Below are positions 1 through 53,468 of a DNA stretch of 53,468 nucleotides, in pieces (the first letter of the stretch is position 1; each line of letters begins with the position of its first letter). Both the position numbers and the translations under genes were made by a program. This DNA is from Phycisphaerae bacterium (GTDB lineage: Bacteria; Planctomycetota; Phycisphaerae; Sedimentisphaerales; Anaerohalosphaeraceae): contig JAAYVQ010000268.1 of assembly GCA_012517095.1 (NCBI GenBank), positions 1 through 53,468 on the forward strand. Direction: 5' to 3'. Under the pieces are notes generated by a model that was not told the DNA's origin, made no database searches, and saw only the letters and a program-made list of their open reading frames with translations.

Positions 1-324
1 AAAGCCGCGATTCGAGCCGGAATTCGCCTGCTTCAGCAACAAGCCGGAATGGACGACAGCCGAATCGATCAGGTTCTCTTGGCGGGAGCTTTTGGCAATT
101 ATATTCGAAGAGAAAGCGCGTTGCGGATCGGTTTGTTGCCGGACATACGGGTTGAAAAAATTCACTTTGTAGGCAATGCGGCATCAGCGGGAGCGCAAAT
201 GGCCCTGGTCAGCCGGCAGGCCCGAACGATCGCATCCTTGCTTGCCCGCCAGATTGAATATATTGAAATCGCGCATCAGCCGGTATTTCAGAGCGTTTTC
301 ACGGATTGTCTGATGTTTCCGTAA
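1..324 (+). CDS. ASKHA/DUF4445-type protein (RACo-like family), C-terminal fragment; the 5' end lies outside the window
   Basis: Frame 1 is open from nt 1 (KAAIRAGIRLLQQQAG...) into the listed ORF 49..324. The tail LLAGAFGNYI...FVGNAASAGA...F.DCLMFP resembles the DUF4445 ATPase-like C-terminus as I recall it. Not searched. Confidence 0.55.
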   Translation, partial: KAAIRAGIRLLQQQAGMDDSRIDQVLLAGAFGNYIRRESALRIGLLPDIRVEKIHFVGNAASAGAQMALVSRQARTIASLLARQIEYIEIAHQPVFQSVFTDCLMFP

Positions 325-367
325 TTTCCGCCCAGGATCGGTGCGGGATCTCATCAAGGGAGTTCGA

Positions 368-1684
368 TTAACGGCTGCGCCGCAAATCACAAACGCGAAT
401 TCCGGTCCCCGACTCCTGTAAAGTCTGCGGTTCGACAAATGAGACGCGGATGGCCACATCAAATACGGCTGTAATGCGCTGGGTGATTTGTTTGCGAAGA
501 TTTTCCAGGATTTTGAGCTGATCGAGAGATTGAACCTTGTCGGAGATGCTGACTCGAAGTTCCATCGTGTCCTGACCGGCTTCCTGGTCGAGTACAATCC
601 GGTAATCCGGTCGTGTAATATCCACCTCGTAGAGAATTTTTTCGATCTGTGAAGGGAAGATTCCCATCCCCTGAAAAAAGATCAAATCGTCTGTCCGTGC
701 TGTGACATTGGCCATTCGCAGGAAGGTGCGTCCGCATCGACACGGTTCGGGAAGTATTCGGGTACGGTCGCCGGTTCGGTATCGGATCAAGGGAAATCCC
801 TCGTGAGTCAGCGTCGTCAGGACCAGTTCGCCTTCCTCGCCGGCTTTGACGGCCCGTAAGGTGACGGGATCTATGATCTCGACAAGGAAATGATCCTCGT
901 TGATGTGCAATCCGCTATGTTCCACGCATTCGCCCGCCACGCCCGGGCCGAGGATTTCGTTGATGCTATACATCGCCGTCGCCGTCAGGTGGAATCGTTC
1001 CTGAAGCTGTTGCCGCCGGCACTCATCGAGGGGTTCGCCGCCAAAAATGCCCAGCCGAAGCTGCAGTCGTTCCGGATGGACACGCAAATTCTCCAATCCC
1101 GCGGCAAGAGTTACGGCGTGGCTGGGTGTGGAGATCAGGACCGTCGACTTGAAATCCCGCATGATGACGATCTGCTTTTCCACGCTGGTCGTTAACGACG
1201 CCGGGATTACTGAAGCCCCGAGGTGCTCGACTCCCTGGTGAAAACCGAAGGTGCCGGGATACAAACTGTAGTTCAGGGCGATCTGGACGACATCGTGTTC
1301 GCAAACACCCGCGGACGCCAGCAGCCGCGCAGTACACTCCGTCCAGTTTCGCAAATCGTTACGGGTATAACCGGCAACGATGGGAGCTCCGGTGGTCCCC
1401 GTGGCCGAATGGATTCGGATGATGTCCCGAAGGGGCATAGCGAACATGTCGTAGGGGTAACTTTTCTGCAGGTCCTGCCGCGTGGTAAAGGGTAACTCCA
1501 TCATCCGCGACAGGTCTTTGACCGTTTCGAGGTTGACCCGATGGGCATCGAAAGTCGTCCGGTAGAAATCGACATTCCGATACACGCGATTGAGCGTTGA
1601 TTGCAGTTTCTCGATCTGAAGCTGGGCCAGCTCATCACGGGCGATTCGTTCGCATTTTGGATTGTAAATGATCGTCTGTTTCAT
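368..1684 (-). CDS. paaK: phenylacetate-CoA ligase family (PaaK-like aryl/acyl-CoA ligase)
   Basis: The N-terminus ...IYNPKCERIARDELAQLQIEKLQ..., LPFTTRQDL, SATGTTGAPIV and YRTGDR match PaaK-type adenylate-forming enzymes. I prefer the ATG at 1684; the GTG at 1693 would overlap the livF stop as GTGA. Confidence 0.85.
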   Translation of the reverse strand: MKQTIIYNPKCERIARDELAQLQIEKLQSTLNRVYRNVDFYRTTFDAHRVNLETVKDLSRMMELPFTTRQDLQKSYPYDMFAMPLRDIIRIHSATGTTGAPIVAGYTRNDLRNWTECTARLLASAGVCEHDVVQIALNYSLYPGTFGFHQGVEHLGASVIPASLTTSVEKQIVIMRDFKSTVLISTPSHAVTLAAGLENLRVHPERLQLRLGIFGGEPLDECRRQQLQERFHLTATAMYSINEILGPGVAGECVEHSGLHINEDHFLVEIIDPVTLRAVKAGEEGELVLTTLTHEGFPLIRYRTGDRTRILPEPCRCGRTFLRMANVTARTDDLIFFQGMGIFPSQIEKILYEVDITRPDYRIVLDQEAGQDTMELRVSISDKVQSLDQLKILENLRKQITQRITAVFDVAIRVSFVEPQTLQESGTGIRVCDLRRSR

Positions 1685-1689
1685 GGGAT

Positions 1690-2424
1690 TCACTCGTCGA
1701 TTCGTTGGTATTCTTTGCCGAGATATGCCCGCTGCACTTCGGGATTGTCGGCCAGCTCGTGGTTGGTACCTTCCAGCACAATCTGTCCCGTTTCCATTAC
1801 ATATCCGCGGTCGGCGACGGCCAACGCGGCCCGGGCATTCTGTTCGACCAACAAGATGGTCAGGCCTTTGGATTTTAAAATCGATATCGTATTGAAGATA
1901 TCCTTGACCACCAATGGCGCAACCCCCAGCGAGGGTTCATCCATAATCAAAAGCCGAGGCCGAGACATCAACGCTCGTCCAATGGCGAGCATTTGCTGCT
2001 GGCCTCCCGAAAGTGTTCCCGCCAGTTGGGCTTGCCGATCCCGAAGGATACCGAAGAGGGAATACACCTCCTCCAGGACCTGGTCAATCTCTTTTCGACG
2101 ATTCCGACTCCAGTGCACGAATGCCCCCAATATCAGGTTCTCACGGACGGTCAGAGTGCTGAATATATGGCGTCCCTCCGGGACCAGAGCGCAGCCCCTT
2201 CGAACGATCCGTTCGGCCGACATGGTTTCAATCGGTTGTTTGTTCAACAGGATCATCCCGCAGCGCGGGCGCAGGATTCCGGCGATGGTCTTGAGCAGGG
2301 TCGTCTTCCCGGCTCCGTTGGCCCCGATCAGGGTTACGGCTTCTCCTTGGGAGACATGCAGCGAAATCCCCTTGAGCACGCGAAGCGCTCCATATCCGGC
2401 CTCAAGATTCAGGATTCGCAGCAT
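1690..2424 (-). CDS. livF: branched-chain amino acid ABC transporter ATP-binding protein (LivF-like)
   Basis: MLRILNLEAGYG start, Walker A GANGAGKTT, signature LSGGQQQML, Walker B LLIMDEP. I chose the start at M11 (2424) by homology to LivF N-termini; the longest ORF reaches 2454. Confidence 0.85.
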   Translation of the reverse strand: MLRILNLEAGYGALRVLKGISLHVSQGEAVTLIGANGAGKTTLLKTIAGILRPRCGMILLNKQPIETMSAERIVRRGCALVPEGRHIFSTLTVRENLILGAFVHWSRNRRKEIDQVLEEVYSLFGILRDRQAQLAGTLSGGQQQMLAIGRALMSRPRLLIMDEPSLGVAPLVVKDIFNTISILKSKGLTILLVEQNARAALAVADRGYVMETGQIVLEGTNHELADNPEVQRAYLGKEYQRIDE

Positions 2425-3187
2425 GATCTTCGCCCAGATAAATTCGAATGACATCGGGATTCCGCTGAATCGCCCGGGGGGGGCCTTCGGCGATTTTCTG
2501 GCCCTGGTCCAGTACCAGCACTTCGTCGGATATATTCATGACCAGCGACATGTCATGTTCCACGACCAGGCAAGTTACCCCACGATTTCGGATTTTCAGA
2601 ATCCGATCGGCCAGTTCCTTGGTTTCATAGATGTTCAGGCCGGCGGCGGGCTCGTCGAGCAACAATAAGGCCGGCTCGGTTGCCAGGGCGCGGGCGAATT
2701 CGACCATTCGTTGTTGTCCGAAGGACAGATTACACGCCTGCTCTCCGGCGATCTCGGACAGGCCGAATTCTTCCAGCAGCATCATGGCCTTGGATCGAAT
2801 ATCCTTTTCTTCCCGCCAGGTCCAGGGCAGATTAAACATTCCGGCCAGAAATCCCGCCCGTGTTCGTGGATGTCTGCCCACCATGACATTTTCCAGAACC
2901 GTCATGTGTCCGAATAACTTGGTCGTCTGGTAGGTCCGTGAAATTCCCATCCTGGCGATCGTGTGAGATTTACAGCCGGTGATCGACCGTCCGCGAAAAT
3001 GCACTTGCCCGGAGTGAGGGGCCAGAGTTCCCGCAATCAGATTGAACAAGGTCGTCTTGCCGGCGCCGTTAGGACCGATGACGGCTTTGATCATCCCCTC
3101 CGTTACGGACGAATGAACCGATCGGACGGCTTGGACCCCGCCAAACGAACGACTGATATCCCGAATATCGAGAAGGTAGTTATTCAT
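2402..3187 (-). CDS. livG: branched-chain amino acid ABC transporter ATP-binding protein (LivG-like)
   Basis: Walker A GPNGAGKTT, LSFGQQRMVEFARAL, LLLLDEPAAGLN and the C-terminal ...IRIYLGE typical of LivG. Confidence 0.85.
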   Translation of the reverse strand: MNNYLLDIRDISRSFGGVQAVRSVHSSVTEGMIKAVIGPNGAGKTTLFNLIAGTLAPHSGQVHFRGRSITGCKSHTIARMGISRTYQTTKLFGHMTVLENVMVGRHPRTRAGFLAGMFNLPWTWREEKDIRSKAMMLLEEFGLSEIAGEQACNLSFGQQRMVEFARALATEPALLLLDEPAAGLNIYETKELADRILKIRNRGVTCLVVEHDMSLVMNISDEVLVLDQGQKIAEGPPRAIQRNPDVIRIYLGEDHAANPES

Positions 3188-4244
3188 GCGTCCGCCTTGT
3201 CCACCTCGTTTTCAATCGATCAAGCGGTGGCATTCGCAACAATCCATTCGGGGCATACAACATAATTACAATCAGAATAACCGCAAAAACCGCATCGTCA
3301 TAAGTCCCGAATATGCCTCGTAACGACAGGAAATTCAGCACGATGCCCATCACCATGACTCCCCACAGGTTCGCCATTCCTCCCACCGCGACGATGACCA
3401 CATACCGGACTGATTTCATGACCGTCGCCTCCGACGGGCCGATGCTGCCGTTGTAATGCGTCATGAGGATACCGCCGATAGCGGCGAGAATCGCGCTAAA
3501 GACAAAGGTGGCCAGTTTGTACCGGTACGTGTTGACACCCAGCGAATGGGCCGCCTCTTCATTTTCATGAATGGATCGTAGCGCGCGACCGACGCGGGAA
3601 TGAACGAGTTGAGTTGCCAGAAGCATCATTCCTAACAGGACGACCCATGCGATATAGTAACTTTCCACGCGGAAGGCGGCACGACCATTCACTTCCAACC
3701 CGAAACCCAGCGAAAACGGGGGGACATTTGAAATGCCGTCCGCCTGGCCGAAGAGTTTGGCCCCGATGACGATTCGATAGACAATCAGGCCGAATCCCAA
3801 TGTCGCCATGGCCAGATAATGACCTTTAAGACGGATGACCGGAAGTCCAATCAAAATCGCGATGAGGGCGGTCAGGACCAGGGCCGCCGCACATCCGGCC
3901 CACGAGGAGAACGAAACCATATCGGTTCCGTAGATATCTTTCCAGGGGTGGAGCAATCCCAGGGGACGAAGGGCGGCGATCAGGGTACTGTGTTGGTACG
4001 GCGCAAGATTGATGGTGCACAAGACGGCGGACACATACCCGCCGATGGCAAAGAAACCCGCATGGCCCAGGGAGGCCTGCCCGGCATATCCCATCAATAA
4101 ACACAGTCCTACGACCACCATTGCGTAAAATACCGACATGGTGATCTGCGTCATATAGTAGGTGGCTTCAGTCGCAGACAAGACCAGTTGAGTTGCAACG
4201 ACGATGGCCGCGACGGCAAGAATGGGAAAGTACCGCCGCATCAT
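3180..4244 (-). CDS. livM: branched-chain amino acid ABC transporter permease (LivM-like)
   Basis: Polytopic membrane protein with GQASLGHAGFFAIGGY and HENEEAA motifs typical of LivM. It overlaps livG by 8 nt. Confidence 0.85.
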   Translation of the reverse strand: MMRRYFPILAVAAIVVATQLVLSATEATYYMTQITMSVFYAMVVVGLCLLMGYAGQASLGHAGFFAIGGYVSAVLCTINLAPYQHSTLIAALRPLGLLHPWKDIYGTDMVSFSSWAGCAAALVLTALIAILIGLPVIRLKGHYLAMATLGFGLIVYRIVIGAKLFGQADGISNVPPFSLGFGLEVNGRAAFRVESYYIAWVVLLGMMLLATQLVHSRVGRALRSIHENEEAAHSLGVNTYRYKLATFVFSAILAAIGGILMTHYNGSIGPSEATVMKSVRYVVIVAVGGMANLWGVMVMGIVLNFLSLRGIFGTYDDAVFAVILIVIMLYAPNGLLRMPPLDRLKTRWTRRTHE

Positions 4245-5134
4245 TATTGAGCCCTCATTTCGCCGATTTCACGGCGAGTGAACAGGCCGTGAGGACGAAA
4301 CATCAGAACCAGCAACAATACCACGATCGAGACGGCTTCTTTGTAGGCCGATGCGAATTGGCTGACCGTAAATGATTCCAGAAGGCCCAGCAACAGGCCT
4401 GCGGCGACTGCAGCGGCATTGTTGCCCAGGCCTCCGAGAATCGCCACAGTGAATCCCTTGATGGCCAGCGGAGCCCCCATATCATATTGCGTCTGCGTCA
4501 GGGGGGAGATGACGCAGCCGGCGATCGCTCCGATGCCGGCGCTGAGCATAAACGACAATGTTACCATCCAGCGGTCATTGATGCCGCACAAACGGGCCGC
4601 CATCCGATCGTCGGCGCAAGCCCTCATGGCCTGGCCGGTCAGCGTGAATCGATAAAAAGCCGTCAGCGCAATGACGATCAATCCACAAATCCCCAACACC
4701 CACAAAACCTGGGGCGAAATATGGGCGCCGAAAATCGTCAAAGTCGAGATGGAAGATCCCGTGAAGAACGGCAATGACCGAACAGACTCATCCCAGACAT
4801 GCAGCATTCCTTCACGAATTAAGATCGACAATCCGATCGTGATGACGACAAGGCGAAGCACCGTTGCATTGCCCACGCGCCGGATAAAGGCCCATTCAAT
4901 CACCCCCCCCAGAAGCGTTGTCAGAATCACCGCCGCCGCAATTGCCGCCGGCAAGGGCATCCATTCAGAGAAACTGATTGCTGCCATGGCTCCAACGATC
5001 AGAAACTCGCCCTGGGCGAAGTTGATAATTCCCGTGGCGCAATAAATGATGTTGAATCCGATCGCAACAATTGCATAAACGCTGCCGACAGTGATTCCCG
5101 ACAGACAATACTGAACAAACTGGGGTCCGCTCAT
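4244..5134 (-). CDS. livH: branched-chain amino acid ABC transporter permease (LivH-like)
   Basis: GIINFAQGEF motif and polytopic hydrophobic profile. The stop overlaps the livM start by 1 nt. Confidence 0.85.
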   Translation of the reverse strand: MSGPQFVQYCLSGITVGSVYAIVAIGFNIIYCATGIINFAQGEFLIVGAMAAISFSEWMPLPAAIAAAVILTTLLGGVIEWAFIRRVGNATVLRLVVITIGLSILIREGMLHVWDESVRSLPFFTGSSISTLTIFGAHISPQVLWVLGICGLIVIALTAFYRFTLTGQAMRACADDRMAARLCGINDRWMVTLSFMLSAGIGAIAGCVISPLTQTQYDMGAPLAIKGFTVAILGGLGNNAAAVAAGLLLGLLESFTVSQFASAYKEAVSIVVLLLVLMFRPHGLFTRREIGEMRAQ

Positions 5135-5170
5135 CCGACTATGCTCCGCGGGCCATGCTTGAAAGACAGA

Positions 5171-6364
5171 TTATTTCCCGTAAATGGCGAACTTTCCATC
5201 CTTAACGGTCAACATTTCGAAAGCATCCAGTGTCAGACCATTGTGGTCTTGGGCCGACAAATTGAAAATGCCTGCGGTACCAACCACCCCCTGCAAAGTT
5301 TCAATGGCTGAACGAACAGCTTCAGGTTCAGTATTTTTGGCTTTCTTAATTCCTTCAACGAGAATCAGAAGGGCATCGTAAGCATGGCCGCCGAAAGTGC
5401 TGACATCTTCCTTATACTTTTCTTCGTATTCATTTTTGTATTCTAAAAGCAGCTTCTTTTGGGGATGGTTGTTCGGTAATACATCGGCGACCAACAACCG
5501 ACCGGCCGGGAATATGGTACCATTAGCGGCCTCGCCTCCGGCCTGGACATACTTAATATTGCCGAACCCGTGGCTTTGAAACAGTGGTACTTCGAGACCG
5601 ACTTGTTTCATGTTTTTGGCCACCAAGCTCTGGGCCGGAACGATCGACCAATTGATTACGGCTTGGATGTCTTTGCCTTTTAATTTTGTCAGGATATCGG
5701 TCAGGTCAGTGGCTTGTTTGTCATAGACCTCGGAAATGGCGATGGTTATGCCGCTATCGGGAGCAAGAGCGGCCAATTGTTTGGCTCCGGCCATGCCAAA
5801 ACCATCATTGCTGGAAATGACACCAACCTTTGTTATCCCCTTGTCCTTCATCGTCTTGAATATCCATCGAGCGGCGTCGCTGTCTTTCTGGGGGGTCTTG
5901 AATACGAAACTGGCGACCGGATTGACGATATCTTCAGCCGCAGCGCAGGACAGCAGGATCGTTTTGCCCTCTTGGCAGATCGTTTTGATGGCCATCGTCT
6001 CGCCGCTGGTCGAGGGTCCCAAAATTGCCAGAACCTTGTTCTCGTCGATTAATTGTTTGGTCATCGAGACGGCATTTTCCGGTTTTCCGCCGGTATCTTT
6101 AATGATCAATTCGATCTTGTGCCCTAAAACACCGCCGGATTGATTGATCTTGTCGGCGAACATTTCCAATGTTTTGGATTCCGGAGCCCCCAAAAAGGAT
6201 GCGGGACCCGTGATCGAAAGAACGGCTCCCACCTTGATGGTTTCTTTTGGAGTCACAGGTGTGGGTTGCTTGGTGGATACGGGCTTTGATTTCGAGCATC
6301 CGTTCATCCCGATACCGATGACCATAGCCAGTACGACGCAATAGTTTAAAATTCGCTTGAACAT
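5171..6364 (-). CDS. ABC transporter substrate-binding lipoprotein (LivJ/K, type I periplasmic binding fold)
   Basis: Signal peptide with lipobox (MFKRILNYCVVLAMVIGIGMNGC) and an IKVGAVLSITGPASFLG core typical of Leu/Ile/Val-binding-family proteins. The ATG at 6364 has an AAGGA Shine-Dalgarno 8 nt upstream; the longest ORF starts at a TTG at 6388. Confidence 0.8.
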   Translation of the reverse strand: MFKRILNYCVVLAMVIGIGMNGCSKSKPVSTKQPTPVTPKETIKVGAVLSITGPASFLGAPESKTLEMFADKINQSGGVLGHKIELIIKDTGGKPENAVSMTKQLIDENKVLAILGPSTSGETMAIKTICQEGKTILLSCAAAEDIVNPVASFVFKTPQKDSDAARWIFKTMKDKGITKVGVISSNDGFGMAGAKQLAALAPDSGITIAISEVYDKQATDLTDILTKLKGKDIQAVINWSIVPAQSLVAKNMKQVGLEVPLFQSHGFGNIKYVQAGGEAANGTIFPAGRLLVADVLPNNHPQKKLLLEYKNEYEEKYKEDVSTFGGHAYDALLILVEGIKKAKNTEPEAVRSAIETLQGVVGTAGIFNLSAQDHNGLTLDAFEMLTVKDGKFAIYGK

Positions 6365-6523
6365 CTTCAATTCCTTTCCGACCTCCAAAGGTCAATTTGA
6401 ACAGCCCTGTTTCTATGAACCAGTACAATTTGTACGAGCTCTACACCTTTAATAGAGTATCGATTCGGATTCCTTGCGTCAAGTTCCTCCCTTGGATGTT
6501 TTTCAGATTCCCCAAAATGACCA

Positions 6524-6554
6524 GTCCCGACGGGGAGATTTCGCACGACGGGAC
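6524..6554 (-). terminator. possible intrinsic terminator hairpin after fabF
   Basis: Hairpin GTCCCG-A-CG / CG-A-CGGGAC with a 13-nt loop, 26 nt downstream of the fabF stop. The minus-sense tail UGGUCAUUUUGGGG is only weakly U-rich. Confidence 0.3.
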
Positions 6555-6579
6555 CATGATTCATATGGAGACAAAGGAC

Positions 6580-7824
6580 TTAGATTTTGCCGCAAACCAG
6601 GCAGGAATTGTGTCCGCCGAATCCCAGCGAGTTGCTGATGGCATAATCGACGGGGGCATTTCGAGCCGTCTTTGCTACAAAGTCAATTTGCGCATCGCAT
6701 CGCGGATCGAGGTTGTCTAAATTGATGGTGGGGGGGATCATCCCGGTTTGGATGGTCTTGGCGGTGGCGATCAATTCTACGGCACCGCTGGCTCCGAGTA
6801 GATGTCCCGTACAACTTTTTGTTGAACTGACGGCCAGTCGATTGACATGGTCACCGAATACTGTCCGGATAGCCAGACACTCGGCAACATCATTAAGTTC
6901 AGTACTGGTGCCGTGGGCATTGATATAGCCAACTTTGCCGGGTTCGATTTCGGCGACTTCCAGCGCCAATCGCATCGCGTCTGCGGCGCCTTTGCCGTCG
7001 GGCAGGGGAGCGGTGATGTGATGGCCGTCTCCGGTGGCTGCATACCCCAGAAACTCGCAGTAGATATTCGCGCCTCGTCTTCGGGCATGCTCAAGTTCTT
7101 CGAGAATGACGACCCCCGCGCCTTCCGAGAGAACAAAGCCATCCCGGTCCTTGTCAAACGGCCGGGAAGCGGTTTCCGGGCTGTCGTTACGGGTGCTAAG
7201 GGATTTGAGGGCACAGAAAGAGGCCAGGCCGATCGGCGATACGGCCGCTTCTGAACCTCCGGTGACGGAGATATCGCTTCGGCCGCTGAGGATATTGTAA
7301 TAGGCCTCCCCGATGGCATTGCTGGCCGATGCGCAGGCCGTCACCACACACATATTGGGACCGGTCAGCCCCCAAAAGATCGAGATCGTCCCACAGGCGG
7401 CATTCCCCATCAGCTTGGGTACGCAGAACGGCGAAACTTTTCGGGGACCTTTGTTCAACAGCCGAACATATTGTTCCTCGATTTCCTGAATCCCACCAAT
7501 GCCGGTCCCGACAATCACGCTGACCCGGTCTTTCCGCTCCCGTTCGAAATCCAAACCGCTATCGCGGACCGCCTCAATCGCCGAAGCCAGAGCCAACTGG
7601 GTGAACCTGTCCATTCGTTTGACTTCCCGCGAGGGAATGACCTTTTCGGGATCAAAATGCCGAATTTCGCCCCCGAACTTGACTGGATATTCAGAAGTGT
7701 CGAACGATTGGATTGTGGAGATTCCGCTTTTCCCCGCGCATAACGCGGAAAACAGGGAATCAGCGGAATCCCCAAGCGATGTAACGCATCCCATCCCGGT
7801 GATGACAACCCGACGCTTACTCAT
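6580..7824 (-). CDS. fabF: beta-ketoacyl-ACP synthase II
   Basis: MSKRRVVITGMG start, active-site ACASA, HGTST and GFGGHN motifs. Last gene of the fab operon. Confidence 0.95.
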   Translation of the reverse strand: MSKRRVVITGMGCVTSLGDSADSLFSALCAGKSGISTIQSFDTSEYPVKFGGEIRHFDPEKVIPSREVKRMDRFTQLALASAIEAVRDSGLDFERERKDRVSVIVGTGIGGIQEIEEQYVRLLNKGPRKVSPFCVPKLMGNAACGTISIFWGLTGPNMCVVTACASASNAIGEAYYNILSGRSDISVTGGSEAAVSPIGLASFCALKSLSTRNDSPETASRPFDKDRDGFVLSEGAGVVILEELEHARRRGANIYCEFLGYAATGDGHHITAPLPDGKGAADAMRLALEVAEIEPGKVGYINAHGTSTELNDVAECLAIRTVFGDHVNRLAVSSTKSCTGHLLGASGAVELIATAKTIQTGMIPPTINLDNLDPRCDAQIDFVAKTARNAPVDYAISNSLGFGGHNSCLVCGKI

Positions 7825-7836
7825 AGATCCCCGAGG

Positions 7837-8106
7837 TCAGGATTCCTTCTTCTGGTTCTTGACGATGTTGACAATGTAATCGATCGCGGCACCGACGGTC
7901 TGAATCTTTTCCGCCTCTTCGTCCGGGATGCTCATATCGAACTCATCTTCAAACTCCATAACCAGTTCGACGGTATCCAGAGAATCGGCATTCAGATCAT
8001 TGATGAATGAGGTTTCGCGCGTGATTTCGGACTTATCCACGCCCATTTGCTCGCTGACGATCTCGATAACTTTTGCTTCAATGACACCGACATCAATATC
8101 ACTCAC
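7837..8106 (-). CDS. acpP: acyl carrier protein
   Basis: [20 protein letters not shown] phosphopantetheine-attachment motif. The GTG at 8106 is preceded by a GGAGG 9 nt upstream; the upstream ATG at 8127 (longest ORF) would place that Shine-Dalgarno inside the coding sequence. Confidence 0.9.
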
Positions 8107-8284
8107 GGTTGGAAGCCTCCAATTCATATCCTAATTGACTTTGCTGGTTTCAATCCGTTATATGTTTCCGACGATCTCCCGGCGGGCAAACCCGGAGCGC
8201 CGGAAAGTTCCGCGGTACTATACCCATGCGAATGGGCTTTTTCAACCTTATTTTTCATTTTTCTTGGGCTGATTCGCTGATTCT

Positions 8285-9022
8285 TTACATGGCCATTCCA
8301 CCGTCCACGCACAGGACTTGTCCGGTGATATACCCGGATTCGTCCTCGGCCAGGAAAGCCACCGCTCGGGCGACATCCGTTACCGTCCCCATCCGCTTGA
8401 CGGGAATCACTTCCATGGCGGCATCTTTGACCTGTTGGGGCAGAACATCCGTCATTTCCGTCTGAATAAAACCGGGAGCGATACAGTTGGCGGTGATATT
8501 TTTTTTGCCGACCTCGCGGGCGATGGACTTGGTCATGCCGATCAGGCCCGCTTTACTGGCCGCGTAATTGGCCGAACCGGCCTGGCCCATGACTCCGGCT
8601 ACCGAACTGATGTTGATAATCCGTCCGAATTTGTTCCGGACCATCGACCGAAGGACGGTCTTGGTGGCCATAAAGGCGGCCCGAAGATTGACGGCCATCA
8701 ATTTGTCGTAATCGTCAGCGTCCATCTGCATCATCAATTTATCGCGGGTGATGCCCGCGTTGTTGACCAGAATTCCCACTCCGCCGAATTCGTCCGCAAG
8801 CCCGTCCAGCGTTTCGGTTAATTTGACGTCGTTGGTAATATCGACGCAACGGGTAATTACCGAGTACCCCGCCTCCTTGGCCACGGTTTCCAGTTGCCTG
8901 AGTTGTTCGGCGTTCAGGTCCAGGCCGACCACCGTTCGACCCTGTTTGAGAAGGGCCAGCACGATAGCCCGACCGATTCCCCGGGCGGCTCCAGTTACAA
9001 CCGCTAAGCGTTTGTCTGACAT
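8285..9022 (-). CDS. fabG: 3-oxoacyl-ACP reductase
   Basis: TGAARGIG Rossmann motif, NNAGI and YAASKAG catalytic motif; position in the fab operon. Confidence 0.9.
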   Translation of the reverse strand: MSDKRLAVVTGAARGIGRAIVLALLKQGRTVVGLDLNAEQLRQLETVAKEAGYSVITRCVDITNDVKLTETLDGLADEFGGVGILVNNAGITRDKLMMQMDADDYDKLMAVNLRAAFMATKTVLRSMVRNKFGRIINISSVAGVMGQAGSANYAASKAGLIGMTKSIAREVGKKNITANCIAPGFIQTEMTDVLPQQVKDAAMEVIPVKRMGTVTDVARAVAFLAEDESGYITGQVLCVDGGMAM

Positions 9023-9069
9023 CGTCTTGATCTCCCAATCATTCTCTGATGCAGCCGTTCCCGAAGAGG

Positions 9070-10005
9070 TTAACCCAACACCGCATTCAGAGATTCGAGG
9101 TTGCTGATATTAATGACATTGGCCCGGCGATGAATCCGTTTCATCAGGCCCGTCAGGACGCGACCGGGACCGATTTCATAGAATGTTTCAATACCGTCGG
9201 CCAACAGTTTTTCCATACACTTTTGCCACAGGATCGGTTCGAGGAGTTGGCGAATCAACCCCTGTCGGATTCCGTGAGCCGTTGTATAATCCTCGGCGCA
9301 GATGTTGGCAATCACCCGAATTCCGGAGGGATCCGATAGCGGGCAACCGGCCAACGCTTTGTCCAGCGCTACGGCCGCCGGTCGCATCATTTCACTGTGA
9401 AATGCTCCGGCAACCTTCAGCTCGATGGCCTTGGTGGCCCCCATTTTCTCGGCGATCGGAACCGACCGTTTACAGGCGGCTGTAGCCCCGCTGATGACGA
9501 TCTGGCCGGGACAATTAAAATTGGCCGGAACCAGCAGTTGTCCCTGGGCAGCATCGGCGCACAATTGTCGAACCTGCAGCTCATCCATCCCGAGGATGCT
9601 GACCATTCCTCCCTCGGAGGCCTCGGCCGCCGCCTGCATCGCCTCGCCGCGTTTTTGTACCAAACGGAGAGCGTTTTCAAAATCGATCAGCCCAGCCGCA
9701 TACAAGGCGGTGTATTCGCCCAAACTTAGACCCGCGGTTACATCCGGCCGAATCGAAGCAGTTTTGGGGTGATTTCGAAGGATTTCCAGGATTGCGGCCG
9801 AGACCGTGAAAATCGCCGGCTGCGAGACGGTGGTCGAATTAAGCTTGTCTTCCGGTCCCGAAAAGCACAAGGCCTTCAGATCATATCCGACGACTCGATT
9901 GGCCCGGTCGAAGAAATCATTGGCAACCGGCCAGGCCGAAGCAATGTCGGCGCCCATGCCCACAACCTGTGCGCCCTGACCCGGAAATAAAAATGCGGTT
10001 TTCAT
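9070..10005 (-). CDS. fabD: malonyl-CoA:ACP transacylase
   Basis: MKTAFLFPGQGAQ start and GLSLGEY active-site motif. The longest ORF (to 10131) adds 42 non-homologous residues and would overlap fabH, so I chose the start at 10005. Confidence 0.9.
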   Translation of the reverse strand: MKTAFLFPGQGAQVVGMGADIASAWPVANDFFDRANRVVGYDLKALCFSGPEDKLNSTTVSQPAIFTVSAAILEILRNHPKTASIRPDVTAGLSLGEYTALYAAGLIDFENALRLVQKRGEAMQAAAEASEGGMVSILGMDELQVRQLCADAAQGQLLVPANFNCPGQIVISGATAACKRSVPIAEKMGATKAIELKVAGAFHSEMMRPAAVALDKALAGCPLSDPSGIRVIANICAEDYTTAHGIRQGLIRQLLEPILWQKCMEKLLADGIETFYEIGPGRVLTGLMKRIHRRANVINISNLESLNAVLG

Positions 10006-10034
10006 CCTGAAACCAGCTCCTGCAATCCCTGCGG

Positions 10035-11051
10035 TTAGAATTGAATGATATTGGCGCCCCAGGTCAATCCGCCCCCAAAAGCCACCAGGAGAACAATGTC
10101 GCCGGCCTTGATTTTTCCCTGACGGCGGCAATCGTCTAAAGCGATGGGGATGGACGCGGCCGATGTGTTCCCGTATCGATCAATATTAATGAATATTTTT
10201 TCCGACGGCAATCCAATCCGCTTGCCCACAGATTCGATAATCCGGGCGTTCATTTGATGCGGAATAAACATGTCGATATCGTCAATGGTGATCTGACATT
10301 TGGCCAGGCAATCATCCACCATCTCGACGATTCGCCGCACCGCCATATGATACACTTCCCGGCCGTTGATGTTCATATAGACCATTTTCGGATCCGGCAA
10401 CGGTTTGCTTACGGGATTGCGAGACCCATATGCCGGACAAAACAAACTTGTCCAGCCGCTGCCGTCCGAAACCGAATTCGAATATAAAATCCCCCGCGAT
10501 TGACTGGTACAGCTCTGAATCACAACGGCCCCGGCGCCATCGCCAAACAGGATGCAACTGGCCCGGTTTGTGTAGTCCGTGATTTTTGTGAGGGTTTCGG
10601 CTCCGATGACCAGAATATTCTTGTATCGACCGCTGCAGGCGAATTGCTGGGCGATCGAGAGCGCATACACGAATCCGCTGCACGCCGCCGACAGATCGAA
10701 CGCCCACGCGTTGACGGCCTTGATCTGGTCCTGAACAAAACAAGCCGTTGAGGGGAACACCATTTCCGGCGTGATGGTGGCGACGATAATTAAATCGATC
10801 TGCTCGGGGGTCAGGCCGGCATCCGCGATGGCACGACGGGCGGCCTCACTGGCCAGCGTCGCCGTCGTATCGGTCTCCGAACAGACATGTCGCGACTTAA
10901 TTCCCGTCCGAGTCGTGATCCATTCGTCCGAGGTGTCCATTCGCCGCGCAAAATCCTCGTTCGTCATAACCGCTTCGGGCACGCACGACCCTGTCCCGGC
11001 GATCAACGCATTGCAGGGAAGATTAAACGGGATTTTCGGTTTGATCGCCAT
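10035..11051 (-). CDS. fabH: beta-ketoacyl-ACP synthase III
   Basis: TSDEWITTRTGI, AACSGF active-site Cys, and C-terminal GNTSAASIP...FGGGLTWG. It overlaps the plsX 3' end by 29 nt. Confidence 0.9.
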   Translation of the reverse strand: MAIKPKIPFNLPCNALIAGTGSCVPEAVMTNEDFARRMDTSDEWITTRTGIKSRHVCSETDTTATLASEAARRAIADAGLTPEQIDLIIVATITPEMVFPSTACFVQDQIKAVNAWAFDLSAACSGFVYALSIAQQFACSGRYKNILVIGAETLTKITDYTNRASCILFGDGAGAVVIQSCTSQSRGILYSNSVSDGSGWTSLFCPAYGSRNPVSKPLPDPKMVYMNINGREVYHMAVRRIVEMVDDCLAKCQITIDDIDMFIPHQMNARIIESVGKRIGLPSEKIFINIDRYGNTSAASIPIALDDCRRQGKIKAGDIVLLVAFGGGLTWGANIIQF

Positions 11052-12054
11052 TGGCTTTCACGGTCGTGCTGGCCAGATACTCCTTGATCTGTTCGTTGAT
11101 GCGCATGGAAATAAACTTCTTGGATGCCATGATGGCGTTTTTGATTGTCCGGCTCTTGCTGGTTCCGTGGCACATTAGCGCCGTCCCGTTGATCCCCAAC
11201 AGGGGCGCGCCGCCGTATTCATGGTAGTCATATTTTTTGTAAATTTCGGTCAAAATCGGCTTGAATTCCAGGGCCAGTTTCATACTTGCCGCCAGCAATT
11301 CCTGCTTGATGGCCTTGAAGATCATGTTGACCAGTCCCTCGGTGAGCTTGAGGATGACATTGCCCACGAATCCCTCGCAAACCACGACATCCGCCACCCC
11401 GTCAAAAATGTCCCGTCCTTCGAGGTTTCCGATGAAATTCAAATTGGAATCCGACTTGAGCAGTTGCCGGGTTTTTTTGACCAGTTCGTTGCCTTTAGCG
11501 TCTTCCTCGCCAATGCTCATGATCGCGATGCGAGGATTCTTAATCCCGAGCACTCGCTCGGAATACACGCTGGCCATTACGGCATATTGATACAGATTGA
11601 TCGGTTTGCAGGCGACATTGGCCCCCACATCGCACATGGTTACCGGTCCCCCGAGGGTTGGCAAGACCACAGCGATTCCGGGTCGAAGCACTCCTTCCAG
11701 GGTCCGCATCCGGAGTTGGCAGGCCGCCACGCATGCTCCCGTATTGCCCGCCGAAATGACCGCATCCGTTTCATTGTGGGCCCCCATCTTGGCCATGACC
11801 GCAATGGAGCTTTTGCGTTTTTTCCGCAGGGCATCAACCGGAGACTCGTCCATACCAATATTTTCGGGGGCGTCCACGACCTCGAAATCCCCCATCGAGC
11901 AATTATTACTCTGCAGAAAGGATTCGATTACGCCTTGATTTCCGATCAGGATCAGCCGGTCGTCCTTTTCCAGCAGGGGCTTGGCCTCGATTGCACCTTT
12001 GATAATCTCATCCGGCGCATAGTCCCCGCCCATTACATCCAGTGCAATCCTCAT
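11023..12054 (-). CDS. plsX: phosphate acyltransferase
   Basis: MRIALDVMGGDYAP start and GAPLLGING motif; position between rpmF and fabH. Confidence 0.9.
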   Translation of the reverse strand: MRIALDVMGGDYAPDEIIKGAIEAKPLLEKDDRLILIGNQGVIESFLQSNNCSMGDFEVVDAPENIGMDESPVDALRKKRKSSIAVMAKMGAHNETDAVISAGNTGACVAACQLRMRTLEGVLRPGIAVVLPTLGGPVTMCDVGANVACKPINLYQYAVMASVYSERVLGIKNPRIAIMSIGEEDAKGNELVKKTRQLLKSDSNLNFIGNLEGRDIFDGVADVVVCEGFVGNVILKLTEGLVNMIFKAIKQELLAASMKLALEFKPILTEIYKKYDYHEYGGAPLLGINGTALMCHGTSKSRTIKNAIMASKKFISMRINEQIKEYLASTTVKANGDQTENPV

Positions 12055-12056
12055 AA

Positions 12057-12245
12057 TTAGGTGGTGGCCTCCTTGCCGAGGTTCAGGGTAATCTGGGCAT
12101 TGAGATACCCGCAGTTACCGCAGGCGGCATGGGGCAGTTTGGCCGAACTGCATTTGGGACATAGCGAATAATGGGTTGGCTGCAGGGCATGATGGGCCCG
12201 TTTTGTCCGCGTACGCGATTTACTTCGTTTTTTTACCGGCAACAT
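12057..12245 (-). CDS. rpmF: 50S ribosomal protein L32
   Basis: MLPVKKRSKSRTRTKRAHHAL plus a C..C...C..CG zinc ribbon. AGGAG lies upstream of the ATG. Confidence 0.9.
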   Translation of the reverse strand: MLPVKKRSKSRTRTKRAHHALQPTHYSLCPKCSSAKLPHAACGNCGYLNAQITLNLGKEATT

Positions 12246-12362
12246 AGACTCTATATACTCCTATTCATTTCGAATTTGTAAACAATCCCCTGCCCCATGC
12301 CGCTCTGGCGATCGGAGCCAATGGAACAGTGTGATGCCTGTCGCAGTAACACAAAACATGCT

Positions 12363-12391
12363 TTAATAGTATCCCGCTCGATCTTTGTCAA
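12363..12391 (-). promoter_or_regulatory. sigma70-like promoter candidate for the rpmF-plsX-fab operon
   Basis: On the minus strand: perfect TTGACA (12391-12386), 17-nt spacer, TATTAA (12368-12363). It sits about 120 nt upstream of the rpmF ATG. Confidence 0.35.
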
Positions 12392-12476
12392 GAAATTTTG
12401 TGATGCCGGGATGGATTTTTTCCTCGGCGCATCCCCCCTCAACCCTGAAAAATGTTGGGTTTTCCATAAAAGGGGA

Positions 12477-12505
12477 TTGCATTCCCGGTTTCTTGCCGTT
12501 ATAAA
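12477..12505 (+). promoter_or_regulatory. sigma70-like promoter candidate for the SPOR-like gene
   Basis: TTGCAT (12477-12482), 17-nt spacer, TATAAA (12500-12505). Confidence 0.3.
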
Positions 12506-12581
12506 TATATGTTTCCGATGGATTATGCTTCCGAGGTATGGGAGCCGTGCGGTCATTTGACATCGACGGTTGAGGCACAGG

Positions 12582-13412
12582 ATGCGAAATCCCAAACGAA
12601 TTGCCATGTATGAGGCAATGAAGAAGAGCCGTAGAAAGCTCTTGGGCCCTCGACTGGGACAGACCGCCCGATCGATCTGGAACCGGCCGTCGCCGGACAA
12701 AAAGAAGGTATCGGATCCGTCGTTGCTTCGGCAACAGCAACAACCAGTTGCGCCACAACCTCTGGATCTACCGAAGGTTACGGTTTTGCCAAAACCGGTT
12801 TCGATACCCAAAGCGGTTACGCCGGCTCAGCCGAAAGGCCCCGGAAAGGGTAAGTCGCATAAGGAAATAGCCGCCAGGATCGGCTGGATTACGGCTGGAA
12901 TTGTGGTGATTGTGTTAGCCGTATTTGCTGGTTCCGGGCTGTTTCGATCCGAACCAAATGCCGAGCCGAAGACGGAAAATCCGGCTCAGGCGGCCGATCC
13001 CGAAAAGTCGGGAAAGACGACGATAGAGCCAAAGTCGCATCCCGTGACCGATCCACAGGCTGTGACACCGGTAAAACCGAAGCCGACGGATCCGGTTATT
13101 CCAGCGGCTGCGGATGTTGTCCGAGATCATGTTCTGGTGATCGCAACCTATATGCGAAGCGAAGATCTGGAGCCGGTCCGCGATTATTTTGGCCAGAATG
13201 GCATAGGTACCGAGATTCTCAAGCGAGGATCTTATTATTATTTGGTGACCAAGGCGCGATACCCGAATCCTCGCAAGCCGGGATCTGAAGGCGCAGTGGT
13301 CTTGGATAAAATTAAACAATTCGGAGCAAAATATAAGGCCCCGAAAGGGTTTGAGCGGTTCGATAATACGCCCTTTCAGGATGCCTATGGAATGAAACTG
13401 AAGCCAGAGTGA
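12582..13412 (+). CDS. membrane-anchored Pro/Lys-rich protein with a SPOR-like C-terminal domain (hypothetical)
   Basis: One TM segment (IGWITAGIVVIVLAVFAGSGLF), a P/K/T-rich linker, and a C-terminal ~80 aa (HVLVIATYMRSEDLEPVRDYFGQNGIGTEILKRGSYYYLVTKARY) that resembles a SPOR repeat fold. The ATG at 12582 has GAGG upstream; the longest ORF starts at a TTG at 12570. Confidence 0.5.
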   Translation: MRNPKRIAMYEAMKKSRRKLLGPRLGQTARSIWNRPSPDKKKVSDPSLLRQQQQPVAPQPLDLPKVTVLPKPVSIPKAVTPAQPKGPGKGKSHKEIAARIGWITAGIVVIVLAVFAGSGLFRSEPNAEPKTENPAQAADPEKSGKTTIEPKSHPVTDPQAVTPVKPKPTDPVIPAAADVVRDHVLVIATYMRSEDLEPVRDYFGQNGIGTEILKRGSYYYLVTKARYPNPRKPGSEGAVVLDKIKQFGAKYKAPKGFERFDNTPFQDAYGMKLKPE

Positions 13413-13440
13413 GTTGAAACATCAGTAGGAGTATGTAGTT

Positions 13441-13680
13441 ATGTCGATTGATCGTTCATTGAAAGTTCGCGGAGCGCTGACGCGTCACCGGAATGTTCTG
13501 TCCCGGGCTGAGAGGATCGATGCCCTCAAGCTACTGGAGAAGTGGTCCGAAGGCGACAAAGTGACGGGTCTGGTGAAAGTCGGCCATCGCAAGAGTCACA
13601 GCGGCAAGAAAGCCGCCGAGAAGAAACCGACGGCCGAAGGCGCCGCCGCAGAGGCCAAACCCGAAGCCCCCGCGAAATAG
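13441..13680 (+). CDS. small basic protein (PVC-type 'small basic protein' family)
   Basis: 79 aa and very basic. The N-terminus MSIDRSLKVRGALTRHRNVLSRAERI matches my memory of the small basic protein family annotated in Planctomycetes/Verrucomicrobia. AGGAG lies upstream. Confidence 0.55.
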   Translation: MSIDRSLKVRGALTRHRNVLSRAERIDALKLLEKWSEGDKVTGLVKVGHRKSHSGKKAAEKKPTAEGAAAEAKPEAPAK

Positions 13681-13701
13681 TAGAATCAACTTCGATTTTT
13701 C

Positions 13702-13746
13702 GGGCCGTTATGGGAAACCCGTGTTGCCCGTAGCGGCCCTTATTTG
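13702..13746 (+). terminator. intrinsic terminator candidate after the small basic protein gene
   Basis: 13-bp stem (13702-13714 with 13727-13739, including 2 GU pairs), 12-nt loop, then TTATTTGTGTG. Confidence 0.45.
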
Positions 13747-13779
13747 TGTGACCGGGAGATTCGAAACAGGAGAACGGCT

Positions 13780-14898
13780 ATGGAATCGATTCTTGCCGAA
13801 CGGACGAAACTGATCGATGCCAGTGGGATCCGAAAAGTCTTTGCACTGGCCGCGACCCTCAAGGACCCGGTCAACTTCTCCATTGGCCAGCCGGATTTCG
13901 ATGTTCCGGATGCCGTCAAAAAGGCCGCGATTGAAGCGATCGAACGCGGTTTCAACCGTTACTCTCAAACCGCCGGCGATGAAGGGCTGGTGGCCCGTGT
14001 GATCGCCGAGGCCAAAACCCGGTTTCCCTGGGATCCGAAAGTCATCATTACCAGCGGCGTCAGCGGCGGCCTGCTCCTGGCTTTCATGTCCATGATTAAT
14101 CCCGGCGACGAAGTCATTATTCCGGATCCTTATTTTGTTATGTATAAACACCTGGCCCGGATGTTCGGCGGGACCTGCGTGTATGTCGACACCTATCCCG
14201 ATTTCCGGCTTCCGGTGCAAAAAATCGCCGCCGCCATTACGAACCGGACCAAGCTGATCGTTCTCAATTCGCCGGTGAATCCGACCGGTGCTGTCTTTAC
14301 CGCCAAAGAGATTGCCGATCTTGCCGAGGTGGCTTCGCGTCGGCAGATTGCGATCATCAGCGACGAAATTTATGAAGATTTCTGCTACGATCAGCCCTTT
14401 GAGAGTATCGGCAAGGTGTACGATAAAACCCTGGTTCTCAAGGGGTACAGCAAGACTTACGCGATGACGGGTTGGAGGATGGGTTATGCCGCAGCCGGGC
14501 CGAAGCTCCACGAGCTGATCGAGGCGATGACTAAAATCCAACAATACTCCTTTGTTTGTGCCCCGACTCCCTTTCAGAAGGCCACCCTTACGACTTTCGA
14601 TTGCGATATGAGCAGTTTTATCGCCGGCTACCGAAAAAAACGCGACATGATCTTCAACGGCCTCAAGGATCGTTTCGGATTGGCCAAACCCGGCGGGGCA
14701 TTCTACGCTTTTGTGCCCGTTCCCAAAGGGAGGGGAACCGGTTCGGAGTTCGTTAAACAGGTCATCGAAAACAATGTTCTGGTGATTCCGGGCAATGTTT
14801 TCAGCGAAAAGGACACGCACTTCCGTATTAGTTACGCCACCACCGATGACAAGATCGCCAAAGGGGTAGAGATCCTCAACCGCCTGGCCGGAGCTTAA
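13780..14898 (+). CDS. pyridoxal-phosphate-dependent aminotransferase, class I (AspC-like)
   Basis: SGIRKVF, NSPVNPTG and GYSKTYAMTGWRMGY (PLP-lysine motif). The ATG at 13780 is preceded by AGGAGA; the longest ORF starts at 13744. Confidence 0.85.
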   Translation: MESILAERTKLIDASGIRKVFALAATLKDPVNFSIGQPDFDVPDAVKKAAIEAIERGFNRYSQTAGDEGLVARVIAEAKTRFPWDPKVIITSGVSGGLLLAFMSMINPGDEVIIPDPYFVMYKHLARMFGGTCVYVDTYPDFRLPVQKIAAAITNRTKLIVLNSPVNPTGAVFTAKEIADLAEVASRRQIAIISDEIYEDFCYDQPFESIGKVYDKTLVLKGYSKTYAMTGWRMGYAAAGPKLHELIEAMTKIQQYSFVCAPTPFQKATLTTFDCDMSSFIAGYRKKRDMIFNGLKDRFGLAKPGGAFYAFVPVPKGRGTGSEFVKQVIENNVLVIPGNVFSEKDTHFRISYATTDDKIAKGVEILNRLAGA

Positions 14899-14925
14899 AT
14901 CCCGGTCTCGGCACCGCAGGATAAC

Positions 14926-16029
14926 CTACGGTTTCTGTTCCGCCGGCTTTCCCCCGGAGTCGGCTTTGTGTCGTCGTTGTCGAACCAGCATGGTCTGAAC
15001 CAGACTATAACCAACTGCCAATAGCGTCGGTCCCAGGAATACGCCGATAAATCCGAATGTGATGACTCCTCCCAATACACCCAGCAACATCGTGATAAAC
15101 GACAATCGTGATCCCCGGCTGATGATATAGGGCTTGATGAAATTGTCCACCATACTGATAACACCGCCGCCCCATAGGATCATGAAGATTCCCCAGCCCG
15201 GAAATCCTTCCAGGAACAACCACACCGATGCCCCGATCCAGATGATGGGCGGGCCGACGGGAATGAAACTCAGGAAAAAGGTAAACAGAGCCAACTGCAT
15301 GGGGGACGGCACTCCGGCGATGGCAAATCCGATACCGGCTAAAATCGCCTGGGCCAGCGCCGTGCCGATGGTGCCATAGACCACGCCCTGTACCGTTCCC
15401 TTGATCACCGTGAACAGCTCATTGGCGTAGTCACCGCTGATGCGTTGGAATCCCTCCCGAAGTAACCGAACGACTTCCTCGCCGTCACGATAAAAGAAAA
15501 ACAACATGAGCATACTCATGGCCAGGTGAAACACCCCCTGCGCCAGATCAAGACTATGTTTGAGTAACCATACTCCGGCCTGTTGCAGCCAGGGTTTCAG
15601 CCAGTTCAGCGCCGAGCTGGCGTCGGCGGCATGCGTTTCCCAGTATGCTTTTAAATCCTTGCCGGCAATGGGAATCTGTTCCAACCACGCCGGCGGGGGA
15701 CCAATGGTAGTACCCTTTTGTTTGTCGAACCAGTCCAGGGCCGACTGAATACTGTCCGTGAAGGTAAAGCCGATCAGGATAAACGGAACCAGAAGCACCA
15801 GCGATAAGCACAGGGTCATCAGGATTGCCGCAGAGTTCCGTCGCCCGCGACATCCCCGAAGAAGAGCAGCATACAGCGGCCAGGTTGCAAAGGACAGGAT
15901 CGCCGCCCATAGAATGGCCGAAGTGAACGGCCGCAACACCAGCCAGCAGCCGATGACGATGGATCCGATCAGGATTAGACCGGCGATCTGTTCAATCCGT
16001 TGTTGATTCTTGACCATACCGTTCTCCAT
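14926..16029 (-). CDS. AI-2E family transporter (PerM/UPF0118)
   Basis: About 8 TM segments with the family-typical FIP.VGP and ...DNFIKPYIISR motif. Confidence 0.8.
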   Translation of the reverse strand: MENGMVKNQQRIEQIAGLILIGSIVIGCWLVLRPFTSAILWAAILSFATWPLYAALLRGCRGRRNSAAILMTLCLSLVLLVPFILIGFTFTDSIQSALDWFDKQKGTTIGPPPAWLEQIPIAGKDLKAYWETHAADASSALNWLKPWLQQAGVWLLKHSLDLAQGVFHLAMSMLMLFFFYRDGEEVVRLLREGFQRISGDYANELFTVIKGTVQGVVYGTIGTALAQAILAGIGFAIAGVPSPMQLALFTFFLSFIPVGPPIIWIGASVWLFLEGFPGWGIFMILWGGGVISMVDNFIKPYIISRGSRLSFITMLLGVLGGVITFGFIGVFLGPTLLAVGYSLVQTMLVRQRRHKADSGGKPAEQKP

Positions 16030-16054
16030 TTCCGATCCAGTCCAATCGATGGAC

Positions 16055-17290
16055 TTATTCCGGTAGAGGTTTCCCCTTGGTTTCCGGGCAGAACCAAATG
16101 AGAATCAGCCCCGCGATGTAGATCAAGCTGATGATGGCGCACATCTTGGCATAATCTTCGTCGAAGAATCGGAGGATCTGGCCGGAACCCAAAACCCCGA
16201 TCGCCGACAGGACTCGACCTGCATTATAGGCAAAACCCTGGGCGGTGGCACGAATGCGGGTCGGGAACAGTTCCGGCAAATACAAAGGCAAAAATCCATA
16301 GAAGCTTGCGGTTAGTCCGCCGACAATGAACACCCAGACCAAGAATAGAGTACCATACCCCAGCCCCGACCAGCGAAACAGGTACTGACAGGCCAGCAGG
16401 GAGGTCAGGCACAGAAGGAAGTAGGTGTTGCGCCGGTTGGTGATATTGGCGACGATGGGTGCCAGGAACGCCACGACGATGGCTCCGATGGCGGAAGCGA
16501 TTTGGGCCCAGGCCCGGGCGGTGGGCATGTTACCTTCAGTCAGGCGGTCGGCCCATGCGGGAATGAATTGAACGGATCCCCAGGTACCCAGCAGGATGAT
16601 CGTGCTGATGAGAGTTCCGAGGATGGCATTGCGGCGGATGTTGGGATGGAAGATGTCGGACATCTTGTTTTTCGGACCGGAGCTTGCGGCCTGCTGCCAG
16701 CGTTTGGATTCAGGGACATAGAGGATGACCAGAAACGCCAGCAGAGCGGGTGCGGCGGCAACAAAGAACAGCATTCGCCAACTGGCTTGGTGGAGGGCTA
16801 AACCCATCACGGCGATTAACAGAAACCCGATGTTTGATGCGGCTCCGATCAGGCCGGCGAGCATGGGTCGCCACTTGACGGGCCAGACCTCCATAATCAG
16901 GGCGACACCCAGAGCCCATTCCCCGCCCATGCCCAATGAGGCCAAGAATCGCATGATGGCCAGTTGCCAGGCGGCGGTGGCAAAGCCGCCCAAGCCGGTA
17001 AACACCGCATAAACCATGATACTCCAGAACATCGCCTTGACGCGGCCGATGCGGTCGCCCAGCCAGCCGAAGATCAGGCCGCCGGTAGCGGCGCCCACAA
17101 GAAAAACCGCCATGATAACGGAAAACCAGGTGGAGATATCAAACCCCGGGCCGAGCAGCTCTTTAAGAGCTGGTCGGGCTACGAGGGGGACCAGGCCGAT
17201 TTCCATTCCATCAAACATCCATCCGAGAAACGCGGCCGCGAGGGTGGCCGCCAACGCCTTTTTGCTGACTTCCTGGCCGGTTTGTGTCAT
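16055..17290 (-). CDS. MFS transporter
   Basis: 12-TM profile and a GWLGDRIGRVK loop 2-3 motif. Confidence 0.8.
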   Translation of the reverse strand: MTQTGQEVSKKALAATLAAAFLGWMFDGMEIGLVPLVARPALKELLGPGFDISTWFSVIMAVFLVGAATGGLIFGWLGDRIGRVKAMFWSIMVYAVFTGLGGFATAAWQLAIMRFLASLGMGGEWALGVALIMEVWPVKWRPMLAGLIGAASNIGFLLIAVMGLALHQASWRMLFFVAAAPALLAFLVILYVPESKRWQQAASSGPKNKMSDIFHPNIRRNAILGTLISTIILLGTWGSVQFIPAWADRLTEGNMPTARAWAQIASAIGAIVVAFLAPIVANITNRRNTYFLLCLTSLLACQYLFRWSGLGYGTLFLVWVFIVGGLTASFYGFLPLYLPELFPTRIRATAQGFAYNAGRVLSAIGVLGSGQILRFFDEDYAKMCAIISLIYIAGLILIWFCPETKGKPLPE

Positions 17291-17351
17291 TCCTTCGTCC
17301 TTCCTGCGTTCGGGTGAATACCTTTCGTCTTGAAATCAATTTCCCGACTGG

Positions 17352-18758
17352 TTACATTCGAACCGGCCAGGGCAATAGACACACAAAAGCAATTGTTACC
17401 AGCAATCCCACCACGGCCAGCAGACTGACCGTCACCGTCCATGTCTTTAAGGTTTCCGTCGCCGTCAGGCCGCCCATCTTGGCGAAAACCCAAAAGCCGC
17501 TGTCGTTCATCCAGTTTCCGCACTGGGCTCCGAATCCGACCGCCATCGCCACATACACGGGATGGAATCCGATGGAGCCGGTATCTTTCAGGAGAGCCGC
17601 CAGCATTGCCGCAGTGGTCATCATCGAAACCGTACTGGACCCTTGTGCAAACTTCAGCAGAAAAGCCACCAAAAAACCCATCAACAAGATACTCATGCCG
17701 TTGATGGTCCCCGTCTGGGAATTCGATCCGGAAAAGAGTTGCTGTACCGCCGGACCGACATTCGCCGCCTGGAGCATCGCACCAAAAGCGCCTCCCGCCG
17801 AGGTGATCAGGATGATGATCCCGGCACTCATCAGCGAGGTTTCCACCATCGAGGACATCTGATCCAGTGAAGGCCTCCGTTGTTTCCAGTACACCCCTAT
17901 TGCCACCGCCGCAGAGACCAGCATCGCCAGATTTTTCTCCCCGACCAAAGCGGCGATCGACGCGAGTGTCTTCATTCCTTCGGTTGCGTCGGCTTTGGCC
18001 CCCAACCCGGCGACGATCGTCTGCCCGGAAATCAAAAAAACCGGAAGAAGGATTGGCAGCGCTGAGATAAACAATCCCGGCAATTGGGAATCGGCCAGCG
18101 GCTCCGGTTCCGGGGCGGAACCTTCCAGCGGCCGCATGGGGATATCAAATCGCGGGGAATATAGCTTCACAAAATAATACATGATGATGGCCGTCGGGAT
18201 CGATATCGCAAGACCCATCAGGATCATCAGCCCCATATCGATTCCCATCTTCTCCGCGATGAATAACGGCCCCGGCGTCGGCGGTACCAGGGAATGCGTA
18301 ATCGACGCCCCAGCCCCCATCGCCAGGATAATGAACAAGTATCGCTGTTTCGTCTGACGGTGCATCGACCTTGCCAAAGGGATCAGCAGATAGAACACCG
18401 TGTCGAAGAAGACCGGGATCGACAGCACGAATCCGCTGCTCATCAGGGCAACTGGCCCGCGTTTGATCCCCAACATTCGCATGAAAGCCCGCACAACGCG
18501 ATCTGCGGCACCGCTGCGCGTCATGCAGTCCCCGATGATCGCCGCCATAGCGATCACCACACCGATCTTACCCGCGGTTGAACCGAATTCCGTCGCCACT
18601 CGGCTGATCTTCTGGGACCATTCCCCCGGCGCCAGCAAACTGACAATCATCGCCGTAGTTATCATGGCGATAAAGGCGTTGACACGCAGGAACAGAATCA
18701 TCCCGATGACGATGACGATTCCCAGTACAAGGATCCATAAAGGATGCATAACCATCAT
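17352..18758 (-). CDS. GntP family permease (gluconate/organic acid:H+ symporter family)
   Basis: 468-aa polytopic protein. The N-terminus and motifs such as LVPPTPGP and GFWVF resemble GntP-family permeases. Confidence 0.75.
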   Translation of the reverse strand: MMVMHPLWILVLGIVIVIGMILFLRVNAFIAMITTAMIVSLLAPGEWSQKISRVATEFGSTAGKIGVVIAMAAIIGDCMTRSGAADRVVRAFMRMLGIKRGPVALMSSGFVLSIPVFFDTVFYLLIPLARSMHRQTKQRYLFIILAMGAGASITHSLVPPTPGPLFIAEKMGIDMGLMILMGLAISIPTAIIMYYFVKLYSPRFDIPMRPLEGSAPEPEPLADSQLPGLFISALPILLPVFLISGQTIVAGLGAKADATEGMKTLASIAALVGEKNLAMLVSAAVAIGVYWKQRRPSLDQMSSMVETSLMSAGIIILITSAGGAFGAMLQAANVGPAVQQLFSGSNSQTGTINGMSILLMGFLVAFLLKFAQGSSTVSMMTTAAMLAALLKDTGSIGFHPVYVAMAVGFGAQCGNWMNDSGFWVFAKMGGLTATETLKTWTVTVSLLAVVGLLVTIAFVCLLPWPVRM

Positions 18759-19025
18759 TCCTCTGGTAGCCGGCTGGCAGTTATGGATTTCGATACACGG
18801 GCCATAGTGTAAAAGGCGATCCGGGTTTCGTACAGGATATTTTTTGCCCCGGATCTTTTGACCTTTCCATTTTGGAAAAGATTAATGAAGCTGCTCCAAA
18901 ATGATTGTAGCGTTTCCGCGGTTTAGCCGTCGGATAGAATGGGATCGAGGGTTTCGTGAACCTCTGCGGAAAATCTTAACCAATTCGACTTGTTAGTTCC
19001 GGTATCGATGGATACAATACCAACC

Positions 19026-20585
19026 ATGAAACGACAGATTGACAGATCGAGAATACCGGTTTGGGCGGCGATTCTAATCTGCCTGGGGGTATGGCTTTGC
19101 CTGTCTGATCCGGTGAATGACGCAGGGGCACAGCCGACTGCGGGTTCTTTGTCGAACTCGCAGGAGGTGCTGGCCGTGGTCATCCCCTGCAAGGGCATGA
19201 TCGACGATGGTCTCTACAAGTCCATCCGTCGGCGTTGTGATCAGGCGTTGGCTATGGGAGCGGGGTATCTATTGTTTGAGATGCAGACCTACGGCGGTCT
19301 GGTCAAGTCCGCCGACGATATTGCCAAGTACCTGATCCTCGATGTCGGAAAACGCGCCCACACCGTCGCCTGGATCACCACCGAGGCCATTAGCGCCGGG
19401 GCTATGATCAGCGTCTCCTGCCACGACATCGTCATGCTTGAAAAAACCACCATTGGCGACTGCGCCCCGATTCTCATGGGCGATACGCTCGAAGGCGTCG
19501 AACGCGAAAAACAGGAAAGTTTTATCCGTGCCACCTTCCTCCGTGCCGCCGAGGCAAACAAATATCCAGCCCCGCTCTTGAAGGCCATGGTTACCCAGAA
19601 GATCGAGGTGTATCGAGTCCTCAACACCAAGACGAATTCCTGGGAGTATTTCGAAGGCGATGCGCTGCCGACAGATGAGAAACTCTACAATCTGGGGGGC
19701 AAGGAGAAGATCGATTCGGCCGACGAGATTCTGACCTTGACGGCCGCTCAAGCCAAGGAATATGGCATCGCCCGCGAGGTGGTCCAGGATCTTGAAGGGG
19801 CCCTGAGTTTTCTGGCCGCCCGTGACAAGATCACCTTCTCCCCGAAACGGATTGTCCTGACCACCACATGGTCGGAAGAAATGGTCCGTTGGCTCAACTC
19901 CCCGGTTGTGATGAGTATTCTGGTCATGCTCACCATGCTCGGCGTCTATGTCGAATTTCATACGCCGGGTCTGGGACTGGCCGGAGGGGTCGCGGTTATC
20001 TGTCTGGTCCTGATCGTCTGCAGCAAGTATCTGATCGGCTTAGCCAACTGGATCGAGATTGCGGTTTTTGTCATTGGGCTTATTTTGCTGGCTGTAGAAC
20101 TGTTCCTGTTGCCGGGTTTTGGCATCGCAGGTTTTGCCGGGATCACCTGCATGATTGCGGGTTTGTTTGGAATGCTCATTCGAAACGCCCCCGGCGAGGT
20201 CCCTTGGCCGACCGACCGCTGGGCATGGCAAACGCTCCTCGATGGTCTGGTTGCGATCAGTTTCGGCTGTCTGGGTTTTCTCATCCTGGCATTTTTCCTG
20301 GCCAAACGCCTGCCAAAATCGAAACTGTTTCGCGGGCTGTCTCTGGCTCCGGTTCCGGCCGGACCGACCCTGCCCATCAGCATTGTCGCGCCGAACCCGG
20401 CGGCAAGCATTAAAGTCGGCGATAACGGTAAAGCCATCACGACATTGCGGCCCGCCGGTCAGGCCCGTTTTGCCGGCCAGGTCGTCGATGTCGTTTCTGA
20501 AGGTGCCTTTATCCCGGCCGGTTCCGAGATCCGGATTCGGGCCATCGAAGGCAACCGCGTGATCGTTCGGGAGGACAAGGCCTGA
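19026..20585 (+). CDS. NfeD family membrane-bound ClpP-class serine protease (long form)
   Basis: Signal/TM N-terminus, ClpP-like domain (...TYGGLVKSADDI...AISAGAMI...), 4-5 TM segments, and a C-terminal NfeD OB-fold (GKAITTLRPAGQARFAGQVVDVVSEGAFI). Start at MKRQIDRS (19026). Confidence 0.8.
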   Translation: MKRQIDRSRIPVWAAILICLGVWLCLSDPVNDAGAQPTAGSLSNSQEVLAVVIPCKGMIDDGLYKSIRRRCDQALAMGAGYLLFEMQTYGGLVKSADDIAKYLILDVGKRAHTVAWITTEAISAGAMISVSCHDIVMLEKTTIGDCAPILMGDTLEGVEREKQESFIRATFLRAAEANKYPAPLLKAMVTQKIEVYRVLNTKTNSWEYFEGDALPTDEKLYNLGGKEKIDSADEILTLTAAQAKEYGIAREVVQDLEGALSFLAARDKITFSPKRIVLTTTWSEEMVRWLNSPVVMSILVMLTMLGVYVEFHTPGLGLAGGVAVICLVLIVCSKYLIGLANWIEIAVFVIGLILLAVELFLLPGFGIAGFAGITCMIAGLFGMLIRNAPGEVPWPTDRWAWQTLLDGLVAISFGCLGFLILAFFLAKRLPKSKLFRGLSLAPVPAGPTLPISIVAPNPAASIKVGDNGKAITTLRPAGQARFAGQVVDVVSEGAFIPAGSEIRIRAIEGNRVIVREDKA

Positions 20586-20586
20586 C

Positions 20587-21102
20587 ATGAACATGCTATT
20601 CATGATCTTATTTGGTATCTTTTTGTATGTCGTCGGGGCCGCACTGATGGCTGTCGAATTGTTCGTACCCAGTTTTGGACTGCTTACGATCTGTTCGATC
20701 GCTTGTTTGATCGGCGGCGGTGCGGTATTTTTCCAGTTCGGACCGGGGATCGGCTGGATCGGCGTAGGTGTCGGGTTTGTGGTCGTCCCGATTGTCTGGT
20801 TTATCGTCTATAAGCTGTTCCCGCACACTGCGATGGGCCGGGCGATTATGATCGGCAGACCCAATCGCAGCAAAGGCGATGGGATTCCCGACGGTCCTCA
20901 ACTGGTTGCCCTGATGAACCGCAGGGGGGTCACCTTGTCACAACATCGTCCGGTCGGCATCTGCGATTTTGACGGACGGCGCGTCGAATGCGTCGCCGAA
21001 TCCGGAATTATCGTTAAAGGCAAACCAGTCCGCGTCGTTCATGTCGAAGGAATGCGGGTCACAGTGAGAGAGATGGACGAATCAACAGAGCATCTCAAAT
21101 AA
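20587..21102 (+). CDS. NfeD-like membrane protein (short form: TM region plus C-terminal OB-fold)
   Basis: Three TM helices, then [38 protein letters not shown], an NfeD C-terminal beta-barrel pattern. It starts 2 nt after the previous stop. Confidence 0.65.
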
Positions 21103-21133
21103 CGAACGGATCCAATACGGAAAGGGGATTACG

Positions 21134-22168
21134 ATGGTATATCTGGTAGCGGTCAACTGGACGATCTGGAAACTTGCCGGGGCGATCATCGGCGGGTTTA
21201 TCGGGCTTCTGATTCTTCTTCTGGCGATCTCGTACGGGAGCTTATGGTTTCAGGCCTTCTTTTCCGGCGCGCCGGTTTCGATTCTCTCGCTGGTCGGAAT
21301 GTCCCTGCGAAAGGTCAATGCCCGTACCATCGTTGTCAGCCGAATCATGGCCATCCGCGCGGGGCTGGATCTGACGGCCGAAGAACTGGAAAGCCACTAT
21401 CTGGCCGGCGGCCGCGTGATGAATGTCGTCCGTGCCCTGATCGCCGCCGACCGTGCCAACATCAAGCTGACCTTCAAGGTCGCCACCGCCATCGATCTGG
21501 CCGGCCGTGATATTCTCGATGCCGTTCAGACCAGCGTGAATCCCAAGGTCATCGATTGTCCCGACCCGACCAAGGGCAAGGAGACCATTGATGCCGTTGC
21601 TCAAGACGGCATCCAGCTCCGGGCCAAGGCCCGCGTGACGGTTCGGGCCAATATCGATCGCCTTATCGGCGGGGCGACGGAAGAGACGATCATCGCCCGT
21701 GTCGGCGAAGGCATTGTAACTACAATTGGAAGTTCTCTCAATCACAAGAGCGTGCTCGAAAATCCCGACCGTATCTCCAAGGCCGTGCTTGAAAAGGGTC
21801 TGGATGCCGGAACGGCCTTCGAGATTCTCTCCATCGACATTGCGGATGTCGATGTGGGTGACAACATCGGAGCTCAGCTCCAAAAAGCACAGGCCATGGC
21901 CGACCAGGCCCGTGCTGTGGCCGAGGCCGAAAAACGCCGCGCAATGGCTATCGCCCGCCAGGAAGAAATGCGGGCCCTCGTCCACGAAAACCGAGCCAAG
22001 GTCGTCCTGGCTGAGGCCGAGATTCCCAAGGCCATGGCCGAGGCCTTTCGTGCCGGAAACTTCGGTATCATGGATTACTACCGCATGAAGAATGTTATGG
22101 CCGATACCTCCATGCGGGACTCCATCGCCGGTATGGGCAAAGACAAGGACAAGGAAAAGGGATCCTGA
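21134..22168 (+). CDS. floA: flotillin-like protein FloA (YqfA/UPF0365)
   Basis: N-terminal hairpin TM, an SPFH-like core (..[31 protein letters not shown]...[11 protein letters not shown]...) and an Ala/Glu-rich coiled coil. Synteny with nfeD as in the B. subtilis yqeZ-yqfA operon. Confidence 0.85.
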
Positions 22169-22171
22169 TTC

Positions 22172-22903
22172 ATGTTCATAGGGCTTGACATGTTGGCCGC
22201 CCGAGGCACAGATATTGCCGATTGGATGGATATTCTTGTCCCTCTTGTTCTCGCGGTGATCTATGGGATCAATTGGTTGATCTCGAAAGCGGTTGAGTCC
22301 GCAAAAAAAGATCGTTCGACCAATGAGGCCCCCGGCGACAAGGAACAACCGCTTCCGGTTCGCCGGCATAAAACCTCGCCCCTGAACCGGGCTGTTCCGA
22401 TCAAAAAGCCGCCAACTCTATCACAGGAACTGGGTAGATTGGCCGGCCATGTGATGAGTCAGGCCAATCTTCAAAATCAAAAACCGGCCGAATCACCGAA
22501 CCAGACGCCCTTACCGCCTCGGCGTGCTCCGGTTAGACCCCAGCAAATCCCTCAGCCCCGTCCGCAACCGGCGCCGATTCCTGCTGTGCCACAACAACCT
22601 CGTCCTCTTGTCCGTTCGCGGCCGGAGCCGTCGCCCCAACCTTCACCCGTTCAACGGGCGGTTTCATCCAAACCTCGATCCGCCCCCGTTGCTGCCGCCG
22701 TGGGACAACCGCCGAGGCAGGCCTCCCCGAAGAGTCCGGCAGTCGCTCAATCCCCGAAAGCCGAACCGGCTTCGGTGCCGAGTGCTCCGCAACTTCTCGG
22801 GTTCATGTTTGGCGATCAGGAGCACCTCTATGATGCTATTATCTTCTCCGAAATTTTTGGCCGACCGGTGGCTCTCCGCTCCGAGGATCCCAATCTTTAT
22901 TGA
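22172..22903 (+). CDS. hypothetical membrane-anchored proline-rich protein
   Basis: One TM segment (ILVPLVLAVIYGINWLI), then about 150 aa of P/Q/R/S-rich low complexity and a short conserved-looking tail (LLGFMFGDQEHLYDAIIFSEIFGRP). It starts 3 nt after the floA stop. Confidence 0.5.
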   Translation: MFIGLDMLAARGTDIADWMDILVPLVLAVIYGINWLISKAVESAKKDRSTNEAPGDKEQPLPVRRHKTSPLNRAVPIKKPPTLSQELGRLAGHVMSQANLQNQKPAESPNQTPLPPRRAPVRPQQIPQPRPQPAPIPAVPQQPRPLVRSRPEPSPQPSPVQRAVSSKPRSAPVAAAVGQPPRQASPKSPAVAQSPKAEPASVPSAPQLLGFMFGDQEHLYDAIIFSEIFGRPVALRSEDPNLY

Positions 22904-23013
22904 AACAGTAAATTAAGCATCTATTCTATTCAAATTGTCGAATTTCATGTTCTGAATCTTCGAGACGGAGAGAGACAGTCTTCAGTATATCGATCCAAGA
23001 AAAGGGGGGAAGT

Positions 23014-24480
23014 TTATGACGGTCTCGAACCCGGCGTGGCAAGGACGAAAGCGGTGATGAAAGTGATGGTCGTCCCGATGACGATGAGCCAGGTCCATGC
23101 CAGGGTGATGATCTCCATTTGGATGAGGATCCAGAGAGCCGTTGTGATGATTGAGCCGGTGAGCATGGCGAGGATGTTGGATCCGTTGGCGGTACGGCGC
23201 GTAAGCAGGCCGAAGAGGAAGACTCCGAGAAGCGCGCACGCCGGCAGGCCAACCAGTTCGAAGGCCTTCCAAACCAGATTGTCCACCCCTGTACAAGCAA
23301 AAGCGATACCCACCAGAACCAGGCCGAACGCGACCACCCCGATCCGGGAGACGAACAGGTAATGTGTTTCGGAAGCGTTACGACGGATGAGGGGGCGATA
23401 AATATCGGTGACGAAACTACTGGTCAGGGAACTGAGAGGGGAGTCGATACTGGCCAGGATAATGGCGGCCAGGATGAATCCTTTGAGGCCGACGGGTAAT
23501 GAGGTTAGAACGAAGTGCGACAGAACCTTCTTGGCCTCGACGGGAGGTGTGGTCTGTGGGTTGGTGTAGAAGACATACAAAAGGGTACCGACGATGAGAT
23601 ACATCCAATAAGCCGGAAGGACGGTAATGATCGTACTGAGAATGGTTTTCTGGCTCGCGCGGGCCGTACGAACGGTGAGGAGTCGTTGAACCATTTCCTG
23701 ATCTGCGCCAAAGGCGGCCATCGCGACAAAGCAACCGTTGGCGACACCGGCCCAAAAGATTGTATGGTCAGACCAGGAGAAATGGAAGTTGAAGATGCTC
23801 ATTTTGTCGGCGGCTTGTGCGGTCTGCCAGGCGGCGGTCACCCCCCCGTCGATATGGTTGAGCAGATAGAGAATCAGAACGACACCGGCGGACAGAAAGA
23901 CGACGGCCTGATAGGCGCCCGCCCATACCACGGCCTTAATGCCTCCGAATGCGATGAAGAGGATGCTGACGACGGTAAAGAGAAACAGAGTAGTCCACAA
24001 TGGCCACTGGAGAATAACGGCGACGGCCATCGAGGCGGCATAGAGGCGCAGGCCTGAACCGAGGAGCCGTGTGACGAAGAAAAAGGCCGACCCGGCGTAT
24101 TGCGTTTGGGGGCCGAAGCGGTGGCGGAGAAACTGGTAGATGCTGGTGCAGTTGTGGTGGTAGAAGGCGGGGATGAAGAGCCACGCAACAACAATGCGGG
24201 CAAGGATCTGGCCGATGAAAAATTGAAGCCATCGCCAGTTTTCGGAGTAGGCGGTGTGGGGAAAACTGACAAGGGTCAGAGCGCTGATCTCGGTGGCAAC
24301 GAACGATAACGATGCGGCCAGCGGCGGAACTTTACGCCCACCGAGGAAAAAGTCGGTCGTGTCCTTTTCCTCTCGGCCAAAGACCCAGGAAACGACCAGC
24401 AACAGGGCGACGGAAATCCCCACGACAGCCAGGTCCAGCGGCGCCAGAACGGCCAAACAAGGTAGAGCGGCAGGGATCAT
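23014..24480 (-). CDS. sodium:solute symporter family transporter
   Basis: About 13 TM segments and SSS-family features (FFLGGR near the N-terminus). Its start overlaps the murQ stop as ATGA. Confidence 0.8.
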   Translation of the reverse strand: MIPAALPCLAVLAPLDLAVVGISVALLLVVSWVFGREEKDTTDFFLGGRKVPPLAASLSFVATEISALTLVSFPHTAYSENWRWLQFFIGQILARIVVAWLFIPAFYHHNCTSIYQFLRHRFGPQTQYAGSAFFFVTRLLGSGLRLYAASMAVAVILQWPLWTTLFLFTVVSILFIAFGGIKAVVWAGAYQAVVFLSAGVVLILYLLNHIDGGVTAAWQTAQAADKMSIFNFHFSWSDHTIFWAGVANGCFVAMAAFGADQEMVQRLLTVRTARASQKTILSTIITVLPAYWMYLIVGTLLYVFYTNPQTTPPVEAKKVLSHFVLTSLPVGLKGFILAAIILASIDSPLSSLTSSFVTDIYRPLIRRNASETHYLFVSRIGVVAFGLVLVGIAFACTGVDNLVWKAFELVGLPACALLGVFLFGLLTRRTANGSNILAMLTGSIITTALWILIQMEIITLAWTWLIVIGTTITFITAFVLATPGSRPS

Positions 24481-25379
24481 TTGCGGTCCTCAATGGCTTT
24501 ACGGAGTAGCTGGCCGCAGTCGTCGAGGATTTCGGCGGCGCGGGTGACCGAAACAGAACGATGGTGCATAACGATGGCGAGCTTGACACGACCGTCGGCG
24601 CGGGCGAGTAACTTGGCGGCGGCCCGTCGCGATAATCCCGTCATTTCCATGACAATGCGGACGGAACGGTCTCGGAGTTTGTTGTTGGTGGCTTTCAAAT
24701 CGACCATGAGATTGCCATACACTTTTCCCAGACGGATCATCGTCACGGTGGTCAGGGTGTTGAGAACCAGCTTGGTGGCGGTGCCGGCCTTCATACGGGT
24801 TGAACCCGTGATGACTTCGGGACCGACGACGGGGTTGATGACGATTTCGGCGGGTACATGAGAAACGGCTTCTGGCGAACAAGTAATGAAGATTGTACCG
24901 GCCCCGATGGCGAGGGCTCGTTTGAGGGCAGCGCGGACGAAAGGCGTCAGGCCGCAGGCGGCGATTCCGACCACGACATCGCGCGAGCGGATGCGGCGGC
25001 GATCGATGACGGTGGCGCCGGCCGATTCGTTATCCTCGGCGCCTTCGACGGCGCGGACGAGGGCCCGCCGGCCGCCGGCGATGATGCCTTGAACGAGGGT
25101 TGGCGGCACGCCGAAAGTCGGGGGACATTCGGCAGCGTCGAGCACGCCAAGCCGGCCGCTGGTGCCGGCGCCGACATAGAATAATCGACCTCCGCGGCGG
25201 AATCGTTTGACGATCATCTCGACGGCGGCGGCGATAGCGCGAGACTGGTTGCCGACGGCTGGGACGACGAGTCGGTCTTCGGAGTTGATCAGCCGAACGA
25301 TACGGAGGGTGGCGAACCGGTCGATGTCGCGGCTGCGGGGGTTGCGTTTTTCGGTCAGGGGCAGGATGCGTTTTTTCAT
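24477..25379 (-). CDS. murQ: N-acetylmuramic acid 6-phosphate etherase
   Basis: TEKRNPRS.DID, SIS domain GAGTSGRLG, GSTRMKAGTA.K. ATGA overlap with anmK. Confidence 0.9.
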   Translation of the reverse strand: MKKRILPLTEKRNPRSRDIDRFATLRIVRLINSEDRLVVPAVGNQSRAIAAAVEMIVKRFRRGGRLFYVGAGTSGRLGVLDAAECPPTFGVPPTLVQGIIAGGRRALVRAVEGAEDNESAGATVIDRRRIRSRDVVVGIAACGLTPFVRAALKRALAIGAGTIFITCSPEAVSHVPAEIVINPVVGPEVITGSTRMKAGTATKLVLNTLTTVTMIRLGKVYGNLMVDLKATNNKLRDRSVRIVMEMTGLSRRAAAKLLARADGRVKLAIVMHHRSVSVTRAAEILDDCGQLLRKAIEDRK

Positions 25380-26563
25380 GGGACAGGTACGATCTTTCCA
25401 AGGATAACTGGGCGTTTAGCGCCGGTGGCAGAAGGGACATTGTTTGGACTGCCGAGGGCGCTGGCGCGGGCAAGGATCGCAAAAGCCACGGCCTCGCGTG
25501 CGTCGATGGGGATGCCAAGTTCGTCGGTGGTACGAAGGGGAATGTCCGGCAATAAGTCGGCGAGCATTCGAACCAGCGTGCGGTTGTGGGCACCACCTCC
25601 GGCCAGATATATTTCATCGGGCATCCGCGGAAGAAATCGGCGGTAGGCGTCGGCGATGGTTTGCGCGGTGAAAGCAGTCACAGTGATTAGAACATCTTCG
25701 TTACGGAGCCGAAAGCGACGAGCTAATTTCAGGAGTTCATGGCAATATAATATCCCGAAATCCTCCCGGCCCGTGGATTTTGGGGGCTCTTTGCGGAAAT
25801 AAGGATGTCGAAGCATTTGCGCAAGGAGCGGACGATGGACAGTGCCGTTGGCGGCCAGACGGCCGCCGGGATCGTAAGTCTGCTTGCCTTGCGTAAACAG
25901 ATCCACGAGGCCATCAATGACCATGTTGCCCGGCCCGGTATCGAAGGCCAAGATCTCGTCGATTGTGCATCGAGCGGGCAACCAGGTGACATTGCCAATC
26001 CCGCCGATGTTCTGGATGGCCCTCGATTTTGTCGTATGGCGGAAGAGTACAAAATCGCTGTAGGGGACAAGCGGCGCACCCTGACCGCCCGCGGCGAGAT
26101 CGGCGGTACGGAAATCGGCGACGGTTGTGATCCCGGTGCGCTGGGCGATGACGGCCGGTTCGCCAATCTGCAGCGTGGAAGGAACGGCGGCTCGGCCGAA
26201 ACGACGGCCCTTTGGATCATGCCAGATGGTCTGGCCGTGCGATCCGATCAGATCGATAGAACCCGGCGGAATGCGATGTTTGCGGCAGGTTCGGAGGAGG
26301 GCCTCGGCAAAGAGTCTGCCGACGAGAAAGTTCATGAAGCCAATATCCGCAGTTGAACCGGAATTGGGTCTGCAAAGCTGCAGAAGGTCTTGACGCACGG
26401 ATAAAGGCCAGGGGATGGTCTCAAACGCAGTCAGCCGCACTACCACGCGGGAATTCCGTGGGGCCAAATCGATCACCGCCACATCAATCCCGTCCAGGGA
26501 TGTCCCGGACATCAGGCCGGCGATTCGCCACGGCCGTCCGGTATGTCGATCCTTCGGTTGCAC
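25376..26563 (-). CDS. anmK: anhydro-N-acetylmuramic acid kinase
   Basis: GLMSGTSLDGIDVA, HGQTIWH, DFR..D.A.GGQGAPL, NIGGI.N motifs. GTG start at 26563. Confidence 0.9.
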   Translation of the reverse strand: MQPKDRHTGRPWRIAGLMSGTSLDGIDVAVIDLAPRNSRVVVRLTAFETIPWPLSVRQDLLQLCRPNSGSTADIGFMNFLVGRLFAEALLRTCRKHRIPPGSIDLIGSHGQTIWHDPKGRRFGRAAVPSTLQIGEPAVIAQRTGITTVADFRTADLAAGGQGAPLVPYSDFVLFRHTTKSRAIQNIGGIGNVTWLPARCTIDEILAFDTGPGNMVIDGLVDLFTQGKQTYDPGGRLAANGTVHRPLLAQMLRHPYFRKEPPKSTGREDFGILYCHELLKLARRFRLRNEDVLITVTAFTAQTIADAYRRFLPRMPDEIYLAGGGAHNRTLVRMLADLLPDIPLRTTDELGIPIDAREAVAFAILARASALGSPNNVPSATGAKRPVILGKIVPVP

Positions 26564-26646
26564 AAGAGGTCTCCGTTTCTGAATGGGATTCTACCGGCCC
26601 CGGGGAGGATTGGCAATACGGGACCCCAACGGGATCAAACGGAAAC

Positions 26647-26675
26647 TTTACGACCAACGGCGATGTCTCTATAAT
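26647..26675 (+). promoter_or_regulatory. sigma70-like promoter candidate for zwf
   Basis: TTTACG (26647-26652), 17-nt spacer, perfect TATAAT (26670-26675). A GGAG Shine-Dalgarno precedes the ATG at 26721. Confidence 0.35.
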
Positions 26676-26720
26676 TCCGGTATTGAGCAATGTTGAACGC
26701 CTCGTTGAGGGAGACGGACG

Positions 26721-28277
26721 ATGAACAACCAATCGCTGGAAAACAAACTGGTCCCGATACCGGATCGCCGGGAAATGCTCTGCGCCGAGACGCCGGGTGG
26801 GCCGTGTGGAGTGGTGGTCTTCGGGGCGTCGGGGGATCTGGCGAAACGAAAGTTGTACGGTAGTTTATTTGAATTATACCGGAGACGGTTACTCAACGAT
26901 CGATTTTATTGTGTCGGATGCGGACGAACGGCGCTGACGAACGAGGCCTTTCGTGAAATGGTGAGCCAGTCCCTGGGGAATCGGGACTCGGAGGAGGTAC
27001 GGAAATTCGTTGATCGATTTTCGTATCTGAGCGGCGATTACTCCGATCCCGTGTTGTATCAGGGCCTGCGAACGGCGATGACAGAGGCCGACCGCCGCTG
27101 GTCGGTTTCCGGGCGACGGATATTTTATTTATCGGTTCCGCCAACCTTGTATGAGACGATTGCCAATGCGCTGGGAAGTTCGAGTTTGGCACAACCAGCG
27201 GTAACGCCCGATCCCGAAGCGCCAATCTTAATTCTCGAAAAGCCGTTTGGCCGAGACCTGGATTCGGCGATTGGCCTCAATTCCGTCTTGCGGCGGCATT
27301 TCGAGGAATCGCAGATTTACCGAATTGACCACTATCTTGGTAAAGAGACGGTACAGAATATTTTAATGTTCCGATTTGCCAACGCGATCTTTGAGCCGAT
27401 CTGGAATCGTAACTATATCCAACAGGTTCAGATCACGATCGCTGAAACGGTGGGCGTTGAACATCGCAGCGGTTACTACGACCAGACCGGGGCGATGCGC
27501 GACATGTTTCAAAACCACATGCTGGGAATGCTGGCGCTGGTGGCGATGGAACCGCCGGTGGCGTTTGCGGCCGAGGCGATCCGCGACGAGCGAGTCAAGC
27601 TGCTGCGAAGCGTTCGCCCCATGCGCTGCCAACCCTGGGCCACGGACATCGTTCGCGGGCAATACGGTTCGGGCGCAATCGATGGGCAACCCGTATCCGG
27701 TTATCGGCAGGAGCCGGATATCGGGAAAGACTCGCGAACGGAGACCTTTGTCGCGGCCCGTGCGTGGATTGACAACTGGCGATGGAAGGATGTACCGTTC
27801 TTTATGCGAACGGGGAAACGAATGTCCCGAAAGGTGACCGAGATTGCGATCGCTTTCCGGCCGGTGCCGCATTCAATGTTCGCGTCGGTGGGGCTGGACA
27901 ATCTGCCACCGAATGTGCTGGTGTTAAAGATCCAGCCGCAGGAGGGGATCCGAATGAGCTTTCAGGCCAAGCGCCCGGGCTCGAAGGTTTGTATGAGCAC
28001 ATTGTCGCTGGATTTCACCTATCGGGATTTGTTTGGCGCCGAAGCTCCCGAATCCTATCAGAGATTGTTGCTGGATGCGATGACGGGAGATCCGACATTG
28101 TTTCTGCGTCAGGATGACATTGAGGTGGCCTGGTCGCTGGTGACGCCGATCCTTCGGGCTTGGGAGAACGACGCGTCGATTCCGGCCGAATATCCGGCGG
28201 GTGCGGAATCATTTCCGGATGCCGATGCGATGATTCACGGCTCCGGGTTCGGATGGCGGAGATTATCCGAAATGTGA
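26721..28277 (+). CDS. zwf: glucose-6-phosphate dehydrogenase
   Basis: VVFGASGDLAKRKL NADP motif, RIDHYLGKE active-site motif, and the MFQNH..Q region. Confidence 0.92.
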   Translation: MNNQSLENKLVPIPDRREMLCAETPGGPCGVVVFGASGDLAKRKLYGSLFELYRRRLLNDRFYCVGCGRTALTNEAFREMVSQSLGNRDSEEVRKFVDRFSYLSGDYSDPVLYQGLRTAMTEADRRWSVSGRRIFYLSVPPTLYETIANALGSSSLAQPAVTPDPEAPILILEKPFGRDLDSAIGLNSVLRRHFEESQIYRIDHYLGKETVQNILMFRFANAIFEPIWNRNYIQQVQITIAETVGVEHRSGYYDQTGAMRDMFQNHMLGMLALVAMEPPVAFAAEAIRDERVKLLRSVRPMRCQPWATDIVRGQYGSGAIDGQPVSGYRQEPDIGKDSRTETFVAARAWIDNWRWKDVPFFMRTGKRMSRKVTEIAIAFRPVPHSMFASVGLDNLPPNVLVLKIQPQEGIRMSFQAKRPGSKVCMSTLSLDFTYRDLFGAEAPESYQRLLLDAMTGDPTLFLRQDDIEVAWSLVTPILRAWENDASIPAEYPAGAESFPDADAMIHGSGFGWRRLSEM

Positions 28278-28289
28278 AAGAGGAAAGGT

Positions 28290-28883
28290 TTAGTAGATGA
28301 TCGCGGTTGCTTCTTCGATGGTGCGAATGACTTCCTGAATGTCACCGGCATTGGGTACGGCCCCGTCGAATCCTTTTTTAAGAAGGGCGGTGATTTCGGT
28401 TTCACCGAGCCGATTGGCGACGGCGATAATCTTGGCGGCGTTCAGATCGTCGCTTGCCCGGACATATTGGCAGATATGGGCGGCATCGATATCCTTGGCC
28501 ATCAGGTTAATCAGGATCACATGGGGCAGGAGCTTTTGGGCCACCAGACCGGCGTCGAAACTGTTTTCGGCGACTTGGATCTCGTAGTCCTTTCTGTCTT
28601 TGAGCTGAGCGGCCAGTCCGGAGGCGGCCGCGGAATTACTATCGATGATCATCACCCGGGTTCGACCCATTTCCAGGGCGTCGGTCGGAATCGAATGGGC
28701 CTTCATGAAACGAATCAGTTCCCCGGTCGGGATACGGCGATCCCGCGAGCCGGGAATGCGATATCCCTTGAGTTGCCCGCTGTCAAACCATTTGGTCACG
28801 GTCCGCGGAGCCACATTGCAGATTTGAGCAACTTGTCCGGTAGTTAATACGTCTTTGCGTTTATTCATGGCTGGTACCTGCAT
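28290..28883 (-). CDS. DNA-binding protein: N-terminal excisionase/MerR-type HTH plus a C-terminal degenerate receiver-like domain
   Basis: LTTGQVAQICNVAPRTVTKWFDSGQLKGYRIPGSRDRRI is an HTH_17-like motif. The C-terminal ~120 aa have a CheY-like beta/alpha periodicity (RVMIIDSN..., HVILINLM..., KIIAVAN...), but the canonical phospho-acceptor position reads N. Confidence 0.65.
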   Translation of the reverse strand: MQVPAMNKRKDVLTTGQVAQICNVAPRTVTKWFDSGQLKGYRIPGSRDRRIPTGELIRFMKAHSIPTDALEMGRTRVMIIDSNSAAASGLAAQLKDRKDYEIQVAENSFDAGLVAQKLLPHVILINLMAKDIDAAHICQYVRASDDLNAAKIIAVANRLGETEITALLKKGFDGAVPNAGDIQEVIRTIEEATAIIY

Positions 28884-28993
28884 CCCGACAAATTCCAGTC
28901 AAATATCATCCATAATACCGTCCGGCCCGGATAGGGCCCGATCCTGTTTTCTCATCGTCCCCTTACTTGGGGGAATTAACCTGTGGATCCCCA

Positions 28994-29090
28994 ATTTTTA
29001 TAAATTCTCAACCCTATTCCCATGGAAATAGTATGGAAATATGCCGATTTTTATAGGTCCCGGAATGGGAATTCCGAATCAAACCCGAAT
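28994..29090. repeat. cluster of short phased direct repeats in an AT-rich control region
   Basis: ATGGAAATA at 29022-29030 and 29033-29041 (11-nt period); ATTTTTATA at 28994-29002 and 29047-29055; CCGAAT at 29074-29079 and 29085-29090 (11-nt period); GGAAT at 29062 and 29068. Confidence 0.4.
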
Positions 29091-29107
29091 TCTGTTTACA
29101 TTTCCTC

Positions 29108-29136
29108 TTGACCTTGGTCGATCCTTATGATAGAAA
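29108..29136 (+). promoter_or_regulatory. weak sigma70-like promoter candidate driving the long rny leader
   Basis: TTGACC (29108-29113), 17-nt spacer, TAGAAA (29131-29136). Confidence 0.25.
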
Positions 29137-29142
29137 GACGAA

Positions 29143-29656
29143 TGAACAAGTATCACCGTGGTGCAGGTGGTCGGGATGAACGGGAATCGAGTACCGTTTT
29201 CCGGCCAACAGAAGTCCAGCCCCGCGTGGGCAAATAGGTGTTTAACGCTTCAAGGACGCCGACTGCACCGGCAAGGGCGAAAGGCAATGGATGGTTTATC
29301 CGCAGGGGCAGTGATGTATATACGCTCCGATGGTTGCGGATGGGTGCATCATTCAACATTGCCAAGTCCAAGATTGCCTGTGTGTCGGCGGGTATTGGGA
29401 TCGAACCAGACAACAGGGTCCAGACAGAACAGTAGCATGAGTCAAGGAAACGGCACATCCAAAACCGGGATCCGCATGATAAAACCCCTTTTCTGCGGAC
29501 ATTCCCTGCGGTTGCCCCGGACGGGGTTCGCAGATATGCCGGGTTCCTGACTTTCGTTCATGGATCGATCCGTCATCCGATAAGCGAATTTCGCCGGGTC
29601 TTCTGCCAATCCCTGGCACCATCGTGGTCTATAGATCATGAGAAAGGGTTTGTCAG
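29143..29656 (+). other. candidate structured RNA: long 5' leader of rny or an independent ncRNA (unclassified)
   Basis: There is no credible ORF here. Several nested helices can be drawn by hand (see findings). I saw no match to RNase P, tmRNA, SRP RNA or the riboswitch consensus motifs I know. Confidence 0.3.
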
Positions 29657-31252
29657 ATGCCGGGTATCATTTCATTTCCCATTCTCGGCCTCAGCGGGCC
29701 GATCACGGTCGGAATCGCCGTCGTCGCGCTTGCCGTCGGGATTGTAGTCACCTTTATTATCCAGAAAACCATTGCAGGAAACAAATTGCTGGCCGCTGAA
29801 AACGAGGCCAAAAACCGCATCGAAGTGGCCAATCGTCAGGCCGAGAACATCGTCAAAGAGGCCCAACTCAATGCCGCCAACGAATTTCTCAAGAAGAAGG
29901 AGAAATTCACCGCCGAAATGGAGACCGCCCAGGGAGAACTGCTGAACCTGGAGCGGCGTCTCAGTAAGCGCGAAGACACCCTGGATCGGCAGGGAGAATT
30001 GCTCAATCAGAAGGAAAAACAACTCCGTGACAGCGAACGGGAACTGGAGCAAAAGCACCAATCCAATGATGCCAAGGCCAAACACTTGGCCAATCTGATC
30101 GCACAGCAGAAGAATCAGTTGCTGAAAATCTCCAATCTGGATGTCGAACAGGCCAAGGAGATGCTGCTCAAACGGCTGGAAGAGGAATGCGATCGTGACA
30201 TGAGTAAGCTCATCGAGCGTAAGCTGGAGCAGGCCAACGAGATCAGCGAGGAAAAGAGCCGCGAGATCATCAGCTTGGCGATCCAGCGATATGCGGCCGA
30301 ACAGACCTGTGAAATCTCGGTTTCGATGGTCGATATTCCCAACGACGAGATGAAGGGTCGTATTATCGGACGAGAAGGACGAAACATTCGGGCTTTCGAA
30401 AAGGCCACCGGCGTTGATGTGATCGTGGATGATACTCCGGGAGTGATTGTGTTAAGCGGATTTAATCCGATCCGTCGGGAGACGGCTCGTCTGAGCATGG
30501 AGCGGCTGATCCAGGATGGAAGGATTCACCCCTCGCGCATTGAGGAACTGGTCGCACAAACCAAAAAAGATGTCCACGCCAAAGTCCAGCAAATGGGTAA
30601 AGAGGCGGCCACCGAGGTTGATGTTCGGGGCCTCAATAACAAGATCGTGGGCATGCTCGGTGCGTTACACTATCGTACCAGCTATGGTCAGAATGTCCTG
30701 AGGCACAGCGTCGAGGTGGCGTTTCTGGCGCAGGTGATGGCCGACGAACTGGGTCTGGACGGCTCGATGGCCAAACGGGCAGGACTCTTGCACGATATCG
30801 GTAAGGCGATGGACCGCGAGGTAGAAGGCGGACACCCGGCGATCGGGGCGAACTACCTGAAACGCTTCAAAGAGCCGCAGATTGTCATTAACGCTGCCGA
30901 AGCTCATCACGGCGACATTCCCGCGGATAATCCCTACACTCCTCTCATCGCGGCGGCCGACGCCATCAGCGCGTCCCGGCCGGGTGCGCGTCGCGAAACC
31001 CTCGAACGCTATATCAAGCGGTTGGAAAAACTCGAAGAGATAGCCAACAGCTTCAAGGGCGTCGAGTCCTGCTACGCGATTCAGGCCGGACGGGAGGTCC
31101 GGGTCATTGTGGACGCCAACAAGGTCGATGACGGCAGCGCCGCCACGGTCGCCCGAGACATCGCCAAGAAGATCGAGGAAGAAATGACCTATCCGGGCGA
31201 GATCAAGGTGACCCTGCTGCGGGAGTTGCGTTGCATCGAATATGCCAGATAG
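29657..31252 (+). CDS. rny: ribonuclease Y
   Basis: N-terminal TM helix, long Glu/Lys coiled coil, KH domain ([19 protein letters not shown]), HD domain (LLHDIGKA...EAHHGD). Confidence 0.92.
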
Positions 31253-31276
31253 TCGAAATCCACGGGAGGACGAGGT

Positions 31277-32125
31277 ATGAAGGTCAAAGTGCTGTGTATC
31301 GGCGACATCGTCGGCCGCCCGGGACGATATATCCTGTCCCAGGTGCTGAAAGAGCAGATTCGTCAGCGTTCCATCGACTGCGTGATTGCCAATGCGGAAA
31401 ATGCCGCCGGCGGGTCGGGGATTACGGCGCAAATCTACGACAAGCTGCTCAAATACGGCGTCCATCTGGTGACCCTGGGCGATCATGCTTATCGCAAACG
31501 CGAGATCATCTCCACGCTGGAATCGGCCGGGAATATCGTCCGACCCGCAAACCTGTCACCGGGCGCGGCAGGCCGCGACTATGCCGTCTATCAGACGGCG
31601 AAAGGTCCCCGGGTGGCGGTGGTGTGTTTGATCGGCCGCATCTTCATGAAGCCCGCCGACTGCCCCTATGCCAAGATCGACTCGTTGCTGATGAAGCTGC
31701 AAAACGAAGCGGATCTTGTCTTCGTCGAGATGCACGCCGAGGCCAGCAGCGAAAAAATTGCACTGGGATATTATCTCGACGGCAAAGTCGCGTGTGTCTA
31801 TGGGACGCATACCCATGTAGTCACTGCCGACGAACGAATCCTGCCGAAGGGTACGGCCGCTATTACCGATATCGGGATGACCGGCAGCCATGATTCGGTG
31901 CTCGGCCGCAAAACGGAAAATGTCATTCGGGCCTTTCGCACGCAGATGCCATATCCGTTTGAAGTGGCAACCGACGATCTCCGAATCAGTGCCATCGAAG
32001 TCACCTATGATACCCAGACCCGTCGGGCCGAACGAATCGAACGACTGCAGATCTGCGAATCGTCACACGAACTGGCTGGCTACGATAGTGACGACGGCCG
32101 TCCGGAGTATTACGCGGAGTACTGA
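31277..32125 (+). CDS. ymdB: YmdB-type metallophosphoesterase (TIGR00282 family, 2',3'-cyclic-nucleotide phosphodiesterase)
   Basis: MKVLCIGDIVGRPGR, ANAENAAGG.GIT, GDH, HAE.SSEK, GTHTHV.TADERILP.GTA.ITD.GMTG motifs. rny-ymdB synteny as in Bacillus. Confidence 0.88.
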   Translation: MKVKVLCIGDIVGRPGRYILSQVLKEQIRQRSIDCVIANAENAAGGSGITAQIYDKLLKYGVHLVTLGDHAYRKREIISTLESAGNIVRPANLSPGAAGRDYAVYQTAKGPRVAVVCLIGRIFMKPADCPYAKIDSLLMKLQNEADLVFVEMHAEASSEKIALGYYLDGKVACVYGTHTHVVTADERILPKGTAAITDIGMTGSHDSVLGRKTENVIRAFRTQMPYPFEVATDDLRISAIEVTYDTQTRRAERIERLQICESSHELAGYDSDDGRPEYYAEY

Positions 32126-32244
32126 GCATGTGATTGCCAAACCGGGATCCAGGAGACAGGATCGTGGCGGCCCCATCCGGAAAAACAAAACAATCGAAGA
32201 TCCCCAGGCGGAATCTGACCTCCCCTTCCCCCTCGTCTGCGAAG

Positions 32245-34353
32245 ATGAGGAAAAGCCGACTGTGGTTATTTCGACTTTTATTTGTCCTGTTTCCGGTCTT
32301 CATATTGTTTGCGGCCGAGGGAATTCTCCGTTGGAAAGGATACGGCTTTTCCGCGTCAGTGCTGACCCCTTTGGTGGTCGATGGGCAAGCTTGTCTGACC
32401 AACAACAATGGATTCAGCCGATTATTTTTTCCGGAAACCTTAGCCCGGGAGTTTGATCCGTTTGTTTTTCCGGCCAAGAAGGGGTCCGGGACGATTCGGG
32501 TGGTGGTCCTGGGGGAATCGGCGGCACAGGGCACGCCGGACGGGGCGTATGCGTTCAGCCGGATTCTGTCCCGGCTGCTGGAGTCGGCCTATCCGGAGCT
32601 GCGGTTCGAGGTGATCAATACGGGGATGACGGCAATCAATTCCCATGCGATCCTGCCGATAGCCGAGGCGATGTCTCGGTACCGGCCGGAAGCGGTGGTG
32701 GTGTATATGGGCAACAACGAGGTGGTGGGGCCGTACGGGGCGGGGACGGTGTTTTCGCAATGGACGCCGCACCGGGGCCTGATCCGGGCGGGTTTGGCGT
32801 TGCGTCGGTACCGGCTGGGGCAGTGGCTGTCGGATGGACTGGCCAGACCAAATCCGGAGACATTGCGGGGCTGGGGTGGGATGCAGATGTTCGTGGAGCA
32901 TCAGGTGTCGGCGGACGATCCGCGTCTGGAGGGGGTGTACCGGCATTTTGAGGCGAACCTGGAGGCGATCTGCCGGGTGTCGGAACGGGCGGGAGCCCGG
33001 GTTCTGCTGTGTACGGTGGGGAGCAACCTGCGGGATTGTCCGCCGTTTGCGTCGGGACACAAGGCGGGCCTGACGGAAGGACAGATGGCCGAGTGGAAAC
33101 GGCTGTTCGAACAGGGGGTGGAACTGGAGCGGAAGGGACAACTGGCCGAGGCAGTGGCGGCCTTCGCAGCGGCATGGGCGATTGACGACAGGCATGCGGA
33201 GACGGCGTTTCGGCTGGGACGATGTGCAGAACGAGGGCAGGATTTTGCGGCGGCGGGGCCGTGGTATCGGCGGGCGCGGCAGTTGGATACGCTGCGGTTT
33301 CGGGCGGATGATCGGATCAACGAGATCGTCCGTGAAAAGGCGACGGGGACAAACCGCATGCTGGTGGATACGGCCACGATCCTGGAGCAGGCCAGCCCGA
33401 ACGGGCTGACGGGTCGGGAACTGTTTTACGAGCATGTGCATCTGACATTTTCGGGCAACTTTGTCGTGGCCCGGACGATCTTCGAATCGCTGGGGAAACG
33501 GCTGCCGGGGCTGAAGGACAAGCGGACGGGTTCGATACTGACCGAGGCGCAATGTGCCGAATCGCTGGCGTTTACTCCGTATGATCAATTCCGAATCGCC
33601 GACGAGATCCTCAATCAGAATCTTGTCAAACCACCGTTTACAGCACAGGCCTATCATGCCGAACAGGTCGCTGAGTTAAATAAAGAGTTCGAGATTCTGA
33701 AATCGGTCAAGACGCCTGAATCGCTTGCGGCGTGTTCTGCGGCGTATCAGCGGGCGATTGAAGCCCATCCCGGCGATGGTTTTTTGAACTGGAAGTACGG
33801 CCGATTGCTGGCCGAGGAAATGGCCGACTATGCGGCCGCCGAGCGGCAATACGCGTTGGTCCAGTTGCGGTTACCCTTGTTTCATCGCGCCCTGACGGCG
33901 CGGGGACAGATGCTGGCCCAACTTGGGAACAACCAAGAGGCGATCCGACAATTCGTCCGGGCGATCGAATTGCAACCCAATAATTACGATCCACATTACC
34001 AACTTGCACGGGTTTTTCATAAGCAGGGACACGCATTCGAGGCGATCGCGGAATATCGAAAGACTCTCCATTACCGGCCGGGTTATGCACCGGTGTACAA
34101 TCCGCTGGCCGAATTGCTGCAAAAGCGAGGTCAAGTCGACGAGGCCATCGCGGTGTGCATCGAGGGAACCTCGGCCAATCCGCAGGATGCGATCCTCTTC
34201 TGCAATCTGGGGGTCTTGCTGGATACGGCGGGCCGGCCGAAGGATGCGATCCAGGCATTCAAACGAGCGATGGAACTGGCTCCGGATTCGGCCGATATCC
34301 GTCGGGTAGCCGAAACGGTCTTGCGTCGCCGCGGGATTCCGATGCCGCGATAA
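32245..34353 (+). CDS. membrane-anchored protein with an SGNH/GDSL-like N-terminal domain and C-terminal TPR repeats
   Basis: Start at MRKSRLWLFRLLFVLFPVFILFAA (signal/anchor). VVVLGESAAQG (block I-like) and VVYMGNNEV (block III-like) suggest an SGNH fold. The C-terminal ~250 aa carry repeated A..Y..A....P motifs (TPR). Confidence 0.6.
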   Translation: MRKSRLWLFRLLFVLFPVFILFAAEGILRWKGYGFSASVLTPLVVDGQACLTNNNGFSRLFFPETLAREFDPFVFPAKKGSGTIRVVVLGESAAQGTPDGAYAFSRILSRLLESAYPELRFEVINTGMTAINSHAILPIAEAMSRYRPEAVVVYMGNNEVVGPYGAGTVFSQWTPHRGLIRAGLALRRYRLGQWLSDGLARPNPETLRGWGGMQMFVEHQVSADDPRLEGVYRHFEANLEAICRVSERAGARVLLCTVGSNLRDCPPFASGHKAGLTEGQMAEWKRLFEQGVELERKGQLAEAVAAFAAAWAIDDRHAETAFRLGRCAERGQDFAAAGPWYRRARQLDTLRFRADDRINEIVREKATGTNRMLVDTATILEQASPNGLTGRELFYEHVHLTFSGNFVVARTIFESLGKRLPGLKDKRTGSILTEAQCAESLAFTPYDQFRIADEILNQNLVKPPFTAQAYHAEQVAELNKEFEILKSVKTPESLAACSAAYQRAIEAHPGDGFLNWKYGRLLAEEMADYAAAERQYALVQLRLPLFHRALTARGQMLAQLGNNQEAIRQFVRAIELQPNNYDPHYQLARVFHKQGHAFEAIAEYRKTLHYRPGYAPVYNPLAELLQKRGQVDEAIAVCIEGTSANPQDAILFCNLGVLLDTAGRPKDAIQAFKRAMELAPDSADIRRVAETVLRRRGIPMPR

Positions 34354-34360
34354 GGTTCCA

Positions 34361-35812
34361 TCAGGGCGCGACCAGTTCCAGGGATCCGAGGTACAGCCGC
34401 TTGTGTGTATCGTTTGGCTCATGCGGCAGAGCGATCCGCGGGGTACCGTCAGCATCGCCGATCGAGACGAACAATCCGCACGGTCCCGGCGTGACCGGCG
34501 GGGCATATCCTTCAGTTTTCATGGCGACGGTCACAGCGGTGAGAATCGTATGCGGCTGTGCTTTTCCCTCCGGCCCGGTGGGCAAGTCGCGAAAATTGAA
34601 CGAGTCATCCGCCGCGACGCACACGATTCCCCCCTTGGCATCCTTGAGGGTCAGCGTGATGACCCCGCCCGGATAACAGGGAGCGACACCGACATTGGCC
34701 CAGGTGGTCGATACGGAAAAAGGTTCGCCGATGCGGATTCGGGAAGGAAAGGCCGCTCGGAGAAGCTCAAGACGGTAACCCATCCGACGGTTGATCCGGT
34801 CGATGATCGGGCGGTTTTCGTCCAGAAGTTCACGCGGCCACCAGTGAATCGACATATAACTGGCGTGGTAGTCCTCGACGGATTTGAGCAGCAGAGAGCC
34901 GTCGCCCCATGCCTTGCGTTCTTTGGACGGTCCGTAATGTTCATGTTCGAGTACGACCGGCAGCTTCGGCCAGAACGCCTGGGCCAGTTCGGCATGATAC
35001 CAGGAATTCGGCGGCGGCTGAACGCAGATACTGTCGTCGCGAAGGGTGACGCCTTTGGAAAGGGCATAATCCGTGATCGGCAGATGGGCGCCGGGCGTGC
35101 TGGGGCCGGCGAAATCGTCGCTGATGGCCAGCAGGGTCTTCTTGAAGTGCTTGACATACAGGTCCACATGGATGCGCCGCACTTCGTCGTCGAAGGGGAG
35201 TTTCGAACTGGCCCAGGTATGGCCTTCGCCCCAGACGCCGAACGAGCCGATATCGACGAACGCCACATTGGGATTGCCGTCGTATCGTCGCGCCAGGGCC
35301 GCAAGAAAACGGTCTAACTTGTCCAGAAACACCGGATCTTTGTAGTTCGGCTCCCAGTACGGGCCGTTTTCGACCACGCCGATTCCGGGTTTGAAATCAT
35401 ATCCTTTGGCCCCGGCGTCATGGACCCACCGGGGTGTTGCCCACCGTGTCCACGATTCGCAAGAGCTGATTCGCAGGGCGATCTGTTTGCCCTTGTCGAT
35501 CCATCGCTGGGCGGGGGTATCCAGCAGGGCCCAGTTAAACCGGCCTTCCTGCGGTTCCAGGAAGGACCACGGTACCCGAAGGTAAACACACGAAAGGCCG
35601 GGGAAGTCATCGACGGTATCCGAGGGCTCCAGTTTCGAGCCATAGTTGGTGATGGTGTTGGAATAATAGTGCAGTGTCCAGCCCATCCCCGGATTGATCA
35701 GGGCCTTTCCGTGATCGACCGGCTGGACGATCTGTTCGCCGGCAGAGTCTGCAGCGGAGGTTTGAACGACGAAAACAAGTAGGATTCCGAGAGTCATCCA
35801 AAGACTATGCAT
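34361..35812 (-). CDS. secreted glycoside-hydrolase-like protein (DUF4874/DUF4832-type, GH42-like TIM barrel)
   Basis: Signal peptide MHSLWMTLGILLVFVVQTSA, then NPGMGW..., YLRVPWSFLEPQEGRFNW and GSFGVWGEGH patterns that I associate with DUF4832-family proteins. I chose the start at 35812 so it does not overlap the photolyase gene. Confidence 0.55.
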   Translation of the reverse strand: MHSLWMTLGILLVFVVQTSAADSAGEQIVQPVDHGKALINPGMGWTLHYYSNTITNYGSKLEPSDTVDDFPGLSCVYLRVPWSFLEPQEGRFNWALLDTPAQRWIDKGKQIALRISSCESWTRWATPRWVHDAGAKGYDFKPGIGVVENGPYWEPNYKDPVFLDKLDRFLAALARRYDGNPNVAFVDIGSFGVWGEGHTWASSKLPFDDEVRRIHVDLYVKHFKKTLLAISDDFAGPSTPGAHLPITDYALSKGVTLRDDSICVQPPPNSWYHAELAQAFWPKLPVVLEHEHYGPSKERKAWGDGSLLLKSVEDYHASYMSIHWWPRELLDENRPIIDRINRRMGYRLELLRAAFPSRIRIGEPFSVSTTWANVGVAPCYPGGVITLTLKDAKGGIVCVAADDSFNFRDLPTGPEGKAQPHTILTAVTVAMKTEGYAPPVTPGPCGLFVSIGDADGTPRIALPHEPNDTHKRLYLGSLELVAP

Positions 35813-35813
35813 G

Positions 35814-37187
35814 TCATTGCCTTTCCAAGTCGAGAATCGTTTGGACATATTGATCCGCGTCGAATTTCCGCCTCAGGCCGGCATCGTTCATATAACGGAT
35901 ATTGCCGAAGATCGGTCGACGACTCCACGGACGATCGTGTTTGCCGAAACACCAGGCCACGCCGGCAAAACCGTTGGGATCGCGCCCGTCCAGTTCATAT
36001 TTGTCGTTCAGATCAAGCGCGGTCGCAAACGCCTCCTGCGGAGTCTTGGACCATTCCAGGATCTTTTTGCCCCAGTACATCCGCATATAACCATGCATTT
36101 TTCCGGTCATTACCATCTGTTTTTGTGCGGCGTTCCAATACGGGTCGTGGCTTTGTGCCTGTTCCAACTGGTCGCGTGAATACCGATATGTTCGTGTGTC
36201 CTTGCGATGGGTATTCAGGGATCGACGAGCCCAGTCGGGGAGCCCGTCGTATTGATCATAGCGGGCATTGAAGCGGACAAAATTGGAGGATAATTCACGA
36301 CGGACAATCAGTTGTTCGAGAAAAGCATCTGCTGCCGGGCTGTTCTTTTCGCCGACATACAAGGCGATTTCCAGCGGACTGATATGACCGAAGTGAAGAT
36401 AAGGACTCAGGTCAGACTGATAATCTTTCGTGGGATCGTTGTGACCTTTGTCGTAATGATCCAGCTTGCAGTCAATGAATCGGTCCAGAAGCCGGTGGGC
36501 CTGTTGTTCTCCGCCGACAAATAACGGTGAGGGACCGACCGAGCGGTCGATGTTGAGCTTGTTTAACAGATTATCGATATCGATCGGCGATTCGGAGGCG
36601 ATTTTCAGATTCATGGAAGACAACCGCGGCTTTCCGGATGGAAGCGGGACGAGAAATTGCGGCAAACATCGGTGAATTCGGGGTCGAAATACGCCGGCCG
36701 AGTACATTTCTTTGTCGGCGGCGGTCAGAACCGGCACGATCAGATTGGTTTCGACTTCAAGCAGGGGGCAGTCGATCACCGAGGCAACGGCATTTCGCCA
36801 CTGCCGCTGGATTCTCAGGTGGCCGGCATCCGTGATCACGAGATCGGCTTTGCGGGATAGCGCGATCGCGACGGTGTCGGGGGATCCGATTCGCAGGATG
36901 AATCGAATTCCAATTCGGGCCAAAGCGGCATCGACCTCCTGGAGACCTTCCAACATGAAGCGGTAATGGCGGAGATTGGCGTTGGGAAAGATATCGGTCA
37001 AACCAAAACCAACGACGAGTGGTTTTTTTCGTTCATTGGCCGTACGAATAGCCAGTTCCAGAGCATGGTTATACCTCACCCGCTGGGCGGCCTGCATCCA
37101 ATAGAGGACGGCTTCGCGATTTCGCGGTTCCGAGGGGTTCAGATTTTCGACTCGTTCCGATTCGATCACGACGGTATCGTAGGGCAA
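35814..37187 (-). CDS. phr: deoxyribodipyrimidine photolyase, class II
   Basis: Class II hallmarks: N-terminal ...VLYWMQAAQRVRYNHALE..., C-terminal ...HGYMRMYWGKKILEW... and DPNG(F/Y)AG..W..G.HDR.W. Confidence 0.85.
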   Translation of the reverse strand: MPYDTVVIESERVENLNPSEPRNREAVLYWMQAAQRVRYNHALELAIRTANERKKPLVVGFGLTDIFPNANLRHYRFMLEGLQEVDAALARIGIRFILRIGSPDTVAIALSRKADLVITDAGHLRIQRQWRNAVASVIDCPLLEVETNLIVPVLTAADKEMYSAGVFRPRIHRCLPQFLVPLPSGKPRLSSMNLKIASESPIDIDNLLNKLNIDRSVGPSPLFVGGEQQAHRLLDRFIDCKLDHYDKGHNDPTKDYQSDLSPYLHFGHISPLEIALYVGEKNSPAADAFLEQLIVRRELSSNFVRFNARYDQYDGLPDWARRSLNTHRKDTRTYRYSRDQLEQAQSHDPYWNAAQKQMVMTGKMHGYMRMYWGKKILEWSKTPQEAFATALDLNDKYELDGRDPNGFAGVAWCFGKHDRPWSRRPIFGNIRYMNDAGLRRKFDADQYVQTILDLERQ

Positions 37188-37219
37188 GACCGGGGTTTCG
37201 TCAACGGTTGATCGTTGCG

Positions 37220-38095
37220 TTATCGCAGATGTCGAAACCGATCGGGCGACAGGCCGAAAATTCGCTTGAAGGTCCGCGAGAATGCGAATGCGTCGGCGAA
37301 CCCCAGCTCTCGGGCGACCTGCTTGACCAGAACCTCCGGATCGGCAAGCCGTTCGGCGGCGTGGTTCATCTTGCGGCGGATCAGGACCTGGTATGGAGTT
37401 TGTTCATTAAAGCGACCAAAGAGACGGCAAAGATACGCCGCATCGATATGGCATTCCTCGGCGATCTGGGCCAGGTTTTCCAATCGCAGGAAGTGCTGGT
37501 AGATATAGCGAAGACATTGTTGATAGGTTGCATAAGCCCGGGACTGATCCTCTTGCCGGTCAAGTGACCGTTCGGCGATTTTGTAGCCGAGGTGTTCGAG
37601 AATCGCGCTGCAGATCCGGGGACTGTATCGGGAACCGGATTTTCCGTTGGCGATAAGGTCCTCATAGAGTCTTTGAATCTCATCGATAGCGGAGACCTGA
37701 AGGAATGTTCCCGGCGCCAATCCGGCGTCCATCATCGTTTTTTTGGCTTGTGTCCCGGCGAAATCGACAAAATATTTGACCATCGGTTCTTTACGGTCGG
37801 TGATGATCCGTTGCGAAATTCCCGGGCCGTAGGTGAAGACGGATCCGGCCGACAGGGGATGATCATTGCCGGACAGGATCAATGTGCCGCGGCCGTGGGC
37901 CACGAATTCGATCGAGAAGAAGGGAAAATCGTCACGGTCAATCCGGTAGTCCGGTAGGCACTGTTCCCGGCCGCCGGAAATCACGACCAGACGTTTGAGG
38001 CCGGAAAGAACGGCCGGTAACAAAAACCGGTTGACCTGTGTCACCTGCGAAGCGAACAGGTCAGGGCCGGACAGATTGTACGAAGTTGGTTTCAC
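37220..38095 (-). CDS. AraC family transcriptional regulator
   Basis: N-terminal cupin-like sensor plus a C-terminal double HTH (...IAEECHIDAAYLCRLF.....P..........A..L........V...A.ELGF.D...FSR.FKR..G.SP..FR). GTG start at 38095. Confidence 0.8.
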   Translation of the reverse strand: MKPTSYNLSGPDLFASQVTQVNRFLLPAVLSGLKRLVVISGGREQCLPDYRIDRDDFPFFSIEFVAHGRGTLILSGNDHPLSAGSVFTYGPGISQRIITDRKEPMVKYFVDFAGTQAKKTMMDAGLAPGTFLQVSAIDEIQRLYEDLIANGKSGSRYSPRICSAILEHLGYKIAERSLDRQEDQSRAYATYQQCLRYIYQHFLRLENLAQIAEECHIDAAYLCRLFGRFNEQTPYQVLIRRKMNHAAERLADPEVLVKQVARELGFADAFAFSRTFKRIFGLSPDRFRHLR

Positions 38096-38098
38096 GAC

Positions 38099-38192
38099 AA
38101 GTCAATAAATGCTATGTCTTGGACAATATTAGCCATTACCCTTTAGTATTTATTTGCGTATAGTATATACAATGGATATGTGAAAGTCAATA
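38099..38192. promoter_or_regulatory. divergent AraC/epimerase control region with a 9-bp direct repeat
   Basis: AAGTCAATA at 38099-38107 and 38184-38192, in an AT-rich spacer that also contains TATAGTATATA. Confidence 0.25.
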
Positions 38193-38246
38193 TTGGATAG
38201 GGAAGGATTTCGGCCCTCCCGGAACAAATCAGTCAGCGAGAAAAAA

Positions 38247-39305
38247 ATGGCAAAGAAAAACAGTACACAAAAGACCAACCTCCTGGCCCAGACAACGCTT
38301 AACAAGGATGACCAGATCGTTATCGCCGGTGCCGGCGGATTCATCGCAGGAGCATTGACGCGGTACTTTCACGATCAAGGGTTTACTCGTATTCGCGCGA
38401 TCGACAAAAAGCCGTTGCCCGAATGGTACCAGCGGGTTCCGGGTGTCGAGTGCCTGTGTATGGACCTCAAAGAGGAAGACAACTGCAAACGGGCCTGTGA
38501 GGGCGCTGTCGAAGTCTATAACCTTGCCGCCGACATGGGCGGTATGGGTTTCATCGAGCGGTTCCGCGTCGAGTGCCTGCGGAGTATCCTGATCAACACG
38601 CATATGATCGAGTCGGCCTGGAAGGCCGGGGCTCAGCGGTATTTCTATGCCTCGTCGGCCTGTGCCTACAACACCAAGCTGCAGGAAGACCCGAACTGTC
38701 CGGCACTGAAGGAAAGCGACGCGTATCCGGCGATGGCCGAACGCGGTTACGGATGGGAAAAACTGATGTCCGAGATGTTTTGTCAGGAATATACGGCCGA
38801 ACGGGGACTGAAGACCGCGATCGCCCGTTTTCACAATGTCTATGGGCCCTGGGGGACCTGGGACGGTGGCCGGGAAAAGGCCCCGGCGGCGATATGTCGC
38901 AAGGTGATCGAGGCCAGGGGTAGCGGAAAGCATGAGATCACCATCTGGGGTGACGGAAAGCAGACGCGAAGTTTCATGTTCATTGACGACTGCATTTTCG
39001 GAATCGATCAGATCATGCACTGTGACGAACTGATCGCCACGCCGATCAATCTGGGTTCCCATGAGATGGTTTCGATCAATGAGCTGGTATCCCTCGCGGA
39101 AAAAATCGCGGGCATTACACTTCAGCGTCATTACGATCATAATGCTCCCAAAGGTGTTGCCGGCCGTAACAGCGATAACACCTTCATTCAGAAAGTTCTT
39201 GGCTGGCAACCCTCAACCTCCTTGGAAAAAGGCCTGGCTGCTACATACAAGTGGATCGAACAGCAGTACCAACAGCGAAAAGCCGGCCACCGTACGGTCA
39301 GTTGA
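38247..39305 (+). CDS. GDP-mannose 3,5-epimerase-like SDR (NAD-dependent epimerase)
   Basis: GAGGFIA Rossmann motif. The stretch AADMGGMGFI....YASSACAYN.....LKESDAYPA....YGWEKL....FHNVYGP.GTW.GGREKAPAA.CRK...WGDG.QTRSF.FIDD...GRNSDN is colinear with plant/bacterial GME as I remember it. ATG at 38247; the longest ORF starts at a TTG at 38193. Confidence 0.8.
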   Translation: MAKKNSTQKTNLLAQTTLNKDDQIVIAGAGGFIAGALTRYFHDQGFTRIRAIDKKPLPEWYQRVPGVECLCMDLKEEDNCKRACEGAVEVYNLAADMGGMGFIERFRVECLRSILINTHMIESAWKAGAQRYFYASSACAYNTKLQEDPNCPALKESDAYPAMAERGYGWEKLMSEMFCQEYTAERGLKTAIARFHNVYGPWGTWDGGREKAPAAICRKVIEARGSGKHEITIWGDGKQTRSFMFIDDCIFGIDQIMHCDELIATPINLGSHEMVSINELVSLAEKIAGITLQRHYDHNAPKGVAGRNSDNTFIQKVLGWQPSTSLEKGLAATYKWIEQQYQQRKAGHRTVS

Positions 39306-39328
39306 TGTAACGATCTTCGGTCCAAAGA

Positions 39329-40129
39329 ATGGATGTCAAGACTCACAATCCGATCGAGATCACGGACGCCGTTGGCCACTTGCCGTACCGCATCGCTTTG
39401 GCCGGCGGGTGGATCGATCAGCCCTTCGTGTCGCGTTACAATCCCGATCCGCCGGGTTCGATGGTGGTCGTCGGTGTCGTCCCGCAGTTTCGATTCATGG
39501 ACCGATCCGGCATCTGCAGCAGTACCCGCGAGATCGCGATGAAGCTTTGGAAAGGCCGTTTGCCGGACGGCAATCCGGATAATCTGGTCCGCCAGCTCTA
39601 CGCCGCCGAAAACGACGGCAGGGCGGATCCTTCCGGCTCGCAGGACATGATCGGCCTGGTTTATCCGGGCATTAATCGGCTGGATTACGATTTCGCTTTC
39701 GAAGGCGGCGTATTTCCGAGGCATATCGAATCATGCAACAATCCGGCCGTAGCGGAGTGGCTGCAGAAGCATCTGCACATCCTGCCGGTAGCGCCGCGAC
39801 CCGATGGTTACAGTCCGCTTGGCCGAAGGAATCTGGACCCCCGGTGGATCGCCCGGCTGGGACGGTCCGGCCGCGATTGTTACGACTCCATCGTCCAGCG
39901 AAATCTGACGGAATTCGGCCGCTCAATGAACGAATGTATGCTCTGCTGGCAGATGATCCTGCCCGACACAGTCGATCACACGACCCTGACGGTCGATCTG
40001 GCGGGACTGCTGAAGGCCTATCAATCGCGATATCCCGGGGCCATGTATTCCGGTTGCGGCGGCGGCTATCTGTTGGTCGCCTCCGAACAACCGATCCCCG
40101 GTTCCTTCAAAGTCCAGATACGAGTGTGA
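39329..40129 (+). CDS. GHMP-kinase-superfamily protein, fucokinase/HddA-like
   Basis: Motif I-like PYRIALAGGWIDQP, a degenerate motif II (DRSGICSSTREIA), a QD-containing loop (PSGSQDMIGLVYPG) and motif III-like GAMYSGCGGGYLLV. Confidence 0.6.
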   Translation: MDVKTHNPIEITDAVGHLPYRIALAGGWIDQPFVSRYNPDPPGSMVVVGVVPQFRFMDRSGICSSTREIAMKLWKGRLPDGNPDNLVRQLYAAENDGRADPSGSQDMIGLVYPGINRLDYDFAFEGGVFPRHIESCNNPAVAEWLQKHLHILPVAPRPDGYSPLGRRNLDPRWIARLGRSGRDCYDSIVQRNLTEFGRSMNECMLCWQMILPDTVDHTTLTVDLAGLLKAYQSRYPGAMYSGCGGGYLLVASEQPIPGSFKVQIRV

Positions 40130-40134
40130 GAGCG

Positions 40135-40965
40135 ATGACGCAGAATTCACAATCAGTGGTGGTCCAGGGTGCATTCGATGACATTCGATTTGCCGATATT
40201 CGTTTCCTGCAGGAGGCCTCTCGATTCGGGCCGCTGACGGTTCTGCTGGCTTCCGATGCGCTCTGTCGACGCCTGACCGGCCAACCGCCGAAGTTCCCCC
40301 AGGCCGAACGGTCCTATACGATTCAATCCATCCGTTGTGTTGAAAAAGTACATCTCATCGACGAACCGATTGAAGGCGGATTACCTTCAATCGTTGAATT
40401 TTCGCCTTCTGTCTGGGCCGTCCGCGAGGGCGATTATTCGTCCGACCGACAATCGTATTGCAGCGGAAGGGGAATTGACTATCGCGTCATCCGGGAGTCG
40501 GAACTGGCCGGATTTCCCGAATGGAAATTTCCCCCGTTGGATTCATCTTCCCGGCGAAAGAAGGTTATGGTTACCGGCTGCTTCGACTGGTTTCATTCCG
40601 GCCATGTCCGCTTCTTTGAGGAGTGTTCCGAACTCGGCGACCTGATCGTTGTCGTCGGCCACGATCAGAATCTCCGCGAACTCAAAGGGCCCGAACATCC
40701 CCTTTTTGGCCAGGACCAGCGGCGCTATATGGTTGGGGCTGTGCGATTTGTTCATCTGGCGGTGATCTCGACCGGCCACGGCTGGATGGATGCTGAACCC
40801 GAAGTCATTCGCCTTCGGCCGGATATCTACGCGGTCAACGAGGACGGCGACAAGCCCGTCAAACGCGAATTCTGTAATCAGTACGGTATCGAATATGTGG
40901 TCCTCAAACGCCTGCCCAAACCGGGTCTGGAACGAAGGAGCAGTACGAATCTTAGAGGATTCTGA
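40135..40965 (+). CDS. tandem cytidylyltransferase-fold (HIGH-motif nucleotidyltransferase) protein; the N-terminal repeat is degenerate
   Basis: The C-terminal half has VMVTGCFDWFHSGHVRFF (a canonical H.GH motif). The N-terminal half has the same strand-helix pattern (VVVQGAFDDIRFADIRFL) but lacks both histidines. Start at 40135, 5 nt after the kinase stop; the longer ORF from 39733 overlaps the kinase gene. Confidence 0.65.
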   Translation: MTQNSQSVVVQGAFDDIRFADIRFLQEASRFGPLTVLLASDALCRRLTGQPPKFPQAERSYTIQSIRCVEKVHLIDEPIEGGLPSIVEFSPSVWAVREGDYSSDRQSYCSGRGIDYRVIRESELAGFPEWKFPPLDSSSRRKKVMVTGCFDWFHSGHVRFFEECSELGDLIVVVGHDQNLRELKGPEHPLFGQDQRRYMVGAVRFVHLAVISTGHGWMDAEPEVIRLRPDIYAVNEDGDKPVKREFCNQYGIEYVVLKRLPKPGLERRSSTNLRGF

Positions 40966-40992
40966 ACCGTTAACCGTGGAAAGGAAGGGAAC

Positions 40993-42954
40993 ATGAACAC
41001 AAAACACGCAACGGCAATCGCATGGATCATTCTGGCCGTGGTCATGATCGTTGTGAGGAGCATGCCCTGTTCTGCAGCGGGCAACCCGGCCCCGGCCTCG
41101 ACCACCGCAGCCGATTCGCTCAAGGATTTTAAATGCCCCGAGTGGTTCCGCGACGCCAAGTTCGGAATCTGGTCCCACTGGGGGCCGCAGGCCGTACCGA
41201 TGAACGGGGATTGGTATGCCCGTGGAATGTATGAACCCGGCAACAAGCATTATAAATATCACCTCGAACATTACGGCCATCCCTCGGAATTCGGCTACAA
41301 GGACATCATCCCGCTGTGGAAGGCCGAAAAGTGGAATCCCGAGCGATTGATGGCCCTCTACAAAAAAGCCGGGGCGAAATATTTCGTCAGCATGGGCGTT
41401 CACCACGATAACTTTTTCCTCTGGGACTCGAAAATCCACAAGTGGAACGCCGTCAACATGGGCCCCAAACGCGATGTCGTGGGTGACTGGCAAAAGGCGG
41501 CGAAGAAAGAAGGGCTCTACTTCGGCGTCTCCGAGCATCTTGGCGCCAGCTTTACCTGGTTTCAGTCCAGCCATCAAGCCGACAAGGAAGGTCCCAAAGC
41601 CGGCGTCCCCTATGACGGCGCCGATCCGAAATATCAGGACCTGTACCATTTCCCGGCCGAACCGGGCGACAACGGCTGGTATAGCAACAATCCCAAGTGG
41701 CACGCCCAGTGGTTTGAGCGGATCAAGGAACTCGTGGACAATTACCAGCCCGACCTGCTCTACACCGACGGCGGTCTGCCCTTCGGCGATGTCGGCCGGA
41801 CCCTTGTCGCCCACTTTTATAACAGTAAAATTGACGCTGCCGGAAAGACCGATCGCGTCTACACCTGCAAAAGCATCGGCTCCGGCGAATTCGTTCCCGG
41901 TTCTTATGTGCAGGACATGGAACGCGGGGTGCTTCCAGGAATCAATCCCTTTCCCTGGCAAACCGATACCTCCATCGGCGATTGGTACTACAATCGCAAC
42001 TGGAAGTTCCGCGATGTCAATTGGACAATTCATATGCTCATCGACATCGTCAGTAAGAACGGCAATCTGTTGCTGAATGTCGTCCAGCGTCCCGACGGTT
42101 CACTGGATGCCGAAGTCGAACAGATGCTCGAAAAGGTGGCCGCCTGGATGGCCGTCAACGGCGAGGCGATTTACGCGACCCGGCCGTGGCTGACCTTCGG
42201 CGAAGGGGCGGTCAAGGCCGGCGGCGGACACTTCAAGGAAGACTTTGCGTATTCCAATCAGGACATCCGTTATACTCGCTCCAAGGATGACAAGGTCCTC
42301 AATGCCTTCGTGCTCGGCTGGCCGGACAAGACCATCACCTTACGGTCGGTTCGGGTGGATGCGGCTTCGAGCGATGCGAAAGTCCGGATGCTCGGCTACG
42401 ATGGTGGGATCGAGTACTCGGTCAATGCCGAAAAACAACTGGTGATCACCATTCCTGAACTGCCCGAAGGCAAGCGGCCGGTCGGCCCGGCTTGGACCTT
42501 CCAGCTTACCGGGTTTACGGTCTCGCTGCATCCGTCGGCCCAGTATGATCAGCCCGGCGCCGTTGTTCTCACGGCTGAGAAGGCCGCGCTGGAAGGAGAC
42601 AAGATCAATACGGAACAAAAGGGGGATCTGGCCAAGAATATCGGATTTTGGGATTCGCCCCAGGACAAAGCCCATTGGCTGGTCGCGATCAAGCAGGCCG
42701 GGACCTATCAAATTCGCGGCGAATTTGCCACCGCTTCCGGTATATCAAAAGTTACAGTTGAGGTCGAATCCGGGCCTTCGACCACCGCCGAGATTCCCAA
42801 CACGGGTTCCTGGGATAGGACGGCCTGGGTCGAACTGGGGAAGCTGAATTTCGAAAAGCCCGGCGTATATCATCTGGTCCTCCGGGCTGCAGATGCCCAT
42901 TCCTGGAAACCGGTTAATGTCTGGCGGATCCAGATGGCGCCTGTGGCGAAATGA
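40993..42954 (+). CDS. alpha-L-fucosidase (GH29) with a C-terminal carbohydrate-binding-like domain
   Basis: Signal peptide; WFRDAKFGIWSHWG, AGAKYFV...HHDNF.LWDS and GPKRDVVGD motifs of GH29. The C-terminal ~130 aa beta-rich module (GTYQIRGEFATASG...GSWDRTAWVELG) looks CBM-like. Confidence 0.85.
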   Translation: MNTKHATAIAWIILAVVMIVVRSMPCSAAGNPAPASTTAADSLKDFKCPEWFRDAKFGIWSHWGPQAVPMNGDWYARGMYEPGNKHYKYHLEHYGHPSEFGYKDIIPLWKAEKWNPERLMALYKKAGAKYFVSMGVHHDNFFLWDSKIHKWNAVNMGPKRDVVGDWQKAAKKEGLYFGVSEHLGASFTWFQSSHQADKEGPKAGVPYDGADPKYQDLYHFPAEPGDNGWYSNNPKWHAQWFERIKELVDNYQPDLLYTDGGLPFGDVGRTLVAHFYNSKIDAAGKTDRVYTCKSIGSGEFVPGSYVQDMERGVLPGINPFPWQTDTSIGDWYYNRNWKFRDVNWTIHMLIDIVSKNGNLLLNVVQRPDGSLDAEVEQMLEKVAAWMAVNGEAIYATRPWLTFGEGAVKAGGGHFKEDFAYSNQDIRYTRSKDDKVLNAFVLGWPDKTITLRSVRVDAASSDAKVRMLGYDGGIEYSVNAEKQLVITIPELPEGKRPVGPAWTFQLTGFTVSLHPSAQYDQPGAVVLTAEKAALEGDKINTEQKGDLAKNIGFWDSPQDKAHWLVAIKQAGTYQIRGEFATASGISKVTVEVESGPSTTAEIPNTGSWDRTAWVELGKLNFEKPGVYHLVLRAADAHSWKPVNVWRIQMAPVAK

Positions 42955-42960
42955 ACAAAA

Positions 42961-43383
42961 TCAGCCGCCGCTGTCGGCCTTTTTACGGGAATCGAGGAAC
43001 GCCTGCAGGAAGGCCGCGGCGGCGATGGCGTCCAGTCGTTTTTTCTTTTTCCCCCGCGTCAGCTCCATCGCGCCGAGTTTGTTTTCGGCGTCGAAGCTGC
43101 TAAGCCGCTCGTCGAAGAATTCCACCGCGATGCCCAGTCGCTGGTGCAACAATCCGCCGAAGGTCCGGACCTCCGCGGCCTGCGGACCCTCCGTTCCGTC
43201 CATATTCAGCGGCAGGCCCAGCACGATCGCCCCAATCTTTTCGCGTGCAATCGTCTGCTGGATGCGTTCGATCAGGTCGGTCGTTCCCTCCACAACCGCC
43301 AGAGGCGAGGCCATCGACTCACCCTCGTCGCAGACGGCCAAACCCGTTCGTTTCCGACCATAATCGACCGCTAAATACCGCAT
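42961..43383 (-). CDS. ruvX: Holliday junction resolvase-like / pre-16S rRNA nuclease RuvX (YqgF)
   Basis: MRYLAVDYGRKRTGLAV start, ...GLPLNMDGTEG, DERLSS motifs. The longest ORF (to 43494) adds a non-homologous extension. Confidence 0.85.
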   Translation of the reverse strand: MRYLAVDYGRKRTGLAVCDEGESMASPLAVVEGTTDLIERIQQTIAREKIGAIVLGLPLNMDGTEGPQAAEVRTFGGLLHQRLGIAVEFFDERLSSFDAENKLGAMELTRGKKKKRLDAIAAAAFLQAFLDSRKKADSGG

Positions 43384-43415
43384 GTTATCGCTCAATACCT
43401 TTGAACGGGTTACCG

Positions 43416-44537
43416 CTACAAATATTTCTCGCCCGTACTCTTTTGGATGCGGTCGAGGAGTTCTTTGAGTCGGCCGGCCTCTTCGATCGGGCAAACCAGC
43501 GTCGCATCGTCACTGTGGACGACAAGCATGTTTTTCGCTCCCAGGCATGCCACCAGATGATCCGGTCGATCGCTGATCACGATGTTGTCCCGACAGTCCA
43601 GAAGTTCACGGCGTTCTGCAATAACCAGATTCCGCTGCCCATCGAGCTCGATCACTTCCGCCAGTGCCGCAAATGAACCCAGATCGTGCCAGCGACAATC
43701 CAGCCGGATCGCATAAACCTCCGGGGCCCGTTCCATGACGGCATAGTCGATGCTGATCTTCGGGATTTTTCCGAACCATGCCTGCAGGGCCTGGTTTCGC
43801 CCCCGTCCCTTCCACGCCTTGCCGATCGCCTCCAACGGCTCGATGGCCGCCGGTAGGTTCGCCCGCAAATGATTCAGGATCGTCGCTGCTTTCCAGACAA
43901 ACATCCCGCTGTTCCACGCATACCCGCCATCGGCGACATACTGCAAGGCGGTCGCCTCGTTGGGTTTTTCCTTGAACGCTGCCACCGGCGAAAAGGGATT
44001 AATACAGCCGTCGTATTGTGCCACCGGCCCGAGCTTAATGTAGCCGAACTGCGTACTGGCGTAGGTGGGTTTGATGGCGAAAGTCACCAACGCCTGTGGA
44101 TGATCGTTAACGAAATGCAGCGCATCCCGTGCGGCCGTTTGAAAATCCTCCGCCGGCTCGATGAGCTGATCGGCCGTTACGACGGCCATCGCCGCATCGG
44201 GATTTTCCCGGCTGACGATTGTCGCCGCCAGGCCGATCGCCGCCGCCGTATCCCGAATTTCCGGCTCGGCGATCAGGTTATCCTTGGGTAAATCCGGAAT
44301 CGCCTCGCGAATCCCATCGACAAAAAGTCGATTGGTCAATACGAGAATTTGGTCGGGCTCGACCAGCCCGGACACGCGATCGTAGCATAACTGCATCAAG
44401 CTCTTGCCGCCGAATAACGGCAACAGATGCTTGGGCCGGTTTTGACGACTCAACGGCCATAGTCTCCGCCCCGCACCTCCGGCCATGATGACCACATAAT
44501 CTGTATCGCCCGATGCCGAGCTTCGTTGTTTCGTCAT
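43416..44537 (-). CDS. manC: mannose-1-phosphate guanylyltransferase (NTP_transferase fold)
   Basis: VIMAGGAGRRLWPLSR...PK and EP..RDTA motifs. The ATG at 44537 has GAGG upstream; the longest ORF starts at a TTG at 44552. Confidence 0.8.
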   Translation of the reverse strand: MTKQRSSASGDTDYVVIMAGGAGRRLWPLSRQNRPKHLLPLFGGKSLMQLCYDRVSGLVEPDQILVLTNRLFVDGIREAIPDLPKDNLIAEPEIRDTAAAIGLAATIVSRENPDAAMAVVTADQLIEPAEDFQTAARDALHFVNDHPQALVTFAIKPTYASTQFGYIKLGPVAQYDGCINPFSPVAAFKEKPNEATALQYVADGGYAWNSGMFVWKAATILNHLRANLPAAIEPLEAIGKAWKGRGRNQALQAWFGKIPKISIDYAVMERAPEVYAIRLDCRWHDLGSFAALAEVIELDGQRNLVIAERRELLDCRDNIVISDRPDHLVACLGAKNMLVVHSDDATLVCPIEEAGRLKELLDRIQKSTGEKYL

Positions 44538-44548
44538 CGCTCTGGGCC

Positions 44549-45964
44549 TCAAATCCGGTATGCCGGATCCATCATGGCGATCGGCTGGATCTTGGCCACC
44601 ATCGGCGCGTAGTCCGAATGCCCCATCAGGGCCATCGTGGCATCCTTGCCAAGCTCGACCGCCGGTTGGTCATAGGCGTCAATGTCGAACAACCGCCCCG
44701 CAATGGAAGTTGCCACTTCATACAGATACAGGAACTGGCCGACCGTCCGAGCGTCGATTCGCTCGAACAGAATCGTCATGCACGGCCGCTGGTCCTTGAC
44801 TAAGGCATATTCGGTTGCCACCTTCTCGCTGTTGAGCAACTTGGATAATTTTGCTCCGGCCAGATACCCCAACTCCGGCGCACAATCCGGCGCCGGCCCG
44901 ATTGTCAGATCTCGGCTGAATTCCTGCACTTGCAAGAAAGTGAAAATCTTGTCGTTGGGTCCCTCGCGATAGAGCTGCACCTGACTGTGTTGGTCGGTTG
45001 TGCCCAGCGCTTTGACAGGCGTGGGGCCGACAAAGACCGTTGCGCCTTGGGTATCTTTGGCCTTGCCGAGACTTTCCGCCCAGAGCTGGCGGTACCAGTC
45101 TGATAGGTCCTTGAGTGCATACGCATAGGGCATCATGACCGAGATTCGCTTTCCCCGCTGGTAAAAGTGATGATTCACGCCTGCCAGCATTGCCGCAGGA
45201 TTCGCATAAAACCCCGTGCCTTTGACCCGCTGGTCCATGTCCGCTGCGCCGGCCAGCAGGGCGTCGATGTCGATCCCGCAGACCACCGCGCTCAACAAGC
45301 CCACCGGGCTGAGAACACTGAACCGACCGCCAACGCCATCCGGAACTTCCAGCGAACGGAAACCGTATTTGTCGGTGATCTGTCGCATCGTGCCTTTTTT
45401 CGGATCGGTCGTGGCGATGACATGCTCCTTGAACCCGGCCGGACCAAGCCGTTCCAGCAGCATCTTCTGGAGGATCAGATATTGTGCCGCCGTCTCGGCT
45501 GTGCGACCGCTCTTGCTGATGACATTGAACCAGGTCCGATCCAGCTTGTCGCCGATCCAGTCCAGGAATGAACCGAGCTGCGCCGGATCAACATTGTCAA
45601 AGACAAATAACCGCGGACCCTTGCGTTGCTTGTCGTCAGTATTATACATATACGGATTCAGCGCCGTCTGCAGCGCAATATTACCCAGTGCCGAGCCGCC
45701 GATTCCCAGCACGACGAAGTTCTCGCAGTCCCTGGCGATCTCGGCCCCCAGCTTTTTGGCTGAGGCCGCATATTCGGCCTTGTACGGCAAGTCTCGATAC
45801 GGGGTCTTGCCCGCTTGGCGGACCTGGTTGACCTTCTCGATCGCCGCAGTCGTCTTGGCCGCGATTTCCGTGAATTGATCCCGACTGATCCCGTGTTCCG
45901 GCCCGAGAACTTCGGCCGTGACATTCTTGTAATACAGGCTGATATTCGCTTGTCCCACCATCAT
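44549..45964 (-). CDS. pgi: glucose-6-phosphate isomerase
   Basis: VLGIGGSALG and SKSG.T.ET motifs, DGVGGRFSVLS, and the C-terminal ...DQPAVE.GK pattern of PGI. Confidence 0.9.
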   Translation of the reverse strand: MMVGQANISLYYKNVTAEVLGPEHGISRDQFTEIAAKTTAAIEKVNQVRQAGKTPYRDLPYKAEYAASAKKLGAEIARDCENFVVLGIGGSALGNIALQTALNPYMYNTDDKQRKGPRLFVFDNVDPAQLGSFLDWIGDKLDRTWFNVISKSGRTAETAAQYLILQKMLLERLGPAGFKEHVIATTDPKKGTMRQITDKYGFRSLEVPDGVGGRFSVLSPVGLLSAVVCGIDIDALLAGAADMDQRVKGTGFYANPAAMLAGVNHHFYQRGKRISVMMPYAYALKDLSDWYRQLWAESLGKAKDTQGATVFVGPTPVKALGTTDQHSQVQLYREGPNDKIFTFLQVQEFSRDLTIGPAPDCAPELGYLAGAKLSKLLNSEKVATEYALVKDQRPCMTILFERIDARTVGQFLYLYEVATSIAGRLFDIDAYDQPAVELGKDATMALMGHSDYAPMVAKIQPIAMMDPAYRI

Positions 45965-46146
45965 TCCTTTCGAGAATCCATTTTATTGATTTCCCATCAC
46001 TTTACCTGCAGATCTGTGAATCGTCAATGGCCTCGTTCTGGGGAAGACATGTGCTGTCAGGATGGACCCGTTGCTCAATCGGTCTCGATTCTTGCCAATC
46101 AGAGCCCGTTGTGGGAAGATAACTGGAACGGAAAGGAACTTATTGT

Positions 46147-47358
46147 ATGTTCGTACCCTGGTTTTGGTTGGTGATGTCCAGTTTGGCCGTTCAGCCGGAT
46201 CAAACTCAATATATCCTGTTCAACCGGTCTCCGGGCCATGTCTTCAACCAGGCCCGTCCGCAGTCGATTACCCCGGAGGGTTTGATTGAGATTACTCGAC
46301 ATTTCCCAGTCTCGCCGGATTCCCATCGTCGTGTCGGTGTAGCTTTCATTTTCTCGTACCTGAATACTTCAGATGCCGACACGCTCGAATCCCTGAGGCG
46401 ATTCCTTGATGCCGCTGGCCAGACCCACACCCCGATTCTCATCAAGCTCGATGGCGAAAACTGGTGGTCCGCCGTACCTGAACTGTGGAACTGGTGGGAT
46501 CCGACAAGGCCGGGTTACAATCCTGCCAATCGCGCGAATGTCGAATGGACCGGTTGGTCAGCCGACAACGCCATCCGCATCGCATGGCGGAATTGGGGTA
46601 ACCAAATTCGTATTCTCCCGCCACCAAACCTGTTCAGCCCGCGATATCGGAAGGTCTGCCATGAAAAGATGGCGGTGATTTTGCCGGGGATTCGAAGCTG
46701 GTGGCAGTCACTCCCTCCCGATCAAAAGGATTTATTGGTCGGAATTAATGTTGGATGGGAGAGTTCGATTGGAGTGAATGCGTGGTATTATCCCGGCGGT
46801 AACGATCTGCTGGACCACCCGGCCTATAAAGATCCCCAGACAGGCCTGAATACCGACGATGTTCTGGCCCGTGGCCAGGTCCAGATCGGATATGCCGCCG
46901 TCCGGTCGGCCGGGATCCGGTCGTCCGGCCGTATTACCGAGGTCGATCTCTGCGAGGTCGTCCGTCGCCATCTTGAAGACCTTGCCCGAGTCGTTGCCGA
47001 GGCCGGTTTCCCCCGCGAAAAAATCTTCACGCATTCAGCCGGTTGGAAGGAGGGCGAACGACTCTATTCAACTGCCCTGAATCGGTATTCCTGTCCCGGG
47101 TGGAGCTTCTACCGTCATGCCGACGATCCCGCCAACGATAGAGGAGTACAGGAGGTTCTTAAAGGATCCGATGCCCCGTATTGGGCTGCGGCTGAGTGGC
47201 TCTTCCAGAAATCTGAAGAAACGCCGGATTGGAAATCCGCGATCGAAACAACTTTCGCCGATCCCGGGTGCCGTTTCATCTGTGTCTATAATTGGGAAGA
47301 CATCACCGGAAAGCCCACCGTAATTGAGGCCGTTCGACAAGTGTGTAACGGAAAATGA
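46147..47358 (+). CDS. hypothetical secreted protein, Trp-rich, possibly a TIM-barrel glycan-active enzyme
   Basis: Hydrophobic N-terminus (FVPWFWLVMSSLAV), alternating beta/alpha-like pattern, GINVGWESS and FTHSAGW segments. No family recognised. Confidence 0.45.
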   Translation: MFVPWFWLVMSSLAVQPDQTQYILFNRSPGHVFNQARPQSITPEGLIEITRHFPVSPDSHRRVGVAFIFSYLNTSDADTLESLRRFLDAAGQTHTPILIKLDGENWWSAVPELWNWWDPTRPGYNPANRANVEWTGWSADNAIRIAWRNWGNQIRILPPPNLFSPRYRKVCHEKMAVILPGIRSWWQSLPPDQKDLLVGINVGWESSIGVNAWYYPGGNDLLDHPAYKDPQTGLNTDDVLARGQVQIGYAAVRSAGIRSSGRITEVDLCEVVRRHLEDLARVVAEAGFPREKIFTHSAGWKEGERLYSTALNRYSCPGWSFYRHADDPANDRGVQEVLKGSDAPYWAAAEWLFQKSEETPDWKSAIETTFADPGCRFICVYNWEDITGKPTVIEAVRQVCNGK

Positions 47359-47372
47359 TGGGAACTTCCGCG

Positions 47373-48026
47373 TTATTTCAGTAAATCCGGCCGTTTTCTC
47401 TGTAACCATGGCGGAAATTGATCTCGACGGATTTTTGCCCACAATCCGTTCCTGGAATTCATCGCCCGTTGTTGTAAGGCCACATACTCCTCGAAGTGAC
47501 TGTGTCGAAATCGTAGGTCGGCATAGCCATACCCTTCGCCGACAATTCGTTCGTTGAGAGTCGTTCCATCCGGTAAACGAATATACGCCAGCAGGCGGTG
47601 ATATTTATCCCGAACATCGCCCACCGTATCCAACTCGACTGTTACCTCCTGGTCAAGGGCGATACCTGTCGTGAACATCGTCGCCTCCGAACCGAAGTAC
47701 ATTGCCGCCGTATCGCCGATCTGTTTTTCCGGAGTGTCGATCCCCAGGAGTCGAACCCGCGTTACCGGATTGGCCCCATCGGCGACCGCCAGATCCAGAG
47801 TATCTCCGTCAATGACCTCCACGACGGAAAACGACCGGTTGTGATACCGCTGGTAGTCGTTCCAATCCGTTCCCCAGTGTGAGATGCCGTCCCGCAGTAC
47901 GCCGCCAAGCCGCCTGTCAAGGATCCCCAATAAGACCAGCAGAAGGACGATCGCAATCGCCAGAAGGTTCCTCCGCCTGCGACTCATGGCCTTTCCGAAT
48001 CCTGTATTTTGCTTCCTTCGTCCCAT
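47373..48026 (-). CDS. thermonuclease (SNase) family protein, membrane-anchored
   Basis: N-terminal TM anchor, then V.EVIDGDT......VRLLGIDTPE...YGRLLAY-like (HRLLAYI) and ...N..IV.EGYGYA motifs of staphylococcal-nuclease homologues. Confidence 0.75.
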   Translation of the reverse strand: MGRRKQNTGFGKAMSRRRRNLLAIAIVLLLVLLGILDRRLGGVLRDGISHWGTDWNDYQRYHNRSFSVVEVIDGDTLDLAVADGANPVTRVRLLGIDTPEKQIGDTAAMYFGSEATMFTTGIALDQEVTVELDTVGDVRDKYHRLLAYIRLPDGTTLNERIVGEGYGYADLRFRHSHFEEYVALQQRAMNSRNGLWAKIRRDQFPPWLQRKRPDLLK

Positions 48027-48112
48027 GTCCGGGATTGTTCCCCGCGGAGATTCCGTTGTCGGAATGCAGATTGTATCAATAATCCATCGTCAATAGTCAA
48101 TTCACAAGAGCC

Positions 48113-48146
48113 AAAAAAACAACCCGATCCCCTTCGGTATCGGGTT
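48113..48146 (-). terminator. rho-independent terminator after lysC
   Basis: In minus sense: AACCCGAUACCGAAGGGGAUCGGGUU hairpin (8-10 bp stem), then G and U7 (plus-strand A-run 48113-48119). It lies 26 nt downstream of the lysC stop. Confidence 0.65.
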
Positions 48147-48171
48147 GATGTGAACGGGGCAATCGATCAGA

Positions 48172-49404
48172 TTACTTCCGCTGGTCGACGGGTTTGTCCA
48201 GTTCGAATGCGTCACAGACCACGGTCAGAGCTTTGTCCCCGTCCTTCAGATCGACGATGCAACTGATCCGAATCTCACTGGTCGTAATTGAATCAATGTT
48301 GACCTTGGCGTCGGCCAGGGATTTGAACAGCTTGGTCGCCACGCCGTAATGCGACCGCATCCCCACGCCCACCACCGAAACCTCGGCGATGTCGTCACGG
48401 ACGAAGACGTGCTTGCAGTTGACCTGCGGCTGAATCTTGTCCATCACCTTCTTGGCATCGGCCAGGTCGCTCTTGGCGCAGGTGAATGACAAATTCGCCT
48501 TTTCGGCGCTGACTTCCGTCTGGATGATGTCGTTGACGACGATCTTGGCTTCGGCCAGTTGTGCGAACACCTTCGCCGCGTTGCCGGGCTTGTTATCGAC
48601 ATCCACCAATCCGATCTTGGCCAGATCCTTCTGGATCGTGGCTCCTGAGACCAATATGCCTTCCATCTGCGGTACCTCGTGCGTAATAATGGTTCCCTTG
48701 CTATCGTTCATACTGCTGCGAACATGAATAATCACATTGTACTTCTTGCCGAACTCGATGCTCCGGCTGTGCATCACGCCGGCTCCGAGACTGGCCAGTT
48801 CCAGGATCTCGTCGTAGCTGATCTGGTCCATCTTGACGGCCTTGGGGTACTTCCGCGGATCAGAGGTATAGACCCCGTCAACATCCGTATAGATCTCACA
48901 CATCTGGGCCTTCAGCGCCGCTGCTAGCGCCACGGCGCTGGTATCCGAACCGCCCCGGCCGAGCGTGGTGATGTTGCCCTGTTCGTCCACACCCTGAAAG
49001 CCCGCGACGATGACGATATACCCGTCGTTGAGCTTATTGAAGATCCGATCTACGCCGATGCTCTGGATGCGGGCCTTGGTGTACGAATTATCGGTCATCA
49101 TCTGGATCTGGGCGCCGGTAAAGCTGATGGCTTTTTGTCCCATCGCCTCCAGTGCCATCGCAAACAGCGATACTGTCTGTTGTTCGCCGGTGCTTAGAAG
49201 CATATCCATTTCCCGCTTGGGCGGATTGGGATTGACCTCCAGCGCGTCGGCGATCAGGTGATCGGTCTGATGTCCCCGGGCCGAGGCCACCACGACCACC
49301 TGATACCCCTGTTTGGCGGCGTTGAGAGCTCGCCCGGCCGCTCGACGGATCTTCTGAGCGTCCGCGACCGAGGTCCCGCCGAATTTTTGTACCAATACTG
49401 CCAT
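48172..49404 (-). CDS. lysC: aspartate kinase
   Basis: VQKFGGTSV, LGRGGSDT and two C-terminal ACT domains. Confidence 0.92.
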   Translation of the reverse strand: MAVLVQKFGGTSVADAQKIRRAAGRALNAAKQGYQVVVVASARGHQTDHLIADALEVNPNPPKREMDMLLSTGEQQTVSLFAMALEAMGQKAISFTGAQIQMMTDNSYTKARIQSIGVDRIFNKLNDGYIVIVAGFQGVDEQGNITTLGRGGSDTSAVALAAALKAQMCEIYTDVDGVYTSDPRKYPKAVKMDQISYDEILELASLGAGVMHSRSIEFGKKYNVIIHVRSSMNDSKGTIITHEVPQMEGILVSGATIQKDLAKIGLVDVDNKPGNAAKVFAQLAEAKIVVNDIIQTEVSAEKANLSFTCAKSDLADAKKVMDKIQPQVNCKHVFVRDDIAEVSVVGVGMRSHYGVATKLFKSLADAKVNIDSITTSEIRISCIVDLKDGDKALTVVCDAFELDKPVDQRK

Positions 49405-49485
49405 ACCGTTACCCTTATTTGTTCTTCTTATGGGTTCTGTTCGGAGCCGTTATGCACGGGGAAATCGCTTTCCTTTGCGGCCAAA

Positions 49486-49513
49486 ACTATAGCGGGAAAT
49501 TTCGGATTTGCAA
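49486..49513 (-). promoter_or_regulatory. sigma70-like promoter candidate for lysC
   Basis: On the minus strand: TTGCAA (49513-49508), 16-nt spacer, TATAGT (49491-49486), with a T-tract immediately upstream. It leaves an ~80-nt leader. Confidence 0.4.
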
Positions 49514-49692
49514 GAAAAAACTCACGAGAAAATAGGGTCCCTTCCTGGTATCGAAGACAATCGAACATCCCGGTTCCGTCAATTCCAAACGGGATCATTC
49601 TTGCTCCATGACCACACGAAATCCGATCCCTCCAGAGGTCTGGTCCGGATCCGTGGCGCCTCGTTCGGCCGAGCGAGTGTCGCCGCCGCAGA

Positions 49693-51150
49693 TCACTTCT
49701 GCGGTTCCAGGCGGACCACCAGAACCAACGGCCCCTGAAACTGGCCGGAGATCACGCCGTCGGCGGCCAGGATTCCGGCCTGAACCGGTTCCAGATCATG
49801 CTCCGCGTCCAGCAGGAAAACTTGATACCGGTAGGAACCGCCTGCGGGGAGATTCGCAAAGACCAGTTTCACATCCGGTTGCCAGTTTCGAAAATAGCTG
49901 ACCAGCGCCATCCATCGGCCGGCATCCGAGTTTGTTCCCGCAAGGACAGTCCCCTGTTCATTCCTCCAATCCGTCGCAGCCAGGCGCTGCGGCGTATCCA
50001 GCAGCATCCGAAACGCCTTCATCGCGAAGTAAGTCTTCTTCGGCGCCGCGTATCGGTCGAACAGGCCGAACAAGCTTGTGTCGCCGCTGTAATAGTTGGC
50101 GACATCCACGGGGCTGTCCTGCAGGTCGCTGAGCACGCAGGCCAGAAACGCCGCACCCTGCGGCCCGCCCATCTGTTCATACCATTGCCGACGCCCGATT
50201 CCCTGTCCGGCCAGAGACATCGGCTGCCAGTTGTTCCCCGGCAAAAAATTCCATTCGTTCAGATGGATCTCGGTCTTCGCAAAACCGTATTCGTTGAGCA
50301 ATTTTCGAATTTCTCGTGCCTTTATGGCGTAAATAAACGGTTCGTACGAATAGGTATGCCACGAAAAAAAGTCCAGCGGCGCCGATTGTTCCTTGCAGGT
50401 CTTCAGAAAGGCCTTTAGGAAATCCGTTGCCTTCAGCGTATCGCCTTCCAGTTCCCCCGTGGCCCCCAGCGACGGCCCGCCGACCTTCAGTTCGGGGAAA
50501 GCCGCCTTGATCGCCCGGGCCGCGGTCGTGTACAGCCGGAAATACTGCTCGTCGGTCCCCGTCCACATCGTCGGCCGGTTCTCCGGCTCGTTCCAGATTT
50601 CCCAGTAACGGATGTTGTGGCGAAAACCGCTCGCCCAACCCTCGTTGTAGTGCCGGATAACCCCGATACAGACTCGGGCCCACTTGTCCATATCCGCCGG
50701 CGGATGTACCCGATATTTCCTTCGAGTATGCTCGATACTTTCGCCAAGCCGATACACAACCCCCGTCCCTGTGTTGATAATGGCCTGGATGTAATCGTCC
50801 GTCCGGCGAAAATCGTAGCTTTCCGCTTTTTCCGGATCGGCCGACATGTCGGGAAAAACAGCGTGGATATCCACAATCTCCGGATCCGGCCACTCGCTGT
50901 CGTGCAACCGTGCCAGCGGGATCCCCAGCTCCCTGTAGTAGGCCGACAAATCCACCAGTTCCCCCTGATTGACGGGCCCGTTGTTGACTCCGTGCAGCGG
51001 CCGGATCATTCCGATTCGCTGGGAACAATCAATCCGAAATTCGACGCCGTACAGCAGTGGGTGTACAAGAATAAATGTCAGGAGTGTTGAAATTCGAAAT
51101 GATGGGAGAGTTTTTCGTGAATCGGGATGCATGAGGATCCGATCGATCAT
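49693..51150 (-). CDS. secreted clan GH-A glycoside hydrolase, GH39-like
   Basis: Signal-like N-terminus; LHGVNNGP..., RLHD..., YWEIWNEPE (acid/base NEP motif); and the overall length and architecture of GH39 xylosidase/iduronidase-type enzymes. The family assignment is tentative. Confidence 0.55.
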   Translation of the reverse strand: MIDRILMHPDSRKTLPSFRISTLLTFILVHPLLYGVEFRIDCSQRIGMIRPLHGVNNGPVNQGELVDLSAYYRELGIPLARLHDSEWPDPEIVDIHAVFPDMSADPEKAESYDFRRTDDYIQAIINTGTGVVYRLGESIEHTRRKYRVHPPADMDKWARVCIGVIRHYNEGWASGFRHNIRYWEIWNEPENRPTMWTGTDEQYFRLYTTAARAIKAAFPELKVGGPSLGATGELEGDTLKATDFLKAFLKTCKEQSAPLDFFSWHTYSYEPFIYAIKAREIRKLLNEYGFAKTEIHLNEWNFLPGNNWQPMSLAGQGIGRRQWYEQMGGPQGAAFLACVLSDLQDSPVDVANYYSGDTSLFGLFDRYAAPKKTYFAMKAFRMLLDTPQRLAATDWRNEQGTVLAGTNSDAGRWMALVSYFRNWQPDVKLVFANLPAGGSYRYQVFLLDAEHDLEPVQAGILAADGVISGQFQGPLVLVVRLEPQK

Positions 51151-51163
51151 CCTGTCCGTGGGA

Positions 51164-51727
51164 TTACGATTGATGCGTTTTGCTTTCCAGCGTCTTCGGT
51201 TTTACCTCCGCCGAATCCACCCGTACGCGATCGCGTTCCAATTGCACCGCCGACAGCAGCGATAAATACAACTGCAGCGTCCGATCGTCCACCTTGTCGA
51301 TCATCCGGTGTGCCGCCGCCCGCGGATCGTCATATCGAATCAGACTGGCGTTGATTTGCGATCCTCGTTCCTCCAGATAATGCGCAAACGACACCGTACT
51401 GGTGATCCATCGGGTTTCCTGCTCATCCCACACCATCGGCTGGGCCGGCTCCCCGATTCCCCAGAAGCGATCGTTTGCCACGAAAAACAAGGCGACATAA
51501 CAACAAAGAATCAGGAACAGAAACGCAAGGAATACCAGTCCGACAAAATCTCCGTCGGAAAGAGCCGGTTGGTCGATAGCGGTCTCGTCCGAAAAATCGA
51601 CAAGAAACAGGGCTCCAAGGAATCCGATCAGAAGGACCAATGCGAATAACACGCTGCGAAACAGGTTCAGCGAAAATCCTTTCGCAAAGTCCCTCGCCCA
51701 CGATCGCGTATAAATTAGCTTCTCCAT
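51164..51727 (-). CDS. hypothetical 2-TM membrane protein
   Basis: Start at MEKLIYTRSW (51727). Two TM helices (VLFALVLLIGFLGALFLV; VGLVFLAFLFLILCCYVALFFV) plus a ~90-aa soluble tail. No family recognised. Confidence 0.4.
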   Translation of the reverse strand: MEKLIYTRSWARDFAKGFSLNLFRSVLFALVLLIGFLGALFLVDFSDETAIDQPALSDGDFVGLVFLAFLFLILCCYVALFFVANDRFWGIGEPAQPMVWDEQETRWITSTVSFAHYLEERGSQINASLIRYDDPRAAAHRMIDKVDDRTLQLYLSLLSAVQLERDRVRVDSAEVKPKTLESKTHQS

Positions 51728-51888
51728 CCCCGTATTATATCCATTCGGGCAAGACGCTGCAAGCTCCCCAAGATAAAAGCTCGGAGAAAAAATAAATGGC
51801 GTGGGATTGATTTTTCTCCCCGATCCGGATAGGGTAATCCGCGTTCGAATGCCGAAAACGATCAATTCAGCGAGGAAAGGAATGCACA

Positions 51889-52998
51889 ATGGCCGGTACC
51901 TCTCAATTCCAGGTTCCCAGCGGCCGTCTGGTCTCCATCGACGCCCTCCGCGGTTTTGACATGTTCTGGATCATCGGCGGCGGCACGGTCCTGGCCTCGT
52001 TGGCCGAGATCTTCCCCCAGCCGATCTTCAAAACGATCCAAACCCAGCTCGAACATGTCGTCTGGGAGGGTTTCCGTTTCGAGGACCTGATCTTTCCGTT
52101 ATTTTTGTTCATCGTCGGTCTGGTCCTTCCCTTTTCCCTCGCCCGCCGCAAACAGGAGGGAGGCCGTGCGGCTGTCGTGATTCATATCCTCTACCGTGCG
52201 GCCGTGCTGATCCTGATCGGCATGATCCTCAACGGCCTGCTCAAGTTCGACTGGCCCAATATGCGCTGGCCCGGGGTTCTTCAACGAATTGGATTATGCT
52301 ATGGCATCGCCGCCCTGATCGTTTTCTTTACCGAGTGGCGGGCCCAGGCCGTCATTTTCGTTGTCGTCCTGCTGGCCTATTGGGCCGTCTCCATGTTCAT
52401 CGGCGCGCCCGGCCACGCCGCCGGCGATCTGACGATGCAAGGGTGCTTGTCCTCCTGGATCGACCAGCAACTGATACCCGGCCAGTTGTATTACAAGTAT
52501 GGCGATAACGAAGGCCTCATCTCCACCTTCCCCGCCGTCTGTACGGCTTTGCTCGGCGCCCTGGCTGGCCACTGGCTCCGTTCCTCCCGCTCCGGCCATC
52601 AGAAAGCTCTTGGCCTGCTCGTCGCCGGCCTGATCTGTGTGCCTCTTGGTTACGCTTGGGGCCAGATCTTCCCGATTATCAAGATTCTCTGGACCAGTTC
52701 CTATGTCCTCTTCGCCGGCGGCTGGTCCCTGTTGCTACTGGCCGTGTTCTACTGGATCATCGATGTCCTGGGATTCAAAAAGTGGGCCTTCTTCTTCATC
52801 GTCATCGGCGTCAACCCCATCACTATCTATGTCCTCCAGCACCTGATCAGTTTCGAAAACTTCTCCGCGATCTTCCTGACCGGTATCGCCAATAGCGCGG
52901 GCTCCTGGGAACCGATCGTCATCCCGCTCGGTGTGATCACTTTCTCTTGGCTCTTCCTCTACTTCCTCTACCGCCACAAAATCTTCTTCAAAGTCTAA
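51889..52998 (+). CDS. DUF5009 / HGSNAT-like transmembrane acyltransferase
   Basis: RLVSIDALRGFDMFWI N-terminal motif and ~10 TM segments, as in heparan-alpha-glucosaminide N-acetyltransferase-like bacterial proteins. Confidence 0.7.
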   Translation: MAGTSQFQVPSGRLVSIDALRGFDMFWIIGGGTVLASLAEIFPQPIFKTIQTQLEHVVWEGFRFEDLIFPLFLFIVGLVLPFSLARRKQEGGRAAVVIHILYRAAVLILIGMILNGLLKFDWPNMRWPGVLQRIGLCYGIAALIVFFTEWRAQAVIFVVVLLAYWAVSMFIGAPGHAAGDLTMQGCLSSWIDQQLIPGQLYYKYGDNEGLISTFPAVCTALLGALAGHWLRSSRSGHQKALGLLVAGLICVPLGYAWGQIFPIIKILWTSSYVLFAGGWSLLLLAVFYWIIDVLGFKKWAFFFIVIGVNPITIYVLQHLISFENFSAIFLTGIANSAGSWEPIVIPLGVITFSWLFLYFLYRHKIFFKV

Positions 52999-53018
52999 TT
53001 CCGAATCCGCCAAAATAA

Positions 53019-53066
53019 GGGGACAGGTATCTTGCTCCGATAGCGAGGGATACCCGTCCCCTTTTT
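53019..53066 (+). terminator. rho-independent terminator after the DUF5009 gene
   Basis: GGGGACAGGTATC (53019-53031) pairs with GATACCCGTCCCC (53049-53061): 12 bp with one A.C mismatch. It is followed by TTTTT (53062-53066). Confidence 0.65.
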
Positions 53067-53113
53067 GAGCGTCTCTGCGCCCAAATTCAATTTCCTCGTT
53101 GACCCCTTAATGG

Positions 53114-53344
53114 TTAACTGAAGATCGTCTCTTTCGTTCCGGCCCGTCGTGACAGATAAATCTGTTCCCCGATCCCTTTGCCGAACAGAATGATTTCTTC
53201 GCGAAGCCCTTTCGGAGACAGTCCATATTTGGCTCCCAGCGTTTGAACCCGATCCCGAAGCGTGGATGACATCAGCAGGAAAAAAAGCTCTTCCGCAAAT
53301 CGTTCCGTAGTTATGGTCTTGATATCCATTGTTCTATACCTCAT
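53114..53344 (-). CDS. hypothetical small protein
   Basis: This is the only ORF in the region, with helical-looking composition and no recognised motif. The start could be the ATG at 53329 (MDIKTITT). Confidence 0.3.
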   Translation of the reverse strand: MRYRTMDIKTITTERFAEELFFLLMSSTLRDRVQTLGAKYGLSPKGLREEIILFGKGIGEQIYLSRRAGTKETIFS

Positions 53345-53468
53345 TCATTCTGTGTTTCGATCCATCTCTACGATATAAGACGCAAAACTCTCCAAAGGTT
53401 TACAAAAATTCCCCGCCCCCGTCCCAAATTGGGTCAAAATCGGTATTTTTCCCGATGCCATTTCCGAG

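Follow-up and report, generated by a model that had tools for sequence, protein, structure and literature searches.

The rny locus and its predicted leader

The window analysed here, a stretch of 53,468 nucleotides from a Phycisphaerae bacterium, carries on its plus strand the rny gene (29657..31252), the ORF translation of which is an RNase Y of 531 aa with RNase_Y_N, KH and HD domains. Directly 3' of it lies a ymdB-like metallophosphoesterase gene (31277..32125, plus strand; Pfam PF13277, E 6.7e-97), which is probably co-transcribed with rny; the order of the two genes is repeated in relatives. On the 5' side the neighbouring gene, assigned with Pfam and situated outside the RNA described here, encodes a divergent regulator with HTH_17 and receiver domains (28290..28868, minus strand). 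Between the regulator gene and rny is an ORF-poor gap (28884-29656) of 773 nt, which becomes 788 nt with the regulator start placed at the ATG at 28868, the start called in relatives. An earlier note, made by inspection of the sequence, had called this the longest non-coding stretch, which it is; the next longest gaps in the window are of 461 and 427 nt, and the median is 36 nt. Every sequence quoted in that note was found at the position given for it.

The two overlapping opposite-strand ORFs listed in the earlier note do exist within the gap and have no Pfam match; four ORFs were compared with Pfam and none was matched at E<=0.1. In the closest relative, L015 (86% identity), the gap ORFs are broken by 1-nt indels though the DNA is conserved there. 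Based upon these indels within conserved blocks and the lack of a Pfam match, a protein-coding gene or pseudogene was rejected.

A sigma70-type promoter was identified at 29108..29136 on the plus strand, consisting of a TTGACC -35 element (29108-29113), a 17-nt spacer and an extended -10 element, TGaTAGAAA (29128-29136). The TTGACC-17-TAGAAA element had already been noticed; the TG preceding its -10 and its conservation across a family of related leaders can now be added. In nearly all family members the sequence CTTGACY-N16/17-TATGAT is located 83-132 nt 5' of the conserved core described below, the clade of the window having TAGAAA or TAGATA as a variant of the -10. Transcription is predicted from the sequence to start at about 29143-29145. 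Direct repeats are present 5' of the promoter and could bind the neighbouring regulator.

Promoter-like sites between core and rny were absent from 38 of 39 leaders. Since the promoter is conserved and no such site intervenes, the core is taken to be read as part of a 5' leader (5' UTR) of rny mRNA of about 510 nt, predicted at 29143..29656 on the plus strand. No terminator-like site was found on the plus strand between 28200 and 30000, a weak test, planctomycete terminators being poorly defined. Transcription of the leader would, on this sequence evidence, continue into rny.

Folding of 29137-29660 with RNAfold was strand-specific. The plus strand gave a z-score of -2.92, with none of 100 shuffled sequences as stable, while the minus strand gave -0.36; the signal is above chance. 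The minimum free energy (MFE) structure of the plus strand, a single closed, nested multi-helix fold, includes the helices H1 and H2 and the 5' hairpin discussed below. The window and L015, folded independently, gave MFE structures with the same nested architecture, and nested long-range helices were predicted repeatedly by cluster-wise RNAalifold.

The Rfam search suggested in the earlier note was carried out with the Rfam 15 covariance models. At the gathering score the whole window gave no matches; neither did 28700-29800 when searched at E<=10 with permissive filters, nor did 12 homologous loci. Families without a match include RNase P, tmRNA, SRP, 6S, riboswitches, rne5, rne-II, OLE, GOLLD, ROOL and raiA, in agreement with the earlier impression that no RNase P, tmRNA, SRP RNA or riboswitch consensus could be fitted.

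The conserved core and its distribution

The conserved core, determined by covariance models and covariation, is an irregular hairpin at 29244..29401 on the plus strand, 100-160 nt in size across the family, with the consensus ..AAAGYUWCAAGAAC-P1-P2-SGGC-GANA-P4-RA-GUCS-P2'-P1'-GUGAAU.. In the window P1/P2 pairs 29257-29274 with 29374-29390. P3, which carries an invariant G-U, pairs GGGC (29275-29278) with GUCC (29366-29369) and is followed by an internal loop of GAAA (29279-29282) facing AA (29364-29365), GANA/RA in the family. P4 pairs 29283-29289 with 29357-29363 and is extended by a clade-specific hairpin (29290-29350), which is paired with compensatory changes in L015 and missing from all other members. 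The structural model of the earlier note had included the outer helices H1 and H2 and the 5' hairpin, but had missed this most conserved part, situated on a three-way junction.

Covariation in the core was measured on two alignments. Core positions were paired in 87.7% and 86.8% of cells, with 19 and 18 of 25 pairs altered on both sides, and the covariation score was 0.47 compared with 0.06-0.10 when partners were slid; compensatory base-pair changes in the core come from about 60 sequences. The G-U pair of P3 was invariant in 17/17 and 40/40 sequences. It lies within an invariant G-C, G-U, C-G helix beside the GANA/RA loop, and both loop and helix are near-invariant across lineages whose stems have all changed. 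The RNA is assigned to the plus strand because the invariant G-U would be a C-A on the other strand and because folding is strand-specific. For the GANA/RA loop a K-turn and an 11-nt receptor were weighed and, by hand, rejected on sequence rules.

When 80 rny loci were searched with the gap by blastn, L015 alone was found; the remaining members were found by nhmmer and then by covariance model. Model R1 scored the core of the window at 87.8 bits, and model R2, built from metagenome sequences only and excluding the window, recovered it with 57.9 bits (E 1.7e-10). With R1 the motif was found in 16 of the 16 closest rny loci, including seven outside the seed. Of 80 metagenome pattern hits, which came from a search blind to gene context, 44 also contained it. 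The RNase Y locus of 'Anaerohalosphaeraceae bacterium U12dextr' has the motif with a score of 70 bits. Every copy of the motif is on the same strand as rny, and where the downstream sequence is long enough its 3' end lies 228-305 nt before a recognisable rny start (255 nt to the ATG in the window). Among the 44 metagenome hits, tblastn confirmed a downstream rny coding sequence for 31, the remaining 13 being at contig ends, and no gene other than rny was found downstream of the motif among the hits. The gene 5' of the motif differs in a distant subgroup, in which the divergent HTH_17 gene is absent upstream while the motif stays with rny; the motif therefore travels with rny and not with that gene.

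In 64 more distant Planctomycetota rny loci no core was found with R1 or R2, and short conserved blocks seen 5' of rny in more distant Planctomycetota were set aside as unrelated or coding sequence. Members are confined to the Sedimentisphaerales/Anaerohalosphaeraceae branch of Phycisphaerae (Planctomycetota). A proposed "rny leader" family is defined by the core consensus, its location 228-305 nt 5' of the rny ATG, the same strand, and the CTTGACY promoter, all of which are present in the window copy. Judged by these sequence comparisons, the leader is a member of a new cis-acting structured RNA family with no Rfam match.

Long-range helices and the ribosome-binding site

The 5' strand of H1, the outermost closing helix, is at 29149..29167 (plus strand) and pairs with 29612-29630; it contains the H1 proposed earlier, TGGTGCAGG (29159-29167) with CCTGGCACCA (29612-29621). 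In the MFE fold of the window H1 has 17 bp with a mean pair probability of 0.35, and its equivalent in L015 (3480-3504 with 3950-3975) has 22 bp with a probability of 0.97. Read by hand, GUGGUGCAGG/CCUGgCACCA in the window and GUGGUACAAG/CUUGUACuCAC in L015 differ by two G-C to A-U double substitutions. H1 is followed by the 5' hairpin (29168..29207, plus strand; 14 bp, probability 0.92 in the MFE fold), previously drawn as a 13-bp hairpin at 29169-29206, which is kept in the RNAalifold structure of window and L015 with four compensatory pairs. The 5' strand of H2 (29209..29217, plus strand) pairs with 29597-29605 with an MFE probability of 0.57, the letters being CAGAAGTCC with GGTCTTCTG as quoted before; in L015 the helix is CAGAAGGAG/UUCCUUCUG (3542-3550 with 3935-3943, 9 bp, probability 0.94). 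With the window helix (CAGAAGUCC/GGUCUUCUG) as reference, two pairs are altered on both sides in L015, and the U-U mismatch of the window is a G-C there.

The H1, H2 and 13-bp hairpin of the earlier note are thus found at the same relative positions in the independent fold of L015, with compensatory substitutions that keep the pairing, though the 3' half is otherwise unalignable. This support for H1 and H2 comes from one other species; in strain-level contigs for the RNase Y of the window and of L015 the leaders were identical and added no covariation for either helix. In the MFE folds of 20 lineages the outermost closing helix was not significant and was bimodal (p 0.42; p-values here are optimistic, the sequences being phylogenetically clustered).

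Helix partners were compared by region-limited RNAduplex, using self, non-self and reversed partners. For the H1 5' segment of the window the own 3' partner ranked second of 47, with one non-self partner better (-37.9 kcal/mol; row mean -28.0). P-alpha, the 5' strand of which (29237..29256, plus strand) contains the conserved 5' flank of the core, ..GGUGUUUAACGCUUCAAGGA, pairs with 29576-29595. It is weak in the window, with three short helices of probability about 0.5 and the own partner only 24th of 47, while it forms a 17-bp helix in L015 and one of 11-16 bp in most other lineages. Family-wide, duplexes with the own partner had a mean of -23.6 kcal/mol compared with -17.5 for the reversed control. 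Column-wise covariation of P-alpha in a family-wide, sequence-only alignment was marginal (69.3% paired, 66.5% when shuffled and 47% when slid; covariation score 0.204 against 0.177 shuffled).

The 5' strand of P-beta (29398..29408, plus strand) pairs with 29561-29571 (10 bp, MFE probability 0.87), the own partner ranks first of 47, and in L015 the helix is GGAUCGGA/UCUGAUCC, equally far from the ATG. Across the family, own-partner duplexes of P-beta had a mean of -29.7 kcal/mol compared with -21.5 for the reversed control, with a median rank of 2 of 23 clusters. P-alpha, P-beta and P1 make up the three-way junction.

P-beta encloses an inner domain (29409..29560, plus strand; MFE probability 0.90-0.96) whose sequence is variable and not conserved. 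In the MFE fold it consists of a helix pairing 29439-29459 with 29533-29553 and of hairpins at 29467-29506 and 29507-29532, the latter including the GGAC-loop hairpin recognized earlier (CCCCGGACGGGG, 29515-29526). Two further helices had been proposed, H3 (CCGCAGGGG at 29300-29308 with TCCCTGCGG at 29503-29511) and H4 (TGCGGAT at 29335-29341 with ATCCGCA at 29470-29476). The letters are present, but both helices were rejected; they conflict with the P4 extension (29290-29350) that covaries in L015, and would be possible only in the two species with the P4 insertion.

The 3' strands of the long-range helices follow one another at 29561..29630 on the plus strand (P-beta 29561-29571, P-alpha 29576-29595, H2 29597-29605, H1 29612-29630), so that in the clade of the window the transcript's 5' end is joined through H1 and H2 to a segment 27-60 nt 5' of the start codon. 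The Shine-Dalgarno (SD) sequence of rny, GAAAGGG at 29642..29648 (plus strand), was recognized by conservation; GGAAAGG, then 7-9 nt, then ATG is conserved in all family members.

The earlier model had omitted an alternative local hairpin at 29593..29665 (plus strand), which hides both SD and AUG by pairing UCUG (29602-29605) with CAGA (29654-29657) and CCCU (29611-29614) with AGGG (29645-29648). This hairpin and H1/H2 are mutually exclusive, the shared bases being the 3' strands of H1 and H2. Folding of 29590-29672 gave -31.5 kcal/mol with a z-score of -3.21, and none of 200 shuffled sequences was as stable. A similar design is present in L015 (z -3.35), L040, L004, L009 and L013, and 5 of 6 lineages have SD-sequestering hairpins with z-scores of -1.8 to -3.4. 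The best anti-SD site falls at ATG-95..-47 in about 33 of 47 leaders, coincident with the 3' strands of the long-range helices. The site co-varies with the SD-AUG spacer, own partners having a median rank of 2 of 23 clusters compared with 12 for the control. The two states, long-range pairing and SD hairpin, alternate between lineages in MFE folds. RNAalifold of the last 93 nt of 30 leaders gave no SD-hairpin consensus from the family-wide MAFFT alignment, which is too poor in this part. Per-sequence folding together with the co-variation of partners suggests that the pre-SD segment acts as a switch, pairing either with the 5' leader or with SD/AUG.

Possible roles of the leader

The earlier note had read the gap as a large structured plus-sense RNA or regulatory leader running from TTGACC-17-TAGAAA into rny, a reading borne out by the conserved promoter, the covarying structure, the occurrence of the motif only before rny, and the lack of an Rfam match. 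Taken as a whole, the gap is best explained, with reasonable though far from complete confidence, as a promoter followed by a rny leader of about 510 nt that belongs to a new RNA family and would contain an SD switch and a trigger for RNase Y feedback. The leader probably switches RNase Y production on and off; its likeliest role, by analogy with the RNase E leader, is to control RNase Y by feedback. The conserved irregular hairpin sits on the three-way junction built by P-alpha and P-beta. In the closed long-range fold the ribosome site would be left free; if the 5' part were lost or unfolded, the local hairpin would close SD and AUG. RNase Y or a partner protein may recognise or cut the conserved core, a step proposed by analogy only. 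Once the 5' half was cut away, the 3' strands would snap onto the SD and the 5' end would lose its protective helix, and with the SD closed and the 5' end unprotected RNase Y synthesis would drop, giving negative feedback. A link between RNase Y and the core is suggested by gene context and by the RNase E analogy.

The 5' UTR of RNase E (rne5, RF00040; rne-II, RF01756), 361 nt in E. coli, is the classic example of feedback for an enzyme unrelated to RNase Y. It is likewise a long structured 5' UTR before the main decay-initiating endoribonuclease, and in both leaders the best-conserved part is one stem-loop with an internal loop; they also share gene context and proposed logic, the rny leader being presumably co-transcribed with its endoribonuclease gene. 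The conserved stem-loop of the E. coli leader is reportedly the feedback sensor. RNase E is from a different phylum, and the two leaders have no sequence or structure homology, with no Rfam match at any threshold. What sets the rny leader apart from the RNase E 5' UTR is its three-way junction, its nested long-range helices and its SD-sequestering alternative, and its feedback is a proposal. In the pnp and rnc leaders, with RNase III-dependent autoregulation, a ribonuclease gene is similarly preceded by a long irregular hairpin, and cutting this hairpin would destabilise or silence the mRNA, but they are unrelated families, and the rny leader differs in its conserved asymmetric loop and in having the hairpin embedded in long-range helices.

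Other explanations were weighed against this one. On a riboswitch reading, a small molecule or ion would bind to an aptamer made up of the three-way junction and core, and the ligand would stabilise the long-range fold, thereby exposing or hiding the SD. The conserved nucleotides are indeed concentrated in the internal loop and at the junction, and a conserved core on a platform of mutually exclusive helices involving the SD resembles the anatomy of translational riboswitches such as thiM TPP, in which one of the helices hides SD and AUG. A riboswitch class is normally met with before several families of transport or metabolic genes, which it controls, whereas the context-blind metagenome search found this motif only before rny. 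An association with the metabolism or transport genes of one ligand is lacking, control of RNase Y by a metabolite would have no obvious logic, the family occupies a narrow phylogenetic range, and no known class matches. With a structured unit far larger (about 350-490 nt), no Rfam class and a ligand that is hypothetical, a riboswitch is regarded as unlikely. A passive stabilising 5' UTR, whose paired 5' end would only shield the rny mRNA from 5'-end-dependent decay and set constitutive translation without sensing, is in keeping with the burial of the 5' end in H1 in the window and L015 and with leaders of similar length that seem, by a crude estimate, to be common 5' of rny in other Planctomycetota. 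It leaves unexplained both the near-invariant internal loop and G-U helix and the co-varying alternative SD hairpin, and we consider it quite unlikely.

An independent trans-acting or housekeeping ncRNA (sRNA or large ncRNA), merely situated 5' of rny, would have its own promoter and 3' end. The conserved promoter would suit such an RNA, as would a core far better conserved than the 250 nt that follow, and OLE, GOLLD, ROOL and raiA are alike in size, helix number, narrow range and discovery by comparative genomics. Those RNAs are stand-alone, whereas the rny leader is presumably continuous with the mRNA, pairs with the ribosome-binding site, and has no covariance-model match. No 3' end of its own before the next gene was recognized, the plus strand of the window having no terminator-like site between core and rny, and no second promoter was found; the spacing to the ATG is near-constant (228-305 nt), the 3' strands of the helices reach to 27 nt before the ATG and co-vary with the SD, and the motif is linked to rny with no other gene downstream in any hit. 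An independent ncRNA is accordingly judged improbable. As for a non-functional gap, in which there would be a decayed protein gene, sites where a regulator binds the DNA, or chance helices, the two overlapping ORFs could be remnants of the first and the direct repeats 5' of the promoter sites of the second, but frame-breaking indels within conserved DNA, the absence of a Pfam match, compensatory changes in about 60 sequences and strand-asymmetric folding make it scarcely credible.

Feedback through an SD switch is retained as the preferred reading. An invariant G-U beside G-C pairs, close to a junction and a loop rich in purines, is typical of sites that proteins recognise. In this respect the rny leader may be like the S15-type ribosomal-protein leaders, with their three-way junction and G-U/G-C motif; those leaders precede r-protein genes, while this one precedes rny. 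A bolder proposal, which we put forward tentatively and think more likely wrong than right, is that RNase Y homeostasis has in this leader its first known sensor, a riboregulator of about 350-490 nt whose conserved three-way-junction core would be bound or cut by RNase Y or would read RNA-decay status, releasing the anti-SD strand from the long-range helices for translational shut-off; large cis-acting RNA switches would thereby gain a new class, one that has no Rfam homologue.

As an endonuclease, RNase Y initiates RNA decay in many Gram-positive bacteria and in several other phyla, and to our knowledge it is not understood how cells set its level. Conserved long-range helices spanning more than 400 nt within a bacterial 5' UTR are uncommon, and those of the rny leader are test cases for structure prediction and co-transcriptional folding. 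The family is a sizeable addition to the structured RNAs of the Planctomycetota, a poorly studied phylum, and its conserved leader of about 500 nt, with a defined core and an SD switch, provides a concrete object that can be mutated in tests of RNase Y feedback.

The conserved core of the rny leader

The RNase Y gene (rny, 29657-31252, plus strand) is preceded by an ORF-poor gap at 28884-29656, which separates it from a divergent regulator gene with HTH_17 and receiver domains (28290-28868/28883, minus strand). The window and L015, the locus of its closest relative, share a conserved promoter and a conserved block at about 29228-29405; the 3' half is essentially unalignable. Weak collinear matches upstream of rny were found with nhmmer in eight more genomes, exposing the common motif 5'-AAAGYUWCAAGAAC-[P1 CAYCGR]-[P2, variable]-[P3 SGGC]-GANA-[P4 hairpin]-RA-[GUCS]-[P2']-[P1' YCGGUG]-AAU-3', where P1 to P4 are helices of an irregular hairpin. 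In the window this core lies at 29244-29401 on the plus strand, and a 75-nt extension of P4 is confined to the window and L015.

R1, a covariance model from 10 seed sequences, found the motif in 16 of the 16 closest rny loci, seven of them outside the seed, always on the rny strand and 250-470 nt upstream; it had a single match within the window and none in 64 more distant Planctomycetota rny loci. Metagenome contigs were scanned by a pattern blind to gene context, and R1 matched 44 of the resulting 80 loci. A second model built from metagenome sequences alone (R2) recovered the window copy (57.9 bits, E 1.7e-10) and again nothing in the distant Planctomycetota loci.

Based on two alignments, both fitted to the model and hence biased towards it, 87.7% and 86.8% of cells were paired in the core (shuffles about 70%, slid partners 28-41%), both partners had changed in 19/25 and 18/25 pairs, and the covariation score was 0.47 versus 0.06-0.10 with slid partners. 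These slid controls, and the many helices replaced outright, make the conclusion safe despite the fitting; P4, for example, is exchanged completely between members (GGCAA/UUGCC, GAGAA/UUCUC, GGUGG/CCACC). The strand is fixed by a G-U pair in P3 that is invariant in 17/17 and 40/40 sequences. A conserved, covarying plus-strand RNA core is present exclusively upstream of rny. The comparison of related rny upstream regions proposed in the earlier note bore out its candidate structured RNA, as did the strand-specific folding of 29137-29660 (plus strand z -2.92, 0 of 100 shuffles as stable; minus strand z -0.36); the core itself, the most conserved part, had not been singled out there.

No Pfam match was obtained for ORFs inside the gap, and its central DNA is conserved in L015 yet broken by 1-nt indels, and is therefore non-coding. 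Rfam 15 gave nothing at gathering score in the whole window, nothing at E<=10 in 28700-29800 and nothing in 12 homologous loci; the element is a member of no Rfam family.

Promoter, predicted transcript and neighbouring genes

The promoter TTGACC-17-TAGAAA is present as had been proposed, and carries a TG extension; nearly all members have a counterpart (CTTGACY-N16/17-TATGAT) 83-132 nt 5' of the core. Downstream, rny lies on the same strand in 31 metagenome matches, those which tblastn could confirm. The conserved sequence GGAAAGG-N7-9-ATG follows the core by 228-305 nt in every match with some 300 nt or more of sequence downstream, several matches near contig ends included; the remaining metagenome matches end before the expected position of the Shine-Dalgarno sequence (SD) and ATG. 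Both the promoter and the spacing to the ATG are conserved. Between core and rny, 38 of 39 leaders have no comparable promoter-like site, and no plus-strand terminator-like site was found in the window's gap. The simplest reading is a predicted transcript that would start near 29143 and run into rny with a 5' UTR of about 510 nt.

Most loci have the regulator gene on the upstream side; in the distant subgroup it is replaced, so it is rny that the motif accompanies. The identical contig L189 and L015 both have the regulator start called at ATG 28868 (MNKRKD.., 192 aa) in preference to the longer 197-aa ORF from 28883, and the gap is for this reason 788 nt rather than 773 nt. At 773-788 nt it is, as claimed previously, the longest ORF-poor stretch of the window (median 36 nt), and all sequences quoted in support were located at their positions. 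The next-longest ORF-free gaps, 42955-43415 (461 nt), 39306-39732 (427 nt) and 13413-13743 (331 nt), gave no Rfam match at gathering score.

The RNase Y of the window is 86% identical to its best relative and 70-80% to the next group, and on these relatives the window is placed in the Phycisphaerae (Planctomycetota), near Sedimentisphaerales/Anaerohalosphaeraceae. Directly after rny follows a YmdB-like metallophosphoesterase gene (31277-32125; PF13277, E 6.7e-97), a pairing kept in relatives L187, L189 and L190 and known also in Bacillus subtilis. Between the regulator gene and the leader promoter are two sets of direct repeats with 11-nt spacing, ATGGAAAT at 29022 and 29033 (spanning 29022-29040) and CCGAAT at 29074 and 29085 (within 29068-29090), together with the palindrome GGAATTCC at 29068-29075. 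These elements are only partly conserved in L015 and could be binding sites of the neighbouring regulator. A small GC-rich hairpin GGCCCGGATAGGGCCC at 28924-28939 (L015 counterpart AGCCCGGAAAGGGCCC) probably sits in the minus-strand 5' UTR of the regulator gene.

Long-range helices and the Shine-Dalgarno region

Independent minimum-free-energy (MFE) folds of the window and L015 leaders gave the same nested architecture despite the unalignable 3' halves. From the outside inwards it comprises H1 (29149-29167/29612-29630; L015 3480-3504/3950-3975), a 5' hairpin (29168-29207, with an L015 equivalent), H2 (29209-29217/29597-29605; L015 3542-3550/3935-3943), a small GCCC/GGGC hairpin (29219-29231; L015 3551-3566), P-alpha, which joins the 5' flank of the core to a distal strand (29237-29256/29576-29595; L015 3570-3589/3916-3934), the core (29244-29401, likewise in L015), P-beta at its 3' flank (29398-29408/29561-29571; L015 3730-3737/3905-3912) and an innermost domain of hairpins (29409-29560, present in L015). 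H1, H2 and the 5' hairpin, proposed in the earlier note, thus recur in L015 with pairing kept by compensatory changes. Read side by side, H1 is GUGGUGCAGG/CCUGgCACCA in the window and GUGGUACAAG/CUUGUACuCAC in L015, where two G-C pairs have become A-U by double substitution. H2 is CAGAAGUCC/GGUCUUCUG in the window and CAGAAGGAG/UUCCUUCUG in L015; both partners differ in two of its pairs, and one mismatch is repaired. The 5' hairpin survives four double changes.

Cluster-wise RNAalifold on full leaders repeatedly predicted P-alpha, P-beta and an outer helix in which the 5' segment pairs either 44-67 nt ahead of the ATG or with the SD itself. Region-limited duplex energies of each leader's own 3' strand were compared with reversed controls, and partners were ranked among 23 lineage representatives. 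Own partners gave -23.6 versus -17.5 kcal/mol for P-alpha (median rank 3/23), -29.7 versus -21.5 for P-beta (2/23) and -33.0 versus -28.7 for the outer helices (7/23); for the reversed controls the median ranks were 20-24 of 47. In the window, the own partner was 1st of 47 for P-beta, 2nd of 47 for the outer helices, with just one better non-self partner, and 24 of 47 for P-alpha, which is weak there. The column-wise covariation test of P-alpha in a sequence-only alignment was marginal, and a test of the outermost helix from MFE folds across lineages was not significant. The three-way junction and nested long-range helices are supported, if indirectly.

Two other proposed helices, H3 and H4, were rejected: the local P4-extension hairpin, for which L015 shows covariation, competes with them, and they rest on repeated words in an insertion absent from the rest of the family. 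These words, AUCCGCA (29294-29300, 29470-29476) and UGCGGA (29335-29340, 29494-29499, 29507-29511), create several competing 7-9-bp pairings, H3 and H4 among them. Comparison lent these pairings no support; they could serve the window species alone as alternative or tertiary contacts.

In about 33 of 47 leaders the SD-AUG region pairs best with a segment 47-95 nt upstream of the ATG, in duplexes of up to 19 bp, and it is from this segment that the long-range helices take their 3' strands. When folded in isolation, the last 83-108 nt of the leader form a hairpin sequestering SD and AUG: -31.5 kcal/mol (z -3.21) in the window at 29593-29665, -27.2 (z -3.35) in L015, -28.2 (z -2.43) in L004, -20.8 (z -2.18) in L009, -31.4 (z -1.75) in L040 and -30.2 (z -0.37) in L013. 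Own anti-SD partners outrank non-self ones (median rank 2 of 23 lineages versus 12 for the control), so the anti-SD strand and the variable SD-AUG spacer co-vary; no family-wide consensus for the hairpin was obtained from a MAFFT alignment. Full-length MFE folds fall into one group of lineages with the outer helix formed and the SD mostly free, and another with the helix absent and the SD heavily paired. The low ensemble probabilities of H1 (0.35) and H2 (0.57) in the window are those expected of two mutually exclusive states that are almost equal in energy. Competition between SD hairpin and long-range helices is likewise supported indirectly.

Proposed regulatory role and distribution of the leader

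In the closed leader fold the SD would be open and the 5' end buried; an event at the conserved core would release the 3' strands, which would then close the SD. The favoured event is that RNase Y itself, or a partner, recognises or cleaves the core, because the element accompanies only rny, its invariant G-U helix next to a purine-rich loop looks like a protein site, and the logic would be similar to that of the RNase E 5' UTR. A metabolite riboswitch would suit the anatomy of the leader but not its gene distribution. A purely protective UTR and a separate ncRNA are the other rivals. The leader may work like the autoregulatory leaders of RNase genes and translational riboswitch platforms, but shares no sequence or structure with either.

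Many Planctomycetota clades lacking the motif also have a 450-900-nt gap upstream of rny, and short blocks of 48-58 nt are conserved (80-85% identity) at similar distances upstream of the gene (L034 about 3575-3631, L043 about 3603-3659; L072/L073 about 240-340 nt and L064/L080 about 480-570 nt upstream). These lineages may hold different rny leaders. The block about 310-395 nt upstream of rny in the Tepidisphaerales loci L016, L018, L020 and L021 resembles the beginning of a small ORF (ATGAACGTGGCATTTCTTGGAGTTTTC.., MNVAFLGVF..) rather than an RNA element; its product would be a small hydrophobic protein. L007 (JBHJNC010000123.1) and the TPA records L002, L005, L008 and L015 are titled Gimesia maris, 'Pirellulales' or 'Planctomycetaceae', whereas their RNase Y and leader motif point to Sedimentisphaerales-like Phycisphaerae, probably through mis-binning or coarse taxonomy labels.

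To our knowledge, no leader RNA family has been reported earlier for rny. The finding is real and the main interpretation of the earlier note stands. We rate the rny leader as a new family of large cis-regulatory leader RNAs restricted to one clade.
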